64,000 nt of DNA, taken from contig CAVVXN010000002.1 of the NCBI GenBank assembly GCA_963752285.1, positions 32,001-96,000 of the forward strand, given 5' to 3'. Source of the DNA: an uncultured Planctomycetota bacterium. GTDB taxonomy: Bacteria > Planctomycetota > PLA2 > JAEUHO01. The number at the start of each line of letters is the position of its first letter. The first letter of the stretch is position 1. The notes under the pieces are model-generated. The model made no database searches. It worked only from the letters and a program-made list of their open reading frames with translations, and was not told where the DNA came from. This document shows, in pieces, positions 1-64,000 of this stretch. A program made the translations under genes and the position numbers.

Positions 1-7
1 TGGATGT

Positions 8-964
8 ATGGCGCGCATGTCCCCGTTGGCTGTGGCGAACCTAAACATGATTGCAAGGATGAATACATCCCGCATGCGGGAGCTCGTTCTTGTCTTGGAC
101 TGCCGAGAACCAGACGTTCCAGAGAACATACTGCGGGCCGTAGCACTGTGGAAGAAACCGGCTGTGGTAAGAGTCATGTGCTACAAGGGTTGGCAAGAAA
201 GAGTGGCGCGCTCGCTTGATTGGGGCTGGGTGTATGCATGGCTGTCCTGGTGCATCGGAGTAGGGTGCGCCAGGACCAGGCACGTTTTGCTACATGACCT
301 CGATGCGCTCCCGCTGGACCCGGAACTCTTCGAAACACTTTACACGCGCGCGGCTGAGTCAGGAGCACGCTTCCACGGGATCCGCCACTACGTTGGCCAT
401 GGCATCGACTCGTCGATGAAGCTCGCCACCACCTTCGAACTTGTAATCGATGCGGAATACCTGCGAAATACATTCGCACCACTGGATTGCTTCAATCAAG
501 TGGCATTAATTAATGGGAAGTACGTAGATTTTGATACCTTTTTGCATGTGCAATACCTAACGCAGAGAACAAATGTTGACAACATCAAGGAACAGCAATT
601 GATTCATCCATCGCAGATGATTTGCCAGTACACCGATCTGGTGGCCGGAAGAGGGTCGATGAATAGAAGGCACAATCTATTGATGCTGCCATACTACTAC
701 TACCTGGGGGGCTGCGAGGATTGGATGCGAAGCGTCGCGAGCTCGCTGTCCGTGGCCCTGCCTGACGGCATTGAGTTCGTTGGAAAGGCATTGCCGGTCG
801 GGCAGCTCTCGCCCGCCCACTGGGCGTGGATGTCAAAGCAGATTGCGTGCGTTGAGATGTCCGTTTACGGGGTCATACGGCCCGAAGTTGCTCAGTACGT
901 GGCGGCGCTTGGGGTGCAGGAGAAGCTGGCCCACGCGGCTCGAGAGAGCGTTGATGGTCAGTAG
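8..964 (+). CDS. Hypothetical protein, possible GT-A fold glycosyltransferase (may be 5'-truncated by the window edge)
   Basis: 318-aa ORF with the frame open from the window start. DxD-like motif in HVLLHDLDALP. Lies just upstream of EPS export genes. Many A/T-ending codons. Confidence 0.55.
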   Translation: MARMSPLAVANLNMIARMNTSRMRELVLVLDCREPDVPENILRAVALWKKPAVVRVMCYKGWQERVARSLDWGWVYAWLSWCIGVGCARTRHVLLHDLDALPLDPELFETLYTRAAESGARFHGIRHYVGHGIDSSMKLATTFELVIDAEYLRNTFAPLDCFNQVALINGKYVDFDTFLHVQYLTQRTNVDNIKEQQLIHPSQMICQYTDLVAGRGSMNRRHNLLMLPYYYYLGGCEDWMRSVASSLSVALPDGIEFVGKALPVGQLSPAHWAWMSKQIACVEMSVYGVIRPEVAQYVAALGVQEKLAHAARESVDGQ

Positions 965-1208
965 CCTGAAGTGCCGGTCGGTCCTGGCTCCCCGACACTC
1001 TGTTCTTGCGTGTCTAGGAGGGATGTTGTCTGCCCCGTGAGGCAGTGGGGGCCCACCAAATGCGGCGCGGCTCTTGAGTTTTGGTGGCGGTCCCTGTATG
1101 AATCTGAGCCATTTGCCGTCCCGCCGGCGTGCATAAAGCTATGCCTGTGTGGTGTGCTGGCGACTGCATCGGCATGAACGTCTTGGTGTAAGTCAACCGC
1201 AGGCAGCT

Positions 1209-1223
1209 CCCCCCCCCCCCCCC
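1209..1223 (+). repeat. Poly-C homopolymer (C15)
   Basis: 15 consecutive C, ending about 11 bp upstream of the GAGGAG RBS of the ABC transporter ATG at 1245. Confidence 0.9.
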
Positions 1224-1244
1224 AGGCTTGAATCGAGGAGACAA

Positions 1245-3043
1245 ATGTTTGACGTATTTCTGCGAATGTACGGGTGCCTTACTCGGGGCATGCGCCGGCA
1301 GTTGTGGGTTGTTCAGGGTGTGTCGATTCTCGTCGCGGCAACCCAGGTCGTCGGCATTGCAGCTGTGGTGCCCTTCCTCGCCGTGGTCGGAGATCCGTCA
1401 AGAATCAAGACGAGCAGTGTTCTCCGCTGGCTCTACACGCTCGCCGGATCTCCGGGCGACGCCAAGTTCCTTATGCTCTTGGGCGCCGGTATGGTGCTAG
1501 TAATCGTAGCAGCCAATGCCATTTCTGTGCTAGGCCTCTATCTTGGTGTCAAGCTAGCCTACCGCGTCGGGAACGCACTCTCAATCGCACTTTTTAGATA
1601 CTATCTGCATCGGGATTACTTGTTTCACACGCGTACTGGCGTGAGCCTGCTCCTGAGTCGGGTCCACAGCGAGGTGGATCGTGTAACGCGTGGTGTCCTA
1701 TTTCCGATGATTCAGGTTGGGACATCCGTTGTTCAGATATTCGTTTTGACGGCTGCACTAGTGGCCGTGGACGCCGGGGTCGCCACCGTTACGGTTGCAG
1801 TCTTCGGCGGCGCCTACGTTGGCATTACATTTGCCTTGAGATCCAAGATGCGCCGGTGGGGGTGGATGGTGACGCAGATGAATCGGTGCCGCGTTGCTAC
1901 GATTCGGGAAGGTTTTGGCGCCATTAAGGAGTTGATCGTAAATGAAAGGCAGGAAGTGTTCTTGGATGAGTACTCTCTGGCCAGCAAACGTAGAGAGCAC
2001 GGCGGAGTAATGCAGCAGCTGGCGGGTAACGTTCCGCGCAACATTCTGGAAGTTCTGGGATTCTGTGGGATTGTGCTTGCTAGTCTTCTTCTTGTGTCGC
2101 GTGGTTCGCGCGGTGACCTTCTTCCGAAACTATCGTTCTTCGCTCTCGCGGGGTACCGTCTTCTCCCTGCGGTGCAGAACCTGTTCTTGTCGATGGCGCT
2201 GGTGCGCAGCGACTCACCTGTCTTCGAGGACATGGAAGGTGACCTGCAACTGGCAATGCAGATCGAGCAGGACCCGTCGGTCCTAGGGGCGGCTTCCGCT
2301 GACATAGCATCGGGCGGTGGCATTCGACTCACAGATGTAAAATTCTGGTATGAATCTGAACGAGAGCCAGCGCTCGATGGCGTGTCACTAGAGATTTCTG
2401 TGCCGTCTACGGTCGGGTTCGTTGGGGCTACTGGATCTGGTAAGACAACCACGGCAGATGTGATTCTCGGTCTACTCAGTCCTCAGAGTGGTGAGGTGTT
2501 TGTTGGTGGAGTGGTGCTCACGGAGGGCAGCGTTCGTTCTTGGCGGCGCCACCTTTCGTATGTGCCGCAGCAAATATACCTGCTGGACGCCTCCATCGCA
2601 GAGAACATTGCTCTTGGAGTACCTCGGGATGAGATCGATTACCTCCGTGTGCGGGAGGCTGCCGCCTTGGCTCAGGCGGCTTCGTTTATCGAGCGGCTAC
2701 CGGAGGGATACGAGGAAACGGTGGGTGAGAATGGCGTGCAGTTGAGTGGAGGGCAGAGACAGAGGATCGGTATTGCTCGGGCGCTATATCGGGATTCGCC
2801 GATTCTTGTTCTGGATGAGGCAACAAGCGCGCTAGACGGAGACACCGAGGCGGCGGTGATGGCGGAATCGAGGGACTATCCGATCGAAAGACGATCATAC
2901 TAATTGCGCATAGACTTACAACCGTTAGGCGGTGCGACCAGATTCTGGAATTCGAGTCAGGGCGCATCGTAAGGTCCGGAACGTACGATGAGTTGATGCG
3001 TCTGTCGCCTAGCTTCCGACGGATGGCGGAGGGCGCGCACTAG
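1245..3043 (+). CDS. ABC transporter permease/ATP-binding protein (PglK/WlaB-like glycan flippase), one frameshift near 2870
   Basis: TM N-terminus, Walker A GATGSGKTT, signature LSGGQRQR, Walker B ILVLDEATSALD. The H-loop IIL-IAHRLTT continues in another frame to TAG at 3041-3043. Confidence 0.88.
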
Positions 3044-3222
3044 TGGTTGAGGTACAACGACGAGCCCGCGCTCCGCAGGGCCGGCTGCCGTGGGGTGCCT
3101 CCCCGCAGGGCCTCCGCGGAGGAGTGGGCCGTCGGCATCGGAGTTCACTTTGGGCTCGGATCCTAACCTCTAGAGGGGTTCTGTCGCACCTCGCGTTAGC
3201 AGAGAGGGAGAGGGCATTTCGC

Positions 3223-3677
3223 ATGAGGAAGGGACCTAGAATCCTCGCGGTTTCCAGCGGGGGTGGGCACTGGATCGAGCTGCTTCGCCTGCGGCCCGCG
3301 TTCGAAGGTGGCCGGGTATCGTACGCTACGGTGCAGCGCGAGTATCGATCTGACGTCACGGGTGCGCCGTTCTTCGTGGTCGCCAGACGCCACAAGGTGG
3401 AGCCGGGTGCTCTCTTCGGGTTGGTGTTGCGGACGTTTCTGGTGTTGGCCCGGGTCCGGCCCGAGGTGATCATCACGACGGGCGCGGCGCCCGGGTACGT
3501 CGCGATCCGACTAGGGCGGCTGCTGGGAGCGAAGACGATCTGGGTGGACAGCATCGCCAACGTGGACGAACTCTCCCTGTCAGGTCGGCTTGCGGGGCGG
3601 CACGTCACGTGTGGCTGACCCAGTGGGAGCACCTTAGTGGCGCGGGGGGGCCCGAGTTCGCCGGGCGAGTAATGTGA
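3223..3677 (+). CDS. PssD/Alg14-like glycosyltransferase subunit, frameshift near 3608
   Basis: SSGGGHW, RPEVIITTGAAPG and WVDSIAN motifs. The C-terminal WLTQWEHL is in a shifted frame ending at TGA 3675-3677. Confidence 0.85.
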
Positions 3678-4159
3678 TCTTCGTCACGACTGGGCACCAG
3701 GAGCCTTTCGATCGGCTGGTCCGCGCCGTGGACGAGTGGGCCCGGCGGAGGGGCCGCACGGACCTCCTAGCGCAGGTCGGGCGCGGAGAGTACGTGCCGG
3801 CCGCGTGCCGCTGGGTCCGGTGTCTCGATCCGGTGGCCTTTCGGCAGGTCATGTAGGACTCGACGGTCGTCGTCTCGCACGCAGGTACGGGGACGATCAT
3901 CACGGCGCTGGAGCTCGGGAAGCCCCTTCTCGTCATGCCGCGCCGTGCCATGCTGAGGGAGACGAGAAACGACCACCAGGTGGCGACGGCTCGGTACTTC
4001 GCGGACGCGGGATACCTCGTCGCGGCGAGCGATGAAGCCGCCCTGTCGGAGGAGCTGGACCGCCTCGGGGAGACCGGCTTTGGGAAGCGGTGCGTGCCAG
4101 GGGTTACGCCGGAACTCATCGAGAGGTTGCGGAGCGAGATTTTCGGGCGCACGCGATGA
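3674..4159 (+). CDS. PssE/Alg13-like glycosyltransferase (GT28 C-terminal type) with an in-frame TAG at 3854-3856
   Basis: MIFVTTGHQEPFDRL start overlapping the upstream stop. After the TAG the same frame continues VVSHAGTGTIITALELGKPLLVMPR...NDHQ. Confidence 0.82.
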
Positions 4160-4285
4160 AGCTCGATGGAGAGGATACCGGCTGTAGAGACCGCATGATC
4201 TCTGGTGCGGGACCTAGAGCGCGAAGTGACCGGTGACGTGAATCGGTGACGGTTAGGTGCCAGGCGGTGGACTTGGGACAGGCTG

Positions 4286-5249
4286 ATGCCCGTGAGGCTG
4301 AGGGGCGCCTTCCGTCGAGTGGGGCGAGGGTCTGCCCGCGTACTGCTTCTCGCGGGTGGCGTGCGCGCGTCCGACTTCGTCGGGGCCCTGGAGCGGTCCA
4401 TCCTGGATCTCCCGCTGAGTGGCACGCATCGCGTCGGGGACGTTTGGCTTCAGCGGATTTTCGATGCGACTGGCCGCGAGGTCCGGGCAGGGTCCGCGCG
4501 CGTTTCCGTCGAAGCTCTGGTGGGACTGGGAAGCCCAGAGCCGCGACAAGTCGGAGCAGGCGCGCTGCGCCTCGAGACACGGCCTGACGCGAGCGAGTAC
4601 CGAGGCACCGGTGGCGTGCTCCGAGACCTCTGTGAGCCGCTGTGCGAGGACGAGTTCATCGTGGTGGGCAGCGCGTCGCAGTGCCCGGAGGCGGGTCAGC
4701 TCGAGACGCTGCTCGATAACGCCAACGAGCAGGACGGTGTGACCCTGCTGGTCGGGGAGGACGGCGTGCCGACAGGGCTGATGCTCATTCGGTGTCGCGC
4801 TCTTGCGCTTGTTCCTCCGGTCGGCTTCCACGACCTCAAGGAGCAGGCGCTCCCGCAGATCGAGCGTGCCTCTGGCGTGCACGTGCTGCGGGCACGGACA
4901 GGGGCGTGCCGCCCGATCCGCAGTGTGCGCAGCTACCTCGACGTGGTTCGTTCGTGGCAGGAGTCGGGGAGCCTGCGGGGGGTGCGCCTCGTGCGCCCGC
5001 TCGAAGAGCGCTGGAGGCCGGCCTTCGCGATCGTGGAGGACGGAGCCGAGGTGGCTCGCGACGCGAGACTCCATGACTCGGTGGTCTTGCGAGGGGGGGG
5101 CGGTCGAGGCGGGATGCACCGTGGTAAGGACCGTCGTCGCGCCTGGTGGCCGGGTCCGGAGAGGGTCCCTCGTCGTGGGCCAGCTCGTGGCGCCTCCGGC
5201 GGACCCAGGGCCGGCGGCGGGCAGTCGCGACGGGGAGAGTCCTCAGTGA
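4286..5249 (+). CDS. NDP-sugar synthase / nucleotidyltransferase-like protein with C-terminal hexapeptide-like region, frameshift in G-run near 5093-5100
   Basis: VLLLAGG N-terminal motif, YRGTGGVLRD and DLKEQALP. The LbH-like tail (DSVVLRGGAVEAGCTVVRTVV) continues in a shifted frame to TGA 5247-5249. Confidence 0.7.
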
Positions 5250-6133
5250 TCGATCCCCGAGGACCGAACTCGACCACGCGTTGGCGCCGCTGGGACGTCC
5301 TGGGTATCTCCGCGTTGGTCCTGCTTGGCGCCATGGCCACCTATCCAGCCTGGCAGGACATCTTCCTGATCGCCACGCGGGACGAGGAGCAGAGCCACGT
5401 CCTGCTCGTCCCCGTCGTCGCGGCGTGGCTCGTATGGGTCCGCCGGGCGAGATTGCGCCGCTGCCCCCGCGACTTCCGGTACGTCGGACCCGCACTCATC
5501 GCACTCGGTTGGGCCGCGACCTCGATCGGGGACCTTCGGCTCATCCAGGCTCTCTGGCACGCCGGTGCCGTGCTCGTCTTCGTCGGGTGCGTGGTCTCCT
5601 TCACGGGCGCCCGGCTGGTCGCCCGGCTCCTCCCCGCCTTCGTGGTACTCGTGTTCTTGGTGCCCGTGCCGGGCATGTTGCGGCAGCAGGTCGCGCTGCC
5701 GCTCCAGACGGCGACCGCCGACGTGACGCAGCGCATCCTGGACACGTTCGGGGTGGAAGCGGCGCGGGCCGGGAACGCGCTCGCGGTCAACGGGCACGAG
5801 ATCCGGATCGCGGACGCGTGCAACGGACTTCGCATGGTCTCGGCGCTCTTCCTCGTGTCCTTCGCCTTCGCCTACGGGCTCCCCCTTCGGGAACCCGTGC
5901 GTTGGCTGATCCTCTTCCTGAGTCCGCTCTCCGCGATCCTCTGCAACGTGGCCCGGTTGATCCCCACGATTCTCGCCTACGCCTACGTGTCGGACGCCGC
6001 GGGGGAGCGCGTCCACGACATCGGGGGATGGGTCATGCTGCCCGTGGCCTTCCTGCTGCTGCTCGGGATCGTCCGATCGCTGCGCTGGGCCCTCCTGCCC
6101 GTCTACCGTTACACCCTCGCCTACGGGCGATAG
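5246..6133 (+). CDS. Exosortase (EpsH family transpeptidase)
   Basis: Multi-pass membrane protein with catalytic-type motifs IADACNGLR (Cys), NVAR (Arg) and VHD (His). GTG start overlaps the upstream TGA. Followed by an EpsI-like gene. Confidence 0.92.
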   Translation: MIDPRGPNSTTRWRRWDVLGISALVLLGAMATYPAWQDIFLIATRDEEQSHVLLVPVVAAWLVWVRRARLRRCPRDFRYVGPALIALGWAATSIGDLRLIQALWHAGAVLVFVGCVVSFTGARLVARLLPAFVVLVFLVPVPGMLRQQVALPLQTATADVTQRILDTFGVEAARAGNALAVNGHEIRIADACNGLRMVSALFLVSFAFAYGLPLREPVRWLILFLSPLSAILCNVARLIPTILAYAYVSDAAGERVHDIGGWVMLPVAFLLLLGIVRSLRWALLPVYRYTLAYGR

Positions 6134-6139
6134 CTCCCA

Positions 6140-6826
6140 ATGAGAATCCTCCCGCACACGACCTGGTCGGCGGCGCCGCTGGTGAGCCTCGCTCTCCTGG
6201 GCGGCATCTGGCTCGAGTGGCGCACCTACCACCTGCCCGTCGGGGACGCGGCGGCGTACCACGCCCGGGTTCGGGAGGTGGCGGACCAGCTTCCGTATCG
6301 CATCGGGGACTGGATCGGGAGCGATGAGCCCGTTCCCGCCTCGGCCGAGAAGCTCCTGAAGCCGAACGTCCTTCGGGCGCGCCGCTTCCGGAACGCTTCC
6401 ACGGGCGAGGAAGCCGCGCTGATCGTCGTCCAGTGCCGGAGCGCCCGCGACATGGGCGGGCACTATCCACCGATCTGCTATCCCGCGCACGGTTGGACCC
6501 TCCGCGGCACCGAGAGCCAAGTCCTCGACGTGGCGGGCACGCGAATCCCCGTCGCGATCTACGACTTCACGTCCGAGACGCTGCAGCGGTTCGACGAGAA
6601 GATCGTGTACAACTTCTTCGTGCGTCCCGACGGGACGCTGGAGAGCGGTCGAGACGGCGTGGCCCGGGCCGCTGCGGATCCGCGACAGCGGATCTACGGC
6701 GCGGCGCAGATCCAGGTCGAGGTCCCGCCGTCCCTCTCGGCCGAGCGTAGGAGCGAGCTCGTCCGCCGTCTGCTGACGCCGGCCCTACCCCTCATCGAGG
6801 CGATCCGGCACGGGGGAATTCAATGA
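6140..6826 (+). CDS. Exosortase-associated EpsI family protein
   Basis: N-terminal TM anchor, LPYRIGDWIG and GHYPPICYPAHGW motifs. Directly follows exosortase. Confidence 0.88.
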   Translation: MRILPHTTWSAAPLVSLALLGGIWLEWRTYHLPVGDAAAYHARVREVADQLPYRIGDWIGSDEPVPASAEKLLKPNVLRARRFRNASTGEEAALIVVQCRSARDMGGHYPPICYPAHGWTLRGTESQVLDVAGTRIPVAIYDFTSETLQRFDEKIVYNFFVRPDGTLESGRDGVARAAADPRQRIYGAAQIQVEVPPSLSAERRSELVRRLLTPALPLIEAIRHGGIQ

Positions 6827-9274
6827 CGCGCCAACCGCCCCGTGTCGTGGCTCTCGGACGCCACCTCGGAGACCCGGACGAGGCGGCGCCGGCCACCACG
6901 CCCGCCACCGAGTCCGCCTGGCGAAGACTGCACCGCCTGCTCAAGGGCCACTACCCGCTTGCCGTGCTGCTCGTCGTGGCGGGAATGGCAGGAGGCGCGT
7001 ACCTCGGCTTCCGATCCACGGAGCCCCTCTACCAGCAGGTCGCGCTCATCCACATCGCCCCGAGCATGCCCTCCCTCCGGGACCCGGAGGGCCGGTCGGT
7101 GCTTCCCGACTTCGACGGCTTCATCCAGTGGCACGTGGCCTTGCTCGAGTCGGCCCGGGCGACGCAGTTCGCCGTCGCGTCGGACACGTGGCAGAAGAAG
7201 GGACGCGGCGGAAGCGACGGCGAGGCGCTCCAAGAGTTCGAAGAGCACCGCGTGATCGCTCACAAGCGCGGGACGCAGTACATCGAGGTCCAGTTCCTCG
7301 ACCCGGATCCGCAGGTCGCCGTGGCGGGCGCGGCGGCCCTGATCGACGCGTACCGGAGACTCTCGGAGTGAGCTCGGGGTGGCACGCGGGATGAGAGATA
7401 AGCTGAGGGACGAGTCCGAGGACCTGCGCAAGGATCTGGCTCGCCTCAATGGGCTGATCAACGAGAAGACTGCCGCCTACGGCGGCGTGGACGGGCTCAA
7501 GACGTTTCACGCGGAGGCGCTGCGAACCCTCCTGAGCGCTCAGGAGGAGTTCCAGAAGGTCGAGGACCAGATCCGGCGCTACGACGACGCCGCCGGGGCA
7601 GGAGCTTCGCGCGGTCCCCTTTCGCCCGAAGAGATCGCGGTGGACAGCGCGGAGATGGCCCGCGACCTCCTCGACCTCGACCGCTTGAAGGCCGACGAAG
7701 CCCGGCTGGTGGGCAAGGTGGGCGACCAGGACCCGGGGCTCGTGAAGACCCGGTCCGACATCGGGGTGCTGAAGACCCACATCCAGCGCATGGCCGACGC
7801 CTGGAACGCCAAGCGGCTCGCGGGTGCCCAAGGGGGTGTCACGCGGGAGCAACTCGTCGCCCTCGAAGAACGGCTGAAAACAGAAAGGGATGCGCTGGGG
7901 GCACATCGCCAAGAGCTGGGGGACCTCCTGGCGGAGGTCGCGCGGCACCAGAAGGACATCGACGACGATCAGCGCAAGCTCGACGACCTCAAATACCTAC
8001 GCGAGAACGTGGATCTGAAGCCCATCGGCGAGGGCCGGATCACGATCCCCGAGCCCGGCCCGCCGCCGACGACGCCCTACAAGGACAGCCGCATCTCGCG
8101 GGCCGTCGCGGGCGCGGTGGGAGGCGGCGGACTCTGCTTCCTGCTGGTGATCTTCCTCGGCTTCCTGGACCGCAGGGTCCGGAGCGTCGAGGACGTGGAC
8201 CAGGCGCCCTTCGGTGTTCGTCTGCTGGGCCTTCTTCCCACGCTCCCCGCAGAGGTCTCCGATCCGCGCGGGGAGGAGGTGGCGATCCACTGCGTCCACC
8301 ACATCCGTACCCTCCTCCAGATCACGCAGGCGGGGGGGCGCGGGCCTTCCTCCTTCTGCATCACGAGTCCCGGGCCCGGCAGTGGAAAGACGACGCTCGC
8401 GGCGGCCCTTGGCCTGTCGTTCGCCGCCTCGGGTACGCGGACCCTCCTCGTGGACGCGGACCTCGAGGGGCGCGGCCTCACGCGGCTCATCGGACAGCTC
8501 CTCCTGGGCCGGATCCGTCGAAGGGCGGACGCGCTCCCCGAACCCTCGACTCCGGAGCCCGCGCCCCCGGGCTTCGAGATCCCGGCTCGGCGACTGCTCG
8601 GCCCGTTCGTTGCCGGACGCATGCGCGAGCCCCTGCCCACCCCGGAGGAGATGGAGTCTCTGCTCGGGCGCGCCCTCACCGCGTTCGGCGTGCGGGGCGC
8701 GTACGAGTCGGGCATTCTCGGAGACATCTTCTCGATGACGGACCTGGCGCTCCATGGTGCCGGCCGCGAGGATCTCGAGGCGATCCTCCGGGAGGCGGCT
8801 TCGGCCGGCGGAGACGGAGCCGACGCCTTCCCCGAGGACCTCGTACCGCCGCGGGTTCTCGAGATTTCGCCCGAGCGCGCCGCGGTCAACGGAACCGGCC
8901 TCGGCCCGCTCCTCTACCGAACGGGAGTCGAGAACCTGTCGTTCGTGCCGCTGCGGGGCCTGGTCACCGGAGGCGCCGTCTCCGCGACGACTCTTGCGGG
9001 CCTCGTTCACGCGGTCGAGGCGGAGTTCGAGACCGTCCTGATCGACACGGGGCCCGTGCCGGGGAGTCTGGAGACGTCGATGGTCGCCGCCGAGGTGGGA
9101 CGTGTGGTGATGGTGGTCTCCCTCGGCGATCCCCGGCCCGAGTACCTCCGCGCCGTCTCCCACCTCGCCGAGGTCGGCGCCCGCATGGCGGGCGTCGTGT
9201 TCAACCGCGCAGGGCTCCGGGAGGTGATCCGGACGAGCCGCACCTCCCTCCGGAGCGGCGGAGGCGAGGCATGA
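6823..9274 (+). CDS. Wzc-like polysaccharide co-polymerase / BY-kinase family protein, frameshift near 7370
   Basis: N-terminal TM, coiled-coil region, second TM, Walker A SPGPGSGKTT, A' LLVDADL and Walker B VLIDTGP. Confidence 0.82.
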
Positions 9275-10705
9275 CGGGCGCCTCCGCGCCGCCGAGCATC
9301 GCGTCTGCCGGAGTCGTCCCCACGCTCTGGGGGCTCACCCCCGCGCAGCTCCACGACCGGTTCTGGGCCTCGCGCGGGGTGCAGGTCGTGCGGCCCGGAG
9401 AACCGTCCGAGATCGTGACGTCTGCGGAGCTCTACCTCCTCGTCGATTCGAACACGTTGGCCGTCTTCCCGCTTCGCGACCTCGTCGAGATGCTGAGCTG
9501 GATGAAGCCCGACCTCGTCGCCGTACGGGTCCGCGACGAGGGGGGGCGGGAGTACGAAGAGGTGGTCCGCAGCGACGCGGACGGTCGCTTCCTGGCCTTC
9601 GAGCGGCGATACGAGGGCGCGGACTCGCGCCTCGCCCGCGTCGGCCTGACCCCCCTGCACGAGGTCGCGCGGCTGTGGCAGGCCTCCTCCGGAGCCGCGG
9701 ACGGCTGGCGGCGACTCCGTCGCGCCATCCGGGCCGACCGCCGACAGGTCCGCCGCCTGCCGGGTCGTGTGTTCGACGCGCGGCGGGATCGCGAGGTGAT
9801 GCTCCACCTCGAGTACCTGATGGAGAAGTGGTCGCGACCCGACTCCACCGTGCGCCGGGTGGCGAAGGGCGCGGCGGACGTCTGGGTCGATCGTGACGCC
9901 GAGGTCGCCCGCGGCGCCACGGTGCTGGGCCGTGCGTGGGTCGGCGCCGGCCGGCGCCTCGGTGCCGAGGATCTGGTCGTGGGACCCGCGATCCTGTGGG
10001 ACGCGCCCGACGCGGTGCCCGCCCGGGAGGGCGTCCCGTGGCAGGACCTCGAGCCCGTGCCCATCACGAGCGCCCTCGTCGCCGCTCCCCGGCGCCCCCC
10101 TCGCATACCCCGCGCCGGGAAACGAGTCTTCGATGTCGCGTTCTCCCTCCTGGTCCTCCTGCTGACCCTCCCCCTCGTACCCGGTGATCGCCCTGGCCAT
10201 CCTGATCGAGGACGGGTGGCCGGTGTTCTTCGCGCATCGGCGAGAGACCTTGGGCGGCCGGGAGTTCCCGTGCCTCAAGTTCCGGTCGATGCGCAAGGAC
10301 GCCGAGAAGATCAAGGCGGAGATCGCGGCGCAAAACGTCTCGGACGGGCCGCAGTTCTTCGTGCGAAACGACCCTCGTTCCACCCGCGTGGGGCGGATCC
10401 TGAGGGCCACCCAGCTCGACGAGATTCCGCAGTTCCTGAACGTGCTCGCCGGGGACATGTCGATCGTCGGGCCCCGCCCGAGCCCCCGCAGCGAGAACCA
10501 GTTCTGCCCCGCGTGGCGCGAGGCGCGACTCAGTGTGCGCCCTGGGGTCACGGGCCTCTGGCAGATCCGACGTACGCGGGCCGAGGGCCTCGACTTCCAG
10601 GAGTGGATCCGGTACGACTTGGAGTACGTGGAGCGGATGAGCTGGAGACTCGACCTCTGGATCCTGTGGAAGACGCTCGGCGTCGTCTTCCGGCGGGGAG
10701 TCTGA
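9271..10705 (+). CDS. Priming polyprenyl glycosylphosphotransferase (bacterial sugar transferase) with long N-terminal extension, frameshift near 10180
   Basis: KRVFDVAFS, KFRSM, LDEIPQFLNVLAGDMSIVGPRP, RPGVTGLWQI and YDLEYV...LDLWILWKT motifs. Confidence 0.88.
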
Positions 10706-10708
10706 CGG

Positions 10709-13700
10709 ATGAGCGTTCGTGCGAAGAGCCGCCGACGCATCGTCGCCCTCGTGACCGGGGTCTGCCTTCTGATCGGCGGGGCCTCCGTCTGGTACGTGCG
10801 GCGGGAGCGCCAACGCGACGCCGAGGCGATCGCTGCGCGAATCGAGGGCATCGAGGCCTACACCCGGGGCGACTACCAGCGCGCCGCCGCTAGCCTTCGG
10901 ATGTTCCTGAAGCGCCCGGGGCTTCCGGTAGACGCGCTCGCGCTGCTCCGCTACGCCGAGTCCGTCCTCGCGCTCGGACCGTTCGAGCCGAAGCACCTGC
11001 AGGCCGCCCTGCCCTCGCTTCGCCGCTGCGTCGCGCTGGACCCGGAGAACGACGAGGCGAGGTGGCTGCTCCTCGACCTCTACCTGCGCACCGGGCTTCG
11101 GACCGAGGCCTACGACCAGGCCGCCTGGTTCCTGGCGCGGGACCCCGGGAACACCCGAGCGCTCCTGGCGCAGGCGCAGGCTCTTGCCGGCATGAAGCGC
11201 TACGACGAGGCCCTCACGGCTCTCGCGTACGTGCATCCCGACACGCCGCTCCTCGAGGACCAGATCCTCTATCTCGACCTGATGGCCCGTCTGGGCCGGT
11301 CGCGCGCCGATCTCTCCGCGCGGGTGGAACAGGTCATGAAGGCCTTGGGCGGCGCCGACCCTCGGTTCTCCCTCTTGCGTGCGCACGCGCGTCTGCTCGC
11401 GGGAGACGTCGCCGACGGACGCGCCCTCCTCCTCCCGCTCCTGACGGCGGGGAAGGCCGACGAGAAGTTCGCACGGCTCCTACTCCGGGACTTGGAGGCG
11501 GCCGGGCTGCCCAACGAAGGCCTCGAGGTCCTCAAGGGACTCGATCCTTCCCGTCTCGAGCCCGGCCTCCAGAGCCTGCTCGTTCGCCGGCTCTGGGAGG
11601 CGGGGGAGATCGAGGCCATCCCCGAGCGCGTCTCCGCACTGGCGGCGGGGTCGGGCAGCCTGCCCACTCCGGTCCTCGGGTACGAGGCCCTCGCGCTGGC
11701 TCGTCTTCAGCGACCCGACGAGGCGCGCGCGGTCCTGAAGACCCTCGAGGTCCGAACCGAGGACGCCGCGGCGCGGGGGTGGGTGCGACTCCTCCGCGGC
11801 GTGGCGCTCTCCGGGGACGTCGGCGTGCGGGCGAGGATCGACGTTTGCCTCGCGGCGATCCGGGAGGACGACGCGAACCCGGTGGCGCATCTGGATCTTG
11901 GGCTGGCGTACCGGGACGCGGCCGAGCTCGAGCTCGCCGCGCGCGAGCTCGGAGAGGCGCTTCGCCTGTCTCCCACGTGGGCCGAGCCGGCCGCCAAGGC
12001 GACCGCGGTATTCCTGCAACTGGGGCAGCTCGACGAGGCCCTGCGACTCGCCGACGTCGCGAGCGACCCCGAGTCGCTGGAGCCGGGCGTCCAGGCCCTC
12101 CTCGCGCTGGCGCGGACCGCCCGCGACGACCGCGCGAAGGGTCCACTCCGCGAGAGGCTGCTCGGCGGACTCGCTGAGGCGGGTCTCTCCCCGGACGTGG
12201 CGCGGCCGGTGGAGGCGGAGCTGCTGGCGGACCTCGGCCGCCTCGAGGAGGCAAGGGCAAAGGTCGAGGACCTGCTCGCCATGAAGACGCCGTCGGGGAG
12301 CGCGCTTCTCAAGTGCGCGCAGGTGAGTCGCGCCCACGCGCTCGGCCTGGAGGAACGTTGTCTCTCCGCCTACGAGGCTGCGTTCGGGTCCACGCCTGAG
12401 CTGGCGCTGGCGCGGGCGCGCGCGGAGGCGGACGTGGGCGGTGTCGCGGCCGGGCTTCGCGTGTTCCGTCAGCGGCGCGCGGAGGCCGAACGGCCGAAGG
12501 CCACCGAGTGGGCGCTGGCCGAGGTCGCGTTCCTCGAGGCGAACGGCCTTCACGACGAGGCGATCGGGGTGTGGCGCGAGATCGCCGCCCACGATCGCCT
12601 GGCGCCCGCGGAGCTGAGGGAGATCCTCCGATCCGCGTCGGCGTGGCAGGACCGCCCGTTCGTACGGGACGTGATCGGCCGGCTCGAGGACGCCACCGGG
12701 GAGACCGGACTCTGGTGGCGGATCTACCGAGCGAAGTGGGCGGTGACCGCCGAAGCTCCGGCGCCCGCCGACGTCAGCCGTTCTGTGGAGCAGCTCAAGT
12801 CCGTCTTGGTGGCCGCCCCGTCGCTCACGTGGGCACGCGTGCTCCTCTCTCGCGCCTACGAGCTCGCCGGGCAGCCGCAGAACGCGCTGGAGGCGCTCCA
12901 GGCCGCGCGTCCCGCCGGCGGCGCCCCGGCCGCCCTGGACCTCAACATTGCGCGGCTCGAGCTCCAGGTGGGCGAGAGCGGAGCCGCGCGCACGACGCTG
13001 GGCCGGCTCGCGAACGCGCGAAGCCCCGCCTTCGACTGGGGCACGCAGGCGGCAGTGCTCTACGTCCGACTCGGCGAGAAGCGAGAGGTGCTTGCTCTCC
13101 TAGGAAAACTCGATCTGAAGGACCGTGCTCCCGCAGAGAAGCGCCAGCTCGCCCGGCTCTATGCGGCCTCGGGCGAGCTCGATCGGGCGAGCGAGCTGAT
13201 GAGAGAGGGCCTGGTCGCCGAGGCCGGGCCCCGGGACCTGCTCTTCGCCGCGACCCTCGAGCACGCACGGGGGCACGAGGAAGAGGCCTTGGGGCTCCTC
13301 GCGCGCATGCGGAGCTCGGCGTCCGACGCGGTGGAGGCCACCCGGCTCATGGCGGAGTACCACCGCCGGTTCGGTGAGCTCGAGGCCGCCGAGTCCGACC
13401 TGCAGACGGTCGTTGCCGACCCGGCGGCGCGTCCGACCGACTGGCTGGACCTCCTGTCCGTGGAGGTGCTGGCCGGACGCATCGACGGGCTTCCCGAGAC
13501 CCTCGCGAGCGCCGCACGGGCCGGCGCGTTCTTGCGGGAGGGCGAGAGCCCGGTCCCGTCCGAGGAAGTCCTCCGCGGCGCCGCGGAGCAGGCCTGGCTC
13601 CGGCGCCTGGCGGTTTCGTACGTTTCGGATCCCGAGGCGGATCGGCGCGACGCGGCGGGGCGGGCACTGAAGCTCGCGCTCGCGCTCGATCGTGAGTCGG

Positions 13701-14902
13701 CTCCTCCCGACGCGGGCACCCGGCTGCGCACGGTCGCCCGCTCGGCCCCGATGCTCCTCCCGCTCCAGGTGGTCGTGGGCGCCGCGCTCAGCCGGATCGG
13801 AGACCTCGAGGAGGCGGTCCAGGTGCTGAAGGCGGCGGGCAACGAGTTTCCGGCCGAGGCGGAGCCCGCCCGGGCGCTGGCCCTCGCGTACCGCGCCAGG
13901 TCCGAACGCTCCGAGGCCGAGGGACGCAGCGCCGAGGCGGGGCTCTTCCGCAGCGCCGCGGCGGACGCGGCCCGCGAGTGGCGAGAGCGCGAGACGGGCT
14001 CGCATTTCGATGCGGACTGGTTCCTCGCCGCCCAGGCCGAGCCCGCCGCAGCCGCCTCCTTGCTCGAGCCGTACGTGCCGGACGCCGTGGAGAAGCTGCG
14101 CGTTCCTCTGTTGCGTCTCTACGCGGAGGCCCTGATCCGCAGTGGGAAGGCGGCCCAGGCCGAGGCGCTCCTGGGGCCCCATCTGGCCGAGTCGGCCGCG
14201 CTTCGAAGGGCCTGGGCCTCGCTCGCCGCCGTGGCCGCGACGTCGGGGCACGCGGACGTCGCGGCCCGGTGGCTCGGGAACGAGGCCCTCCGGGGGCGGG
14301 GGGATCCCGATCTCGACCTCGACGTCTCGACGGCGTGGGTCGCCCTGAGCCAGCTCCGGGATCAACCCGAGCCGGGTGCGAAGGAGAAGGCCGAGGCGAG
14401 CCTCCGGGAGGCGGCGAGCGCCGCCCACCTGGACGCACGTCAGTCGGAGCGGCTCGGTCTTCTCTACGCGGCGCTGGGTCGTCCCGAGGAGGCCGAGGCC
14501 TCGTACCGGGCGGCCGTCGCCGCCGACCCTCCGCCGCCGCTCGCCCTCAACAACTTGGCGATGGTCCTGCTGCGGAAGGGCCGGCCCGACGAGGCGCTCC
14601 CGCTGGCGCAGACGCTGGTTCGGGACCATCCCCGTGTCCCCGAGTTCCAGGACACGCTCGCCGAGGTGTCGAAGGCCCGGCAGGCCTGGTCCGACGCGGT
14701 GGCCGCCTACGAGCGGTGCCGGGAGATCCAGCCGGACAACCCCCGATGGGCGTTGGCCATCGTGGAGACCTTGAAGGAGAGCGGCCAGATCGAGGCGGCT
14801 CGGACCCGCCTCGACGCCCTGGCCGCTCGGTACCCCCGAAGCTCTTTGTCGGACGATTCGCGCCGCGCCTGGTCGGAGCTCGAGCGGGAACTCGGGGAGT
14901 AG
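10709..14902 (+). CDS. Large tetratricopeptide-repeat protein (PrsT-like position in the exosortase locus)
   Basis: 1397-aa ORF with an N-terminal TM segment and many TPR-like units (e.g. LALNNLAMVLLRKGRPDEAL, DTLAEV). Confidence 0.85.
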   Translation: MSVRAKSRRRIVALVTGVCLLIGGASVWYVRRERQRDAEAIAARIEGIEAYTRGDYQRAAASLRMFLKRPGLPVDALALLRYAESVLALGPFEPKHLQAALPSLRRCVALDPENDEARWLLLDLYLRTGLRTEAYDQAAWFLARDPGNTRALLAQAQALAGMKRYDEALTALAYVHPDTPLLEDQILYLDLMARLGRSRADLSARVEQVMKALGGADPRFSLLRAHARLLAGDVADGRALLLPLLTAGKADEKFARLLLRDLEAAGLPNEGLEVLKGLDPSRLEPGLQSLLVRRLWEAGEIEAIPERVSALAAGSGSLPTPVLGYEALALARLQRPDEARAVLKTLEVRTEDAAARGWVRLLRGVALSGDVGVRARIDVCLAAIREDDANPVAHLDLGLAYRDAAELELAARELGEALRLSPTWAEPAAKATAVFLQLGQLDEALRLADVASDPESLEPGVQALLALARTARDDRAKGPLRERLLGGLAEAGLSPDVARPVEAELLADLGRLEEARAKVEDLLAMKTPSGSALLKCAQVSRAHALGLEERCLSAYEAAFGSTPELALARARAEADVGGVAAGLRVFRQRRAEAERPKATEWALAEVAFLEANGLHDEAIGVWREIAAHDRLAPAELREILRSASAWQDRPFVRDVIGRLEDATGETGLWWRIYRAKWAVTAEAPAPADVSRSVEQLKSVLVAAPSLTWARVLLSRAYELAGQPQNALEALQAARPAGGAPAALDLNIARLELQVGESGAARTTLGRLANARSPAFDWGTQAAVLYVRLGEKREVLALLGKLDLKDRAPAEKRQLARLYAASGELDRASELMREGLVAEAGPRDLLFAATLEHARGHEEEALGLLARMRSSASDAVEATRLMAEYHRRFGELEAAESDLQTVVADPAARPTDWLDLLSVEVLAGRIDGLPETLASAARAGAFLREGESPVPSEEVLRGAAEQAWLRRLAVSYVSDPEADRRDAAGRALKLALALDRESAPPDAGTRLRTVARSAPMLLPLQVVVGAALSRIGDLEEAVQVLKAAGNEFPAEAEPARALALAYRARSERSEAEGRSAEAGLFRSAAADAAREWRERETGSHFDADWFLAAQAEPAAAASLLEPYVPDAVEKLRVPLLRLYAEALIRSGKAAQAEALLGPHLAESAALRRAWASLAAVAATSGHADVAARWLGNEALRGRGDPDLDLDVSTAWVALSQLRDQPEPGAKEKAEASLREAASAAHLDARQSERLGLLYAALGRPEEAEASYRAAVAADPPPPLALNNLAMVLLRKGRPDEALPLAQTLVRDHPRVPEFQDTLAEVSKARQAWSDAVAAYERCREIQPDNPRWALAIVETLKESGQIEAARTRLDALAARYPRSSLSDDSRRAWSELERELGE

Positions 14903-15180
14903 GCCCGGACGCGCCGGCGCGGCCCGGGGCGCCGGGGGCGCCGCCCGGCGGAGAGCCAACGGCCAGCAGGGTGCGGGGCCGTCCCCGGTCGAAGGGGCGG
15001 CGATCGAACTCCCCCCCTCGCCGCAGAGAACGTGGCGAGGAGAGGCAGGCGAAGGTCCCTGTCCTCGCGACATCGGCCGGATTCGCAGGTACCGTCCCAG
15101 GGAGACACGAGCCCGTAAGCAGCAGTGTCCCAACGGGTTGCGTCACCGCGTGGCTCCTGAAGATTGGACCGGATCCCGCG

Positions 15181-15207
15181 CAAAGCAAACCACGCCCTCG
15201 CCCATAC
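15181..15207 (+). promoter_or_regulatory. Putative sigma-28-like promoter CAAA-N15-GCCCATAC
   Basis: Motif with identical spacing recurs upstream of several PEP-CTERM genes in the window. Confidence 0.6.
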
Positions 15208-15287
15208 ATGATGCGGAGGGACTGCTCTCCAGCCTCGCCCCACGGTGGGGATCCCGAGGACCGCTCCATTTGGATCGGGGGTGTGGT

Positions 15288-16069
15288 TTGAACGTTCGGA
15301 TCCTGTTCGGCCTGATGCTGTGCGGCACCTTGATCGCCGGGTTCTCGAGGGAAGCTCGGGCGGGCGACGTCAAGATCAAGTTCGTGAACGTCGCCAAGGG
15401 CGGCAGCACGACGATGATGTTGGACACCAACGGCGACTCGTCCTACGACACCTCGCTGAGCGGCGGCGGGGGGTTGATGACCTTCTACCTGAGCGACGAC
15501 GACTACGCGGGCAGCGACGTGATCGACCTGCCGCAGATCGCCGAGGGAACGAACTTCCACGGCTTCTGCATCGAGTTCTTCGAGCACGCGAACTCGTCGC
15601 TCCACGACTATGCGGTCGTGGACCCGAGCGCCGCGCCCGTCGCTGAACGGCGGGCTGCGGCACGATGGGGGCCAATGGCGAGAAGGCCCTCGAGAGTCTC
15701 TTCGCGAACTCCTACCTGGGCAACAATCCGGCGAATTGGACCGAACAGCCAGGCCCTCGCCTTCCAGCTCGCGGTGTGGGAGATCGTGTACGAGTACTCG
15801 CTGGACAACAGCTTCAGCGCGGGCAGCCTGAACGTAAACTCCGGGCGTGCGACGTTCACCGGGATCGGCAGCGAACGTCCGTCGCCGCCAACACGCTGCT
15901 CGCGGGGGTCAACCTGTCGGGACCGCTGGCCGATGTCCGTGCTCTCACGAACAACACGTACCAGGACTACGCCGTCCTGGTGCCGCTCCCGCCGGCCGCG
16001 TTCATGGGTCTGCTGCTCCTCGGCGGAATCGGCCTCGTCTCGAGGCGCCGTCGGCGGATGGCGGCCTAG
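15288..16069 (+). CDS. PEP-CTERM-like (VPLPPAA-CTERM) surface protein, frameshifted
   Basis: Signal peptide ending ARA, FCIE and AFQLAVWEIVYE motifs, C-terminal VPLPPAAFMGLLLLGGIGLVSRRRRR. Pieces lie in more than one frame. Confidence 0.8.
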
Positions 16070-16197
16070 TTGATCGGGTCCGCGCTCCCGGCGGGGCGCG
16101 CGAGCCACTCTCAGTACGAAGAGAATGGCGGGCTGCATGGCAGCCCGCCATTCTGCGTTCCTGGTGATTCCGAGGTCTCGCGCCCACCGGGGCGAGT

Positions 16198-17159
16198 CTA
16201 CTTCAGGTGGGTCGCGTCCACCAGGTTCATGCGTGCTCGCGCCCGCCTTCCGAGTTGCCGCGATCGGAGCAGCCGCGCGAAGTGGTCGAGGGCCCACAGG
16301 CGGACGCCGTATTTTCGGATCCGCATCGCCGCCCGCCGGGTCCGGTGACTGGACGAGGAGAGCCAGGCGCTCGAGCCCTGCCCGAGGCGGACGGTGGGTG
16401 AACGGCTGGCCTCGTAGCCTCTTGCCGCCAGCAGGCGCCCGCAGCGCGCATCCACGCGGGCCGCGTCGCGAGCGGGCATGCTCGTCCGCCAGCGGAGCGC
16501 GAGCGAGCCGTCCGGCTTCCCGTAGGTCGAGTCCTCATCATACTTGAGCATGCGAGGGTCGTACTCGATCCCCAGGAACTGGCACACGCCGCGCAGGATC
16601 GCCACGGGCTCAGCGACGAGATCCTCGTATCCGAACCTCCATGCGACGGCGCGGGTCCGTCCGCGCCGAGAGCGCGCCCAAGCGACCTTCTGCTTCGACC
16701 CAGAACCGGGCGCCGTAGTAGGGGTTCCCCGCCCAGCCCATCCGTACGCAGGAGTCTGCGACGTCTCGGGGATCCCGCAGAAGCGTGGATGTAGCGGGCG
16801 TCCGGCCAGATCTCCGGACACCGATGGAACCCGGAGTGGATCGCGCAGGCGACGAGAGGGCGTCCCGACCGCGCGTGGGCCTGCCGAAGGAAGTCGCGTA
16901 CGAGGTCCGGGTAGGACAGCCGCGGGTCGATGGTCAGGCCCGCGGCGAGAAACTGTCGATGGGTCGCGAGGTGGGCTCGATACGCGTCGAGGTCGGGCCA
17001 GCCCTCCTCCCCGCACAGATCGACGGCCGCCTCGAACTCGTGCCCCCAGCCGATCAGTCGGGTGATGTCCGAGCATCAGCCGGAACAGGGTGGTCCCGGA
17101 TCGAACCGAGCCCACGACGGCGTGTGGTGTCGCGTCGCTGGGCGACGTGTTGGTGTTCG
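16198..17159 (-). pseudogene. Sulfotransferase family gene interrupted by IS66 (likely original ATG at 19601)
   Basis: 5'-PSB loop VVGSVRSGTTLFRLMLGHHP and YEDLVAEP...VCQFLGI. Several indels. The first codons and a GGAG RBS lie on the far side of the IS66. Confidence 0.78.
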
Positions 17160-17208
17160 GTATCCGTCCCGTGAACCCAGGTAGCGGCACGTTGGCCCGC
17201 GCCGGACG

Positions 17209-18794
17209 TCAGCCCGTGTCGGGTGCAGCCCGGTCGCGGGCCTCCCGCCATCCCCGCGGCGTGAGCTCGTGCATGCGGTCCGCGGGGTGCTGTGCGACAC
17301 GGCTGAGGACGTCCGTCAGCCACGCCATCGGGTCGATCTTCTGCAGTCGGCAGGTGCCGAGCAACCCGTAGAACGTGGCCGCCCACGCACCGCCACTCTC
17401 GCTCCCGCAGAACGTCCAGTTCGACCGGCCCACGGCCACGGTCCTCAGCGCGCGCTCCGAGGCGTTGTTGTCCAGCTCCAGCGCGCCGTCCTCGAGGAAG
17501 CGCGCGAGCTCGGTCCACTGGTTGAGTGCGTAGCCGGTCGCCTTCCCGACGGGGCTCTTGGGAAGAACCTCGGTCTTCCAGCGATCGAGGTGCGCGTGCA
17601 GGGTCTCCATGATCGCGACGCTGCGATCCTGCCGGAGCACGTAGCGGAGCGCCACGAGTTCCTCCCGGCTCTGGGTCGCGCTCCGGGCGTCGTCCTCTAC
17701 GTCGTAGAGCTGCCGCACGAGTGCGAGCACCAGGAGGCAGCGCGCCGGATCCAGGCTCCGGGCGTCGTAGAACCCACGCCGCATGTGGGCCATGCACCCC
17801 GCGCGCTTCATGGTGCGGTTCGCGCGCTCCACCGGGCGGTAGCCCGAGTAGCCGTCGGACTGCAGGTACGCCCCGCGGAAGCCCTCGAGCGCCTTGAGCG
17901 GCGCCTCGCTCCCTCGTCCGGCCGAGAAGTCGAACGCCACCTCGCCCCGGTCGCCGACGTACGCCCAGAAGTACGCCCGGGAGCACTCCTTCTTCGGCGG
18001 GTCGAGCATCTTCACCGGCGTCTCGTCGGCCTGGAGCACGTGCGAGGAGAGGATCGACTCCCAGTGCGCCCTCTCGACCGGGGCCAGGATCTCGCTCGTC
18101 TGTCGGATCCAGCCAGAGAGCGTCTGCTTGGTGAGGTCGGCGCCCACCCGCGCCAGGATCCCCACCTGCCGGTTCAAGGGCTGGTGGTCCGCGTACTTGG
18201 AGACCGCCACGTGCGCCAAGAGGGCCGCCGTGGCCTTCCCTCGGGCGATCGGCGAGGTCGCCGCCGGCGCCACGCTCACGTGGTCCTTGCACCTCGGGCA
18301 GGCGTAGATCGGCCGCACGGTCTCGATGACCCGCAGCACGGCCGGCACGTAGTCGAGCTGCTCGCTTCGCTCCTGACGGATCTCCACCATCGGCTTCCCG
18401 CAGCCCGAACACTGTTTGTTCTCGGGCTCGATCCGCCGCACCTCGCGCGGGAGGTCCTTCGCCAGAGGCCGGCGCCCGTGGGCCTTGCGCCGGGGCTTTC
18501 GCTCGCGCTCGACCTCGTCGGCCGCGTCGGTCTCGACCTCCTCGGCGGCCGTCGTGGATCCTCGGCCTTGAGGGCGGCGAACGCGAGCTCGAGCTGCGCC
18601 GGGTCGAGCTGTTCGCTTCGGCGGCCGAACATGCGCCGGGCCATCTCGTCCAGGCGATGCTTGAGGTCGACGATCTCCCCCTCCATCTCGTGCAGGCGCT
18701 CGTGCATCTGGCGGATCAGCGCGTGCGCGCTCTCGAGGTCGGGGGAAGATCGATCGCCTGCGTCACGCACCGATTCTCTCAAGGTCGACGTCAA
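17209..18794 (-). CDS. tnpC: IS66 transposase TnpC (frameshifted in the 5' part)
   Basis: FGRRSEQL, CSGCG zinc finger, LQADETP, QSDGYSGY, GCMAHMRR and LDNNASERALR motifs. Confidence 0.92.
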
Positions 18795-18822
18795 TCACCA
18801 AGGAAACAATTCCGATTGACGG

Positions 18823-19176
18823 TCACGCCGGAAGTCGGTTCATGCGCCGTCGAAGCCTCGCGTCGCGGAGGTCGATGCCCTCGAGCACACACATGAGCTC
18901 GCGCGGCGAGGTCTCGACCTTGGCGCCGGACACGTTCGCCGGCCACGCGAAGGTCCCCTCCTCGAGCCGCTTCGCCAGGCACCAAAAGCCGGTCCGATCC
19001 CAGTACAAGATCTTGATCCGGTCGCGGCGCCGGTTGCAGAACACGAAGACGTGGCCCGAGAGTGGGTCGAGCTCCAGCACCTGCTGGGTCAACCCGGCCA
19101 GGCCGTCGAAGCTCTTGCGCATGTCGGTGGGCCCCGCCGCGAGGTAGATCCGGACCGCCGGCGGGAAGCTCAGCAC
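18823..19176 (-). CDS. tnpB: IS66 accessory protein TnpB
   Basis: PTDMRKSFDGL...HVFVFCNRRRDRIKILYWDRTGFWCLAKRLEEGTF. Confidence 0.93.
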   Translation of the reverse strand: MLSFPPAVRIYLAAGPTDMRKSFDGLAGLTQQVLELDPLSGHVFVFCNRRRDRIKILYWDRTGFWCLAKRLEEGTFAWPANVSGAKVETSPRELMCVLEGIDLRDARLRRRMNRLPA

Positions 19177-19514
19177 GAGGAGAGCGCCCGGACGAGCCGC
19201 GCAGGTCCTGCTCGTCGAAGTCGTGGGGCACGCGCACGCGCTGGCCCGTGGTGATAATCACCTCGAAGGGCGCCGGTGGCGTCAAGGGCAACACCGTCTC
19301 CACGAACCGCGGTCGTGATCCTGCCGGATGATTCCGGCCCGCGGGGAACTCCGTCAGCCACCGCGCCAGGGTCACGCACGCGATGCCCTCGCGCCGGCAG
19401 AAGGCGACCTTCGTACCGCCGCCTTCCCGCCACCGCGAGAGCACCTCTCGAACCGCCCGCTCCCGCTCCGAACCTCGCAGGCGTCGGATCTTCCGTTGTG
19501 TGTCGCGCCGCCAT
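19170..19514 (-). CDS. tnpA: IS66 accessory protein TnpA (frameshifted)
   Basis: WREGGGTKVAFCRREGI...TLARW HTH and the VRVPHDFDE tail, directly upstream of tnpB. Confidence 0.8.
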   Translation of the reverse strand: MAARHTTEDPTPARFGAGAGGSRGALAVAGRRRYEGRLLPARGHRVRDPGAVADGVPRGPESSGRITTAVRGDGVALDATGALRGDYHHGPARARAPRLRRAGPARLVRALSSC

Positions 19515-20290
19515 GGGCACCTCCCTTCAGGACCGGGAGGTTCGCACGCGCGGGCTCGCGCGAGAACATGGGTCGACAGGACGCATACGGTGTTCGGGCA
19601 TTGCGTCGCTCCACGCTCCGCAATGGGCCCCGGTCACGGTCGCGGCCGATCGTAGTTTGACGGGCACGGAAACCGATATTGGGCGCGCGGGCGGCCGCAG
19701 CCCGGCTTGGGCCGGGCCGGGCTCGGCGAGGTCCGAACCGCAGGGACGGGGGCCGGGCGCGCGCTCGCCGCGCCTCGGATTGGGTACCCACGCGACCGGA
19801 GCCGGGACCCGCGGCGTCGTTTGTTCCGTGGGGCGGATCGCCGCAGGGGAGCGGAGTCCCGATATCGGCCATACATTCACCTACCGGCGACCGGGACCTC
19901 GTCGGGGGATACCCGCGGGTTCGGCGGATCGCGTGCCGATAGACAGAGGTGCGCGGCCCGCACGTCCGATCCCGTCCCATTGGAGGCGGAGGATGCGCAC
20001 CGGGCGTACGGACGTCGCGTCGCCGGGCTGGCCGCGAGGGGGGATACGTGGGTGTGGTATGGCCTATGTTCACGCGCAGCCCACGCCCACAGCCATGCCC
20101 TCGCAATCCGCCGGGACTTCGCGGCGGTGGGAGGGTGCGGAACGAGGGCGACACAAGGGGAGCCCGTCCGCCTCGATGTGAAGGCCTCCGTTGGCCGGAA
20201 TCGGATTCGCGCGGCGCGGTGCGAAGCGCGGGCGCCCGGGAGGGCCAGGTCCCATAGATCGCTGGACTCCGCTTCCCTCTCTCCATCTCG

Positions 20291-23200
20291 GTGCACGCCC
20301 TTGAGCCTCACGAGCGGTCAATTCTGGAATTTTCCGCTCCTGGCCCTCTCGGTTCGAGGAGCAGGCGGCCCAGGCGCCCGATGCCACGGCAGTCGTCGAG
20401 GGGGAGCGGTCGGTCTCGTACCGCGCGCTCGCGGAGATGGCCGCGGGGATCGCTCGGGCCCTTCTCGCGAGGGGGCCGTGTCTGGGGGACCGGGTCGGCG
20501 TGCTGGTCGATCGGAAGCCCGAGCTCGTCGCGGCGATCCTCGGGATCCTCCGGGCTGGCGCAGCGTACGTCCCGCTGGACCCTGAGTACCCGAGCGCTCG
20601 CTTGCGGGCGTATGCCGAGGAGACTCGCATCAGCGGCGTGGTGACCGAGCGCCGATGGCTGGGCGATCTCCCCCTGGACAGGTCTCCCGACCGTGGTCCT
20701 GGAGGACGTTTTCGCCGCGCGGGGGGACTCGTGGGATCGCATGCCTCCGGTCCCGATCGGCCCCGAGGATCTGGCCTACGTGATGTTCACGTCTGGCTCG
20801 TCGGGTCGGCCGAAGGGCGTCATGATCCCGCACGGCGGACCGGCGGCGCTGCTCGAATGGACGCTCTCGGCGTTCGATGCGCGCGACCTGGCGGGCGTGC
20901 TGTTCTCCACGTCGGTGTGCTTCGACCTCTCCGTGTTCGAGATGACGGCGGCCCTGGGTTCGGGCGGGACGCTGATCCTGGCGCGGGACGCTCTCCACCT
21001 GGCCGGGCACCCGCACGCGGGGAAGGTGACGCTTCTCAGCATGATCCCTTCCAGCGTGATGGAGCTGGTTCGGGCAGGCGCGGTCCCACCTTCGGTGCGG
21101 GCGATCGTGATGGGGGGGGAGCCCGTGACCCCAAGCCTGGCCCGGGCCTGCCTCGGTCTCGAGGGCCAACCCCGGGTGCTCAACCTGTACGGCACCACGG
21201 AGGACACGGTCCACTCGACGCTCTTCCCCGTCACGGAGGTGTCGGGCGATCGGATCCCCGTGGGCGTGCCGATCGCCGGATCGCACATGTACATCGCGCG
21301 CGGGCCCGCCGAGCTCGCGTTGGCGGGCGAAGTCGGCGAAATCCTCCTCGCCGGACCCAAGCTCGCGCTCGGGTACTTCGGTAGGCCCGAGCTGACCGCG
21401 GAACGGTTCGTCGAGATGGAGGTCGCTCCCGGGCAGGTGGAGCGCGTCTACCGGACGGGCGACCTCGGACGACTTCGCGAAGACGGTCTCTTCGAATGCC
21501 TCGGTCGTCTGGACTCGCAGGTGAAGGTCCGGGGATATCGCGTCGAGCCGGAGGAGATCAGCGGCTCCTTGTGCACGTGCCCGGGGGTTGCGGATGCGGC
21601 GGTGCTCCCCGAAGGGGATCTCTCCGACCGTCACCTCGTGGCGTTCGTCGTGCCGGTGAAGGGAGAGACTCCGGAGCCCGAGCACCTGGAGCGCTGGCTT
21701 AGGCGCAGCCTGCCCGCGTACATGGTGCCGTCGAGGTGGGAGTACCTCGACGTCCTGCCCCGACTTCCGAACGGGAAGCTGGACCGCGAGCGCCTCTCGA
21801 AGCTGCTGGCCGCGGGATCCGGTCGCGCACCGCCGCCCTCGCGGCCGGCTCGGTGGAGGCCCGGCTCGCCGTGCTCTGGAGCGACGTCCTGGGGCACGAG
21901 CTCCACCACCGAAACGAGAACTTCCTGCGCTCGGGGGGGCACAGCCTGCGGGCGGTACAACTGGCCGTCGCGATCGAGAAGTCCTTCGGCGTGCGCGTGG
22001 ACTTCACCGAAATCTTGGGGGAACCCGTCTTCCACGAGCTCGCTCGTCGGATCGAGACGCGAATGGGGGTCCCCTCCGTCGAGACCGCGTCCGGTCCGGA
22101 TCCCGCAGATCTCGAGGCGGCGGCGTCCCTCTCTCCGTTCGAGGGGCAGCTCTGGATCCTTGACCATGCCGGTGAGGGCGGCGCGTACCACGAAGCCATC
22201 GCCGTCGAGATGCGGGGCTCCCTCGACCAGGCGGCGTTGCGCGCCGCCCTGAAGGATCTGGTTCGCAGTCACGACGCACTGCGTACGACGTTCCCTCGGA
22301 GCGGGGGTCCCCGAGACGGTGTGTCCTGGGAGTCGCAGATTCGGAGTTCGATCTCCCGGTCGATTCCGTGGACGCGGCGGCGGGGAACGACGTCGCCACC
22401 GTGGTCGAAGCGTGGATCCGGACGCAGCTCACCTCGCCCTTCGACCTCGGATCGGGCCCCTTGTTCCGGCCTCGCCTGTTGTCGATCGGTGCCACGCATC
22501 ACGTGCTTCTGCTGGAGATGCATCACATCATCGTGGACGACTGGTCCATCGGTCCCCTGCTGTGTGACCTGTCCGCGGCGTATGGGCGGCATACCTCGGG
22601 CAGCCTCCCCGCCATCGCGAGCACCGGGACCGTCCCCTCGTCGGCCGCGAGCGTGGGACGCCGACGGATGGGGGTGGCGGCACTCGAGAGTGAGCTTCGC
22701 TGGTGGGAGGAGTATCTCGATGGCGCCCGGACCGACCTCGGCCTGCCGTTCGAGCGGACCGAATGCGGAGCTCTGACGCGCTCTTCCGCGGAGGTGCCGG
22801 TGGCCCTGCCCCGCGCGGTCCTGGAGGGGCTGCAAGAGATCGCGGACGAAGAGGAGACCACCACCTTCGCGGTTCTCTTTGCACTCTTCGTCTCGTACCT
22901 GCACTGCCGTACGGCCCGCGAAGACCTCTTGATCGCCACGCCGGTGGCCATGCGGGACGCGCCTGAAGACCAGAAGACGGTGGGGTATCTGCTGAACATG
23001 CTCACCGTCCGCTTCCGGATCGCTCGTGGCACGACGCTTCGCGAACTGGCCGCGCACGTGCGGGACGACCTGGCGCAGGTACTCCGGCATCGGCACGTAG
23101 CCGTTCACGAGAATCTCGCGGCTCCTCGCCAGCGGGACTGAGGCCGGGCGCGTCGCGGCGCCTCAGGCTGCGTTCGTCTTCCAGCCCGACCCTCTGCCCG

Positions 23201-26200
23201 AGCCCTCGTTCCCTGGACTCGAGGTGACTCGTGTCACGGAGCACTCCACGGGTCCCAAGTTCGCGGTGACGCTCAGCCTCCGCGCCGGGACCGACGGAGT
23301 AGCCGGGAGACTCGTGGTCGATACGGGCCGGTTCCCGGCCCCGCTGCCCGACACCCTCTTCGGTACCTGGTCGTCGTTCGTCGCGACGGCGCTGGCTCAG
23401 CCCGACCGTGCGCTGGTCGAGCTCGACCGAGACCGCCCCGGGGAGCCCGACCGGGCCCTCCAAGACTCGAAGGGTCCCGAGACCGCGTACCCGTCGGGCG
23501 CGTCGATTCCCGAGTTGTTCTCGAACGTCGCTCGTGCCACGCCGGAGACCGTGGCGCTGGTCGCGGGAGGGCGGTCGCTCACCTACGGGGAGCTGGACAC
23601 GGCGTCGAACCGGCTTGCGCAGCACCTGAGGGCGCGGGGCGTCGAACCGGGATCTCGCGTGGCGGTGGCCTTGCCACGGTCCCTCGACTACGTGGTCTCG
23701 GTCCTGGGGGTGCTGAAGGCGGGCGGCGTCTACGTGCCTCTCGACCCCGCGCATCCCGTGGAACGGCTCGCCTGGATGCTCGGTGACTTCGGGGCGGCCG
23801 CGATCCTCTCGAACCGGGCGAGCGCGGAGCGAGTACCCGCGGCGAAGCTGCCCTTGATCCTCGTCGATTCGGAGGCGGAGCGGATCGCCGCATACCCCGA
23901 CAACGCGGTCCCGGTGAGGCGGGGTCCCCTCGACCCGGCCTACGTGCTCTACACCTCGGGGTCCACGGGCCGTCCCAAAGGGGTCGAGGTCCCGCACCGG
24001 GCCGTGGTGCGTCTCGTCCGGGGGCAGCGCTTCGCGCCGATGGACGCCGATCAGACATGGCTGCTCCTGGCCCCGCCGTCGTTCGACGCCTCGACCCTCG
24101 AGCTGTGGGCCCCGCTTCTCAACGGGGGGCGCCTCGTCGTCTACCCGGGGGAGTTTCCCGAGCCCCGGGAGCTGGGCGCGGTTCTTCGTCGAGAACGGGT
24201 CACCTGCCTGTGGCTCACGGCGGCCCTCTTCAACCGAATCGTCGATGGGGACGCGAGCGTGCTCGCTCCCGTGCGTCACATCCTGACTGGGGGTGAGGCG
24301 CTCTCGGTCTCGCACGTACGTCGCTGCCTCGACGCGCTGCCCGAGACGACGATCACGAACGGCTACGGCCCGACCGAGAACACGACCTTCTCGACCACGT
24401 GGGAGGTGCCGCGGGACTTCGCCGCGGACCGGGTCTCGGTGCCGATCGGCGGCCCCATCGCGAACTCCCGCTGCTACGTGCTGGACGAGGCGCGACGCAG
24501 GGTGCCGGTGGGGGTGCCGGGCGAGCTCTACGTGGCGGGGGACGGTCTCGCCCTCGGGTACGTGAATCGCCCGGAGCTCACGGCCGAGCGGTTCCTACAG
24601 GACCCGTTCCGTCCCGGGGAGCGGATGTACCGAACGGGAGACCGCTGCCGGTGGCGGGCCGACGGTGCGCTCGAGTTCCTGGGACGTCTCGACCGGCAGG
24701 TGAAGATCCGGGGCTACCGGATCGAGCCGGGCGAGGTGGAGGCCGTGCTGCTCGAGCACGGCGCCGTCGGGCAGGCGGTGGTGGACGTGCGGGAGAACGA
24801 GCAGGGGAAGACCCTGACGGCCTGGGTGGTGGGGCGTGACGGCCAGGGCGTGCCGGAGGAGGGCCTTCGCGAGCACCTGGCCGCGCGGCTGCCCGAGTAC
24901 ATGCTGCCCTCGAGGGTCGTGACGCTCGAGGCGATGCCGCTGACCCCGAACGGGAAGATCGACCGGGCTCGACTGCCGGACGCGGAGCCTCCCGCTGAAG
25001 GTGGGCGGGGAGCCACCACGCACGGAGACGGAGCTCCGCCTGGCGTCGATCTGGCGGGACATCCTCGGCTCGCACGACATCTCCGCAGAGGACGACTTCT
25101 TTCGCCTAGGGGGCGACAGCCTCACGGCGATTTCGAATGTTGGCGCGGGTCGCCGGGATCGCCCGTGGCTCGAATCTCGTTCGCGGACCTACTTCAGCAC
25201 CCGGTGCTGGGTGAGTCGGCCGGGTTCGTCGAGAATCTCCGCGGATCTCACATGGCCAACGATGACTCGGCCCATGTCGGACCGCACTCTCTTTCCAAGA
25301 GGAGGGCCTGTGGGCTCGCTCGAGCGTCTCGGAACCCGGGGGCCTACAACCAACCTCTCGCTTTGCGGATCCCGGCCCCCGCGGTATCACGCGCTCTGAG
25401 AGCGGCCCTGGACGACCTCGTGCGGCGGCACGACGTGCTACGGACAGCTACCCTGAGGAGTCCGGCGAGCGCGGCGCGAGACGTGCGTCGCCGAGCGGAC
25501 ATGAAGCCCTCGATCCCAGCCCGAGGAGGCCGAGGATGGGTAGCCCAACGGACGTCGCGGGCTCCGAGTGGAGCGCCGGCACACGTCCGTTCCCTTCGAC
25601 ATCCGCAGGGCCCGTGCTGGCGCGTCGAAGCTCTCCGTCTGACCGCCGAGGATCACGTTCTCCTGCTCGTGTTCCACCACATCGTATGCGATGCGTGGTC
25701 GTTCGACCTGATCTTGAGAGGAACTGGAGACCGTCTACTCCGTGAGGTCTGCGGGATGGGAACCTGGTCGCCGTGACCTCCCTTTCACATATGCCCGATA
25801 GCGTCGCGTCGACAGGGCCGTTTCGAGCCTTGGCGGCTTGCGGAGGGCAAGGTTGCCTGGTATACCTACCGTGGCGCCCCATGCAACTGGACCTGCCGCG
25901 CGACCGCCAGCGCGCCGCCGTGGCGTGCTGGGATGGGGGTCAATCGGCGGTCGAAATTCCGATGGAGGCCACCACTGGGCTCAGCGAGGCTGGCGGCCGC
26001 GGAGGGGGCACGCTCTTCACCGCGGTCCTCGCGGTGTGGATGGGTTACCTGGGCTCATGTCGGGTCAGTCCGAGGTTCGTGGGCAACCCATTCGGATCGC
26101 GTCGAGCCGAGCCGCAATCACTTGTCGGATACTGCCTCAGAACGCTGCCGGTCCGGCTGGAACTTGGTGGATCGCCTTCGCTTGAGAGACCTGATCCGGC

Positions 26201-29200
26201 GTGTCCGGCGAAGCCTGCTGTGCGTTCACGAGTACGCTGACGTTCCCCTCTCCTCGATCCTCGACGCGGTGAAGCCCGGTCGGCGCCCGGGACTAGCCCC
26301 TCATGCCAGCGCTTCGTTCTGCTACCCGATCGCCGCCGTTATTTGCGGCTGGGCGGAAGCCGACGCCTCGTCGTCGCGGAGCCGACTGCGAGCCGGGCCA
26401 AGTTCGATCTGACACTCATCCTGGGCCCTCAGGCGGGGCGGCTTCGCGGAAGCATCGAGTATCGGAGCGAACTTGATCGACGCACCGACGATGGAGGAGT
26501 TGTCTCGCGGATTCGAGCGCTACGTGGCCGCTGGAGCTGCGCAGCCAGACCTCGCTGTTGCGGACCTGGACTGGCGCGGAGATGCGGCTCGTCTCGAGCA
26601 GGCGAACTCGACCGCAAGTCCCTACGAATCAGAGCGCGGCGTCTTGGATGTGTTTCAGGGGGTTTCTGCACCTCGATCTTCGAGGTCGTCGCGGTCACGG
26701 ATGGGGCTCGGTCGCTGACCTACGAGGAGCTGGACGCGGCGTCGAACCGGCTTGGCGCAGCGCCTCGAGGGCGCGGGGCGTCGCGGGATCCGGGTGGCGG
26801 TGGCCTTCCGCGGTCTCTCGATTACGTGGTCTCGGTTCTCGCGGTGCTCAAGGCGGGCGGCGTCTACGTGCCGGTCGACCCGACGCATCCGGCTGGACGG
26901 CTCGCGTGGATGCTGGCTGACGTCGGAGGCAGCGGCGATCGTCTCGAACCGCGGCGGGCGCGGAGCGATGTACCGCGGCGGGCTGCCCTTGATGCTCGTC
27001 GAGTGTCGGAGGCGGAGCGGATCGCCGCGTACCCCGAGCACGCGGTCCCGGTCCGAGGCGGGGTCCCCTCGACCCGGCCTACGTGCTGCTACACCTCGGG
27101 GTCCACGGGCCGTCCCAAAGGGGTCGAGGTCCCGCACCGGGCCGTGGTGCGTCTCGTCCGGGGGCAGCGCTTCGCGCCGATGGACGCCGATCAGACATGG
27201 CTGCTCCTGGCCCCGCCGTCGTTCGACGCCTCGACCCTCGAGCTGTGGGCCCCGCTTCTCAACGGGGGGCGCCTCGTCGTCTACCCGGGGGAGTTTCCCG
27301 AGCCCCGGGAGCTGGGCGCGGTTCTTCGTCGAGAACGGGTCACCTGCCTGTGGCTCACGGCGGCCCTCTTCAACCGAATCGTCGATGGGGACGCGAGCGT
27401 GCTCGCCACGGTGCGTCACATCCTGACGGGGGGTGAGGCGCTCTCGGTCTCGCACGTACGTCGGTGCCTCGACGCGCTGCCCGAAACGACGATCACGAAC
27501 GGCTACGGCCCGACCGAGAACACGACCTTCTCGACCACGTGGGAGGTGCCGCGGGACTTCGCCGCAGACCGGGTCTCGGTGCCGATCGGCGGCCCCATCG
27601 CGAACTCCCGCTGCTACGTGCTGGACGAGGCGCGACGCAGGGTGCCGGTGGGGGTGCCGGGCGAGCTCTACGTGGCGGGGGACGGTCTCGCCCTCGGGTA
27701 CGTGAATCGCCCGGAGCTCACGGCCGAGCGGTTCCTACAGGACCCGTTCCGTCCCGGGGAGCGGATGTACCGAACGGGAGACCGCTGCCGATGGCGGGCG
27801 GACGGCGCGCTCGAGTTCCTGGGACGTCTCGACCGGCAGGTGAAGATCCGGGGCTACCGGATCGAGCCGGGCGAGGTGGAGGCCGTGCTGCTCGAGCACG
27901 GCGCCGTCGGCGCAGGCGGTGGTGGACGTGCGGGAGAACGAGCAGGGGAAGACCCTGACGGCCTGGGTGGTGGGGCGTGACGGCCAGGGCGTGTCGGAGG
28001 AGGGCCTTCGCGCGCACCTGGCGGCGCGGCTGCCCGAGTACATGCTGCCCTCGAGGGTCGTGACGCTCGAGGCGATGCCGCTGACCCCGAACGGGAAGAT
28101 CGACCTGGCCCGGCTGCCGACCGCTGAGCCCTTGCGCTCAGGAGAGGGGCGCCGACCGCGGACGCCGACGGAGGTCCGTCTGGCGTCGATCTGGCAAGAC
28201 CTCCTCGGCCTCGAACACGTCTCCCGCGACGACGACTTCTTCCGGCTCGGTGGCGACAGCTTGAAGGCGATCGAGCTCTGCTCGCGCGTCGAACGAGACC
28301 TGGGGATCGTCCGTGAGGCTTCGGCGGTCCTGCAGCTCGGGAGGCTGCGAGATCTGGCGCGCCACATCGACTCCGAGCCCGGCGAGCGCGATCGCCCCCA
28401 CGCTACGAAGCTGACCGACGGGGAAGCTGCTCCCGCCCCTGCTCTTCATGCCGGGGCTCGGGAGAACGGCGCACGAGGTGGCGGATCTCGCGCGGCGCCT
28501 TGGATCCTCGCGCGCGTGTTTCGGGATCGAGCTTCCGCAGGTCGTGGCGGACCGAGACCCCTTCGCAGTCCGCGGACGACCTGGTCGAAAGCTGCGTGCG
28601 GGCCGTGCGGTCCGTGCAGCCGCATGGGCCCTACACCCTTACGGGCTTCTCCGCTGGCGGCCTGCTGGCCTACTACGTGGCCGCGCGTCTGGAGGCGTCC
28701 GGCGAGGAGGTCGAGCGAGTCTTCATCCTCGACGCCTGGGCGCCCGGCTTCGCCCACCGCACGTCACGGCTGGCCAAGGTCGCGAAGGCCGTCGAGATCT
28801 TCGCCGGAGAGCTCAACTGGGCTGGGCGACGTGCGCATCTCGTTCGACTTGGTGACGGAGGGTGCGGGATACCTGCGGGAGAGATTCGGCAGCCCATATC
28901 GTCGCAAGGCCGGGCTCGCAAGCAGCCGCCGGTCCCGAGCGCGAAGGCGGGGCGCGGCATCCCGATGGCCTTCCTCGCGGAACTCGTCGAGAGGGAGAAG
29001 GTGCCGGCCGTCGCCGCACCCTTGGTCCTCTACCGGTCGTCCGAGCTCGCCCGCAGGTGGCGTGTTCGAGGGCTGGACGAGACGAACGGCTGGGCCGCGC
29101 TGGCGAGCGGGGGCGTGGAGGTCTTGGTGGTCCGGTCCCACCACAAGGGGCTCGTGGTGGATCCCGCGGTTCAGACCATCGTTGCGCACATGCGAAGGAC

Positions 29201-29303
29201 GCTCGGTGAGCCCTCGCCCGTGACGGCGTCGGCAGCCCCATCGACCCGACGCACCCAAGCGGGGTCGCCCGCGGCTCCTTCGACCCCGGCTCGGCCCGGG
29301 TAG
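20291..29303 (+). CDS. Three-module non-ribosomal peptide synthetase A-T-C-A-T-C-A-T-TE, broken by many indels (start approximate)
   Basis: A3 motifs [11 protein letters not shown] and [11 protein letters not shown] (twice), YRTGD (three times), NGK(L/I)D. T domains GGHSL and GGDSL (twice). C domains [10 protein letters not shown] and [18 protein letters not shown]. Confidence 0.88.
23949..28105 (+). repeat. Near-identical ~1-kb direct repeat of the A-domain core (23949-24964 vs 27089-28105)
   Basis: Visual alignment shows only scattered substitutions over about 1 kb. Confidence 0.92.
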
Positions 29304-29574
29304 CTGGCCCTCGCCCGGCGGGTGGGGCTCAGCCCCGGTCGGGCGGCGGCGCGCTCCCCCTCCCGGGCCCGACGGTGGGGAGGTGCTCCGCGCGGAACCG
29401 GTCGGGCGACCCGCGACGGCCCGCGAGCGTCGTCGCGGTGGGCTTCCATGCCCTCTCGTCGTCCTACGGAGCCACGGTCCCCCTCGGGGCCGTGGCTCCG
29501 GCTCGTTTCGGGCTCGGCCCACCCTCGCCGGCCCGTCCGCGCGCGCCCGGCGGCTCGGCGCCTCCGTCCCCCGG

Positions 29575-29601
29575 CAAAGCGGCGCCCGGGCCAGCCCATA
29601 C
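29575..29601 (+). promoter_or_regulatory. Putative sigma-28-like promoter CAAA-N15-GCCCATAC
   Basis: Same motif and spacing, ending about 65 bp upstream of the PEP-CTERM ATG at 29667. Confidence 0.6.
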
Positions 29602-29666
29602 GTTGAGGGGCGGACCCGCACTTTGCGGTCGGCCCATCCCCCGGTCCGCGGAGTGAACTCGCCACC

Positions 29667-30464
29667 ATGCCGATCCGACAGCTCGGTCGTCTCGCGTTCC
29701 TGACCCTGGTCGGGCTGGGCGGGCTCCTCTTCTCTGCGCCCCAGGGGCGTGCCGACCCCATCAACGACCGTACGCCGCAGGTGACGCTCGGAGCGTCATG
29801 GGACGGCCCGAGCGCGAACCTCTCGTCGATCTTCAGCCAGGCGAGCGGCCTCGGCGCCATGGGGGCCGACGCGTTCGACCCCGCGAACGACCAGAGCCCC
29901 TACGCCCTCTGGACGCCCGGCGCCGGTCAGTCCGCGACCACCATCGTGCTGGAGATCGCCGGCTACAGCCCGCTCAACCAGCTCGGGATCTACAGCGCCG
30001 CGAACAACCTGAACTCCTACGGCCTCTTCGCGGGCAGCGCGTCGTCGGGAGACGACCTCACCCTGACCTTCGTGGGCGGGCACCTCTGGGTGGACGGCCT
30101 CGACCAGGGCCTCTTCGACATCTCCGACGGCTTCGGCTTCTACCTCCACTCGGGGAACGGCAAGACCTACTACACCGAGGACAGCCGAAACGGGGGCGTC
30201 GCCCAGGCGCTCGTCTTCCAGGGCCAGGGCGGCGGCCAGCAGATCCAGGTCACCTCCGGCGGCCAGACCATCGCGCTCGGCACGAACGACTGGGTGATCG
30301 GGTTCGAGGACCTGGACTACGGAAGCTCCGACAAGGACTTCAACGACTTCGTCTTCGTGGCGCAGAACATCACGCCGGTGCCGGAGCCGTCCTCGCTCGC
30401 CTTCCTGGCGCTGGCGATCGGCGGGGGCGCCTTCTGGCGGAAGCGCTGGAGCAAGAAGGCCTGA
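29667..30464 (+). CDS. PEP-CTERM protein with DUF4114-like domain
   Basis: Signal peptide, GFEDL...SDKDFNDFVF motif, C-terminal VPEPSSLAFLALAIGGGAFWRKR. Confidence 0.9.
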   Translation: MPIRQLGRLAFLTLVGLGGLLFSAPQGRADPINDRTPQVTLGASWDGPSANLSSIFSQASGLGAMGADAFDPANDQSPYALWTPGAGQSATTIVLEIAGYSPLNQLGIYSAANNLNSYGLFAGSASSGDDLTLTFVGGHLWVDGLDQGLFDISDGFGFYLHSGNGKTYYTEDSRNGGVAQALVFQGQGGGQQIQVTSGGQTIALGTNDWVIGFEDLDYGSSDKDFNDFVFVAQNITPVPEPSSLAFLALAIGGGAFWRKRWSKKA

Positions 30465-30727
30465 GCGCGGTCCTTTGGCCGACTCGTCCGTCGCCCGAAG
30501 TTAGGCCGCGCGCCGCACGTTCGGAGCTGGCTCGCGACCCGCCTCGTCCCCGCCTTCGCCGGACGGTACGCTCTCGGGTCCTGGATCGCCGGCTCACCTC
30601 GACGCGATCGAGACCGCGCGGGCCGGATTCGGGCCTCGGAGGGGCGATGAAGTTTCGAGAGACGGCCGCGTCACGGGAGGCCTGCTCCTCGGTCTGGGAC
30701 CGGCCGCCGCAGCCCGGGGTCTCCGCG

Positions 30728-31240
30728 ATGACTCCCGCCGTGGTCTGGCTGACCGGCCTCTCGGGCTCGGGGAAGACGACCATCGCGAAGGCGCTCGCGA
30801 GGGCGCTCGAGGTCGATGGCCACCCCGTCGAGCGACTGGACGGCGACGTGATCCGCGAGGTCTTCCCCGCGACGGGGTTCAGCCGGGAGGAGCGGGACCA
30901 GCACGTTCGGCGCGTGGGCTTCGTCGCGAGCCTCCTCGAGAAGCACGGAGTGATCGTCGTGGTGTCGCTGATCTCGCCCTACCGCGACAGTCGCGACTGG
31001 GTGAGGTCGCGGTGCCGCCGCTTCCTCGAGGTCCACGTGGACGCGCCGCTGGAGGTCTGCCAGGCCCGCGATCCGAAGGGGCTCTACGCGAAGGCGATTC
31101 GCGGCGAGATCCGCTCGTTCACGGGACTCGACCACCCCTATGAGGCTCCGCTGCACGCCGACCTCACGCTCAAGACGAACGAGATCACGCCCGATGCCGC
31201 GGTCGAGAGGATTCTCGACCTGCTCGCGACCGAGGCCTGA
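30728..31240 (+). CDS. cysC: Adenylyl-sulfate kinase
   Basis: [19 protein letters not shown] and RDPKGLY...FTG..PYEAP motifs. Confidence 0.95.
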
Positions 31241-31251
31241 GGAGCTGACCG

Positions 31252-32136
31252 GTGGACCGTTTGGATCGTCTCGAAGCCCGAAGCCTCCACATCCTTCGCG
31301 AGGCGTACGCGAGCTTCAAGAACCTCGGCATGCTCTGGTCGATCGGCAAGGACTCGACCGTGCTCCTCTGGCTCGCGCGCCGCGCGTTCTTCGGCCACGT
31401 GCCCTTCCCGCTGATCCACGTGGACACCTCGTACAAGATCCCCGAGATGATCCGCTACCGCGACCGCCTGGCGATGGAGTGGCGGCTCACGATGATCGTC
31501 GGGCAGAACGAGGAGGCCTTGCGGCAGAAGCAGACGTTCCCGGAGGGGAACGCGGACCGGCTGACCTGCTGTCGGCTGCCTCAAGGCGACGGCGCTCAAG
31601 GACACCCTGCAGCGGGAAAGGCGTTCGCTACCGCCTGAACCTCGAGACGGGTCGGTACGAGGCCGATCGGAGCACCGAGGCGTTCACGGGCGTGATCGTC
31701 GGCGTGCGCGCCGACGAGGAGGGGTCGCGCTCGAAGGAGCGCTACTTCTCGCCGCGCGACCGCGAGAACCAGTGGGACGTCGGCGACCAGCCGCCCGAGT
31801 TCTGGAACCAGTACAAGACCGACTTCGCGCCCGGCGTGCACGTGCGGATCCACCCGCTCCTCGACTGGACCGAGCTGGACGTCTGGGAGTACATCGGCCG
31901 GGAGAAGATCCCGACGGTGTCGCTCTACTACGACCAGGGCGAGGGGAAGCGCTACCGGAGCCTCGGTTGCGCGCCGTGTACGCTCCCGGTCGAGTCGGCG
32001 GCGAAGACGGTCGCGGAGATCATCGAGGAGCTCCGGACCGGGAAGTTCCAGAACGTCGCCGAGCGGAGCGGCCGCGCCGCAGGACAAGGACGACGGCGGC
32101 GGCCTCGAGACCCTGCGCCGCGAAGGGTACATGTAG
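31252..32136 (+). CDS. cysD: Sulfate adenylyltransferase subunit 2 (frameshifted)
   Basis: [39 protein letters not shown] and YRSLGC motifs, ending LRREGYM. Confidence 0.92.
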
Positions 32137-32190
32137 CGACCGTTCCCGTCCCCGACCGCCTGGTCGCGTCCGCCGGCGCCCACGCGCTGG

Positions 32191-34053
32191 TTGCCCAACG
32201 TCAACCCCATTTTCTGTCGCGTCGCCCTTGAGCACAGCAGCACCGACCGCGTCGAAAACCGCCAGCAGATGCACATCGTGATCGCCGGTCACGTCGATCA
32301 CGGCAAGAGCACGGTGATCGGTCGGCTGCTCGCCGACACGGGCTCGCTGCCCGAGGGGAAGCTCGAGCAGGTGCAGGAGCGCGTGCCAGCGGAACAGCAA
32401 GCCGTTCGAGTACGCGTTCCTGCTGGACGCGCTGAAGGACGAGCAGGCCCAGGGCATCACGATCGACGCCGCGCGCGTGTTCTTCAAGACGCCGAAGCGC
32501 GAGTACCTGATCATCGACGCGCCGGGCCACATCGAGTTCCTGAAGAACATGGTCACGGGCGCGAGCCACGCCGAGGCGGCGCTGCTGGTCATCGACGCGA
32601 AGGAAGGCGTCCAGGAGAACTCCCGCCGCCACGGCTACATGCTCTCGATGCTCGGGATCTCGCAGATCGCGGTCCTCGTGAACAAGATGGACCTCGTGGG
32701 CTACGACCGAGCGGTCTTCGAGCGGATCCGGGCCGAGTACGGCGCGTTCCTCGCGGAGATCGACGTCCGCCCGCAGGCCTTCCTCCCGCTCTCGGGCGAT
32801 GGCGGGCGACAACGTCGCGAACGGGAAGGGCCGGCTCACCTGGTTCGACGGCCCGAACGTGCTCGAGGTCTTGGACGGCTTCGAGGAGGCCCCGCCGCCC
32901 GTGGGCCGGCCGTTCCGCATGCCCGTGCAGGACGTCTACAAGTTCACGAACGCCGGCGACGACCGCCGGATCGTGGCGGGGACGGTCGAGACGGGCCGCC
33001 TTCGGCCCGGCGACGAGGTCGTCTTCTATCCCTCCGGGAAGCGGAGCCGCGTCCGCTCGATCGAGAGCTTCGCCCACGACGGCGTCGAGCGGGCCGAGGC
33101 GGGCGAGGCCACGGGGTTCACCCTCACCGAGCAGATCTACGTGACGCGCGGCGAGCTCGCCGGGAAGGAGGGCGAGGTCCGCCCGGACGTCAGCACGAGG
33201 CTTCGCGCGAGCCTCTTCTGGCTCGGGCGCGAGCCGATGGTGGTGGGGAAGGAGTACGGCCTCCGCCTCGGGACCGTGAAGGTGCCCATGCGCCTCGAGT
33301 CGATCGAACGCGTCCTCGACGCTTCGAGCCTCGAGCGAAGACGAGACGAAGCAGCGGATCGACCGGCACGAGGTCGCGGAGGTCGTGCTCCGGACGCGGA
33401 GGCCGGTGGCGTTCGACAAGACCGACGTCCTCCCCCTGACCTCCCGGTTCGTGGTCGTGGACGACTACGACATCAAGGGCGGCGGGATCGTCCTGGAGGC
33501 GCTCGAGGACTCGCAGACGCGCGTGCGCGACCAGGTCTTCCTCCGCGAGAACCGCTGGGAGAAGAGCCTCGTCGGCGCCGAGCACCGCGCGGAGCGGTAC
33601 AACCAGAAGGCGACCCTCCTCCTCGTGACGGGTCCCGCCCGGAGCCCCCGGAAGGAGATCGCGAAGGCCCTGGAGCGTCGCCTCTTCGAGGAGGGGAAGC
33701 TCGTCTACTTCCTCGCCTTCGGAAGCGTCCGCTACGGCGTCGATGCCGACATCACCCGGAGCGACGCGCCCCGGTCGGAGCCCGAGCTGATGCGGCGGCT
33801 GGGCGAGGTCGCCCACATCCTGGTCGATGCCGGCCTGATCCTGGTCGTGAGCGCGCAGGCGCTCTCGACCGAGGACCTCGAGGTCTTCAAGACGACCGTG
33901 GACCCGGAGCGGATCCTCGTCGCCTGGGCGGGCGAGCCGGGGCCCGAGGGCCTGCCCGTCGATCTCGACCTGGGGGCGGCCCCCGAGGCCGAGGCCGTGG
34001 ACCGGCTGAAGACGCTCCTCCAGGAGCGAGGCGCGATCTTCCGGCCGTGGTAG
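32191..34053 (+). CDS. cysN: Sulfate adenylyltransferase subunit 1 with C-terminal degenerate APS-kinase-like domain (frameshifted)
   Basis: [23 protein letters not shown] and NKMD motifs. The C-terminal domain has [16 protein letters not shown] where a P-loop would be. Confidence 0.9.
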
Positions 34054-34324
34054 CCGGGGGGAACGAGCTAGGACCGGCGAGACCGATTGATGGACCGGTC
34101 AGCGCGGGCGTGGGGCGAGGATCGCAGCTATGCCGTCTGCAAGGCCCGCAGCCCTCGTGGCGCCGTTCATCTGCGGATCGGTGAGTGTCACACCTTCGGC
34201 GGACCGAGCGGGGTAGGGGCCGCGGTGCGGCCTGGACAACGACCGGACCCCGTGATGACTATGTCGCCAGGTTCGGTGTGAAGGTGGCGGTAGGATTCCT
34301 TTCGTTCTCAGGGCGGCGGTAGTC

Positions 34325-35407
34325 ATGCACGCGGCACACCTCAGACCCGCCCTTCGCGACATGCTGGCCCGTGCCGCCTACGCCTCCGGCGTCACCAAGC
34401 CGGACAAGGGCCTGCGGGGGGCTCTGACCGTCGCCACATTCCACCGCGTACTGCCCGCCAGCCTGAAGGCGACATATCCACTCCCCGGGCTGGTCGCGAC
34501 TCCCGCGGAACTTGCGTGGATCTTGGCCTACATGTCGAGGATCTACTCGTGCATGACTCTCAGCGAAGCGGTAGATCGGTGGACGTCACGAGATGTGCCG
34601 AAGCAACCCATGCTCGCCGTCACGTTCGATGACGGACAACGCGACAACTTCGTGTATGCGAGGCCGATCCTCGAGCGCGTCGGCGTGAGGGCCACGTTCT
34701 TCGTGGTGGCAGGTCCCACCTGCGAGAATACGGCTTTGTGGCATGATCGCCTGGGATTCGCAGCGGCCGACCTGGTGCGGCGGCGCGGCGGCCGATCACG
34801 ACTCTTCAGTGAACTGCACATGGGCGACCCGGGTGGCGACGACGGTGCCGCCGTACGGTGGCTCGTGCGATCGGCAAAGTCGCTGACGCCGACCAGGCGC
34901 GAGCAGGTGGTGTCGGACGTGGAAGGAATGGCGGGGGGGAAGGTGCCGCCCGAGTGGGCGGGCCTGATGTCGTGGCCGGAGATTCGGTTGCTCGCCGCCG
35001 AAGGCCACGAAATCGGCTCCCACACGTTGACCCATCCGCTACTACCTCAGTTGGACGAGGCCGGGATCCGCGCGGAGGTTTCCGGTTCCCGGGACCTGCT
35101 CCGCGCCAAGATCGGTCGGCACGTGTCCTCGTTCTGCTATCCGAATGGCTCGCTGGACGCTCGGTGCGTCAGCGCAGTACAGGAGGCGGGCTACCGCGCG
35201 GCCGTGACGACTCGAGCCGGTGTGAATCGCCTACCCGGAAGTCCCCTGACCCTGGCGCGATGTGACCTTAGCGGCGGACGGGTGCAGGACCGACGGGGCC
35301 GACCGTCGCCCGCACGTCTGGCGCTTCACCTCTCGGGGCACCGCAAGCTCCCGGCGGGGTGGCGCCGCGGCCTCCTTGCCCGGACAGGCTTCGGAGAGGG
35401 CGGGTAG
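34325..35407 (+). CDS. Polysaccharide deacetylase (CE4/NodB family)
   Basis: TFHRV, VTFDDG, EIGSHTLTHP and FCYPNG motifs. Confidence 0.92.
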   Translation: MHAAHLRPALRDMLARAAYASGVTKPDKGLRGALTVATFHRVLPASLKATYPLPGLVATPAELAWILAYMSRIYSCMTLSEAVDRWTSRDVPKQPMLAVTFDDGQRDNFVYARPILERVGVRATFFVVAGPTCENTALWHDRLGFAAADLVRRRGGRSRLFSELHMGDPGGDDGAAVRWLVRSAKSLTPTRREQVVSDVEGMAGGKVPPEWAGLMSWPEIRLLAAEGHEIGSHTLTHPLLPQLDEAGIRAEVSGSRDLLRAKIGRHVSSFCYPNGSLDARCVSAVQEAGYRAAVTTRAGVNRLPGSPLTLARCDLSGGRVQDRRGRPSPARLALHLSGHRKLPAGWRRGLLARTGFGEGG

Positions 35408-35409
35408 GC

Positions 35410-36666
35410 GTGTGTCCGCACCCGTTGCATTTGGCCTACCTGACAAGCCGTTACCCAGCGGTCAGCCACACGTTCATTCGGCGCGAGGTCGCTGCCTTGC
35501 GACGGCAGGGCATTTGCGTGAGCACTTGCTCGGTACGACGAGCCAGCATAGACGAGCTGAGATCCGAGGACGACGTGGCGGAGGCGCGCACGACGTTCGC
35601 CATCCTCCCGCCAGGGCCCATTGCCGTTCTCCGCGCCCACATATGGGCGCTGCTGTGGCATCCCCTCCGCTACGCCCGGCTGTTTTTCCTAGCGCTTCGC
35701 CACCGCAGGCCTGGAGTGAGGGGATCCGTGTGGGCGGTCTTCCGGTTCCTCGAGGCAGTCCTGCTCGCAAAGGAGTTGAGCCGCCGCGGCATCGACCGGC
35801 TCCACAGCCACTTCTCCAATTCCGGCGGGCACGTTGGATATCTGACTTCCAGTTTCCTCAAGATACCCTGGAGCCACACACTCCATGGCCTGGCGGACTT
35901 CGCCGGCCCCTCGACCCCACTGCTGAGAGAGAAGATCCGCAAGGCGGAGTTCACGGCCGTCGTCTCCTACGCGGGGCGAGCGAACGCGATGTTCGCCAGC
36001 GATCCGATCGACTGGGACAGCATCTTCGTGTGCCGCTGCGGCCTGGACATGGCTAGGACACCCGTGCGCGAGCGGGCCGCGAACGTGGGTCACCGGTTGC
36101 AGATCCTGACCGTGGGTCGTCTGGCGCCCGAGAAATGCCATCTCGGCCTGGTCGAAGCATTCTCGGCGGTGGTATCGACGGGCTGCGACGCGATGCTTAC
36201 GATCCTAGGAGAAGGGCCGGAGCGGGCTCGCCTCGAGGCAACGGTCCACTCGCTGGGCCTCTCCGGACGGGTCAGAATGCCGGGAGCGGCCACGGGCCGC
36301 GAAGTGCTTGCGGCAATGATGGAGGCGGACCTCTTCGTACTCTCGAGCTTGGTGGAGGGCCTTCCCGTGGTCCTCGTGGAGGCTATGGCAGTCGGTACTC
36401 CCATCCTTGCGCCCAGGCTAGCGGGCATCCCAGAACTTGTGGACGACGGGCGGACGGGGACCCTCTTCACCCCCAGTTGCTTCGATGAACTCGCGACCAA
36501 GATGCGGACGCTCCTGCAAGACCTCTCGCGTGCCGAGGCCATGGCAGGAGCCGGGCGCGACGAAGTCCGCGCAGAATTCAACATCGATGCTTCCGCTCGG
36601 TTACTCGCCAAGATGTTTTTCCGTCCGCCATGCCCGAGGACCAGGGGTGGGGGCACGGCCCCGTGA
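35410..36666 (+). CDS. GT4 family glycosyltransferase (WcaL-like)
   Basis: YPAVSHTFIRRE, VGRLAPEK and EGLPVVLVEAMA motifs. Confidence 0.9.
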   Translation: MCPHPLHLAYLTSRYPAVSHTFIRREVAALRRQGICVSTCSVRRASIDELRSEDDVAEARTTFAILPPGPIAVLRAHIWALLWHPLRYARLFFLALRHRRPGVRGSVWAVFRFLEAVLLAKELSRRGIDRLHSHFSNSGGHVGYLTSSFLKIPWSHTLHGLADFAGPSTPLLREKIRKAEFTAVVSYAGRANAMFASDPIDWDSIFVCRCGLDMARTPVRERAANVGHRLQILTVGRLAPEKCHLGLVEAFSAVVSTGCDAMLTILGEGPERARLEATVHSLGLSGRVRMPGAATGREVLAAMMEADLFVLSSLVEGLPVVLVEAMAVGTPILAPRLAGIPELVDDGRTGTLFTPSCFDELATKMRTLLQDLSRAEAMAGAGRDEVRAEFNIDASARLLAKMFFRPPCPRTRGGGTAP

Positions 36667-37038
36667 AGCCAGCGAAGGGGGCGTGAGCACGGCCCGCGCG
36701 AGCGCGGCAGGGCCCCGGCGTCCGATACTCAAGTCGCCGGCGCTGACCGGCGCGGTAACCCGCGCTCTAGTTGGGGGGGAGTCCGTCACCCGACGGGGCT
36801 CCAGTCACTGGATCCTGTGTTGGGTCTCGGGGCGAGCCGGGGCCGGTGAGCGTGCCCGTGGGCCTCGCCCTCAGCGCGGTTCCGGAGGCCGAGGCCGTGG
36901 ACCGGCTGAAGGCGCTCCTCCAGGAGCGAGGCGCGATCTTCCGGCCGTGGTGAGGCGGGTGGGGTGCCTCGGGTGCCCGGAGCGCGGTGGCTTGCGGCAG
37001 CGTCGTGCGCGGGTCGCCGGAGCGGGCCGAGGGTCGGT

Positions 37039-37860
37039 TCAGACCGCCTCGGCGCGGCGGCGCCGGCTCCGGAGCCCGAATCCGCCCAGCAGGACCCCGC
37101 CGAGACCCAAGAGCGCCAGCGTCGAGGGCTCGGGGACGGGCGTCACGGCGAACGCCAGGGCGGAGAGGTTGGATCGGTCGTTTGTGCCGACGTACGTCGT
37201 GGCCCCCGTGCTGAGGTCGGCCGTGTAGAGATCGAACCCGCCGTTGCCGTTCCGGAGCCCCGTGAACAGGGTGCCGGTCGAGTCGTAGGCCAGGATGTTG
37301 TCCATGCCCCTGTCGAGGTCCTTCACGAACGAGGTGGCGCCCGTGGTCGGATTCACGCTGTAGACGTTGTAGTCGGTCTTGACGTAGATCGTGCCGTCGG
37401 GCGCCACGGCGAGGCCGGTTTGGAGGGTGCTGATTCCCGCATCGCCGACGTCCGTGCTGGCCCCCGTGCTGGTGTCGATCGTGAGGAGGTCGTCCGCGTG
37501 CGGCTCGTACCACCCGTAGAGCGTCCCGCTCGCGTCGAACGCCAGGTCCGGCACCTGGATCGCGTTGCCCGAACCGACGAGCGTCCCCGCTCCCGTACTC
37601 GTGTCGATCGTGATGAGACCCGTGCCGGATACCCAGCCGTAGAGCACCCCCGTGGTCGGGTCGACGGCCAGCCCCGTGACGTGGCTGAACCCGGTGGAGC
37701 CGATCGTCTGGACGACGGACCCGTCGGTGGGGTCGATCTCGTAGAGGCTCGCGGAGGCGCCCCCGGCGCCGTCCACCGCGTAGAGCGTGTCGGCGCGGGC
37801 AACGCCCGCCGCGACGATCACCCCCAGCACCACCCCCAAGAAGAGCGTCCCGATCCGCAT
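37039..37860 (-). CDS. PEP-CTERM protein with beta-propeller-like repeats
   Basis: Signal peptide ending ARA-D, repeated LYxIDxxTG motifs, VPEPSTLALLGLGGVLLGGFGLRSRRRR tail. Confidence 0.9.
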   Translation of the reverse strand: MRIGTLFLGVVLGVIVAAGVARADTLYAVDGAGGASASLYEIDPTDGSVVQTIGSTGFSHVTGLAVDPTTGVLYGWVSGTGLITIDTSTGAGTLVGSGNAIQVPDLAFDASGTLYGWYEPHADDLLTIDTSTGASTDVGDAGISTLQTGLAVAPDGTIYVKTDYNVYSVNPTTGATSFVKDLDRGMDNILAYDSTGTLFTGLRNGNGGFDLYTADLSTGATTYVGTNDRSNLSALAFAVTPVPEPSTLALLGLGGVLLGGFGLRSRRRRAEAV

Positions 37861-37948
37861 CTCGGCCTCCCTCACGGTTCCCGTGTCCGAACGGCCCGCC
37901 GCCTCCGGGCCGTACGGACGGTCTCGTGAGGAGGCGAGCCCCCGTTTC

Positions 37949-37975
37949 CAATGGCCGGAGGACGGAATTGCTTTG
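37949..37975 (-). promoter_or_regulatory. Putative sigma-28-like promoter CAAA-N15-GGCCATTG
   Basis: Same spacing as the other copies, with one mismatch in the -10-like box. Confidence 0.5.
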
Positions 37976-38234
37976 CCCGCCGCTCCGCGGGCGGGGCCGA
38001 TGGCCCGGCCTCCCCGGACCCCGGTGGTCGGGACGACGGGCGGCCGCCCCGCCCGCGGTGCGAGGACCTGCGGCGAGGGCACTCGTCCTTCGGTCGCCCC
38101 TTCGGCTCCTCGTGGGAGCGAGGGCGCGAGTTGCGTGGCGCACGACCGCCGGGAGGTGCAGGTGTGTTCGGGCGCGGCCGAGGGGCGGCCCAGCGGCCAT
38201 CCTCCCGCCGCGCGGTGGCCGATTCCGCGTCGCT

Positions 38235-38262
38235 GAAAGGTAAACGCGCCCAGGGCCCATAA
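38235..38262 (+). promoter_or_regulatory. Variant promoter GAAA-N16-GCCCATAA
   Basis: GCCCATAA box about 66 bp upstream of the PEP-CTERM gene at 38329. Spacing differs by one base. Confidence 0.42.
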
Positions 38263-38328
38263 GTACTACTGGTTACGTGCCAGCATGCGGGCTGCACCTG
38301 CTCAGAAATCAGGAAGTGAGGTCGCAAG

Positions 38329-39027
38329 ATGATGAGAGCGATGTGCGGACGGATCGTACTGTCATGGCTCGTCGCCGTCGCCTTGATGACGGCTGTCGCG
38401 ACCTCTGCACGGGCGGATCCGATCGTGACCAACGGGAGCTTCGAGGCGGATACCTTCGACTCGACTGGAACGCTGAACCTCGGGGGTACGAGCACCTTGA
38501 CCGGCTGGACGACCCTCAGCATCGGGGCCTACCCATGGGGTCTGCCCAACTCCAACGGGTTCAGCGGCGGCCCCACCCCCTATGGCAACCAGTGGGTCAT
38601 CGTCGGAGACTACGGAATAGGCGGGACGTGGATCCAGCAAGCGGTCAGCGGGTTCACGGTCGGACAGACGTACACCTTGAACTTCGCTCTGGCTTCGGAG
38701 TTCAGTCCGAATGGGGTGGGCTCACTCGTGGAGGTGTCTTTCCAGTCCGGCTCGAGCACGGCCTCCCAGCAGTTCGAGGCACCCGCACGTGCCTCGAACT
38801 ACTGGGACACATGGGCGATGTACTCCATGAACTTCGTCGCCACGGATACGACCGTGACATTCCGAATGGAAGGTCTCGCGGGGGACGGATACGACGCGGG
38901 GATCGACAACGTTTTCATCTCGAGCCCGGTCCCGGAGCCCGCGTCGCTGGCGCTCATGGGATTGGGTGTCGCGGGGATCGCCGGCGTCCGGCGCCGCCAG
39001 CGCGCCCGCCGCCGGGCAGCGGTCTGA
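38329..39027 (+). CDS. PEP-CTERM protein with DUF642/carbohydrate-binding-like domain
   Basis: Signal peptide, IVTNGSFE, GQTYTLNF, GIDNV and VPEPASLALMGLG...RRRQR. Confidence 0.9.
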   Translation: MMRAMCGRIVLSWLVAVALMTAVATSARADPIVTNGSFEADTFDSTGTLNLGGTSTLTGWTTLSIGAYPWGLPNSNGFSGGPTPYGNQWVIVGDYGIGGTWIQQAVSGFTVGQTYTLNFALASEFSPNGVGSLVEVSFQSGSSTASQQFEAPARASNYWDTWAMYSMNFVATDTTVTFRMEGLAGDGYDAGIDNVFISSPVPEPASLALMGLGVAGIAGVRRRQRARRRAAV

Positions 39028-39489
39028 GCGTCCTCTGGTTCGCGAGAGCTTCTGGGGCTTCCGGCCGCCCCGGTGACGCCGTGTTCACCGCGCCGCTCCC
39101 GGGCGCCCGTCCCGGCCGGCCTCGCGCGACCGCATGGAGTGCTCTCCCCACCGAGACGGGCGGATTGTCAGCGCCGCCGAGGCGTCCGGGCGTGCGCGCT
39201 CTCGAGGTCAGGAAGACGATCCGGACCCCGCGGTAGCCGCGGCGGAACGCGTGCCGACGGGCGGTGCCAGTCCCCGGGGGCTCGGAGCGGCCTGGCCTGC
39301 TCGGAGTGGGCGCCGCCCCGTGGGCGCCCCTCCAAGGGCTCCCCGGTCGGATCCAGGCAGGGCTCAACTCTCTCCCCGCGGTTCTCTCCTCGCGGTGACC
39401 GTCGCGTGAAGGGGGAGCGGTCGAATGGGCCGCCGGCTTCGGCCGGAAGGGAGCGGTCCGCCCGGGGACCGGCTCGGAGGGTCGTCTTC

Positions 39490-40590
39490 GTGAACGTCGC
39501 CTCGCGCCTCGGGACTCCGTCGCTCTGCTGGGTCCTGGCGGGGCTCCTCGTGGCGCTCCCCGCGTGCCGGAGCGGTCCCGTGGACCACCCCGAGTCGCTC
39601 TCGCGGCTCCTCGTGGACGAGAAGGCTCCCGACTTCTACGACGCGGCGTTCAAGCCGATCCCCCCCGATCAGCTCGAGGCCTTCCATCTGCCCGCGGCGC
39701 CGCCCTATCGGCTGGGCGTCGCCGACGTGCTCCGGGTGCGGGTCCTCAACACCGAGCAGGTGCCGGGTTGGAGCGGGTCGTTGGACGTCCGCGTGAAGGA
39801 CGACGGCGCGATCTACCTTCCGACGATCGGCAAGGTCGAGGTCAAGGACAAGACCGTGCTCGAGGCCGAGGCCGCCGTCGCGGCTCGGATCCAGGAGGCG
39901 AAGTACCTCCCGGCCCCGGTCGTGAGCATCGAGGTCTCCGGCTACGAGGCGCGGAAGTTCTACGTCATGGGCGAGGTCGGGAAGCCGAGCGCTCTGCCCG
40001 TGAACGGCCGGACCACGCTTCTCGAGGCCCTGATCGACGTCGATGCGACGCGGCAGGAGACGGCCGACCTGGAGGAGGCGTACGTCGTACGGGACCAGCA
40101 GGCGATCCCCTTCTCGATCGAGGACATCGTCCGCCGGGGACACCCGGCGGGGCGGCTCGTGATGGAGGAGGGGGACGTCGTCTACGTCCCGCACGTGAAG
40201 GACCGCGCGGACTTCGTCTTCGTCCTGGGGGCCGTCGCGAAGCCGCAGCGGATCGAGATGGACCACCTCGGGCCCCGGGGGACGCAGGGGAGCATCACGC
40301 TCGCTTCGGCCGTGGCCCAGGCGGGCGGGCTCGTCGCGGGCCAGGCGAATCCGAACTGCATCTCGGTGTTCCGGGGCGGCTGGCAGTGCCCGCGGGTCTA
40401 CACCGTCAGCGAGTGCGAGCTCGCGAAGTACGGCGACGACATCCACCTGAAGCCCGGCGACCGGATCTTCGTCTCGCCGAGCGCCTGGGCGAGGTTCGGG
40501 AACACGCTCGGCCCGACGCTCTCCGTCATCTCGGGGGTCTCCTCCTTGCTCTCGCTGTCCCTCAGCGCCCTCGCCCTCTCGAAGAGATAG
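39490..40590 (+). CDS. Polysaccharide export lipoprotein (Wza/SLBB family)
   Basis: Lipobox LPAC, YRLGVADVL, DGAIYLPTIG, FYVMGEV and LKPGDRIFV motifs. Confidence 0.88.
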   Translation: MNVASRLGTPSLCWVLAGLLVALPACRSGPVDHPESLSRLLVDEKAPDFYDAAFKPIPPDQLEAFHLPAAPPYRLGVADVLRVRVLNTEQVPGWSGSLDVRVKDDGAIYLPTIGKVEVKDKTVLEAEAAVAARIQEAKYLPAPVVSIEVSGYEARKFYVMGEVGKPSALPVNGRTTLLEALIDVDATRQETADLEEAYVVRDQQAIPFSIEDIVRRGHPAGRLVMEEGDVVYVPHVKDRADFVFVLGAVAKPQRIEMDHLGPRGTQGSITLASAVAQAGGLVAGQANPNCISVFRGGWQCPRVYTVSECELAKYGDDIHLKPGDRIFVSPSAWARFGNTLGPTLSVISGVSSLLSLSLSALALSKR

Positions 40591-40977
40591 GCGGCGAGGC
40601 CGGCGGTCGGAGGGCCTTGGTCCTGGCGCCTCGCGCCCGCCGGCCGCAGTCGTTAAGAAAGTGTTGAGCGCCCCGGGCGCCGTCGCTACCCTCCCCGGTC
40701 CACGGGGGCTTGGAGGGAGCGAGAGCTGTGAACGGTGCGCGGTGTCACCTCCTCCCCTCGTCGGGGTCCACCGGGCGGTCGCCCGGGGCCCCGCGCCTCG
40801 GGGCCCTCGGCGATCGTTGCAGGACACGCCGCCCGCCCCGGGTCCATGGTTCTCGACGTCGTCTCGGCGGACCAGGCGATTCTGTGGGCGCTCGGGCGCT
40901 CCGGAGCGCGAGTTGCTGGGCGCGGGCGACGTGTTCGCGACTCCCTCCCATCGCACGGCCGGCCGGGGTGTCCCGGC

Positions 40978-41529
40978 ATGACCTCGTTCCTCGAGAGCGG
41001 TGAGCGGGCCAAAGTGGAGGGGCGCCTCCTCTATCTCGCGTGGCGGCGCTACCGGATTCCCAGCTACGTGGCCGAGGACCTCGTCCAGTCCGCACTCGTG
41101 ACCTTCCTCGAGGTCAAGGACCGCTATCCCGAGGAACAGGACCACGCCCGCATCCTCGTGGGGATCTTCCGGAACAAGTGCCGCGAGCACGTGGAGACCT
41201 GCGTCCGGACGGAGCGGCGGAGCCGGGCGATCCGCCAGGCCGGCGGGGCCTCGTGGGGACGGGTCTTGCACGCGCCCGACTCGGCTTCGGGAGACGAGGG
41301 GGTCCTCGAGGAGCTGGTGCGTCAGGAGGACGCCTCCTTCCTCCGACGGGCCCTCTCCGACCTTCGGCCGAGCGCGAAGGAGATGTTCCGGCTCATCGTG
41401 GACGAGGGGGCGAGCCGGAAGGACCTGATCGAGCGCTACGGCCTCAACAAGAACACGCTCGACTCCCGACTCCACACCTACCGTCGGGAGTTCCGGCAGA
41501 TCCTCTCCCGCCGCGGGATCGATCTCTGA
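40978..41529 (+). CDS. ECF-type sigma-70 family RNA polymerase sigma factor
   Basis: Region 2 AEDLVQSALV...GIFRNKC and region 4 ALSDL...GLNKNTLDSRLH. Confidence 0.8.
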   Translation: MTSFLESGERAKVEGRLLYLAWRRYRIPSYVAEDLVQSALVTFLEVKDRYPEEQDHARILVGIFRNKCREHVETCVRTERRSRAIRQAGGASWGRVLHAPDSASGDEGVLEELVRQEDASFLRRALSDLRPSAKEMFRLIVDEGASRKDLIERYGLNKNTLDSRLHTYRREFRQILSRRGIDL

Positions 41530-41849
41530 GCGAACGACGGGCCCTCCGTTCGGGGCCCGGACGACGCGGTGCAAGGGGGGGCGATAGGCCCGGTCTCGGC
41601 GCCCATCTGGACCGAGATCGCGCCCTGTTCGTCTCGTGAATGGAATGTGAATGCGGGGCCAAAGCAAATCGGCCGATCCCTTACAACTTGGGTGAAGCCG
41701 GTTGGCTTCGGATGCCGCTCGGGCGGGGCCCGACCGGCGTAACGGTGGGTCCTTCTTCATGGTCCGCGTCTCGCACCGGTTCCGAGAGCACCTGGACGCG
41801 CGCCGCGCGGCGCCCGGTGCGTCAGGCCGCGGGCGAGCCGTGGGACGAC

Positions 41850-42033
41850 TCGAGCTGCGCCCACGGCGAGATGCGCTCCCTCCTCCTTCCCTATGCGCTC
41901 TCAGCGGTGCACCGAGGACGAGGAGGTCGAGCTCGAGGCGCACGTGCTCGAGTGCGACGCCTGCTTCCGTGATCTCGTGTGCCTCGATCGCGCGATCCCC
42001 CTGATCCGGACGTACGCACGGGCGCACGCCTAG
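41850..42033 (+). CDS. Small zf-HC2 (ZAS) anti-sigma-like peptide, frameshifted, start uncertain
   Basis: CAHGEMRSLLLPYAL, then in a shifted frame EEVELEAHVLECDACFRDL (HxxxCxxC), ending at TAG 42031-42033. Confidence 0.65.
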
Positions 42034-42045
42034 CTCGCGCGAGCT

Positions 42046-42909
42046 CTAGGCGGCCAGGAGCGCCGCGGCGCCGAGGACCAGCGTCATCACGCCGATCGCG
42101 ATCCGGAGGCCCTTCACCGGCAGCGCGCGGACCGAGAGCACGGCGAGCGGGACCGAGAGCATCGAGCCCACCACGAGCGGAAGCGCCAACCTGGCGTCGA
42201 TCCCGACGCTCCACGCGTAGATCGCGAAACCGAGGAAGCAGGTCATCCCCTCGGCGAGCGCGGTGATGCCGATCGCGCTCTTCGCGTCCACGCCCGACAC
42301 GAGCTGCCCGCCCGTCACGATGGGGCCGTACCCGCCGCCCGACAGCCCCTTGTTGAACGCGGCGACCGAGCCGAGGACCCAGATGCGGCGCCACGAGAAG
42401 TGGATCGTGCGCCGAATCGTGACGAGCGTGACGACGCCCACGGCCACGATCACCACGGCGATCGCGGCGCGAAGCACCCCGGTCGATAGGCGCACCGCGA
42501 TCGAGGACGCGACGATCGTGCCCACGACGCTCGATCCCGCGAGCACGAGCGCGATCTTCCGCGCCCGCGTGCCGCGCCGAAAGCTCACGTTCCCCGCGCC
42601 GTGGTGGAGGAAGGCCGACGTCACCCCCGTGAGGAGCTGCGAGAGGAGCACCGCCGGGACGATCTGGTGCGCGGCGTGACCGAGGAGGAGGAGCAGCGGG
42701 GTGAGGGTCGTCCCGTAGCCCATCCCGAGCGTCGCGTCCACGTACTCGCAGACGAACGCCGCGGCCGCGACCGCGAGGGCGTCGGTCGTCAGGAGTCCCC
42801 GGGCCGTCTCGAGGATTCGCGCCTGGACCTCCGGAGGGGCCGCCTCGATCACGAGCGCGCCCGCGGCGGCCATGAGGACGGTCGCCCAGAGGAAGTACGC
42901 GGCCTTCAT
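42046..42909 (-). CDS. Sulfite exporter TauE/SafE family membrane protein
   Basis: EYVDATLGMGYGTTLTPLL and FNKGLSGGGYGP motifs, multi-TM. Confidence 0.88.
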   Translation of the reverse strand: MKAAYFLWATVLMAAAGALVIEAAPPEVQARILETARGLLTTDALAVAAAAFVCEYVDATLGMGYGTTLTPLLLLLGHAAHQIVPAVLLSQLLTGVTSAFLHHGAGNVSFRRGTRARKIALVLAGSSVVGTIVASSIAVRLSTGVLRAAIAVVIVAVGVVTLVTIRRTIHFSWRRIWVLGSVAAFNKGLSGGGYGPIVTGGQLVSGVDAKSAIGITALAEGMTCFLGFAIYAWSVGIDARLALPLVVGSMLSVPLAVLSVRALPVKGLRIAIGVMTLVLGAAALLAA

Positions 42910-43437
42910 CGACCCTCCGGCCCGCGGGGCCCTTCGGCGGACCCGGCGAACCTACCCCCTGATCGGTCCATTGGCGCCCGGGCCCGGAGTGGCCCCCGAG
43001 CGGCGCCGGTGCGGCGCCGTGGCGGGCCCGGAACGGCGCCGGCCGGGAGGGGCCCCCCCACGCGAGGCGTTGCCCCTCCGGCGGGGCTCGTTTTGCCCGC
43101 CGAGGTGCCGCCTTCGACGAGCGACGGGCTCGCTGATCGAGGGGGTGCAGGGCGTCCCCGAACGGACCCGACGTTCAGAGGATTGGACACTCGGCGAGCC
43201 GGACTCGAATCGGCAGCGCGAGGTGCATCGGTCGGCTTCGCGTCCGTCGCGGGTTTCCTCCGGGGCGCTCTGCGGCTCCGGCCCGAGGACCGCGAAACGC
43301 AGGGCAGAAGCGCTCGGCGGGCAAATTCACAGCGGATCGGACCGCTTGACGCGGTCGGGCGCGAGCGGTACTGCTACGCGCAACGAACCCCGGTCCCCGA
43401 CTTCGCGATGGACCGCAGGGTCACCCTGAGGGCAGGA

Positions 43438-44049
43438 ATGAAGAAAACGACGCTGATTCTCGCTGTCCTGGGAGTCGCTCTGCTCCCCGCCACGGCCTTC
43501 GCCGACGCGTTCCAATTCGCCGACAGCTTCGCGGTCGGTCCCGGATCGAGTGGGTCCGCGTCGATCACGATCCACGGAAGTGGCGGCGCCTACGATCCGG
43601 CGGGATCGGTCGATGTCTCGGGTTCTGGCGCATTCAACAGCGCGGTGATCGACGCCCAGTGGGACAGCCCCGTCTCCGCGGCCCTGGGGCCGGACCTGAT
43701 TCTGTGGTTCGGCGGCATCACGGCGAGTCAGGGCGCCTTGGAGCTGACGAGCGTGGCGGTGAGCGAGGACGGGTCTACCTTCAGCACGCAGACCTTCGGC
43801 AGCTCGATCAGCTCGTCCTATGCGAACGGTTCGTATCTGATCAACTTCGACGACTCGATGGTTCCGGTGAGCAGTCGCGACCAGATCGTCGCCGCGCGGT
43901 TCACCTTCACGTATTTGGGGTCCACGACGTTCAACCTCGATGGCGTCGCGACGGTTCCGGAGCCGACGGCCTTCGCCTTGTTCGGGCTGGGCCTGTTCGG
44001 CCTGGGCGGCGCGGCCGTCCGTCGCCGGAGGCGGTCGAAGACCGCCTGA
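43438..44049 (+). CDS. PEP-CTERM protein
   Basis: MKKTTLILAVLG...AFA signal peptide and VPEPTAFALFGLGLFGLGGAAVRRRRR tail. Confidence 0.9.
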   Translation: MKKTTLILAVLGVALLPATAFADAFQFADSFAVGPGSSGSASITIHGSGGAYDPAGSVDVSGSGAFNSAVIDAQWDSPVSAALGPDLILWFGGITASQGALELTSVAVSEDGSTFSTQTFGSSISSSYANGSYLINFDDSMVPVSSRDQIVAARFTFTYLGSTTFNLDGVATVPEPTAFALFGLGLFGLGGAAVRRRRRSKTA

Positions 44050-44458
44050 CCGAGACGCACGAGTCGCGAGCGGATCGCGGCCGCGGTCGCCGCGGCCCCG
44101 GTCCGACGAGCCGGGGGCTGGTCGTCTTCGGGGTCGGCGGGACGCCCCGTCTCTCCGGCACGGGACGTCCGGGCTTCCGGAAGGCGCTGGAGACGGCGCC
44201 TGCGGGCCCGCCCTCGCGAAGAAGACGGGGGCGCGGGTCCGCCGCCGCCGCTCGATGCGTGTTCGCGCAGCGGGTGGCCAGCGGCCCCGCGCGGGCGTGC
44301 GTACGAGGGAGCCCCTCTCGGCCGAGCCCCAAGGCCCGATGCCCTCGCCCCGGGCTCGGGCGCCCGGTAGAAGGCTCGGGGAGACGGCGTCGGACCTCGA
44401 AGGCCGCTTCCTCCTCTCTCCCGCCCGGCTTCGCGACCGATCCTCGGGATAGGACCCC

Positions 44459-47400
44459 ATGTGCGGAATCGTCGCCATCCTGAGCCGGGCCCCGACCCGA
44501 CCGCCCCCCGACGCCGGGGTCGTGGCCCACGAGGTCTCGCGGGCCGCCGAGGCCCTCCTGGAGGGCCCGCTCGAGGCGGGGCGCCTCGCGTCGCCGATCG
44601 AGGCGATCGAGCGGGCCGGCCTCTCCCTTCGCGGCGGTGCGGGCTTCCTCGCGCTCCGCGGGGGAGCCGAGGTCCTCCGGGAACCCTCCCTCCGCCTCGA
44701 CCGGGCCGTCCAGGGCCTCGAGGAGCGCCTCGACCGGGAGGCGGGGACGCTCCCCGCCGCGACCGTCGAGGCCGTGAACGCGCTCCTCGTCCGCGCGAAG
44801 GACCAGGCCTTCCGGCTCGGCCGCGACCGGCTGGGCAACGTCTCGAAGGTCAAGGCCCTGGGGCCGGAGGCGAAGGAGGTCGCGCACCTCCGTGTCCTCT
44901 ACGACCTGAATCTCGCGTTGAACGCGCTCGACCGCCTCGAGGTCCGGGGCCGTGACTCCGCGGGGATCCACCTCCTCGTCCGAGGCGCCTCCGCCGCGCT
45001 GCCCCCGAACCTCGAGGACGAGCGCCGGCGGCGCGAGGCGATCACCGACTTCAAGAGCGACGCGGTCCGGCTCGCCCACGACCCCGCCAGGCGCCCCGTG
45101 TGGTCGTTCGTGTGGAAGGTCGCCGCCGAGGTGGGGGAGCTCGGCGACAACGTCCGCGCGCTCCGGGCGAAGATCGCGAAGGACCGGCTGCTCCACACGA
45201 TCCTCTCCCAGCCCGGCGTCGAAGCCGACGTCCTCGCGCACACCCGGTGGGCGAGCGTCGGGGTGGTGAGCGAGGAGAACGCCCACCCCCTGAACCAGGA
45301 GCAGGCCGTTTTGACCCCGCTCCCGTACGCCGTCGCCGCCCTGAACGGCGACGTGGACAACTTCGCGAAGCTGATCCAGGAGGAGGAGCTCCGGCTCGCT
45401 CCCGCCATCACGACGGACGCGAAGGTGATCCCGTCCCTCACGGCGACGCTCATGGCGCGCGGCGAGGGGGCGAGCGAGGCCTTCCGGAGGGCCGTTCGGC
45501 GCATGGACGGCTCCGTGGCGATCGCGTGCCAGACGGCCGCGGCGCCCGGGCGGCTCCTCCTCGCTCTCCGGGGCAGCGGCCAGGCGCTCTACGTGGGGCT
45601 CGCCGAGGACGCCTTCATCGTCGCGTCCGAGCCGTACGGGATCGTCGAGGAGACGGCCTCGTACGTCCGCCTCGACGGCGAGACGCCGGCCGCTTCCGAC
45701 CGTCCCGAGAGTCGCGGGCAGGTGATGATCCTGGACGCGGAGCAGCGCCGGGACGCTCGACGGCATGACGCGTCTCGCCTACGACGGGAACGCGCTCGCG
45801 CTCTCGTCGGGCGACGTACAGAGCGTGGACATCACGACCCGCGACGTCGATCGCGGTCCCCACCGCCACTTCCTTCGAAAGGAGATCCAGGAGGCGCCCG
45901 ACTCCGTCCGAAAGACCCTCCGCGGCCGCCTCGTCGAGAACGAGAAGCGCCTCGAGGTGCGGCTCGGCGAGGACGTGTTGCCGGAGCGGATCGCCTCGCG
46001 CTGCCGGGCGGGGAAGATCCGGCGGATCCTCGTGATCGGTCAGGGGACCGCGGCGGTGGCCGGCCGCGGCGTGGCCGGGCTGCTTCGCTCCGCGCTCGGG
46101 GACGCGGTCGAGGTCGAAGCCATGCCGGCGACCGAGCTCTCGGGATTCCACCTCGCGCCCGACATGTCGGCCGACCTGATCGTCGCGATCAGCCAGTCGG
46201 GCACCACGACCGACACGAACCGGACCGTGGACCTGCTCCGCGCGCGCGGCGCCTCGGTCCTCGCGATCGTGAACCGCCGGCAGAGCGACTTGACGGAGCG
46301 GGCCGACGGCGTCCTCTACACGTCCGACGGCCGCGACGTGGAGATGTCGGTCGCCTCGACGAAGGCCTTCTACAGCCAGATCGCGGCGGGCGCGCTGCTC
46401 GGCGTGGCGCTCGCCGAGGCCTTCGGAACGCCGGACGAAGCGCAGAGCCAACGGCTCCTCCGGGCCCTCCAGGACCTGCCTTCGTCCATGCGCGAGGTGC
46501 TCGCGGTGGAGGGGAAGGTCGGGGAGGCCGCGCGGGCCACGGCGCCCTACCGGCGGCACTGGGCGCTCGTCGGGAACGGCCCGAACGCCGTCGCGGCCGC
46601 CGAGATCCGGATCAAGCTCTCCGAGCTCTGCTACAAGTCGATCGCCTGCGACCAGACCGAAGACAAGAAGCACATCGACCTCTCGAGCGAGCCGCTGATC
46701 CTCGTCTGCGCGGCCGGCGTGGCGGGGGGGAACCAGATCGACGTCCAGAAGGAGGTCGAGATCTTCAGCGGCGCACAAGGCGTGTCCGGTCGTGATCGCG
46801 ACGACGCGGCAGCGGTCCGTGGCGCAGCGCCGCCTTCGTGATCGAGGTGCCCGACGCGGGTCCGGACCTGACCTTCGTGCTGACCACCATGGCGGGCCAC
46901 CTCTTTGGCTACCACGCGGCGCTCTCGATCGACGCGCTCGCGCTTCCGCTTCGCGAGGTGCGCGGGATCGTGGAGAGCACGGTCGCGTCCTCGAACGGTC
47001 ATCCCCCGCTGGAGCGGATCCGGCGAAGACTCCTCCCGTCCTCCCGCCAGTTCTCCAGGGACCTCGCGTCGGGCCGCTACGACGGCGCCCTCGACGCCCG
47101 CGACGCCTCGCGCCTCTCCCTCGCCTTCCGCTACGCGGGCGGCGTCGTGCCGCTCGAGTACTTCGCCGACGACTTCGGTCGTCCCGGGACGCCCGACGCG
47201 GCCCTGGAGGAGCTCGTCGGCTCGCTCACGTCGGGCATCGAGAGCCTCACGCGGCCGATCGACGCGATCAAGCACCAGGCCAAGACCGTGACCGTCGGCA
47301 TCAGCCGGACCGACGAGGCCCTCCTCCAGGTCCCGCTCGTCCGGGCCGTCCTCGCGGCGGGGACCTCGCTCGGGCGCCTCGCGTACCCGGACCTCGGTGT

Positions 47401-47887
47401 CCTGCAGGCGCTCGACCCGGCCGTCGAGGAGGTCCTCGGCTTCACGCGCTACGCCATCGACGAGGAGGACGGAGAGAAGCGGGTGCGGATCGTCGGCCGC
47501 GGCGGGATCAGCGAGGGGATGCGAAGCCGCACGGAGTCCGACACGCGCCTTCGCGGCACCAAGAACACCGTCGCCCTCGAGAAGCAGGTGCTCGTGGCGG
47601 TCGGCCGCGGCGACCGCCGCCCGATCGTGCTCGTCCCCGAGCGCGAGAGCGGCCTCTGCGTGGGGATCGTGCTCCTCCACGTGCGCTTCCGGGACGGTCT
47701 CGACGCCTCCACGACCCGGACCGTCCTCGCAGGCTATCGGAACCGCTACCAGTTGATCCGCGACGCCGTGGTCGAGGCGGGCGGAACCCTTCGCGACGAG
47801 GACCTGGTCCGCCAGGGAGTCCTCGCGCTCCTGACCGAGCCCGTGCTCGTCGTGGCCGACCGGCTCGCGAACGGCGGCGCCTCGTGA
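44459..47887 (+). CDS. Extended GlmS-like glutamine amidotransferase / SIS-domain protein (two frameshifts)
   Basis: MCGIV N-terminus, RGRDSAG, AHTRWAS, NAHP, NGDVDN, ISQSGTTTDT, VASTKAF and EIRIKLSEL motifs. About 1140 aa when joined. Confidence 0.85.
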
Positions 47888-48294
47888 GTTTTCTGCGTTC
47901 GAGTGCATGGCGGCAGCGGCTCCCGGCCGTAGCGCGGGTCCTCCTCGTCGTCGCGGTCGTGTTCACGACCTACATGGCGCTCTCGCCCCGCGCGGGGCGA
48001 ATGGTCGCCTCGTTGAACGACAAGGTCCTCCATGCGCTCGCCTTCCTGACCCTCTCCCTCCTTACCGACCACGCCTTCCCCTCGCGGCGGTTCAACTGGG
48101 TCCCGATGACGCTGATCCTCTCGTACGGCGCCGCGATCGAGGTCGTGCAGCGCTTCGTCCCCGCGCGTACGTCGTCCTGGAAGGACCTCGTGGCGGACGT
48201 GATCGGGATCGCCCTCTACTGGCTGATGGCCCCGAGGATCCGAGACCTCTCGGGCCTCGCCCCCGCGCCGTCCGCCCCGCCGCCCGAGGGGTAG
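47884..48294 (+). CDS. VanZ family membrane protein
   Basis: NDKVLHALAF, YGAAIEVVQRFVPART and DLVADVIG motifs. Confidence 0.85.
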   Translation: MSFLRSSAWRQRLPAVARVLLVVAVVFTTYMALSPRAGRMVASLNDKVLHALAFLTLSLLTDHAFPSRRFNWVPMTLILSYGAAIEVVQRFVPARTSSWKDLVADVIGIALYWLMAPRIRDLSGLAPAPSAPPPEG

Positions 48295-48431
48295 GCCTCG
48301 GGCGCGGGAGAGGCGTACGCCTCGCCCCCCGCCTTCGTCGGGTGCGGGCGCCCCCGTTGCGTGCTCGAGGGCGGAACCCTAGACTTCGCGGCCGCTGCGA
48401 TCGAGTAGATCTACAGGAGTCACCGTCCAAG

Positions 48432-49439
48432 ATGGAGCAGGGGTCGCCCTATCCGCCCGTTTCGGTGGTCATCACCGTCTACGAGCGGATGGCGTACCTC
48501 GCCGATGCGCTCGATTCGGTCCTGGGGCAGGACTACGCGGGCGTCACCGAGGTCATCGTCGTGGACGACGGATCTTCGACGGACGTGGCCCTGCGCTTTC
48601 GTGACCGATACCCGAGCGTGCGCTGGCTCCGGCAGCCGAACCTCGGCGTGTCCGCAGCGCGGCAGGCCGGCACCCAGGTGGCGTCGCACGACCTGATCGC
48701 CTACCTCGACGACGACGATCTCTGGCACCCGGAGAAGCTCCGGCGTCAGGTCGATTTCCTCGCGCGCCATCCGGAGCTCGGGCTCTCGTACACCGACTTC
48801 GGTGGATCGGGCGAGCTGGATCGCCTGCACGGTGGGCTCTTCGCCGCGAAGAAGCTGCTGGCGTCCACCCCCGCAACCCGCGATTCCGGGTCGGACCCCG
48901 GCTTCGTGTTCCCACGGGACGCGCTCATCGACTTCACGATGCGGGTCCTGCCGCTCTCGCCGTGCACGCTGATGATCCGTGCCGGCACGCTTCGGTCGCT
49001 GGGAGGCTGGGATGCCCGCGTGGGGAACTTCGCCGACTGCCACGACTTCCTCCTCCGGGCGAATCACGAGCACGAGGTGGGTTACGTCGCGCTTCCGCTC
49101 ACGGGCGTTCGGCGGGGGCACGAGGTCCATCTGACCGTCGATGCGGACATGACCCGCTACTGGGAGTGTCTCGGCCTCCTCCGGGCGCTGGATCGCTACG
49201 ATCCCCGCCTCGCGGAGCGGGTCCGCCCCGGGCTGGAGGGCCTGTTCGAGCGAACCGCCGGGCGGCTCCGGCGGGCGGGACGCCATGCCCGCGCGGCCAA
49301 GCTCTATTGGACGCTCACCCGGGCCTACGGGTGGAGGCCGAAGCGGTTCGCACAACTGGCGCTCTCCGCCGGCTTGGCGCTCGCCAGGGGACAGGGGCGG
49401 ACCCCTAGGACCAGGACCCGCAGCCGCGCGGCCGGCTGA
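48432..49439 (+). CDS. GT2 family glycosyltransferase
   Basis: VSVVITVY, IVVDDGS, NLGVSAAR and IAYLDDDDLW motifs. Confidence 0.93.
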   Translation: MEQGSPYPPVSVVITVYERMAYLADALDSVLGQDYAGVTEVIVVDDGSSTDVALRFRDRYPSVRWLRQPNLGVSAARQAGTQVASHDLIAYLDDDDLWHPEKLRRQVDFLARHPELGLSYTDFGGSGELDRLHGGLFAAKKLLASTPATRDSGSDPGFVFPRDALIDFTMRVLPLSPCTLMIRAGTLRSLGGWDARVGNFADCHDFLLRANHEHEVGYVALPLTGVRRGHEVHLTVDADMTRYWECLGLLRALDRYDPRLAERVRPGLEGLFERTAGRLRRAGRHARAAKLYWTLTRAYGWRPKRFAQLALSAGLALARGQGRTPRTRTRSRAAG

Positions 49440-49506
49440 CCGGAGCGTCGCGCCGCGGCGCTGCGACCCGTCACGCTCCCGCCGCGCGTCCGTCGCCGGA
49501 TGGCTT

Positions 49507-49593
49507 TCAGGCCTTGCGGCCCCACCGGCGCCGCCAGAACGCGCCACCGCCGATCGCGAGGGCGAGAAGCGCGAAGGAGATGGGCCCGGGCAC
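49507..49593 (-). pseudogene. Orphan PEP-CTERM sorting-signal remnant
   Basis: Encodes VPGPISFALLALAIGGGAFWRRRWGRKA*, homologous to the tail of the 29667 gene, with no credible upstream coding region. Confidence 0.65.
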
Positions 49594-49904
49594 ACGGGAT
49601 TGGCCCCGGGCGGGGGCGGTGTCGGTCGGCGGGGCGCAGAGGTGCCGCCCCGGGCAACCATGGTCCGCGCGGCCGCCCGGCTCGCCCCCTCGCCCGGGCC
49701 GCGCGCCAGAGGTCGCGGGCCGAGGGTCGCGATGTGGTCTGGGTCCCCGGATCGGCGCTTCGAGCCGTCGCGTCGCGTCGAGAGCCAGTCTTGCCGGGTG
49801 AAGAGCAGCGCTCCTGCAGGCTGCGGCGGGCTTGACGTGGGAGGTCGCCCCGGAACCCGCCGGCCGTCGGGCGTCATGTCGTTCCCGGATCCCCGGGTTC
49901 CCAG

Positions 49905-49931
49905 CAAAAGAGAGCACGGCGCGGCCCATCC
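49905..49931 (+). promoter_or_regulatory. Putative sigma-28-like promoter CAAA-N15-GCCCATCC
   Basis: Same motif and spacing, upstream of the PEP-CTERM gene at 50021. Confidence 0.58.
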
Positions 49932-50020
49932 AAATCATGGCCGTGATGTTCGTACGCGCCCCTTTCGCCCCGTGGGCGGTCCGTTGGGCGCGGGAACACG
50001 CCGGCCTGGGAGGGAGTTCG

Positions 50021-50689
50021 ATGGGAGGGATGCGGCTCGCGATCTGCGCCGGGCTTTCCGGCCTGTCCCTGCTCGTTCTTGCCGCGGGAGCGCGGGCGGA
50101 CTCCTTGGCGGAGTCTGGTGACGCAGGTTCCTCCCTCGCGACCTCCGAAGCCGTGGGCGCAGGGATCGACTCCATTACGGGATCGCTTTCGGTCCTCGGC
50201 GACGTGGACATGTACGAGCTGAACCTGGACGCCGGGTTCTTCTTCGCCTCGACGGTCGGCGGCTCGTCCGTGGACACCCAGCTCTACCTCTTCGACAGCG
50301 CCGGCTACGGAGTCGTGGGCAACGACGATTACGACCCCTCGAACTCGGGCGGGCTGCAGTCCCGCATCGAGGCCACGCTCACGGCGGGCACCTACCACCT
50401 CGCCGTATGCGCGTACGGCTACGACCCGTTCAGCTCGGGCGGTGCGATCTTCCCCGACTCGGCCACGACCGGATCCGACCCGTTCTGGGCGCCGACCGGC
50501 GCCGGCGGGGGCGCGCCGCTTTCCTACTGGGCGGACGCGAACGGGGACCACAGCACCACGCAGACCGGTGCGTACACCATCTCCCTGACATCGACTCCGT
50601 CGCCGGTTCCCGAGCCCGGGACGATGGCGTTGCTGGCGGTGGGCCTCGCCGGTTTGGGCCTTCGTGGGTGCCGAGCCCGCGTCGCCTGA
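50021..50689 (+). CDS. PEP-CTERM protein with DVUA0089-like domain
   Basis: ESGDAG, DVDMY and DTQLYLFD...NDD motifs, VPEPGTMALLAVGLAGLG tail. Confidence 0.88.
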   Translation: MGGMRLAICAGLSGLSLLVLAAGARADSLAESGDAGSSLATSEAVGAGIDSITGSLSVLGDVDMYELNLDAGFFFASTVGGSSVDTQLYLFDSAGYGVVGNDDYDPSNSGGLQSRIEATLTAGTYHLAVCAYGYDPFSSGGAIFPDSATTGSDPFWAPTGAGGGAPLSYWADANGDHSTTQTGAYTISLTSTPSPVPEPGTMALLAVGLAGLGLRGCRARVA

Positions 50690-51027
50690 GGTTCCTTGCT
50701 TCGGGGGCTGGCACCCCGGACAGCATTCGACACGAGCTCCGCGAGGTTCTCTCGCGGAGCTCGCGTCATTTTGGGAACGGGATCCGCGGCGGCCGGCCGA
50801 CCGTCGGGTGCCGACCCCGGGCCCCTCGGATTCGTCACCACCTTCCCGGCACGTTGGCAGCCGACCGCGCGCTTCCCGATCTACTCTCGGGCTCGGTGAG
50901 GACGGTGGGCCGCTCAGCCGACCGCGGTGTGCCCCTTTGAGCCAGGATCCTGCTGTGGTCCCCGGCACGCCGCGGCGTTGACAGGGGCGAGTTCCTCCTC
51001 GACCCTGGCGAGGGGGACGGAGGTCTC

Positions 51028-51459
51028 ATGGCCAGGACGACAAGCATCACCGAGGCGATCGTGAGTCTGATCCAGACCGTGGAGGACGTGGTCCGGCGGT
51101 TCGGCGACAGGCTCGAGCGAGGCGACGGATCCGCGGAGGCCGCCGGAGAGGCTTCGATGCCTCGCCGCGCCCGGCTTCGGGCTCCGCGCGTCCCGGCAAC
51201 GGAGGGCGATGCGCCGGCGTCCGGCGCCCGGGCGTCCCGCCCCCCGAAGGCCCAGGCGAAGTCGAAGAAGCTCCGCTCGGCTCTCAAGAGTCACTGGGCG
51301 AACATGACGCCCGAGGAGCGCGCCGCCCGCATCGCGAAGATGCAGGCCGGCCGCACGAAGGGGAAGCCGCGGGCGGCCGCCGCCAAGCGCCGAAAGGCGA
51401 GCCCGAGGCGCACGCGACCTGCCGCGGCGCCGACGGGCCAGGAGATCGGGAACGGTTGA
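51028..51459 (+). CDS. Small Lys/Arg/Ala-rich hypothetical protein
   Basis: 143-aa ORF with a GGAGG RBS and a basic C-terminal half. Confidence 0.65.
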   Translation: MARTTSITEAIVSLIQTVEDVVRRFGDRLERGDGSAEAAGEASMPRRARLRAPRVPATEGDAPASGARASRPPKAQAKSKKLRSALKSHWANMTPEERAARIAKMQAGRTKGKPRAAAAKRRKASPRRTRPAAAPTGQEIGNG

Positions 51460-51846
51460 CCGGGCGTTTCCGGCGGCGGCGCGGAGGCCTCCGAACGGCC
51501 CGCACCACCACGTGCGCACTCGCTTTCGCGTGATCCGTCTCGAGCCGCGTTGAGGGTGTGCCTGGGGCGGCCGGAGGGGGGCCCGGGCGGGGCGCCGTCA
51601 CTCGGCGTGCGCCCCGCCTCGGGTCCCTCGGCCGTCGGTTCGGCCGCCACACGCGAGCCGCCATGCGTCGTTCAGCGAACGGTCGCTCTGCGTCGGCCAA
51701 GTACCCGCCTCCGGCTCGAAACGGTGGCCCGTCCTGGACTCGACCGGAGGGCCGCCAAGACCGGCGAAACGGGTCGGGAGTCGATGTTCGCGCATGGCCG
51801 CGTGCGCGGCCGGTTGCCGTCCGCGTGTCACACGCGGTCGAGCGTG

Positions 51847-52835
51847 CTACGCGAGCTTGCGCCGGCGGCGGCGCCGCACCGCGAGCCCCCCCAGCGCCAG
51901 GCCGGTGAGGGCGAGGGTGGCAGGCTCGGGGACGGGGACGGGAGATCCCAGGAGCGCGTACCCGGTGAGACCGCCGGCAGCGAGGGCGGTGTAGCCCGTG
52001 CCGGTGGGAGCGTTGCTGACCTGGCCGTAGTAGTCATAGCCCCACGCGAGGATGCTGCCGTCGGCGGCCAGGGCGTACCCGTTGTAGTAGCCGCCGGCGA
52101 TGGCGGTGTAGCCCGTGCCGGTGGGAGCGTTGCTGACCTGGCCGTAGTAGTCATAGCCCCACGCGACGATGCTGCCGTCGGCGGCCAGGGCGTACCCGGT
52201 GTAGTAGCCGCCGGCGATGGCGGTGTAGCCCGTGCCGGTGGGAGCGTTGCTGACCGCGCCGTAGTAGTCATAGCCCCACGCGACGATGCTGCCGTCGGCG
52301 GCCAGGGCGTACCCGTTGTAGTCGCCGCCGGCGATGGCGGTGTAGCCCGTGCCGGTGGGAGCGTTGCTGACCGCGCCGTAGAAGTCATAGCCCCACGCGA
52401 GGATGCTGCCGTCGGCGGCCAGGGCGTACCCGTTGTAGCCGCCGCCGGCGATGGCGGTGTAGCCCGTGCCGGTGGGAGCGTTGCTGACCTGGCCGTAGTC
52501 GTCATAGCCCCACGCGAGGATGCTGCCGTCGGCGGCCAGGGCGTACCCGTCGTAGCCGCCGCCGGCGATGGCGGTGTAGCCCGTGCCGGTGGGAGCGTTG
52601 CTGACCTGGCCGTAGCCGTCATAGCCCCACGCGAGGATGCTGCCGTCGGCGGCCAGGGCGTACCCGGTGTAGAGCCGCCGGCGATGGCGGTGTAGCCCGT
52701 GCCGGTGGGAGCGTTGCTGACCTGGCCTTGGCCGTCATAGCCCCACGCCGTGATGCCATCCGCCCGCGCCGGTGCCGCTAGACCGACGGCCCCCAGGACT
52801 ACCACGAGCAACCCGATTCCCTTGGTCAGACGCAT
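51847..52835 (-). CDS. PEP-CTERM protein made of seven 39-aa RCC1-like repeats, copy 1 (1-bp deletion near 52672)
   Basis: Signal peptide, 7 x AWGYDxxGxVSNAPTGTGYTAIAGGxYxGYALAADGSI(L/V) and VPVPEPATLALTGLALGGLAVRRRRR tail. Confidence 0.88.
51975..52750 (-). repeat. 117-bp tandem repeat array, 7 units
   Basis: WGY anchors at 52036, 52153, 52270, 52387, 52504, 52621 and 52737. Confidence 0.95.
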
Positions 52836-52974
52836 GTCCATCCTCCAGCTTCCGAAGCGGCGTCGGCCCTCCACCCTTCCGAGGTGCGGTGCCCTCCGCC
52901 TCCAAGAATCCAATGGCGGTTTCCGGCGCAAAGCGGACACGAATGGAGGGTCCTTGGTCCCAGCGCGGCGCGCT

Positions 52975-53216
52975 CGACCCCTCGCCAATCGGCGCCGCGG
53001 CCGGCCGACCGCCGCGCGGGCCGCGGCAGGCGCCGCGCCCTGGACCTCCACCAGGCTGCCTGGCTGGGCGCGTCGGCGTCAGTCGCCAGCGGAGCATCGA
53101 GGTCGAGCTGGGGAAGCCGCGAGCCTCGCTGCACCTGGTCCTGCGCACACTGGTGGCGCCCGGCATCGAGTTGTGGACCGAGGAGCCCCCGCCGAGTGCG
53201 TCGCACGGATCCGTAC
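52975..53216 (+). pseudogene. HipB-like HTH antitoxin remnant (truncated duplicate)
   Basis: VGVSRQRSIEVELGKPRASLHLVLRTL, cut by the deletion junction. Confidence 0.6.
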
Positions 53217-53446
53217 CCGTGACCCGACTCGAGATCGGAGATCGTGAGGCTGTCGGCGCTCCGCCAGTCCTTCGCATTCGTGAGCCCGCTCGTGGCGTGG
53301 AAGACCGGAGCGCCGCCGTCCTGGTAGGCCGCGCCGACCACGTTGTCGCCCGTGAAGTCGAAGGTGAGGGCGATCCCATCCGCGCGGGCCGAGCCGGCAC
53401 AGGCGATCCACAGCGCGGCACCGATCAAGACACTTACAAGCCTCAT
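53217..53446 (-). pseudogene. 5' fragment of the PEP-CTERM gene found intact at 56644-57435
   Basis: Near-identical MRLVSVLIG...TISDLE, with its upstream motif at 53486-53512, truncated at the junction. Confidence 0.85.
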
Positions 53447-53904
53447 TCCGACTTACTCGGGCGCGACCCTGCCGCCTCTTGAACTTAATGGGCGACATCG
53501 GCGATCGCTTTGGGGACCGTTGCGAGCGACGCGTCCCGGCCCCCTCGGACTCTGCCACCACGCCCCCGCTTCTCGCGCCGGGGCCCGGTTGGCACCCAAC
53601 TCGGCGGCCAAGCGTCTACCTCGGGCCACCTTTGTCGCTCTCGGTGGATGAGCGCTGTCGATCGCACCTCGCCTCGGCCTCCGCGCCGCTCTCCTCCGCC
53701 GTCTCAGTGCGCCACGGCGAGTCGCTGTCCACCCCCAGGGCCGCCAGGGACTGCCCGTGCCCGTTGCCGGGGCCCCCGGGTCGCCCGCGTGGGGTCGCAT
53801 GCGCCCGCGCGCGAATTCCCCTCCCCTCGCCAGGTCCAGGCCGAAGCTGCGCGAGACCGATCCCCCAGGTCCCGGCCGATCGCGACGGCCGCAGGAACCG
53901 ACCG

Positions 53905-53994
53905 GCGGAGGTGTACCGCCTCCTTCATGAGCCCGACCGCGCCGTGGCCGCGGCGAAGCGGGCCTTCGCCGGCGAGGTCCCCCCGCGGGGGGCC
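53905..53994 (+). repeat. ~90-bp copy of the TPR region of the Ser/Thr kinase (62489-62578)
   Basis: AEVYRLLHEPDRAVAAAKRAxAGEVPPRG is encoded at both sites. Confidence 0.85.
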
Positions 53995-54409
53995 CGCGAC
54001 TTCGCTACCGCGCGATCTGGATCGACCGCCCCGCCTGAGCGCCGGCGGAACCCGTACCGCGACACCGCCGCGGGGGTCGGTCGAGCGGGGCGCGTTCGGG
54101 TCGAGGTGGGCGAGGCCGGCGCGGGCGAGGTAGTCGGCGAGCGGCTCGAGGCCCATCTCGGCGCGCCGTCCGTCGAATCCGGGCCCGCCCCCCGCGCGAC
54201 AGCGCCCCGCGGCACGCGTCGGCCTACCCCCGTACGGTGCCGAACCCATTCAGAACAGCGAGGAGCCTTTCCTGTCTTGTGCCTCGCGTGCTGCGTCGGG
54301 CGGCGTGGCGTTCGTGACCGCGTCGGTGCCCGGAGCGGTCCCTCCGTGTGGGTGTCGCGGGATGCGCCGTGGGCCGGGGCCCGACGCCGGCCTCGCCGGC
54401 GCCCGCCGG

Positions 54410-54737
54410 GGTCTACCGGCCGCGGCACCCGGAGCGCACGCCCCTCTACCGGGTGATCGAGGCGCGCTTCGAGGAGTACCGGCGCGTGTATGCCGACCGC
54501 TTCGAGCCCGAGGCCGGGCCCTGGCGAACGGAGGTGGAGGAGGCGGTGCACGCGTTCCTGGACTGAGGGCGGCTCCACGGGGGTTTCGCCCGGATCCGGT
54601 GCCCGAGGTGCGGAGCCGAGCACCTGCTGGCCTTCTCGTGCCGGACGCGCAACCTCTGTCCGTCGTGCCAGTCCAAGCGGTCGGCCCTCTTCGGGGAGTG
54701 GCTGGTGGATGCGGTGCTGCTCGACGTGCCTCACCGC
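54410..54737 (+). pseudogene. IS91-family (HUH/Y2) transposase zinc-binding domain fragment
   Basis: YRPRHPERTPLY...FLD*G...GFARIRCPRCGAEHLLAFSCRTRNLCPSCQSKR...VPHR. TGA replaces the expected Cys, and the fragment is truncated exactly at the duplication start. Confidence 0.85.
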
Positions 54738-55023
54738 CCTGGGGCGGCCGGAGGGGGGCCCGGGCGGGGCGCCGTCACTCGGCGTGCGCCCCGCCTCGGG
54801 TCCCTCGGCCGTCGGTTCGGCCGCCACACGCGAGCCGCCATGCGTCGTTCAGCGAACGGTCGCTCTGCGTCGGCCAAGTACCCGCCTCCGGCTCGAAACG
54901 GTGGCCCGTCCTGGACTCGACCGAAGGGCCGCCAAGACCGGCAAAACGGGTCGGGAGTCGATGTTCGCGCATGGCCGCGTGCGCGGCCGGTTGCCGTCCG
55001 CGTGTCACACGCGGTCGAGCGTG

Positions 55024-56014
55024 CTACGCGAGCTTGCGCCGGCGGCGGCGCCGCACCGCGAGCCCCCCCAGCGCCAGGCCGGTGAGGGCGAGGGTGGCAG
55101 GCTCGGGGACGGGGACGGGAGAACCCAGGAGCGCGTACCCGGTGAAACCGCCGGCAGCGAGGGCGGTGTAGCCCGTGCCGGTGGGAGCGTTGCTGACCTG
55201 GCCGTAGCCGTCATAGCCCCACGCGAGGATGCTGCCGTCGGCGGCCAGGGCGTACCCGTTGTAGCAGCCGCCGGCGATGGCGGTGTAGCCCGTGCCGGTG
55301 GGAGCGTTGCTGACCTGGCCGTAGTAGTCATAGCCCCACGCGACGATGCTGCCGTCGGCGGCCAGGGCGTACCCGTTGTAGTAGCCGCCGGCGATGGCGG
55401 TGTAGCCCGTGCCGGTGGGAGCGTTGCTGACCTCGCCGTAGAAGTCATAGCCCCACGCGACGATGCTGCCGTCGGCGGCCAGGGCGTACCCGTTGTAGTC
55501 GCCGCCGGCGATGGCGGTGTAGCCCGTGCCGGTGGGAGCGTTGCTGACCTGGCCGTAGCCGTCATAGCCCCACGCGAGGATGCTGCCGTCGGCGGCCAGG
55601 GCGTACCCGTTGTAGCCGCCGCCGGCGAGGGCGGTGTAGCCCGTGCCGGTGGGAGCGTTGCTGACCTGGCCGTAGCGTCAGTAGCCCCACGCGAGGATGC
55701 TGCCGTCGGCGGCCAGGGCGTACCCGGTGTAGTTGCCGCCGGCGATGGCGGTGTAGCCCGTGCCGGTGGGAGCGTTGCTGACCTGGCCTTGGCCGTCATA
55801 GCCCCACGCGAGGATGCTGCCGTCGGCGGCCAGGGCGTACCCGTTGTAGGTAGCCGCCGGCGATGGCGGTGTAGCCCGTGCCGGTGGGAGCGTTGCTGAC
55901 CTCGCCGTAGGAGTCATAGCCCCACGCCGTGATGCCATCCGCCCGCGCCGGTGCCGCTAGACCGACGGCCCCCAGGACTACCACGAGCAACCCGATTCCC
56001 TTGGTCAGACGCAT
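55024..56014 (-). CDS. PEP-CTERM protein made of seven 39-aa RCC1-like repeats, copy 2 (indels near 55850 and 55680)
   Basis: Same signal peptide and tail as copy 1, with a different order of variable residues. Confidence 0.88.
55152..55929 (-). repeat. 117-bp tandem repeat array, 7 units
   Basis: WGY anchors at 55213, 55330, 55447, 55564, 55681, 55798 and 55916. Confidence 0.95.
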
Positions 56015-56149
56015 GTCCATCCTCCAGCTTCCGAAGCGGCGTCGGCCCTCCACCCTTCCGAGGTGCGGTGCCCTCCGCCTCCAAGAATCCAATGGCGGTT
56101 TCCGGCGCAAAGCGGACACGAATGGAGGGTCCTTGGTCCCAGCGCGGCG

Positions 56150-56560
56150 CGCTCGACCCCTCGCCAATCGGCGCCGCGGCCGGCCGACCGCCGCGCGGGC
56201 CGCGGCAGGCGCCGCGCCCTGGACCTCCACCAGGCTGCCTGGCTGGGCGCGTCGGCGTCAGTCGCCAGCGGAGCATCGAGGTCGAGCTGGGGAAGCCGCG
56301 AGCCTCGCTGCACCTGGTCCTGCGCACACTGGAGGCGCTCGGCATCGAGTTGTGGACCGAGGAGCCCCCGCCGAGTGCGTCGCACGGATCCGTACCGGGG
56401 GCCTCCGTCGATCTCGGTGGCGTCGTGGACGCGCACACGACACCCCGCGGGGGGCGGCCGTGATCTCCAAGGAACTCGTCGCCGTCCTGGGGGGGACGGA
56501 GGTCGGTCGCCTGACATGCGACCGCAACGGTCGGTCGCGGTACGCCGCCCACGGTTGCCG
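56150..56560 (+). pseudogene. Decayed hipBA-like toxin-antitoxin pair (HipB HTH plus HipA N-terminal stub)
   Basis: RRRALDLHQAA/LAGRVGVSRQ...GKPRASLHLVLRTLEALGI ends at 56463. An overlapping GTG at 56460 gives ISKELVAVLGGTEVGRLTCDRNGR, then homology is lost. Confidence 0.68.
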
Positions 56561-56643
56561 GAGGCGGGCAAAAGCGCGGACACGATCACCCATCCGTGGA
56601 GATGGGGTGTCGGTCGTCCCTGCGGCCGTAGCGCCGAATTCGC

Positions 56644-57435
56644 CTAGACGGCCTGCGCGCGGCGCCTCCGCGTGAGAAGGCCGAGGCAGCCCAGCCCCGT
56701 GACCAGCAGCAACAGCGTGGCGGGCTCCGGAACGGGGGTGGTGACCGTGAGCCGGATCCAGAGCATCTGGTCCTGTGTGGTCGTGAAATTGTCACCTGCC
56801 CACAGCCACTGGGCGGAATCGCTGATCGAGCCGAGGCCCGTGCCCCCGTTCCAGGGAGCGCTGTTCTTCCCGCCGTAGCTCGTCACGTCGCTCCAGGAGA
56901 TGTCGTTGAAGTCCCATCCAGTCGGCAGGCTGTTCGAGTCGAGCCAGCCGGTGGTGGGCGTCAACGTGACCCCCTCGTCGCCATCAATGCCGCCGCTCCC
57001 GTCGATGTCGTACGAGAAGACGTTGCTGTAGGCCCAGTGGCCGACGTCCCCGCTCTCGTATTCCTTTGTGACGACCGAGAGCCCGCCGCCCGAGACCTCG
57101 GCGAGGAACGCCGCCGGGTTGCCGGAGCCTGCGGCACCCTCGTCCGGATCGCTGTACGGGTCCCCCGACGTGAGGCCGTTTCGGACGAGGAAGATGAACT
57201 GGTACTCGTGACCCCACTCGAGATCGGAGATCGTGAGGCTGTCGGCGCTCCGCCAGTCCTTCGCATTCGTGAGCCCGCTCGTGGCGTGGAAGACCGGAGC
57301 GCCGCCGTCCTGGTAAGCCGCGCCGACCACGTTGTCGCCCGTGAAGTCGAAGGTGAGGGCGATCCCATCCGCGCGGGCCGAGCCGGCGCAGGCGATCCAC
57401 AGCGCGGCACCGATCAAGACACTTACAAGCCTCAT
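56644..57435 (-). CDS. PEP-CTERM protein
   Basis: Signal peptide ending ARA-D, TGDN, NPAAFLAE, ISDSAQWLW and VPEPATLLLLVTGLGCLGLLTRRRR. Confidence 0.92.
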   Translation of the reverse strand: MRLVSVLIGAALWIACAGSARADGIALTFDFTGDNVVGAAYQDGGAPVFHATSGLTNAKDWRSADSLTISDLEWGHEYQFIFLVRNGLTSGDPYSDPDEGAAGSGNPAAFLAEVSGGGLSVVTKEYESGDVGHWAYSNVFSYDIDGSGGIDGDEGVTLTPTTGWLDSNSLPTGWDFNDISWSDVTSYGGKNSAPWNGGTGLGSISDSAQWLWAGDNFTTTQDQMLWIRLTVTTPVPEPATLLLLVTGLGCLGLLTRRRRAQAV

Positions 57436-57474
57436 TCCGACCTCCTCGGGCGCGACCCTGCCGCCTCTTGAACT

Positions 57475-57501
57475 TAATGGGCGACATCGGCGATCGCTTT
57501 G
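57475..57501 (-). promoter_or_regulatory. Putative sigma-28-like promoter CAAA-N15-GCCCATTA
   Basis: Same motif and spacing, upstream of the ATG at 57435. Confidence 0.6.
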
Positions 57502-57837
57502 GGGACCGTTGCGAGCGACGCGTCCCGGCCCCCTCGGACTCTGCCACCACGCCCCCGCTTCTCGCGCCGGGGCCCGGTTGGCACCCAACTCGGCGGCCAA
57601 GCGTCTACCTCGGGCCACCTTTGTCGCTCTCGGTGGATGAGCGCTGTCGATCGCACCTCGCCTGGGCCTCCGCGCCGCTCTCCTCCGCCGTCTCAGTGCG
57701 CCACGGCGAGTCGCTGCCCACCCCCAGGGCCGCCAGGGACTGCCCGTGCCCGTTGCCGGGGCCCCCGGGTCGCCCGCGTGGGGTCGCATGCGCCCGCGCG
57801 CGAATTCCCCTCCCCTCGCCAGGTCCAGGCCGAAGAA

Positions 57838-57929
57838 CGACTCCCGACCCGTTTTTTCGGCCTACGTGCCGTGGCCGTCCTGGCGAGGACCGAAGGGCCG
57901 CCATGCTCGAGAATACGGGTCGGGAGTCG
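57838..57929. repeat. REP/REPIN-like palindromic element: perfect 15-bp inverted repeat around a 62-bp spacer
   Basis: CGACTCCCGACCCGT (57838-57852) and ACGGGTCGGGAGTCG (57915-57929). Related half copies at 51724-51786 and 54901-54963. Confidence 0.75.
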
Positions 57930-57987
57930 ATGGCTGCGTTCCGGGACAGCGCTCATGCTGCGCCCTCGAAACTCGGGGGCACGAAAC

Positions 57988-58035
57988 GAGCCCGGGCGGG
58001 GCGCGACCCTTCGGCCGGCGCCCCGCCCGGCTCGG
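57988..58035 (-). terminator. GC-rich hairpin downstream of the delta-60 repeat gene
   Basis: On the minus strand CGAGCCGGGCGGGGCGC...GCGCCCCGCCCGGGCTCG followed by TTT. Confidence 0.5.
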
Positions 58036-58044
58036 GATGGTCGG

Positions 58045-59412
58045 CTACTCGGCCGTCAGGCGGGCGACGAACCAGACCCAGTCGGTCGTCGTGTCGTCCC
58101 GCGCGGCGGTGTGGGACAGGCCGCCTACGTACGTCTCTCCCGCGGCGTCCACGAGGCAGCCGAAGGCCTGGTTGTAGGGGAGGACCTGGAGGGGGCCGGC
58201 GACGCCGTCCTGGCCGAACGTGTCGTCGAGCTCGCCCGTGTCGGTGAGCCTCACGGCGTAGGCGTCCGCGATCGTGCCGCCCGCGGCGTAGTTCCACGCG
58301 TAGCCCGCGACCACGATCTCGCCCGTGGGCGCGAGCGCGAGCGAAGCGTAGGCGTCGAAGCGATCGTAGCCGTCGATCGCGACCGCCACCTCGCCGTCGG
58401 TCCCGAAGGTGTCGTCCGCGGCCAACGTGCCCGAATCGACCGTGAACCGTCGGACGAGCATGTTGCCGCCGTTCGTCTGGGTGAGGTCCGAGACCAGGAT
58501 CCGGTCGTCGTCGTCCACCGCCACCGCGCCGGGCACCAGGCCGGCCCGCGTCAGCTCGTCGAGGGGGGATCCGTCCGCCGAGAGGAGGATCAGGCGCGAG
58601 AGCTGCGTCGTCTGCGTTCCGCCGGTGTGGGCGGCCACGACGATGCTCCCGTCCGCGAGCACGGCCAGCGCGTTTCGGTTGGCGCGGTCGTCGTTGGCCG
58701 CTCCGCCGGTCTTCTGGTTGTTGGGGTCGTAGACCCAGTAGCCGTTGGTGGCGAAGGACGTGTCCAGGGCGCCGTCGCTATCGAGGCGGGCCACGAAGAT
58801 CTCGGGGTAGCTCGCGTAGTTCTTCCCCGGCGGAGGCGCGCCCGCCTGCCCGGCGGCGAGGATCTTCCCGTCGGAGAGCACGAGGAGGGAGTTGACCCGC
58901 GCGTTGAGGGATCCCGGCACGTCGAGGTGCGCGACGCCGTCCGTCCCGAAGGACGTGTCGAGGCTGCCCGCGGCCGTGAGCCGGGCCACCGCGCCGACCG
59001 ACTTCGTCGTGACCGTCGGGTGCCTCTTCTTCCCCGTGACGGTCGTGACGTTCGCGCACCCGCCCGCGAGGATCCCGTCGCCCGACGTGACCGCCAGCGC
59101 CTGGAGATTCGCCTGGTCGGCCGAGGTGAAGACGTTCGCGACGCCGCCGCTTCCGAAGCCGAGGTCCGCCGCGCCGTTCGCGTCGAAGCGCCGAAGCTCC
59201 CAGGGGCCGTTGATCGGGGACCCGCCGCCGACCACGCCGCCGTCCGACTGCCCGACCATCTGGACCATCGGGGACAGCCACGCGAGGTCCCCCGTCATCG
59301 CGAAGCCCCCGATCCCGTAGTCCTGGTCGAGGTCACCCGCCGCCGCCCAGGCCGTCCCCGCCGCCAGCGCGAGAAAGAGGATCGCCCGGCTCCATCCCCC
59401 TCGTCCCCGCAT
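58045..59412 (-). CDS. Secreted delta-60 repeat (beta-propeller) protein
   Basis: Signal peptide and repeated (A/V)RLxxxGxLDTSFGTDG / SDGKILAAG units. Alternative start at 59463. Confidence 0.88.
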   Translation of the reverse strand: MRGRGGWSRAILFLALAAGTAWAAAGDLDQDYGIGGFAMTGDLAWLSPMVQMVGQSDGGVVGGGSPINGPWELRRFDANGAADLGFGSGGVANVFTSADQANLQALAVTSGDGILAGGCANVTTVTGKKRHPTVTTKSVGAVARLTAAGSLDTSFGTDGVAHLDVPGSLNARVNSLLVLSDGKILAAGQAGAPPPGKNYASYPEIFVARLDSDGALDTSFATNGYWVYDPNNQKTGGAANDDRANRNALAVLADGSIVVAAHTGGTQTTQLSRLILLSADGSPLDELTRAGLVPGAVAVDDDDRILVSDLTQTNGGNMLVRRFTVDSGTLAADDTFGTDGEVAVAIDGYDRFDAYASLALAPTGEIVVAGYAWNYAAGGTIADAYAVRLTDTGELDDTFGQDGVAGPLQVLPYNQAFGCLVDAAGETYVGGLSHTAARDDTTTDWVWFVARLTAE

Positions 59413-59645
59413 CCGACCCGCGCGCCTCTGGCGCCCTCCCGATCCCAGCCGTACGTCGTCCATGTCCGTGTCTCCAGAAGGGGCGGGCCGACCCCGCCCC
59501 CTCGAGATTGGCGTTTCCCGCGAAAACCCGCCGCGGCGGGTTTCGGGCCGTGTTCGCCAAGGGAAGGGAGCGGGCCCGAGGTCCCCTTGTGGAGCGTGGG
59601 GGGACAGCCCTAGCATCCGGGGCGGTTCCCGGGGAAGCGGGGGGC

Positions 59646-60248
59646 ATGGCGGCGGACGGACGTTCGGACGAGGATCTCGCAGGGCGCGCCGCCTCGGGCG
59701 ACGCCACGGCCCTCACCGCGCTCTTCGAGCGCTACCGCCCGCGCCTCTGGGCGCACGCGCGGCGGCGCCTCCCCGCGGTCCTCCGCGCGCGGCTCGCCGA
59801 GTCGGACCTCGTCCAGGAGGCGTGGCTCACCACGAGCCGCCGGCTCTCGGAGTTCGACGACCGCGGCCCCGGCTCGTTCGGCCGCTGGCTCCGCGGAATC
59901 CTCGACAACAAGCTCCGCGACCAGATCCGCCACCATCTCCAGGCCCGCCGCCGCGACGCGAGGCGCGAGCGTGCGCCGGCCGAAACGCCGCCGCCGCTTG
60001 CGGGACACGATCCGTCGCCGAGCGCGCAGGTCGCCGGACGCGAGGACCGCGAGGCGCTGCAGGACGCCCTCCGGCAGGTGCCCGATCGCCATCGCGAGAT
60101 CCTCCACCTGGTCCACCACGTCGGGCTCACGCTCGTCGAGTCCGCCGGGCGACTCGGCATCACGCCGAACGCGGCCGGCAAGCTCTACGCTCGCGCGGTC
60201 TCGAGCCTCGGCGCCGTGCTCCGAGCGCCAAGTGGACCGTCCCCGTGA
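59646..60248 (+). CDS. ECF sigma-70 factor (planctomycete kinase-associated type)
   Basis: ALFERYRPRL, SDLVQEAW, WLRGILDNKLRD and PSPSAQV motifs. Stop overlaps the kinase start (GTGA). Confidence 0.9.
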   Translation: MAADGRSDEDLAGRAASGDATALTALFERYRPRLWAHARRRLPAVLRARLAESDLVQEAWLTTSRRLSEFDDRGPGSFGRWLRGILDNKLRDQIRHHLQARRRDARRERAPAETPPPLAGHDPSPSAQVAGREDREALQDALRQVPDRHREILHLVHHVGLTLVESAGRLGITPNAAGKLYARAVSSLGAVLRAPSGPSP

Positions 60249-63200
60249 CCCCCGACGAACGCGTGGACGAGATCTTCGCCGCCTGGCGCGCGGCGTGGGA
60301 CCGCGGGGAACGGATCGAGCCGCGGCGGGTCGTGGCCGAGCACCCGGACGTGGCCGAGGCGCTCGCGCTCCGCTTCGAGGTGCTCTCCCTCCTCGATCGC
60401 GTCGTCGGGGAAGCCCTCGCGGGGTCCCCGCTCGAGGGGGCCTCGCCCGGGGGCGCGCCCCCGGCCGAGGGTCGGGTCCTCGGCGACTACCGCCTCCTCC
60501 GCGAGGTCGGCCGCGGCGGCATGGGCGTCGTGTACGAGGCGGAGCAGGTGTCCATGCGACGCCGCGTCGCCTTGAAGGTGCTCTACCCCACGGTCACGCA
60601 GAGCCCGAGGGCCATCGAGCGCTTCCGCCGGGAGGCGCAGGCGACGGGCCGCCTTCACCACACGAACATCGTCTCCGTGCACGGGATCGGCAGCGAGGCC
60701 GGCACGTGGTTCTACGCCATGGACCTCGTGGAGGGACGGCCCCTCCACCGCGTGATCGAGGACATGCGCCGCCTGGAGGGCCTCCCCGCGGACGCGCCCG
60801 AGCGCCAGGAGTCGTCGTCCGCCGGCGGGGCCTTCTCGACCTCGGCGGGGCGGCCCGAGGAGTACGCCCACGTCGCGCGCGCGTTCTGGGGCGTCGCCGA
60901 CGCCCTCGCGACCGCGCACGCCGCGGGCGTCGTCCATCGCGATCTGAAGCCCGCGAACCTCCTCCTCGACGGCACCGGCACGCTCAAGATCGTGGACTTC
61001 GGGCTGGCGCGCATCCGCGGCGAGGAGGGCGCGCTCACCGTGACCGGCGACGTCGTCGGGACGCCGGCCTACATGAGCCCGGAGCAGGCGCGGGGTCGCG
61101 AGGTGGACGCGCGTTCCGACGTCTACGCGCTCGGCGCGACGCTCTACGAGGTCCTGGCCCGCCGGCCGCCCTTCGCGGGGGACGACGTGGCGGTCGTCCT
61201 TCGGCAGGTCCTCACCCGCGATCCGCCCCCGCTTCGCCGGGTCCAGCGCCGGATCCCCCGCGACCTCGAGACGATCGTGATGCGCGCGATCGAGAAGGAG
61301 CCCGAGCGCCGCTACCCGTCGGCGAAGGACCTGGCGCACGACCTGCTCCTCTTCGCCGAGGGCGGAGCGATCAAGGCCCGCCCCATCGGGCCGCTCGCCC
61401 GGGTCTGGCGCCGGCTCCGGCGGCACAAGGGGAGGACGCTCCTCGGTGCCGCCGGTCTGGCCGCGCTCGTCGTGGCGCTCCTCTTCGCACGCCGCGCGTA
61501 CGAGGAGTCCCGATCGCGGGAGCGTCTCGAGTACGACCTCCTCGTGCGCCAGGGCGTGGCCGCGGCCTGGGGCGCCGAGCTCGACGACCAGGCCGCCACG
61601 GAGGCGCGCGACCTCTTCCGCCGGGCGCTCCCGCTCGCTCCGGAGCGGTACGACGCCGACGTGGCCCTCGCGTTCCTCGAACGGGGCGCCTCGGCGCGCC
61701 TCGCGCGCGCGAAGGCCGCCCGGGGGAAGGGCCTCTCCCCGGCCGCCGCCGGCCTCCTCGAGGCCTACGTCCATCGCCGCGAGGGAGAGGAGGCCCTGGC
61801 GAAGCCCCTCGAGACGCGCTGGCGCGGCGTCGCGGGCGGCGAGGCCTTCGGACTGCTCCTCGACGCCGAGGAACGCGCCGCGCGCGGCGACTACGACGGC
61901 GCGCTCGAGGGCTACGCGGCGCTGCTGGAGCGTGCGCCGGACCCGGCCCTCCTGGCGCTCGAGGCGCATCGGCGCCGGGCCGGGCTCGCGCTCGAGGTCG
62001 GGCGATTCGAGATGGCGCTCGAGGACCTCCATGCGCTCCGGCCCGTGGGCCACCCGAGCCCGCTCCTCCTCCTCGCCGAGGCGTGGTGCTGGCGCGGGCT
62101 CGGCCGTACGGACACCGCCGAGGAGACCTTCGCGCAGGCGCTCGACCTCGCGAAGGACGACGTGAACGGCCTCTCGGCACTCGGCCAGCGCTCGATCGTG
62201 CTCGGGGCGCACGCGTGGCTCGACCGGATCGCGAAGGCGGGAGAGGAACGGTATCCCGACCACCTCGCCCTCCTCCAGGTCCGCGCGGAGTCCTCGTCCG
62301 ACGCCGGCGACTTCGCGGGCGCCGCCGCGCTCTACGAGCGCCTGGTGGGCGCCCATCCCGACGACACCGCGCTGCGGAGTCACTGGGCGAGACTCCTCTG
62401 CCGCGTGGGTCGAGGGGACGAGGCGGCGAAGGTGGTGCACGACGTCGAGGCCCGCGAACCGACCGACGCGGCGACCTTCGTGAACCTCGCGGAGGTCTAC
62501 CGCCTCCTTCACGAACCCGACCGCGCCGTGGCCGCGGCGAAGCGGGCCGTCGCTGGCGAGGTCCCCCCGCGGGGGGCCGCCGAGCAGCTCGTCCGGGCGC
62601 TGCTCAGCGCGGGACAGAAGGACGAGGCCGAGAAGGCGGCCCTCGAGGGGATGGCCCGCGCGCCGCGGGACCCCGAGGTCTTCGTGGCCGCCGCCCAGGC
62701 CGCGGCAGAGACGGGGAACCCCGAGAACGCCGTCTCGCGGTACCGGCGCGCGCTCGCGCTCGACCCGGGGCGTCCGGACGCGGCCTACCTGCTCGGAAAG
62801 CTCCTCGCCCGCGAGAAGAAGCTCGCCGAGGCCGAGACGTACCTTCGCCAGGCGGTCGAAGCGCGGCCCGACATCGCGAGCGCGCACCAGAGCCTCGCCT
62901 TCGTGCTCCGCGACGAGAACCGGCTGAAGGAGTCGATCGACGAGTTCCGCCGTGCGGTGGCGATCGACCCCAAGAACGGCCTCGCGCTCTGCGAGATCAG
63001 CAACGAACAGAGGCAGCTCGGCGATCTCGACGGCGCCGTGCGGTCGCTTCGCGAGGCGATCGCGGTCACCCCGGACGACGTGGTCCTCCACATCAACCTC
63101 GCCGGCCTCCTGAACGACGCCGAGCACTGCGACGAGGCGGCGGCCGAGCTCGAGTCCGTGGCGAGCCGCGCCCAGGGTTTCCCCGTGTTCTTCTGGAATC

Positions 63201-64000
63201 GCGCCGCGGTCCGCGACGCGCGGGGCGACGTCGAAGGGGCGCTCGACGACTGCGCGTCCTACGCGAAGCTCCAGCCCGACGACCCCGACCCCTGGCGGTG
63301 GACCGCGGAGCTCGAGGCGAAGCGAGAGAACCCGGCCGCCGCGGCGAAGGCGCTCGAGAAGGCGCTCGAGGTCAACCGGACGGGCGAGGGCCTGGCGATC
63401 GACCTCGCGAACCTGGGCGAGCTCCTCGGCCACGGGCTCCATCGGCCGAAGGAGGCCCGGACGTACCTGCTCCGCGCCGCGAAGCTCGACCCGCAGAACC
63501 CGATCACGCTGACGAGCCTCGCCAACGTCGAGGCCGACCTCGGGAACTACGAGGAGAGCGCCCGTCGTTTCGCGGCCGCGCGGGACCTCTCGCCCGACGA
63601 CGTGAACCTCCACCGAAACACCGCCTGGGCGCTCATGAAGGCGGGCGAGCACGCCAAGGCCGTGGACGCGTTGGAGCTCGGCCTCGCCCACCTCCCCGAG
63701 AAGGAGACCTCCGTCCTCCACCATCTCCTCGCGTGGGAACTGTGCGCCGCTCCCGACGCCGCGCTCCGCGATCCGGCCCGCGCCGTGGAGCACGCCCGCA
63801 AGTCGGTGGATCTCGACGACCAGAAGGATCCGGAGCAGACGGCGATGCTCCACTCGGTCCTGGGGCAGGCGCTCGTCCGGGCGAAGCGGTACCGGGAGGC
63901 CCAGGACGAGCTCGAGAAGGCGCGCGCGGGCTCGCCGAAGGTCGAGCCCGCGGCGTCGTATGCGCTCGCGCTCTCCGAGCTCGGGCTCGGCCACCGCGAG
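60245..64000 (+). CDS. Ser/Thr protein kinase with C-terminal TPR repeats (runs off the window end)
   Basis: LGDYRLLREVGRGGMGVVYEA, VALKVL, HRDLKPAN, DFGLAR and GTPAYMSPEQ motifs, a TM segment, then TPRs. Missing from the ORF track because there is no stop in the window. Confidence 0.92.
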   Translation, partial: MTPDERVDEIFAAWRAAWDRGERIEPRRVVAEHPDVAEALALRFEVLSLLDRVVGEALAGSPLEGASPGGAPPAEGRVLGDYRLLREVGRGGMGVVYEAEQVSMRRRVALKVLYPTVTQSPRAIERFRREAQATGRLHHTNIVSVHGIGSEAGTWFYAMDLVEGRPLHRVIEDMRRLEGLPADAPERQESSSAGGAFSTSAGRPEEYAHVARAFWGVADALATAHAAGVVHRDLKPANLLLDGTGTLKIVDFGLARIRGEEGALTVTGDVVGTPAYMSPEQARGREVDARSDVYALGATLYEVLARRPPFAGDDVAVVLRQVLTRDPPPLRRVQRRIPRDLETIVMRAIEKEPERRYPSAKDLAHDLLLFAEGGAIKARPIGPLARVWRRLRRHKGRTLLGAAGLAALVVALLFARRAYEESRSRERLEYDLLVRQGVAAAWGAELDDQAATEARDLFRRALPLAPERYDADVALAFLERGASARLARAKAARGKGLSPAAAGLLEAYVHRREGEEALAKPLETRWRGVAGGEAFGLLLDAEERAARGDYDGALEGYAALLERAPDPALLALEAHRRRAGLALEVGRFEMALEDLHALRPVGHPSPLLLLAEAWCWRGLGRTDTAEETFAQALDLAKDDVNGLSALGQRSIVLGAHAWLDRIAKAGEERYPDHLALLQVRAESSSDAGDFAGAAALYERLVGAHPDDTALRSHWARLLCRVGRGDEAAKVVHDVEAREPTDAATFVNLAEVYRLLHEPDRAVAAAKRAVAGEVPPRGAAEQLVRALLSAGQKDEAEKAALEGMARAPRDPEVFVAAAQAAAETGNPENAVSRYRRALALDPGRPDAAYLLGKLLAREKKLAEAETYLRQAVEARPDIASAHQSLAFVLRDENRLKESIDEFRRAVAIDPKNGLALCEISNEQRQLGDLDGAVRSLREAIAVTPDDVVLHINLAGLLNDAEHCDEAAAELESVASRAQGFPVFFWNRAAVRDARGDVEGALDDCASYAKLQPDDPDPWRWTAELEAKRENPAAAAKALEKALEVNRTGEGLAIDLANLGELLGHGLHRPKEARTYLLRAAKLDPQNPITLTSLANVEADLGNYEESARRFAAARDLSPDDVNLHRNTAWALMKAGEHAKAVDALELGLAHLPEKETSVLHHLLAWELCAAPDAALRDPARAVEHARKSVDLDDQKDPEQTAMLHSVLGQALVRAKRYREAQDELEKARAGSPKVEPAASYALALSELGLGHRE

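Follow-up and report, generated by a model that had tools for sequence, protein, structure and literature searches.

The window, by which we mean the whole stretch of 64,000 nucleotides analysed here, carries on its minus strand two similar genes for repetitive, presumably exported proteins. The host of both genes is a soil planctomycete. The two genes are tandem paralogues and lie in a segmental duplication. They sit in a PEP-CTERM gene cluster that also contains an exosortase gene. The features are as follows.

51562..53846, no strand: first copy of the duplication, made of block A (51562-53217) and block B (53213-53846); blastn
54738..57835, no strand: second copy of the duplication, made of block A' (54738-56396), an 806-bp stretch (56397-57201) and block B' (57202-57835); blastn
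51847..52835, minus strand: copy 1 gene, with a putative signal peptide followed by seven blades of 39 codons and, at the end, a PEP-CTERM tail; sequence and translation
51973..52748, minus strand: copy 1 array of 117-bp units; TRF period 117, 6.6 copies, 96% matches
55024..56014, minus strand: copy 2 gene, of the same architecture as copy 1; sequence and translation
55150..55927, minus strand: copy 2 array of 117-bp units; TRF period 117, 6.6 copies, 94% matches
56644..57441, minus strand: co-duplicated upstream gene X, whose secreted PEP-CTERM product of 265 aa has no further recognised domain; ORF, Pfam and NCBIfam
54414..54737, plus strand: fragment of an IS91-family transposase, zinc-binding domain; Pfam Zn_Tnp_IS91, E=1.4e-11
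5330..6076, plus strand: exosortase gene (EpsH family); PF09721, E=1.8e-49, over cut-off; G000:C2:37330-38076

Arrays and duplicated segment

In blastn alignments, blocks A and A' are 98.0% identical over 1660 columns and blocks B and B' 98.7% over 634. The first duplicate is without the 806 bp of the second, which reduces the upstream PEP-CTERM gene to about 80 codons there. This remnant of gene X runs from 53446 down to about 53213. The Pfam PEP-CTERM and NCBIfam matches of gene X cover the tail only. The duplicates are separated by a unique spacer of 891 bp. It carries the IS91 fragment, which ends exactly at the start of the second duplicate and has a 79% match to C5:301271-301694. No Rfam match at E<=0.1 was obtained across 50500-58500, scans of 51500-53500 gave no promoter and no terminator, and the RNA fold of the 3' flank is unremarkable (z = -0.8). 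A helix-turn-helix-like plus-strand reading upstream of each gene was discarded as it has no Pfam support (best HTH_IclR, E=0.089).

Each copy contains seven units anchored by the WGYD motif, 14 in total. The first unit is 116 nt long in copy 1 and 118 nt in copy 2, and the six that follow are of 117 nt in both. Alignment of the 14 units confines the changes to 12 of the 117 nucleotide positions, in 7 of the 39 codons (6, 7, 9, 22, 26, 28 and 39), and every change in these codons is nonsynonymous. A preliminary description of this DNA had claimed that the units are nearly invariant, synonymous sites included, except at a few codons; the per-site count agrees. The units differ synonymously only at codon 23 (GCC/GCT), and this in unit 7, the last of each copy, where the repeat merges into the tail. 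Five positions vary per blade, in the D-x-(Y/Q)-G-x motif after strand b and in the G-x-Y-x motif of the inter-blade loop. The residues found there are Gly, Asp, Tyr, Phe, Ser, Asn, Cys, Thr, Gln, Ala and Glu.

Comparison of the two copies gives the same picture. All 23 substitutions between the arrays are in the 7 variable codons and none is synonymous. Arrays have 23 substitutions in 703 nt, against 14 in 1588 nt for the remaining duplicated sequence. The scaffold part of the arrays shows 1 difference in about 670 nt, compared with the 14 in 1588 nt of the flanks. This points weakly to homogenisation after the duplication, and some of the flank differences may be assembly errors. By our parsimony count from the codon table, a minimum of 16 nonsynonymous steps explains the codon states, with no need for a synonymous one. 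Two-base differences occur in several variable codons. The signal-peptide region does not differ between the two copies; the tail does so at 2 positions, including L/F at the unit 7 loop position. Near-identity of signal peptide, tail and flanks, already reported in the preliminary description, is thus retained.

Some units are displaced between the copies. The GQGQ unit opens the array of copy 1 (unit 1) and comes second in that of copy 2 (unit 2); the two show 0 differences and lie one position out of register, in line with an earlier remark that the GQG motif sits in different units. The 5' half of copy 2 unit 4 is identical to that of copy 1 unit 2, also out of register. The 3' halves of copy 2 units 3 and 4 are identical, in register, to those of copy 1 units 3 and 4.

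Propeller fold, variable face and export tail

The repeats match Pfam RCC1_2 (PF13540) with 93.2 bits, for a curated cut-off of 22 (E=5.6e-27, 5 stretches), and match BLIP-II by sequence with E=1.9e-31. An AlphaFold model of the 274-residue in-frame part, which comprises six blades, has a pLDDT of 93.2 and a pTM of 0.84. DSSP finds in this model three strands per 39-residue unit, as in the short three-stranded blades of BLIP-II. With Foldseek, the six-blade model aligns to BLIP-II (3qhy_B) with a TM of 0.77 and an rmsd of 1.8 Å over 245 columns, at 37% identity. After the seven WGYD units, a final GYALL strand could pair with an N-terminal partial blade. From the model and the profile matches, the proteins are predicted to be RCC1_2/BLIP-II-type propellers with seven three-stranded blades, the fold first assigned from the sequence letters.

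In the strand topology of the six-blade model, the variable residues are located after strand b or before strand a. Because of this topology and of the analogy with BLIP-II, they are predicted to lie on a single (apical) face, the face used by BLIP-II for binding. Trp53, Trp152 and Trp269 are hot-spot residues of BLIP-II. According to the available text of bioRxiv 10.1101/2024.08.26.609822, BLIP-II grips TEM-1 via apical beta-turns and inter-blade loops. By analogy, the paralogues would present a Tyr-rich putative binding surface, with contacts that vary both among the blades and from one protein to the other.

The PEP-CTERM tails announced by the preliminary description are over cut-off with both PF07589 (23.3 bits, cut-off 20.7) and TIGR02595 (28 bits, cut-off 16). 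A C-terminal PEP motif, a hydrophobic span and an Arg cluster are present. In NCBIfam, no named PEP-CTERM subfamily is over cut-off for the propeller proteins and the tails alone match. The putative signal peptide, read by eye, consists of the leader MRLTKGIGLLVVVLGAVGLAAPARA followed by DG. A regex search places 8 of the 19 PEP-CTERM tails of the genome in the window. The product of the exosortase gene, also in the window, is the presumed sorting enzyme for these tails.

Gene breaks and origin of the loop variation

As assembled, neither gene encodes a full-length product. In unit 1 of copy 1, the loss of 1 nt from codon 26, at about 52673, breaks the frame. The frame of copy 2 is broken by a 1-nt insertion in unit 1, at about 55849-55851. 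In addition, a local +1/-1 pair in unit 3 of copy 2 creates an in-frame TGA at 55680-55678, and the tblastn alignment also shows 1 TGA. Three of the four indel positions fall in variable codons. The preliminary description has to be amended here, as it presented the two genes without stated breaks and marked the frameshifts and the stop only by a question mark and brackets. In the same assembly, rpoB is spread over 2 frames, and 8 frame changes cut rpoC into 9 pieces. This corresponds to about 1.2 indels per kb, to be compared with 3 to 4 indels in 2 kb at the gene pair. Since rpoB and rpoC are fragmented as well, the three breaks probably go back to consensus errors in a long-read assembly rich in indels, and the genes are probably intact in the cell. 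With so many indel errors, frameshifts of this assembly should not be taken as biology.

Relatives of the propeller are distant. The best protein match is 68% identical. No propeller match was found in the same-genus genome and only 1 of 24 same-family genomes has one, at 53%. The closest loci reach at most 50% in species-representative genomes and at most 55% in JGI metagenome contigs. TRF arrays of period 100-135 in relatives have only 65-88% matches (27 + 44 = 71 loci), and none of these 71 loci is as homogenised as the gene pair. In a sister lineage, 14 sequences spanning the first loop show 6 variants of it, leader, scaffold and tail being otherwise near-identical; these alleles come mostly from short contigs, in which the arrays may be collapsed. 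The same loop positions appear to vary between natural alleles there too, which suggests a family trait. Of the sampled words, 5-9% were found in only three soil-metagenome runs of one study, on short low-depth contigs with scattered coverage, and no RNA run was among the runs listed; the arrays are not covered by reads of this organism. One 147-nt soil-metagenome contig lies within the copy 2 array, with 5 differences there and at least 5 from every unit.

We favour, with a probability of roughly 0.6, an exosortase-displayed propeller binder whose contact face diversifies under selection and whose units are exchanged, the breaks being assembly errors. Through its PEP-CTERM tail, the secreted seven-bladed propeller would probably enter the exosortase system, to be exposed at the cell surface or in the matrix. 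Recent array amplification, unit exchange within and between arrays, or both, would make the scaffold DNA uniform. Loop differences would be retained by diversifying selection for binding. The ligand would be a variable external molecule, namely a glycan or a foreign protein.

It is unlikely that fresh amplification is the sole explanation. One blade would then have given seven shortly before the segmental duplication, followed by ordinary early differentiation, with neither ongoing unit exchange nor selection for diversity. The far less uniform arrays of the relatives (65-88% at the 71 loci) fit such a lineage-specific amplification. Continuous re-amplification of propellers from single blades, and a synonymous-free WRAP domain, are described in the accessible part of Pereira & Lupas 2022 (PMC9218822). 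The count of zero synonymous changes is not decisive, because the number expected since the duplication is small. However, the 23 inter-copy substitutions, with their at least 16 nonsynonymous steps, all fall in seven codons of one predicted face. Two-base codon differences, an identical unit at different array positions, and loop positions that also vary among sister-lineage alleles argue in the same direction.

Somewhat less probable still is that both genes are genuine pseudogenes, with real indels, and that the arrays are decaying relics of two genes that were once functional. Neither assembled gene yields a full-length product, 3/4 of the indel positions are in variable codons, and frameshifting deletions in highly repetitive propellers have been described (accessible part of PMC9218822). 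But rpoB is broken once and rpoC eight times in this assembly, so indel calls are unreliable at this density. Context-dependent errors or mis-placed reads would strike exactly where units differ. Decay would also add substitutions to the scaffold, and none is seen.

That the loop variation, or the second copy itself, is an artefact of assembly or polishing seems improbable. The assembly is error-prone, and tandem and segmental repeats are difficult to polish. Random errors, however, would miss the pattern of 7 codons shared by 14 units, and context-dependent errors would act alike on units with identical flanks. The copies differ by the 806-bp stretch, the 14 flank substitutions and the 891-bp spacer with its IS91 fragment. 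Such a structure is that of a real tandem duplication, rather than of two merged haplotypes. The 147-nt soil contig, at least 5 differences from every unit, also carries array sequence outside this assembly.

A diversity-generating retroelement (DGR) or other dedicated mutator that targets the loop codons is very improbable: the variable codons are NNC/NNG, as AAC/AAG template codons would give, and the indels are clustered at variable codons, but the 89.35% complete genome (G000) has 0 matches to the reverse transcriptase family PF00078 (RVT_1; control search positive in 3/14 named genomes), a blastn search of the genome gave only the two arrays and no third copy of the unit usable as a template, and 14 unit adenines, including an AAC codon, are invariant in 14/14 units. 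Codon choice is not random either (codon 7 is TAC in 12/14 units and codon 9 is CAG in 9/14), and GC3 bias accounts for the NNC pattern. The DGR resemblance, already doubted when it was first raised, is rejected because of the missing reverse transcriptase, the missing template copy and the 14 invariant adenines.

Comparison with known systems

Uniform blades with variable loop codons on one face are a known design for fast-changing binding surfaces. The closest solved relative of the gene pair, BLIP-II, has an affinity for its target in the picomolar to femtomolar range. BLIP-II (Streptomyces exfoliatus; PDB 1JTD, 3QHY) is a secreted seven-bladed propeller with three-stranded blades of about 40 residues, the architecture predicted for the gene pair. 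Positions variable in the gene pair align with its apical turns and inter-blade loops, that is, with its binding surface. In BLIP-II, however, the blades have diverged, the target is known and a PEP-CTERM tail is lacking, whereas the gene pair has blades 94-96% identical in DNA and an exosortase tail.

As in the RCC1/BLIP-II group of Pereira & Lupas 2022, the blades are near-identical at the nucleotide level (TRF 96% and 94%; 12/117 positions variable) and lack synonymous differences. In the accessible part of that work (PMC9218822), RCC1/BLIP-II propellers make up 10% of the highly repetitive set; most members come from bacteria, some are known to be frameshifted, and highly repetitive arrays are interpreted as fresh amplifications. 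The main text and the 8 readable supplementary files do not mention Planctomycetes or PEP-CTERM; the same 8 files do not mention RCC1 or BLIP. Unlike the arrays in the accessible part of that study, the gene pair offers two paralogous arrays, with loop-restricted divergence and one displaced unit.

With PEP-CTERM substrates (TIGR02595; for instance the floc protein PepA), the gene pair shares the PEP motif, the hydrophobic span and the Arg cluster. PEP-CTERM and RCC1 occur together in no paper of the literature searched. Nothing specific to a propeller design with hypervariable loops appears in the accessible part of Kaur et al. 2020 (PMC7159879). The propellers connect a concrete binding fold with PEP-CTERM/exosortase cargo, which is poorly understood. 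Should the genes be intact, they would offer, in compact bacterial form, selectable loops on a fixed scaffold in a protein predicted to be exported. With the two paralogous arrays and the sister-lineage alleles, the speed at which loop codons and repeat units turn over on a probable cell-surface protein can be measured.

The WD40 arrays of the HNWD genes of Podospora anserina (het-d, het-e, het-r) resemble the gene pair by their uniform repeats with few hypervariable surface codons. As far as the accessible parts of these reports go, exchange of HNWD units takes place inside paralogues as well as among them (Paoletti et al. 2007, PMC1805685; Chevanne et al. 2010, PMC2873952), and the HNWD proteins are eukaryotic, cytoplasmic and of the NLR type, with WD40 blades, a variable number of repeats and RIP as a mutation source. 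By contrast, the gene pair is bacterial and presumably exported, with BLIP-II-type blades, seven fixed units and two loci, and exchange is deduced from one genome. The NLR/STAND architecture (NACHT NTPase and WD40) is absent from the pair, for which Pfam gives RCC1-type repeats and PEP-CTERM only. The resemblance lies in the way of working and not in family membership.

More tentatively, Planctomycetota, and perhaps other PEP-CTERM bacteria, might possess an antibody-like surface repertoire of BLIP-II-type propellers, in which the Tyr-rich sites of the seven blades are constantly re-sorted by exchange of 117-bp units. Exchange within and between paralogues and alleles would then endow every strain with binding specificities of its own, for variable external targets such as glycans, enzymes of competitors or phage proteins. 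Such a repertoire would be a bacterial extracellular counterpart of the fungal HNWD receptors.

Twin propeller genes in a PEP-CTERM setting

The source genome (G000; 4.64 Mb, 5 contigs, 73% G+C, rated 89% complete) holds two copies of the propeller gene and no more. Both copies have the same layout. The N-terminal leader MRLTKGIGLLVVVLGAVGLAAPARA (read by eye) is followed by seven WGYD-anchored 117-bp units and then by the end SPVPVPEPATLALTGLALGGLAVRRRRRRKLA. Both twin genes lie within a tandem segmental duplication that includes gene X, an upstream PEP-CTERM gene. The features of the region are as follows (window positions).

5330-6076: exosortase (EpsH family) gene
30381, 37134, 38932, 43957 and 50609: positions of five further PEP-CTERM-like tails
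49832-50689: PPC-domain / DVUA0089-family protein carrying one of those tails
52835..51847, minus strand: propeller gene copy 1 (sequence and translation)
51973-52748: array of copy 1, 96% matches (TRF)
53446 to about 53213, minus strand: gene X remnant beside copy 1, about 80 codons left after an 806-bp loss
54414-54737, plus strand: truncated IS91-family transposase fragment with an internal stop (Zn_Tnp_IS91, E=1.4e-11)
56014..55024, minus strand: propeller gene copy 2 (sequence and translation)
55150-55927: array of copy 2, 94% matches (TRF)
56644-57441, minus strand: intact gene X, coding for a secreted protein of 265 aa with PEP-CTERM as its only recognisable domain

Two blocks are duplicated, 51562-53217 with 54738-56396 (98.0% identity) and 53213-53846 with 57202-57835 (98.7% identity). 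Because 806 bp are absent from the first duplicate, most of its gene X is gone. Gene X was duplicated jointly with the propeller gene and the loss in one copy came later. The duplicates are separated by a unique spacer of 891 bp, closed by the IS91-type fragment, which breaks off exactly where the second duplicate sets in. Possibly a rolling-circle IS took part in the duplication. A counterpart of the fragment, 79% identical, is found on another contig (C5:301271-301694).

Several smaller repeats were also seen. Upstream of each propeller gene lies a stretch (53021-53193 and 56200-56372) with an 81% identical counterpart on the same contig, at a distance of 550 kb (G000:C2:605047-605223). A plus-strand helix-turn-helix protein with a frame change, read by eye in this region, was discarded as it has no Pfam support (best match HTH_IclR, E=0.089). 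A 63-bp element lies 3' of each propeller gene (51724-51786 and 54901-54963) and recurs once more, at 79% identity, upstream of intact gene X (57871-57932). The fold energy of the 151-nt flank containing this element is not unusual (z = -0.8). Finally, a 90-bp piece of the unique spacer (53905-53994) recurs 8.6 kb away at 62489-62578 with 94% identity.

A crude regular expression applied to the genome detected 19 PEP-CTERM-like tails; the contig with the window has 15 of them and the window itself 8. This indicates that the propeller locus belongs to a PEP-CTERM gene cluster. With tails and exosortase gene together, the window is, as read from its sequence, a putative PEP-CTERM cargo island.

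Variable codons and their position on the predicted propeller

The preliminary description reported nearly invariant repeats differing at a few loop codons. Alignment of the 14 units upholds this pattern; what had been missed is that neither gene is open as assembled. Only 12 nucleotide positions vary among the units, all in unit codons 6, 7, 9, 22, 26, 28 and 39, and every change at these seven codons is an amino-acid change. The sole synonymous difference, GCC/GCT at codon 23, occurs only in each copy's final unit, at the transition from repeat to tail. Our own parsimony count over codon states gives at least 16 nonsynonymous steps and zero synonymous ones. Between the two copies, all 23 array substitutions fall in the seven variable codons, that is in 18% of codons, while the duplicated sequence outside the arrays has 14 substitutions in 1588 nt. 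The corresponding rates are about 3.3% in the arrays and 0.9% elsewhere in the duplication.

Fold searches and modeling used the 274 residues of copy 1 that are in frame. Their profile matches are Pfam RCC1_2 (in five stretches, E=5.6e-27), Pfam PEP-CTERM and, above cut-off, TIGR02595. Among solved structures, BLIP-II, a protein that inhibits beta-lactamase, is a sequence match (E=1.9e-31). The AlphaFold model, built with 36 aligned sequences (pLDDT 93.2, pTM 0.84), has three strands per unit. Search for structural similarities using Foldseek retrieved BLIP-II (3qhy_B; TM 0.77, rmsd 1.8 Å, 245 columns) and, lower in the list, UVR8, HERC, RPGR, CR4 and RCC1.

The model places codons 6, 7 and 9 directly behind strand b and codon 26 within the three-residue loop that joins strand c to the following blade's strand a, which starts with codon 28. 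Since strand b ends, and strand a begins, on the same side of an antiparallel blade, these five loop positions would lie on one face. The strand topology of the predicted structure supports such a clustering of the variable residues. Codons 22 (I/L) and 39 (L/V) carry conservative changes within strands. BLIP-II is described as gripping TEM-1 via apical beta-turns and inter-blade loops (bioRxiv 10.1101/2024.08.26.609822). In the sequence alignment, its TEM-1-binding segments pair with the variable segments of the twin genes.

Frame breaks and assembly quality

Unit 1 of copy 1 has 116 nt, with a deletion in codon 26. In copy 2, an insertion at codons 26/27 lengthens unit 1 to 118 nt, and a +1/-1 pair in unit 3 creates an in-frame TGA. 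Three of the four indel positions are in variable codons, which at first sight suggests a targeted process. Indels at these codons are also expected from error models, either context-dependent errors or reads mis-placed between units: since the units are identical everywhere else, errors specific to one unit are possible only where units differ. Two further genes of the same assembly are informative.

G000:C5:538918-546677, outside the window: rpoB and rpoC, both broken

rpoB lies in two frames abutting at profile position 641. rpoC falls into nine pieces; judged by where the pieces start, there are eight frame changes, and the last piece contains two TGA. As these genes are essential and single-copy, indel errors pervade the assembly, amounting to ~1.2 per kb there, and frameshifts anywhere in this genome are suspect. 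Over 2 kb, the twin genes have three or four indels, in line with this rate. The gene breaks are probably consensus errors. Short low-depth contigs from just three soil-metagenome runs cover a few per cent of the region. A single metagenome contig inside an array has at least 5 differences from every unit.

Origin of the variation, relatives and known systems

The GQGQ unit is at position 1 in copy 1 and position 2 in copy 2, with 0 differences between them, and identical half-units occur out of register between the arrays. At the sequence level, these displacements suggest unit exchange. The scaffold of the arrays, with 1 difference in about 670 nt against 14 in 1588 nt of flanks, may point weakly the same way, a contrast softened by the possibility that part of the flank differences are assembly errors. 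As far as they reach, the data exclude DGR-type mutagenesis, which was considered in the preliminary description: in the genome (89% complete) there is no RVT_1 match and, beyond the two arrays, no third copy of the unit, fourteen adenines (an AAC codon included) are invariant in all 14 units, and codons 7 and 9 show distinctly non-random states. This leaves the combination already described for other repeat propellers, in which recent amplification and/or unit exchange would keep the scaffold uniform and selection would maintain the differences at contact residues.

Among 8000 scored candidates, 304 proteins match at E<=0.001. Named matches are mostly from Planctomycetota MAGs, the best being 68% identical. 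Across 71 related loci, array uniformity is far lower (65-88% matches), indicating that array uniformity is specific to this lineage. In a sister lineage (about 65% identical, one member labelled Planctomycetaceae), 19 clustered sequences from different contigs have leader, scaffold and PEP-CTERM tail almost perfectly in common. Six first-loop variants occur among the 14 sequences covering that loop, and the final loop, preceding the tail, is likewise variable. Because both loops are anchored by unique flanks, collapse of the arrays cannot account for this variation. That these sequences have so few units (2-3) may well be a short-read assembly artefact. Adjacent paired arrays with a 117-bp period were observed in two metagenome or MAG loci, L061 (411-1025 and 1268-2016) and L064 (3007-3791 and 4434-5194), and several lie side by side in a third, L034. 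Tandem paralogues of the propeller family therefore recur in other lineages.

The twin genes fall into the RCC1/BLIP-II fold group and, as cargo, into the PEP-CTERM class. In the literature searched, PEP-CTERM and RCC1 are not mentioned together in any paper, so this combination appears undescribed. The design of a propeller with fixed scaffold and variable loops is itself already known. In the catalogue of highly repetitive propellers of Pereira & Lupas (PMC9218822), RCC1/BLIP-II is listed as the third-largest group, arrays without synonymous changes are noted and frameshifted examples are shown. In the Podospora anserina HNWD family of WD40 repeat arrays, units are reported to be exchanged within and between paralogues, with four surface codons per repeat under diversifying selection (Paoletti et al. 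2007; Chevanne et al. 2010). The twin genes have no NLR architecture and are therefore not members of the HNWD family, but the putative evolutionary behaviour of their arrays resembles that of the HNWD arrays.
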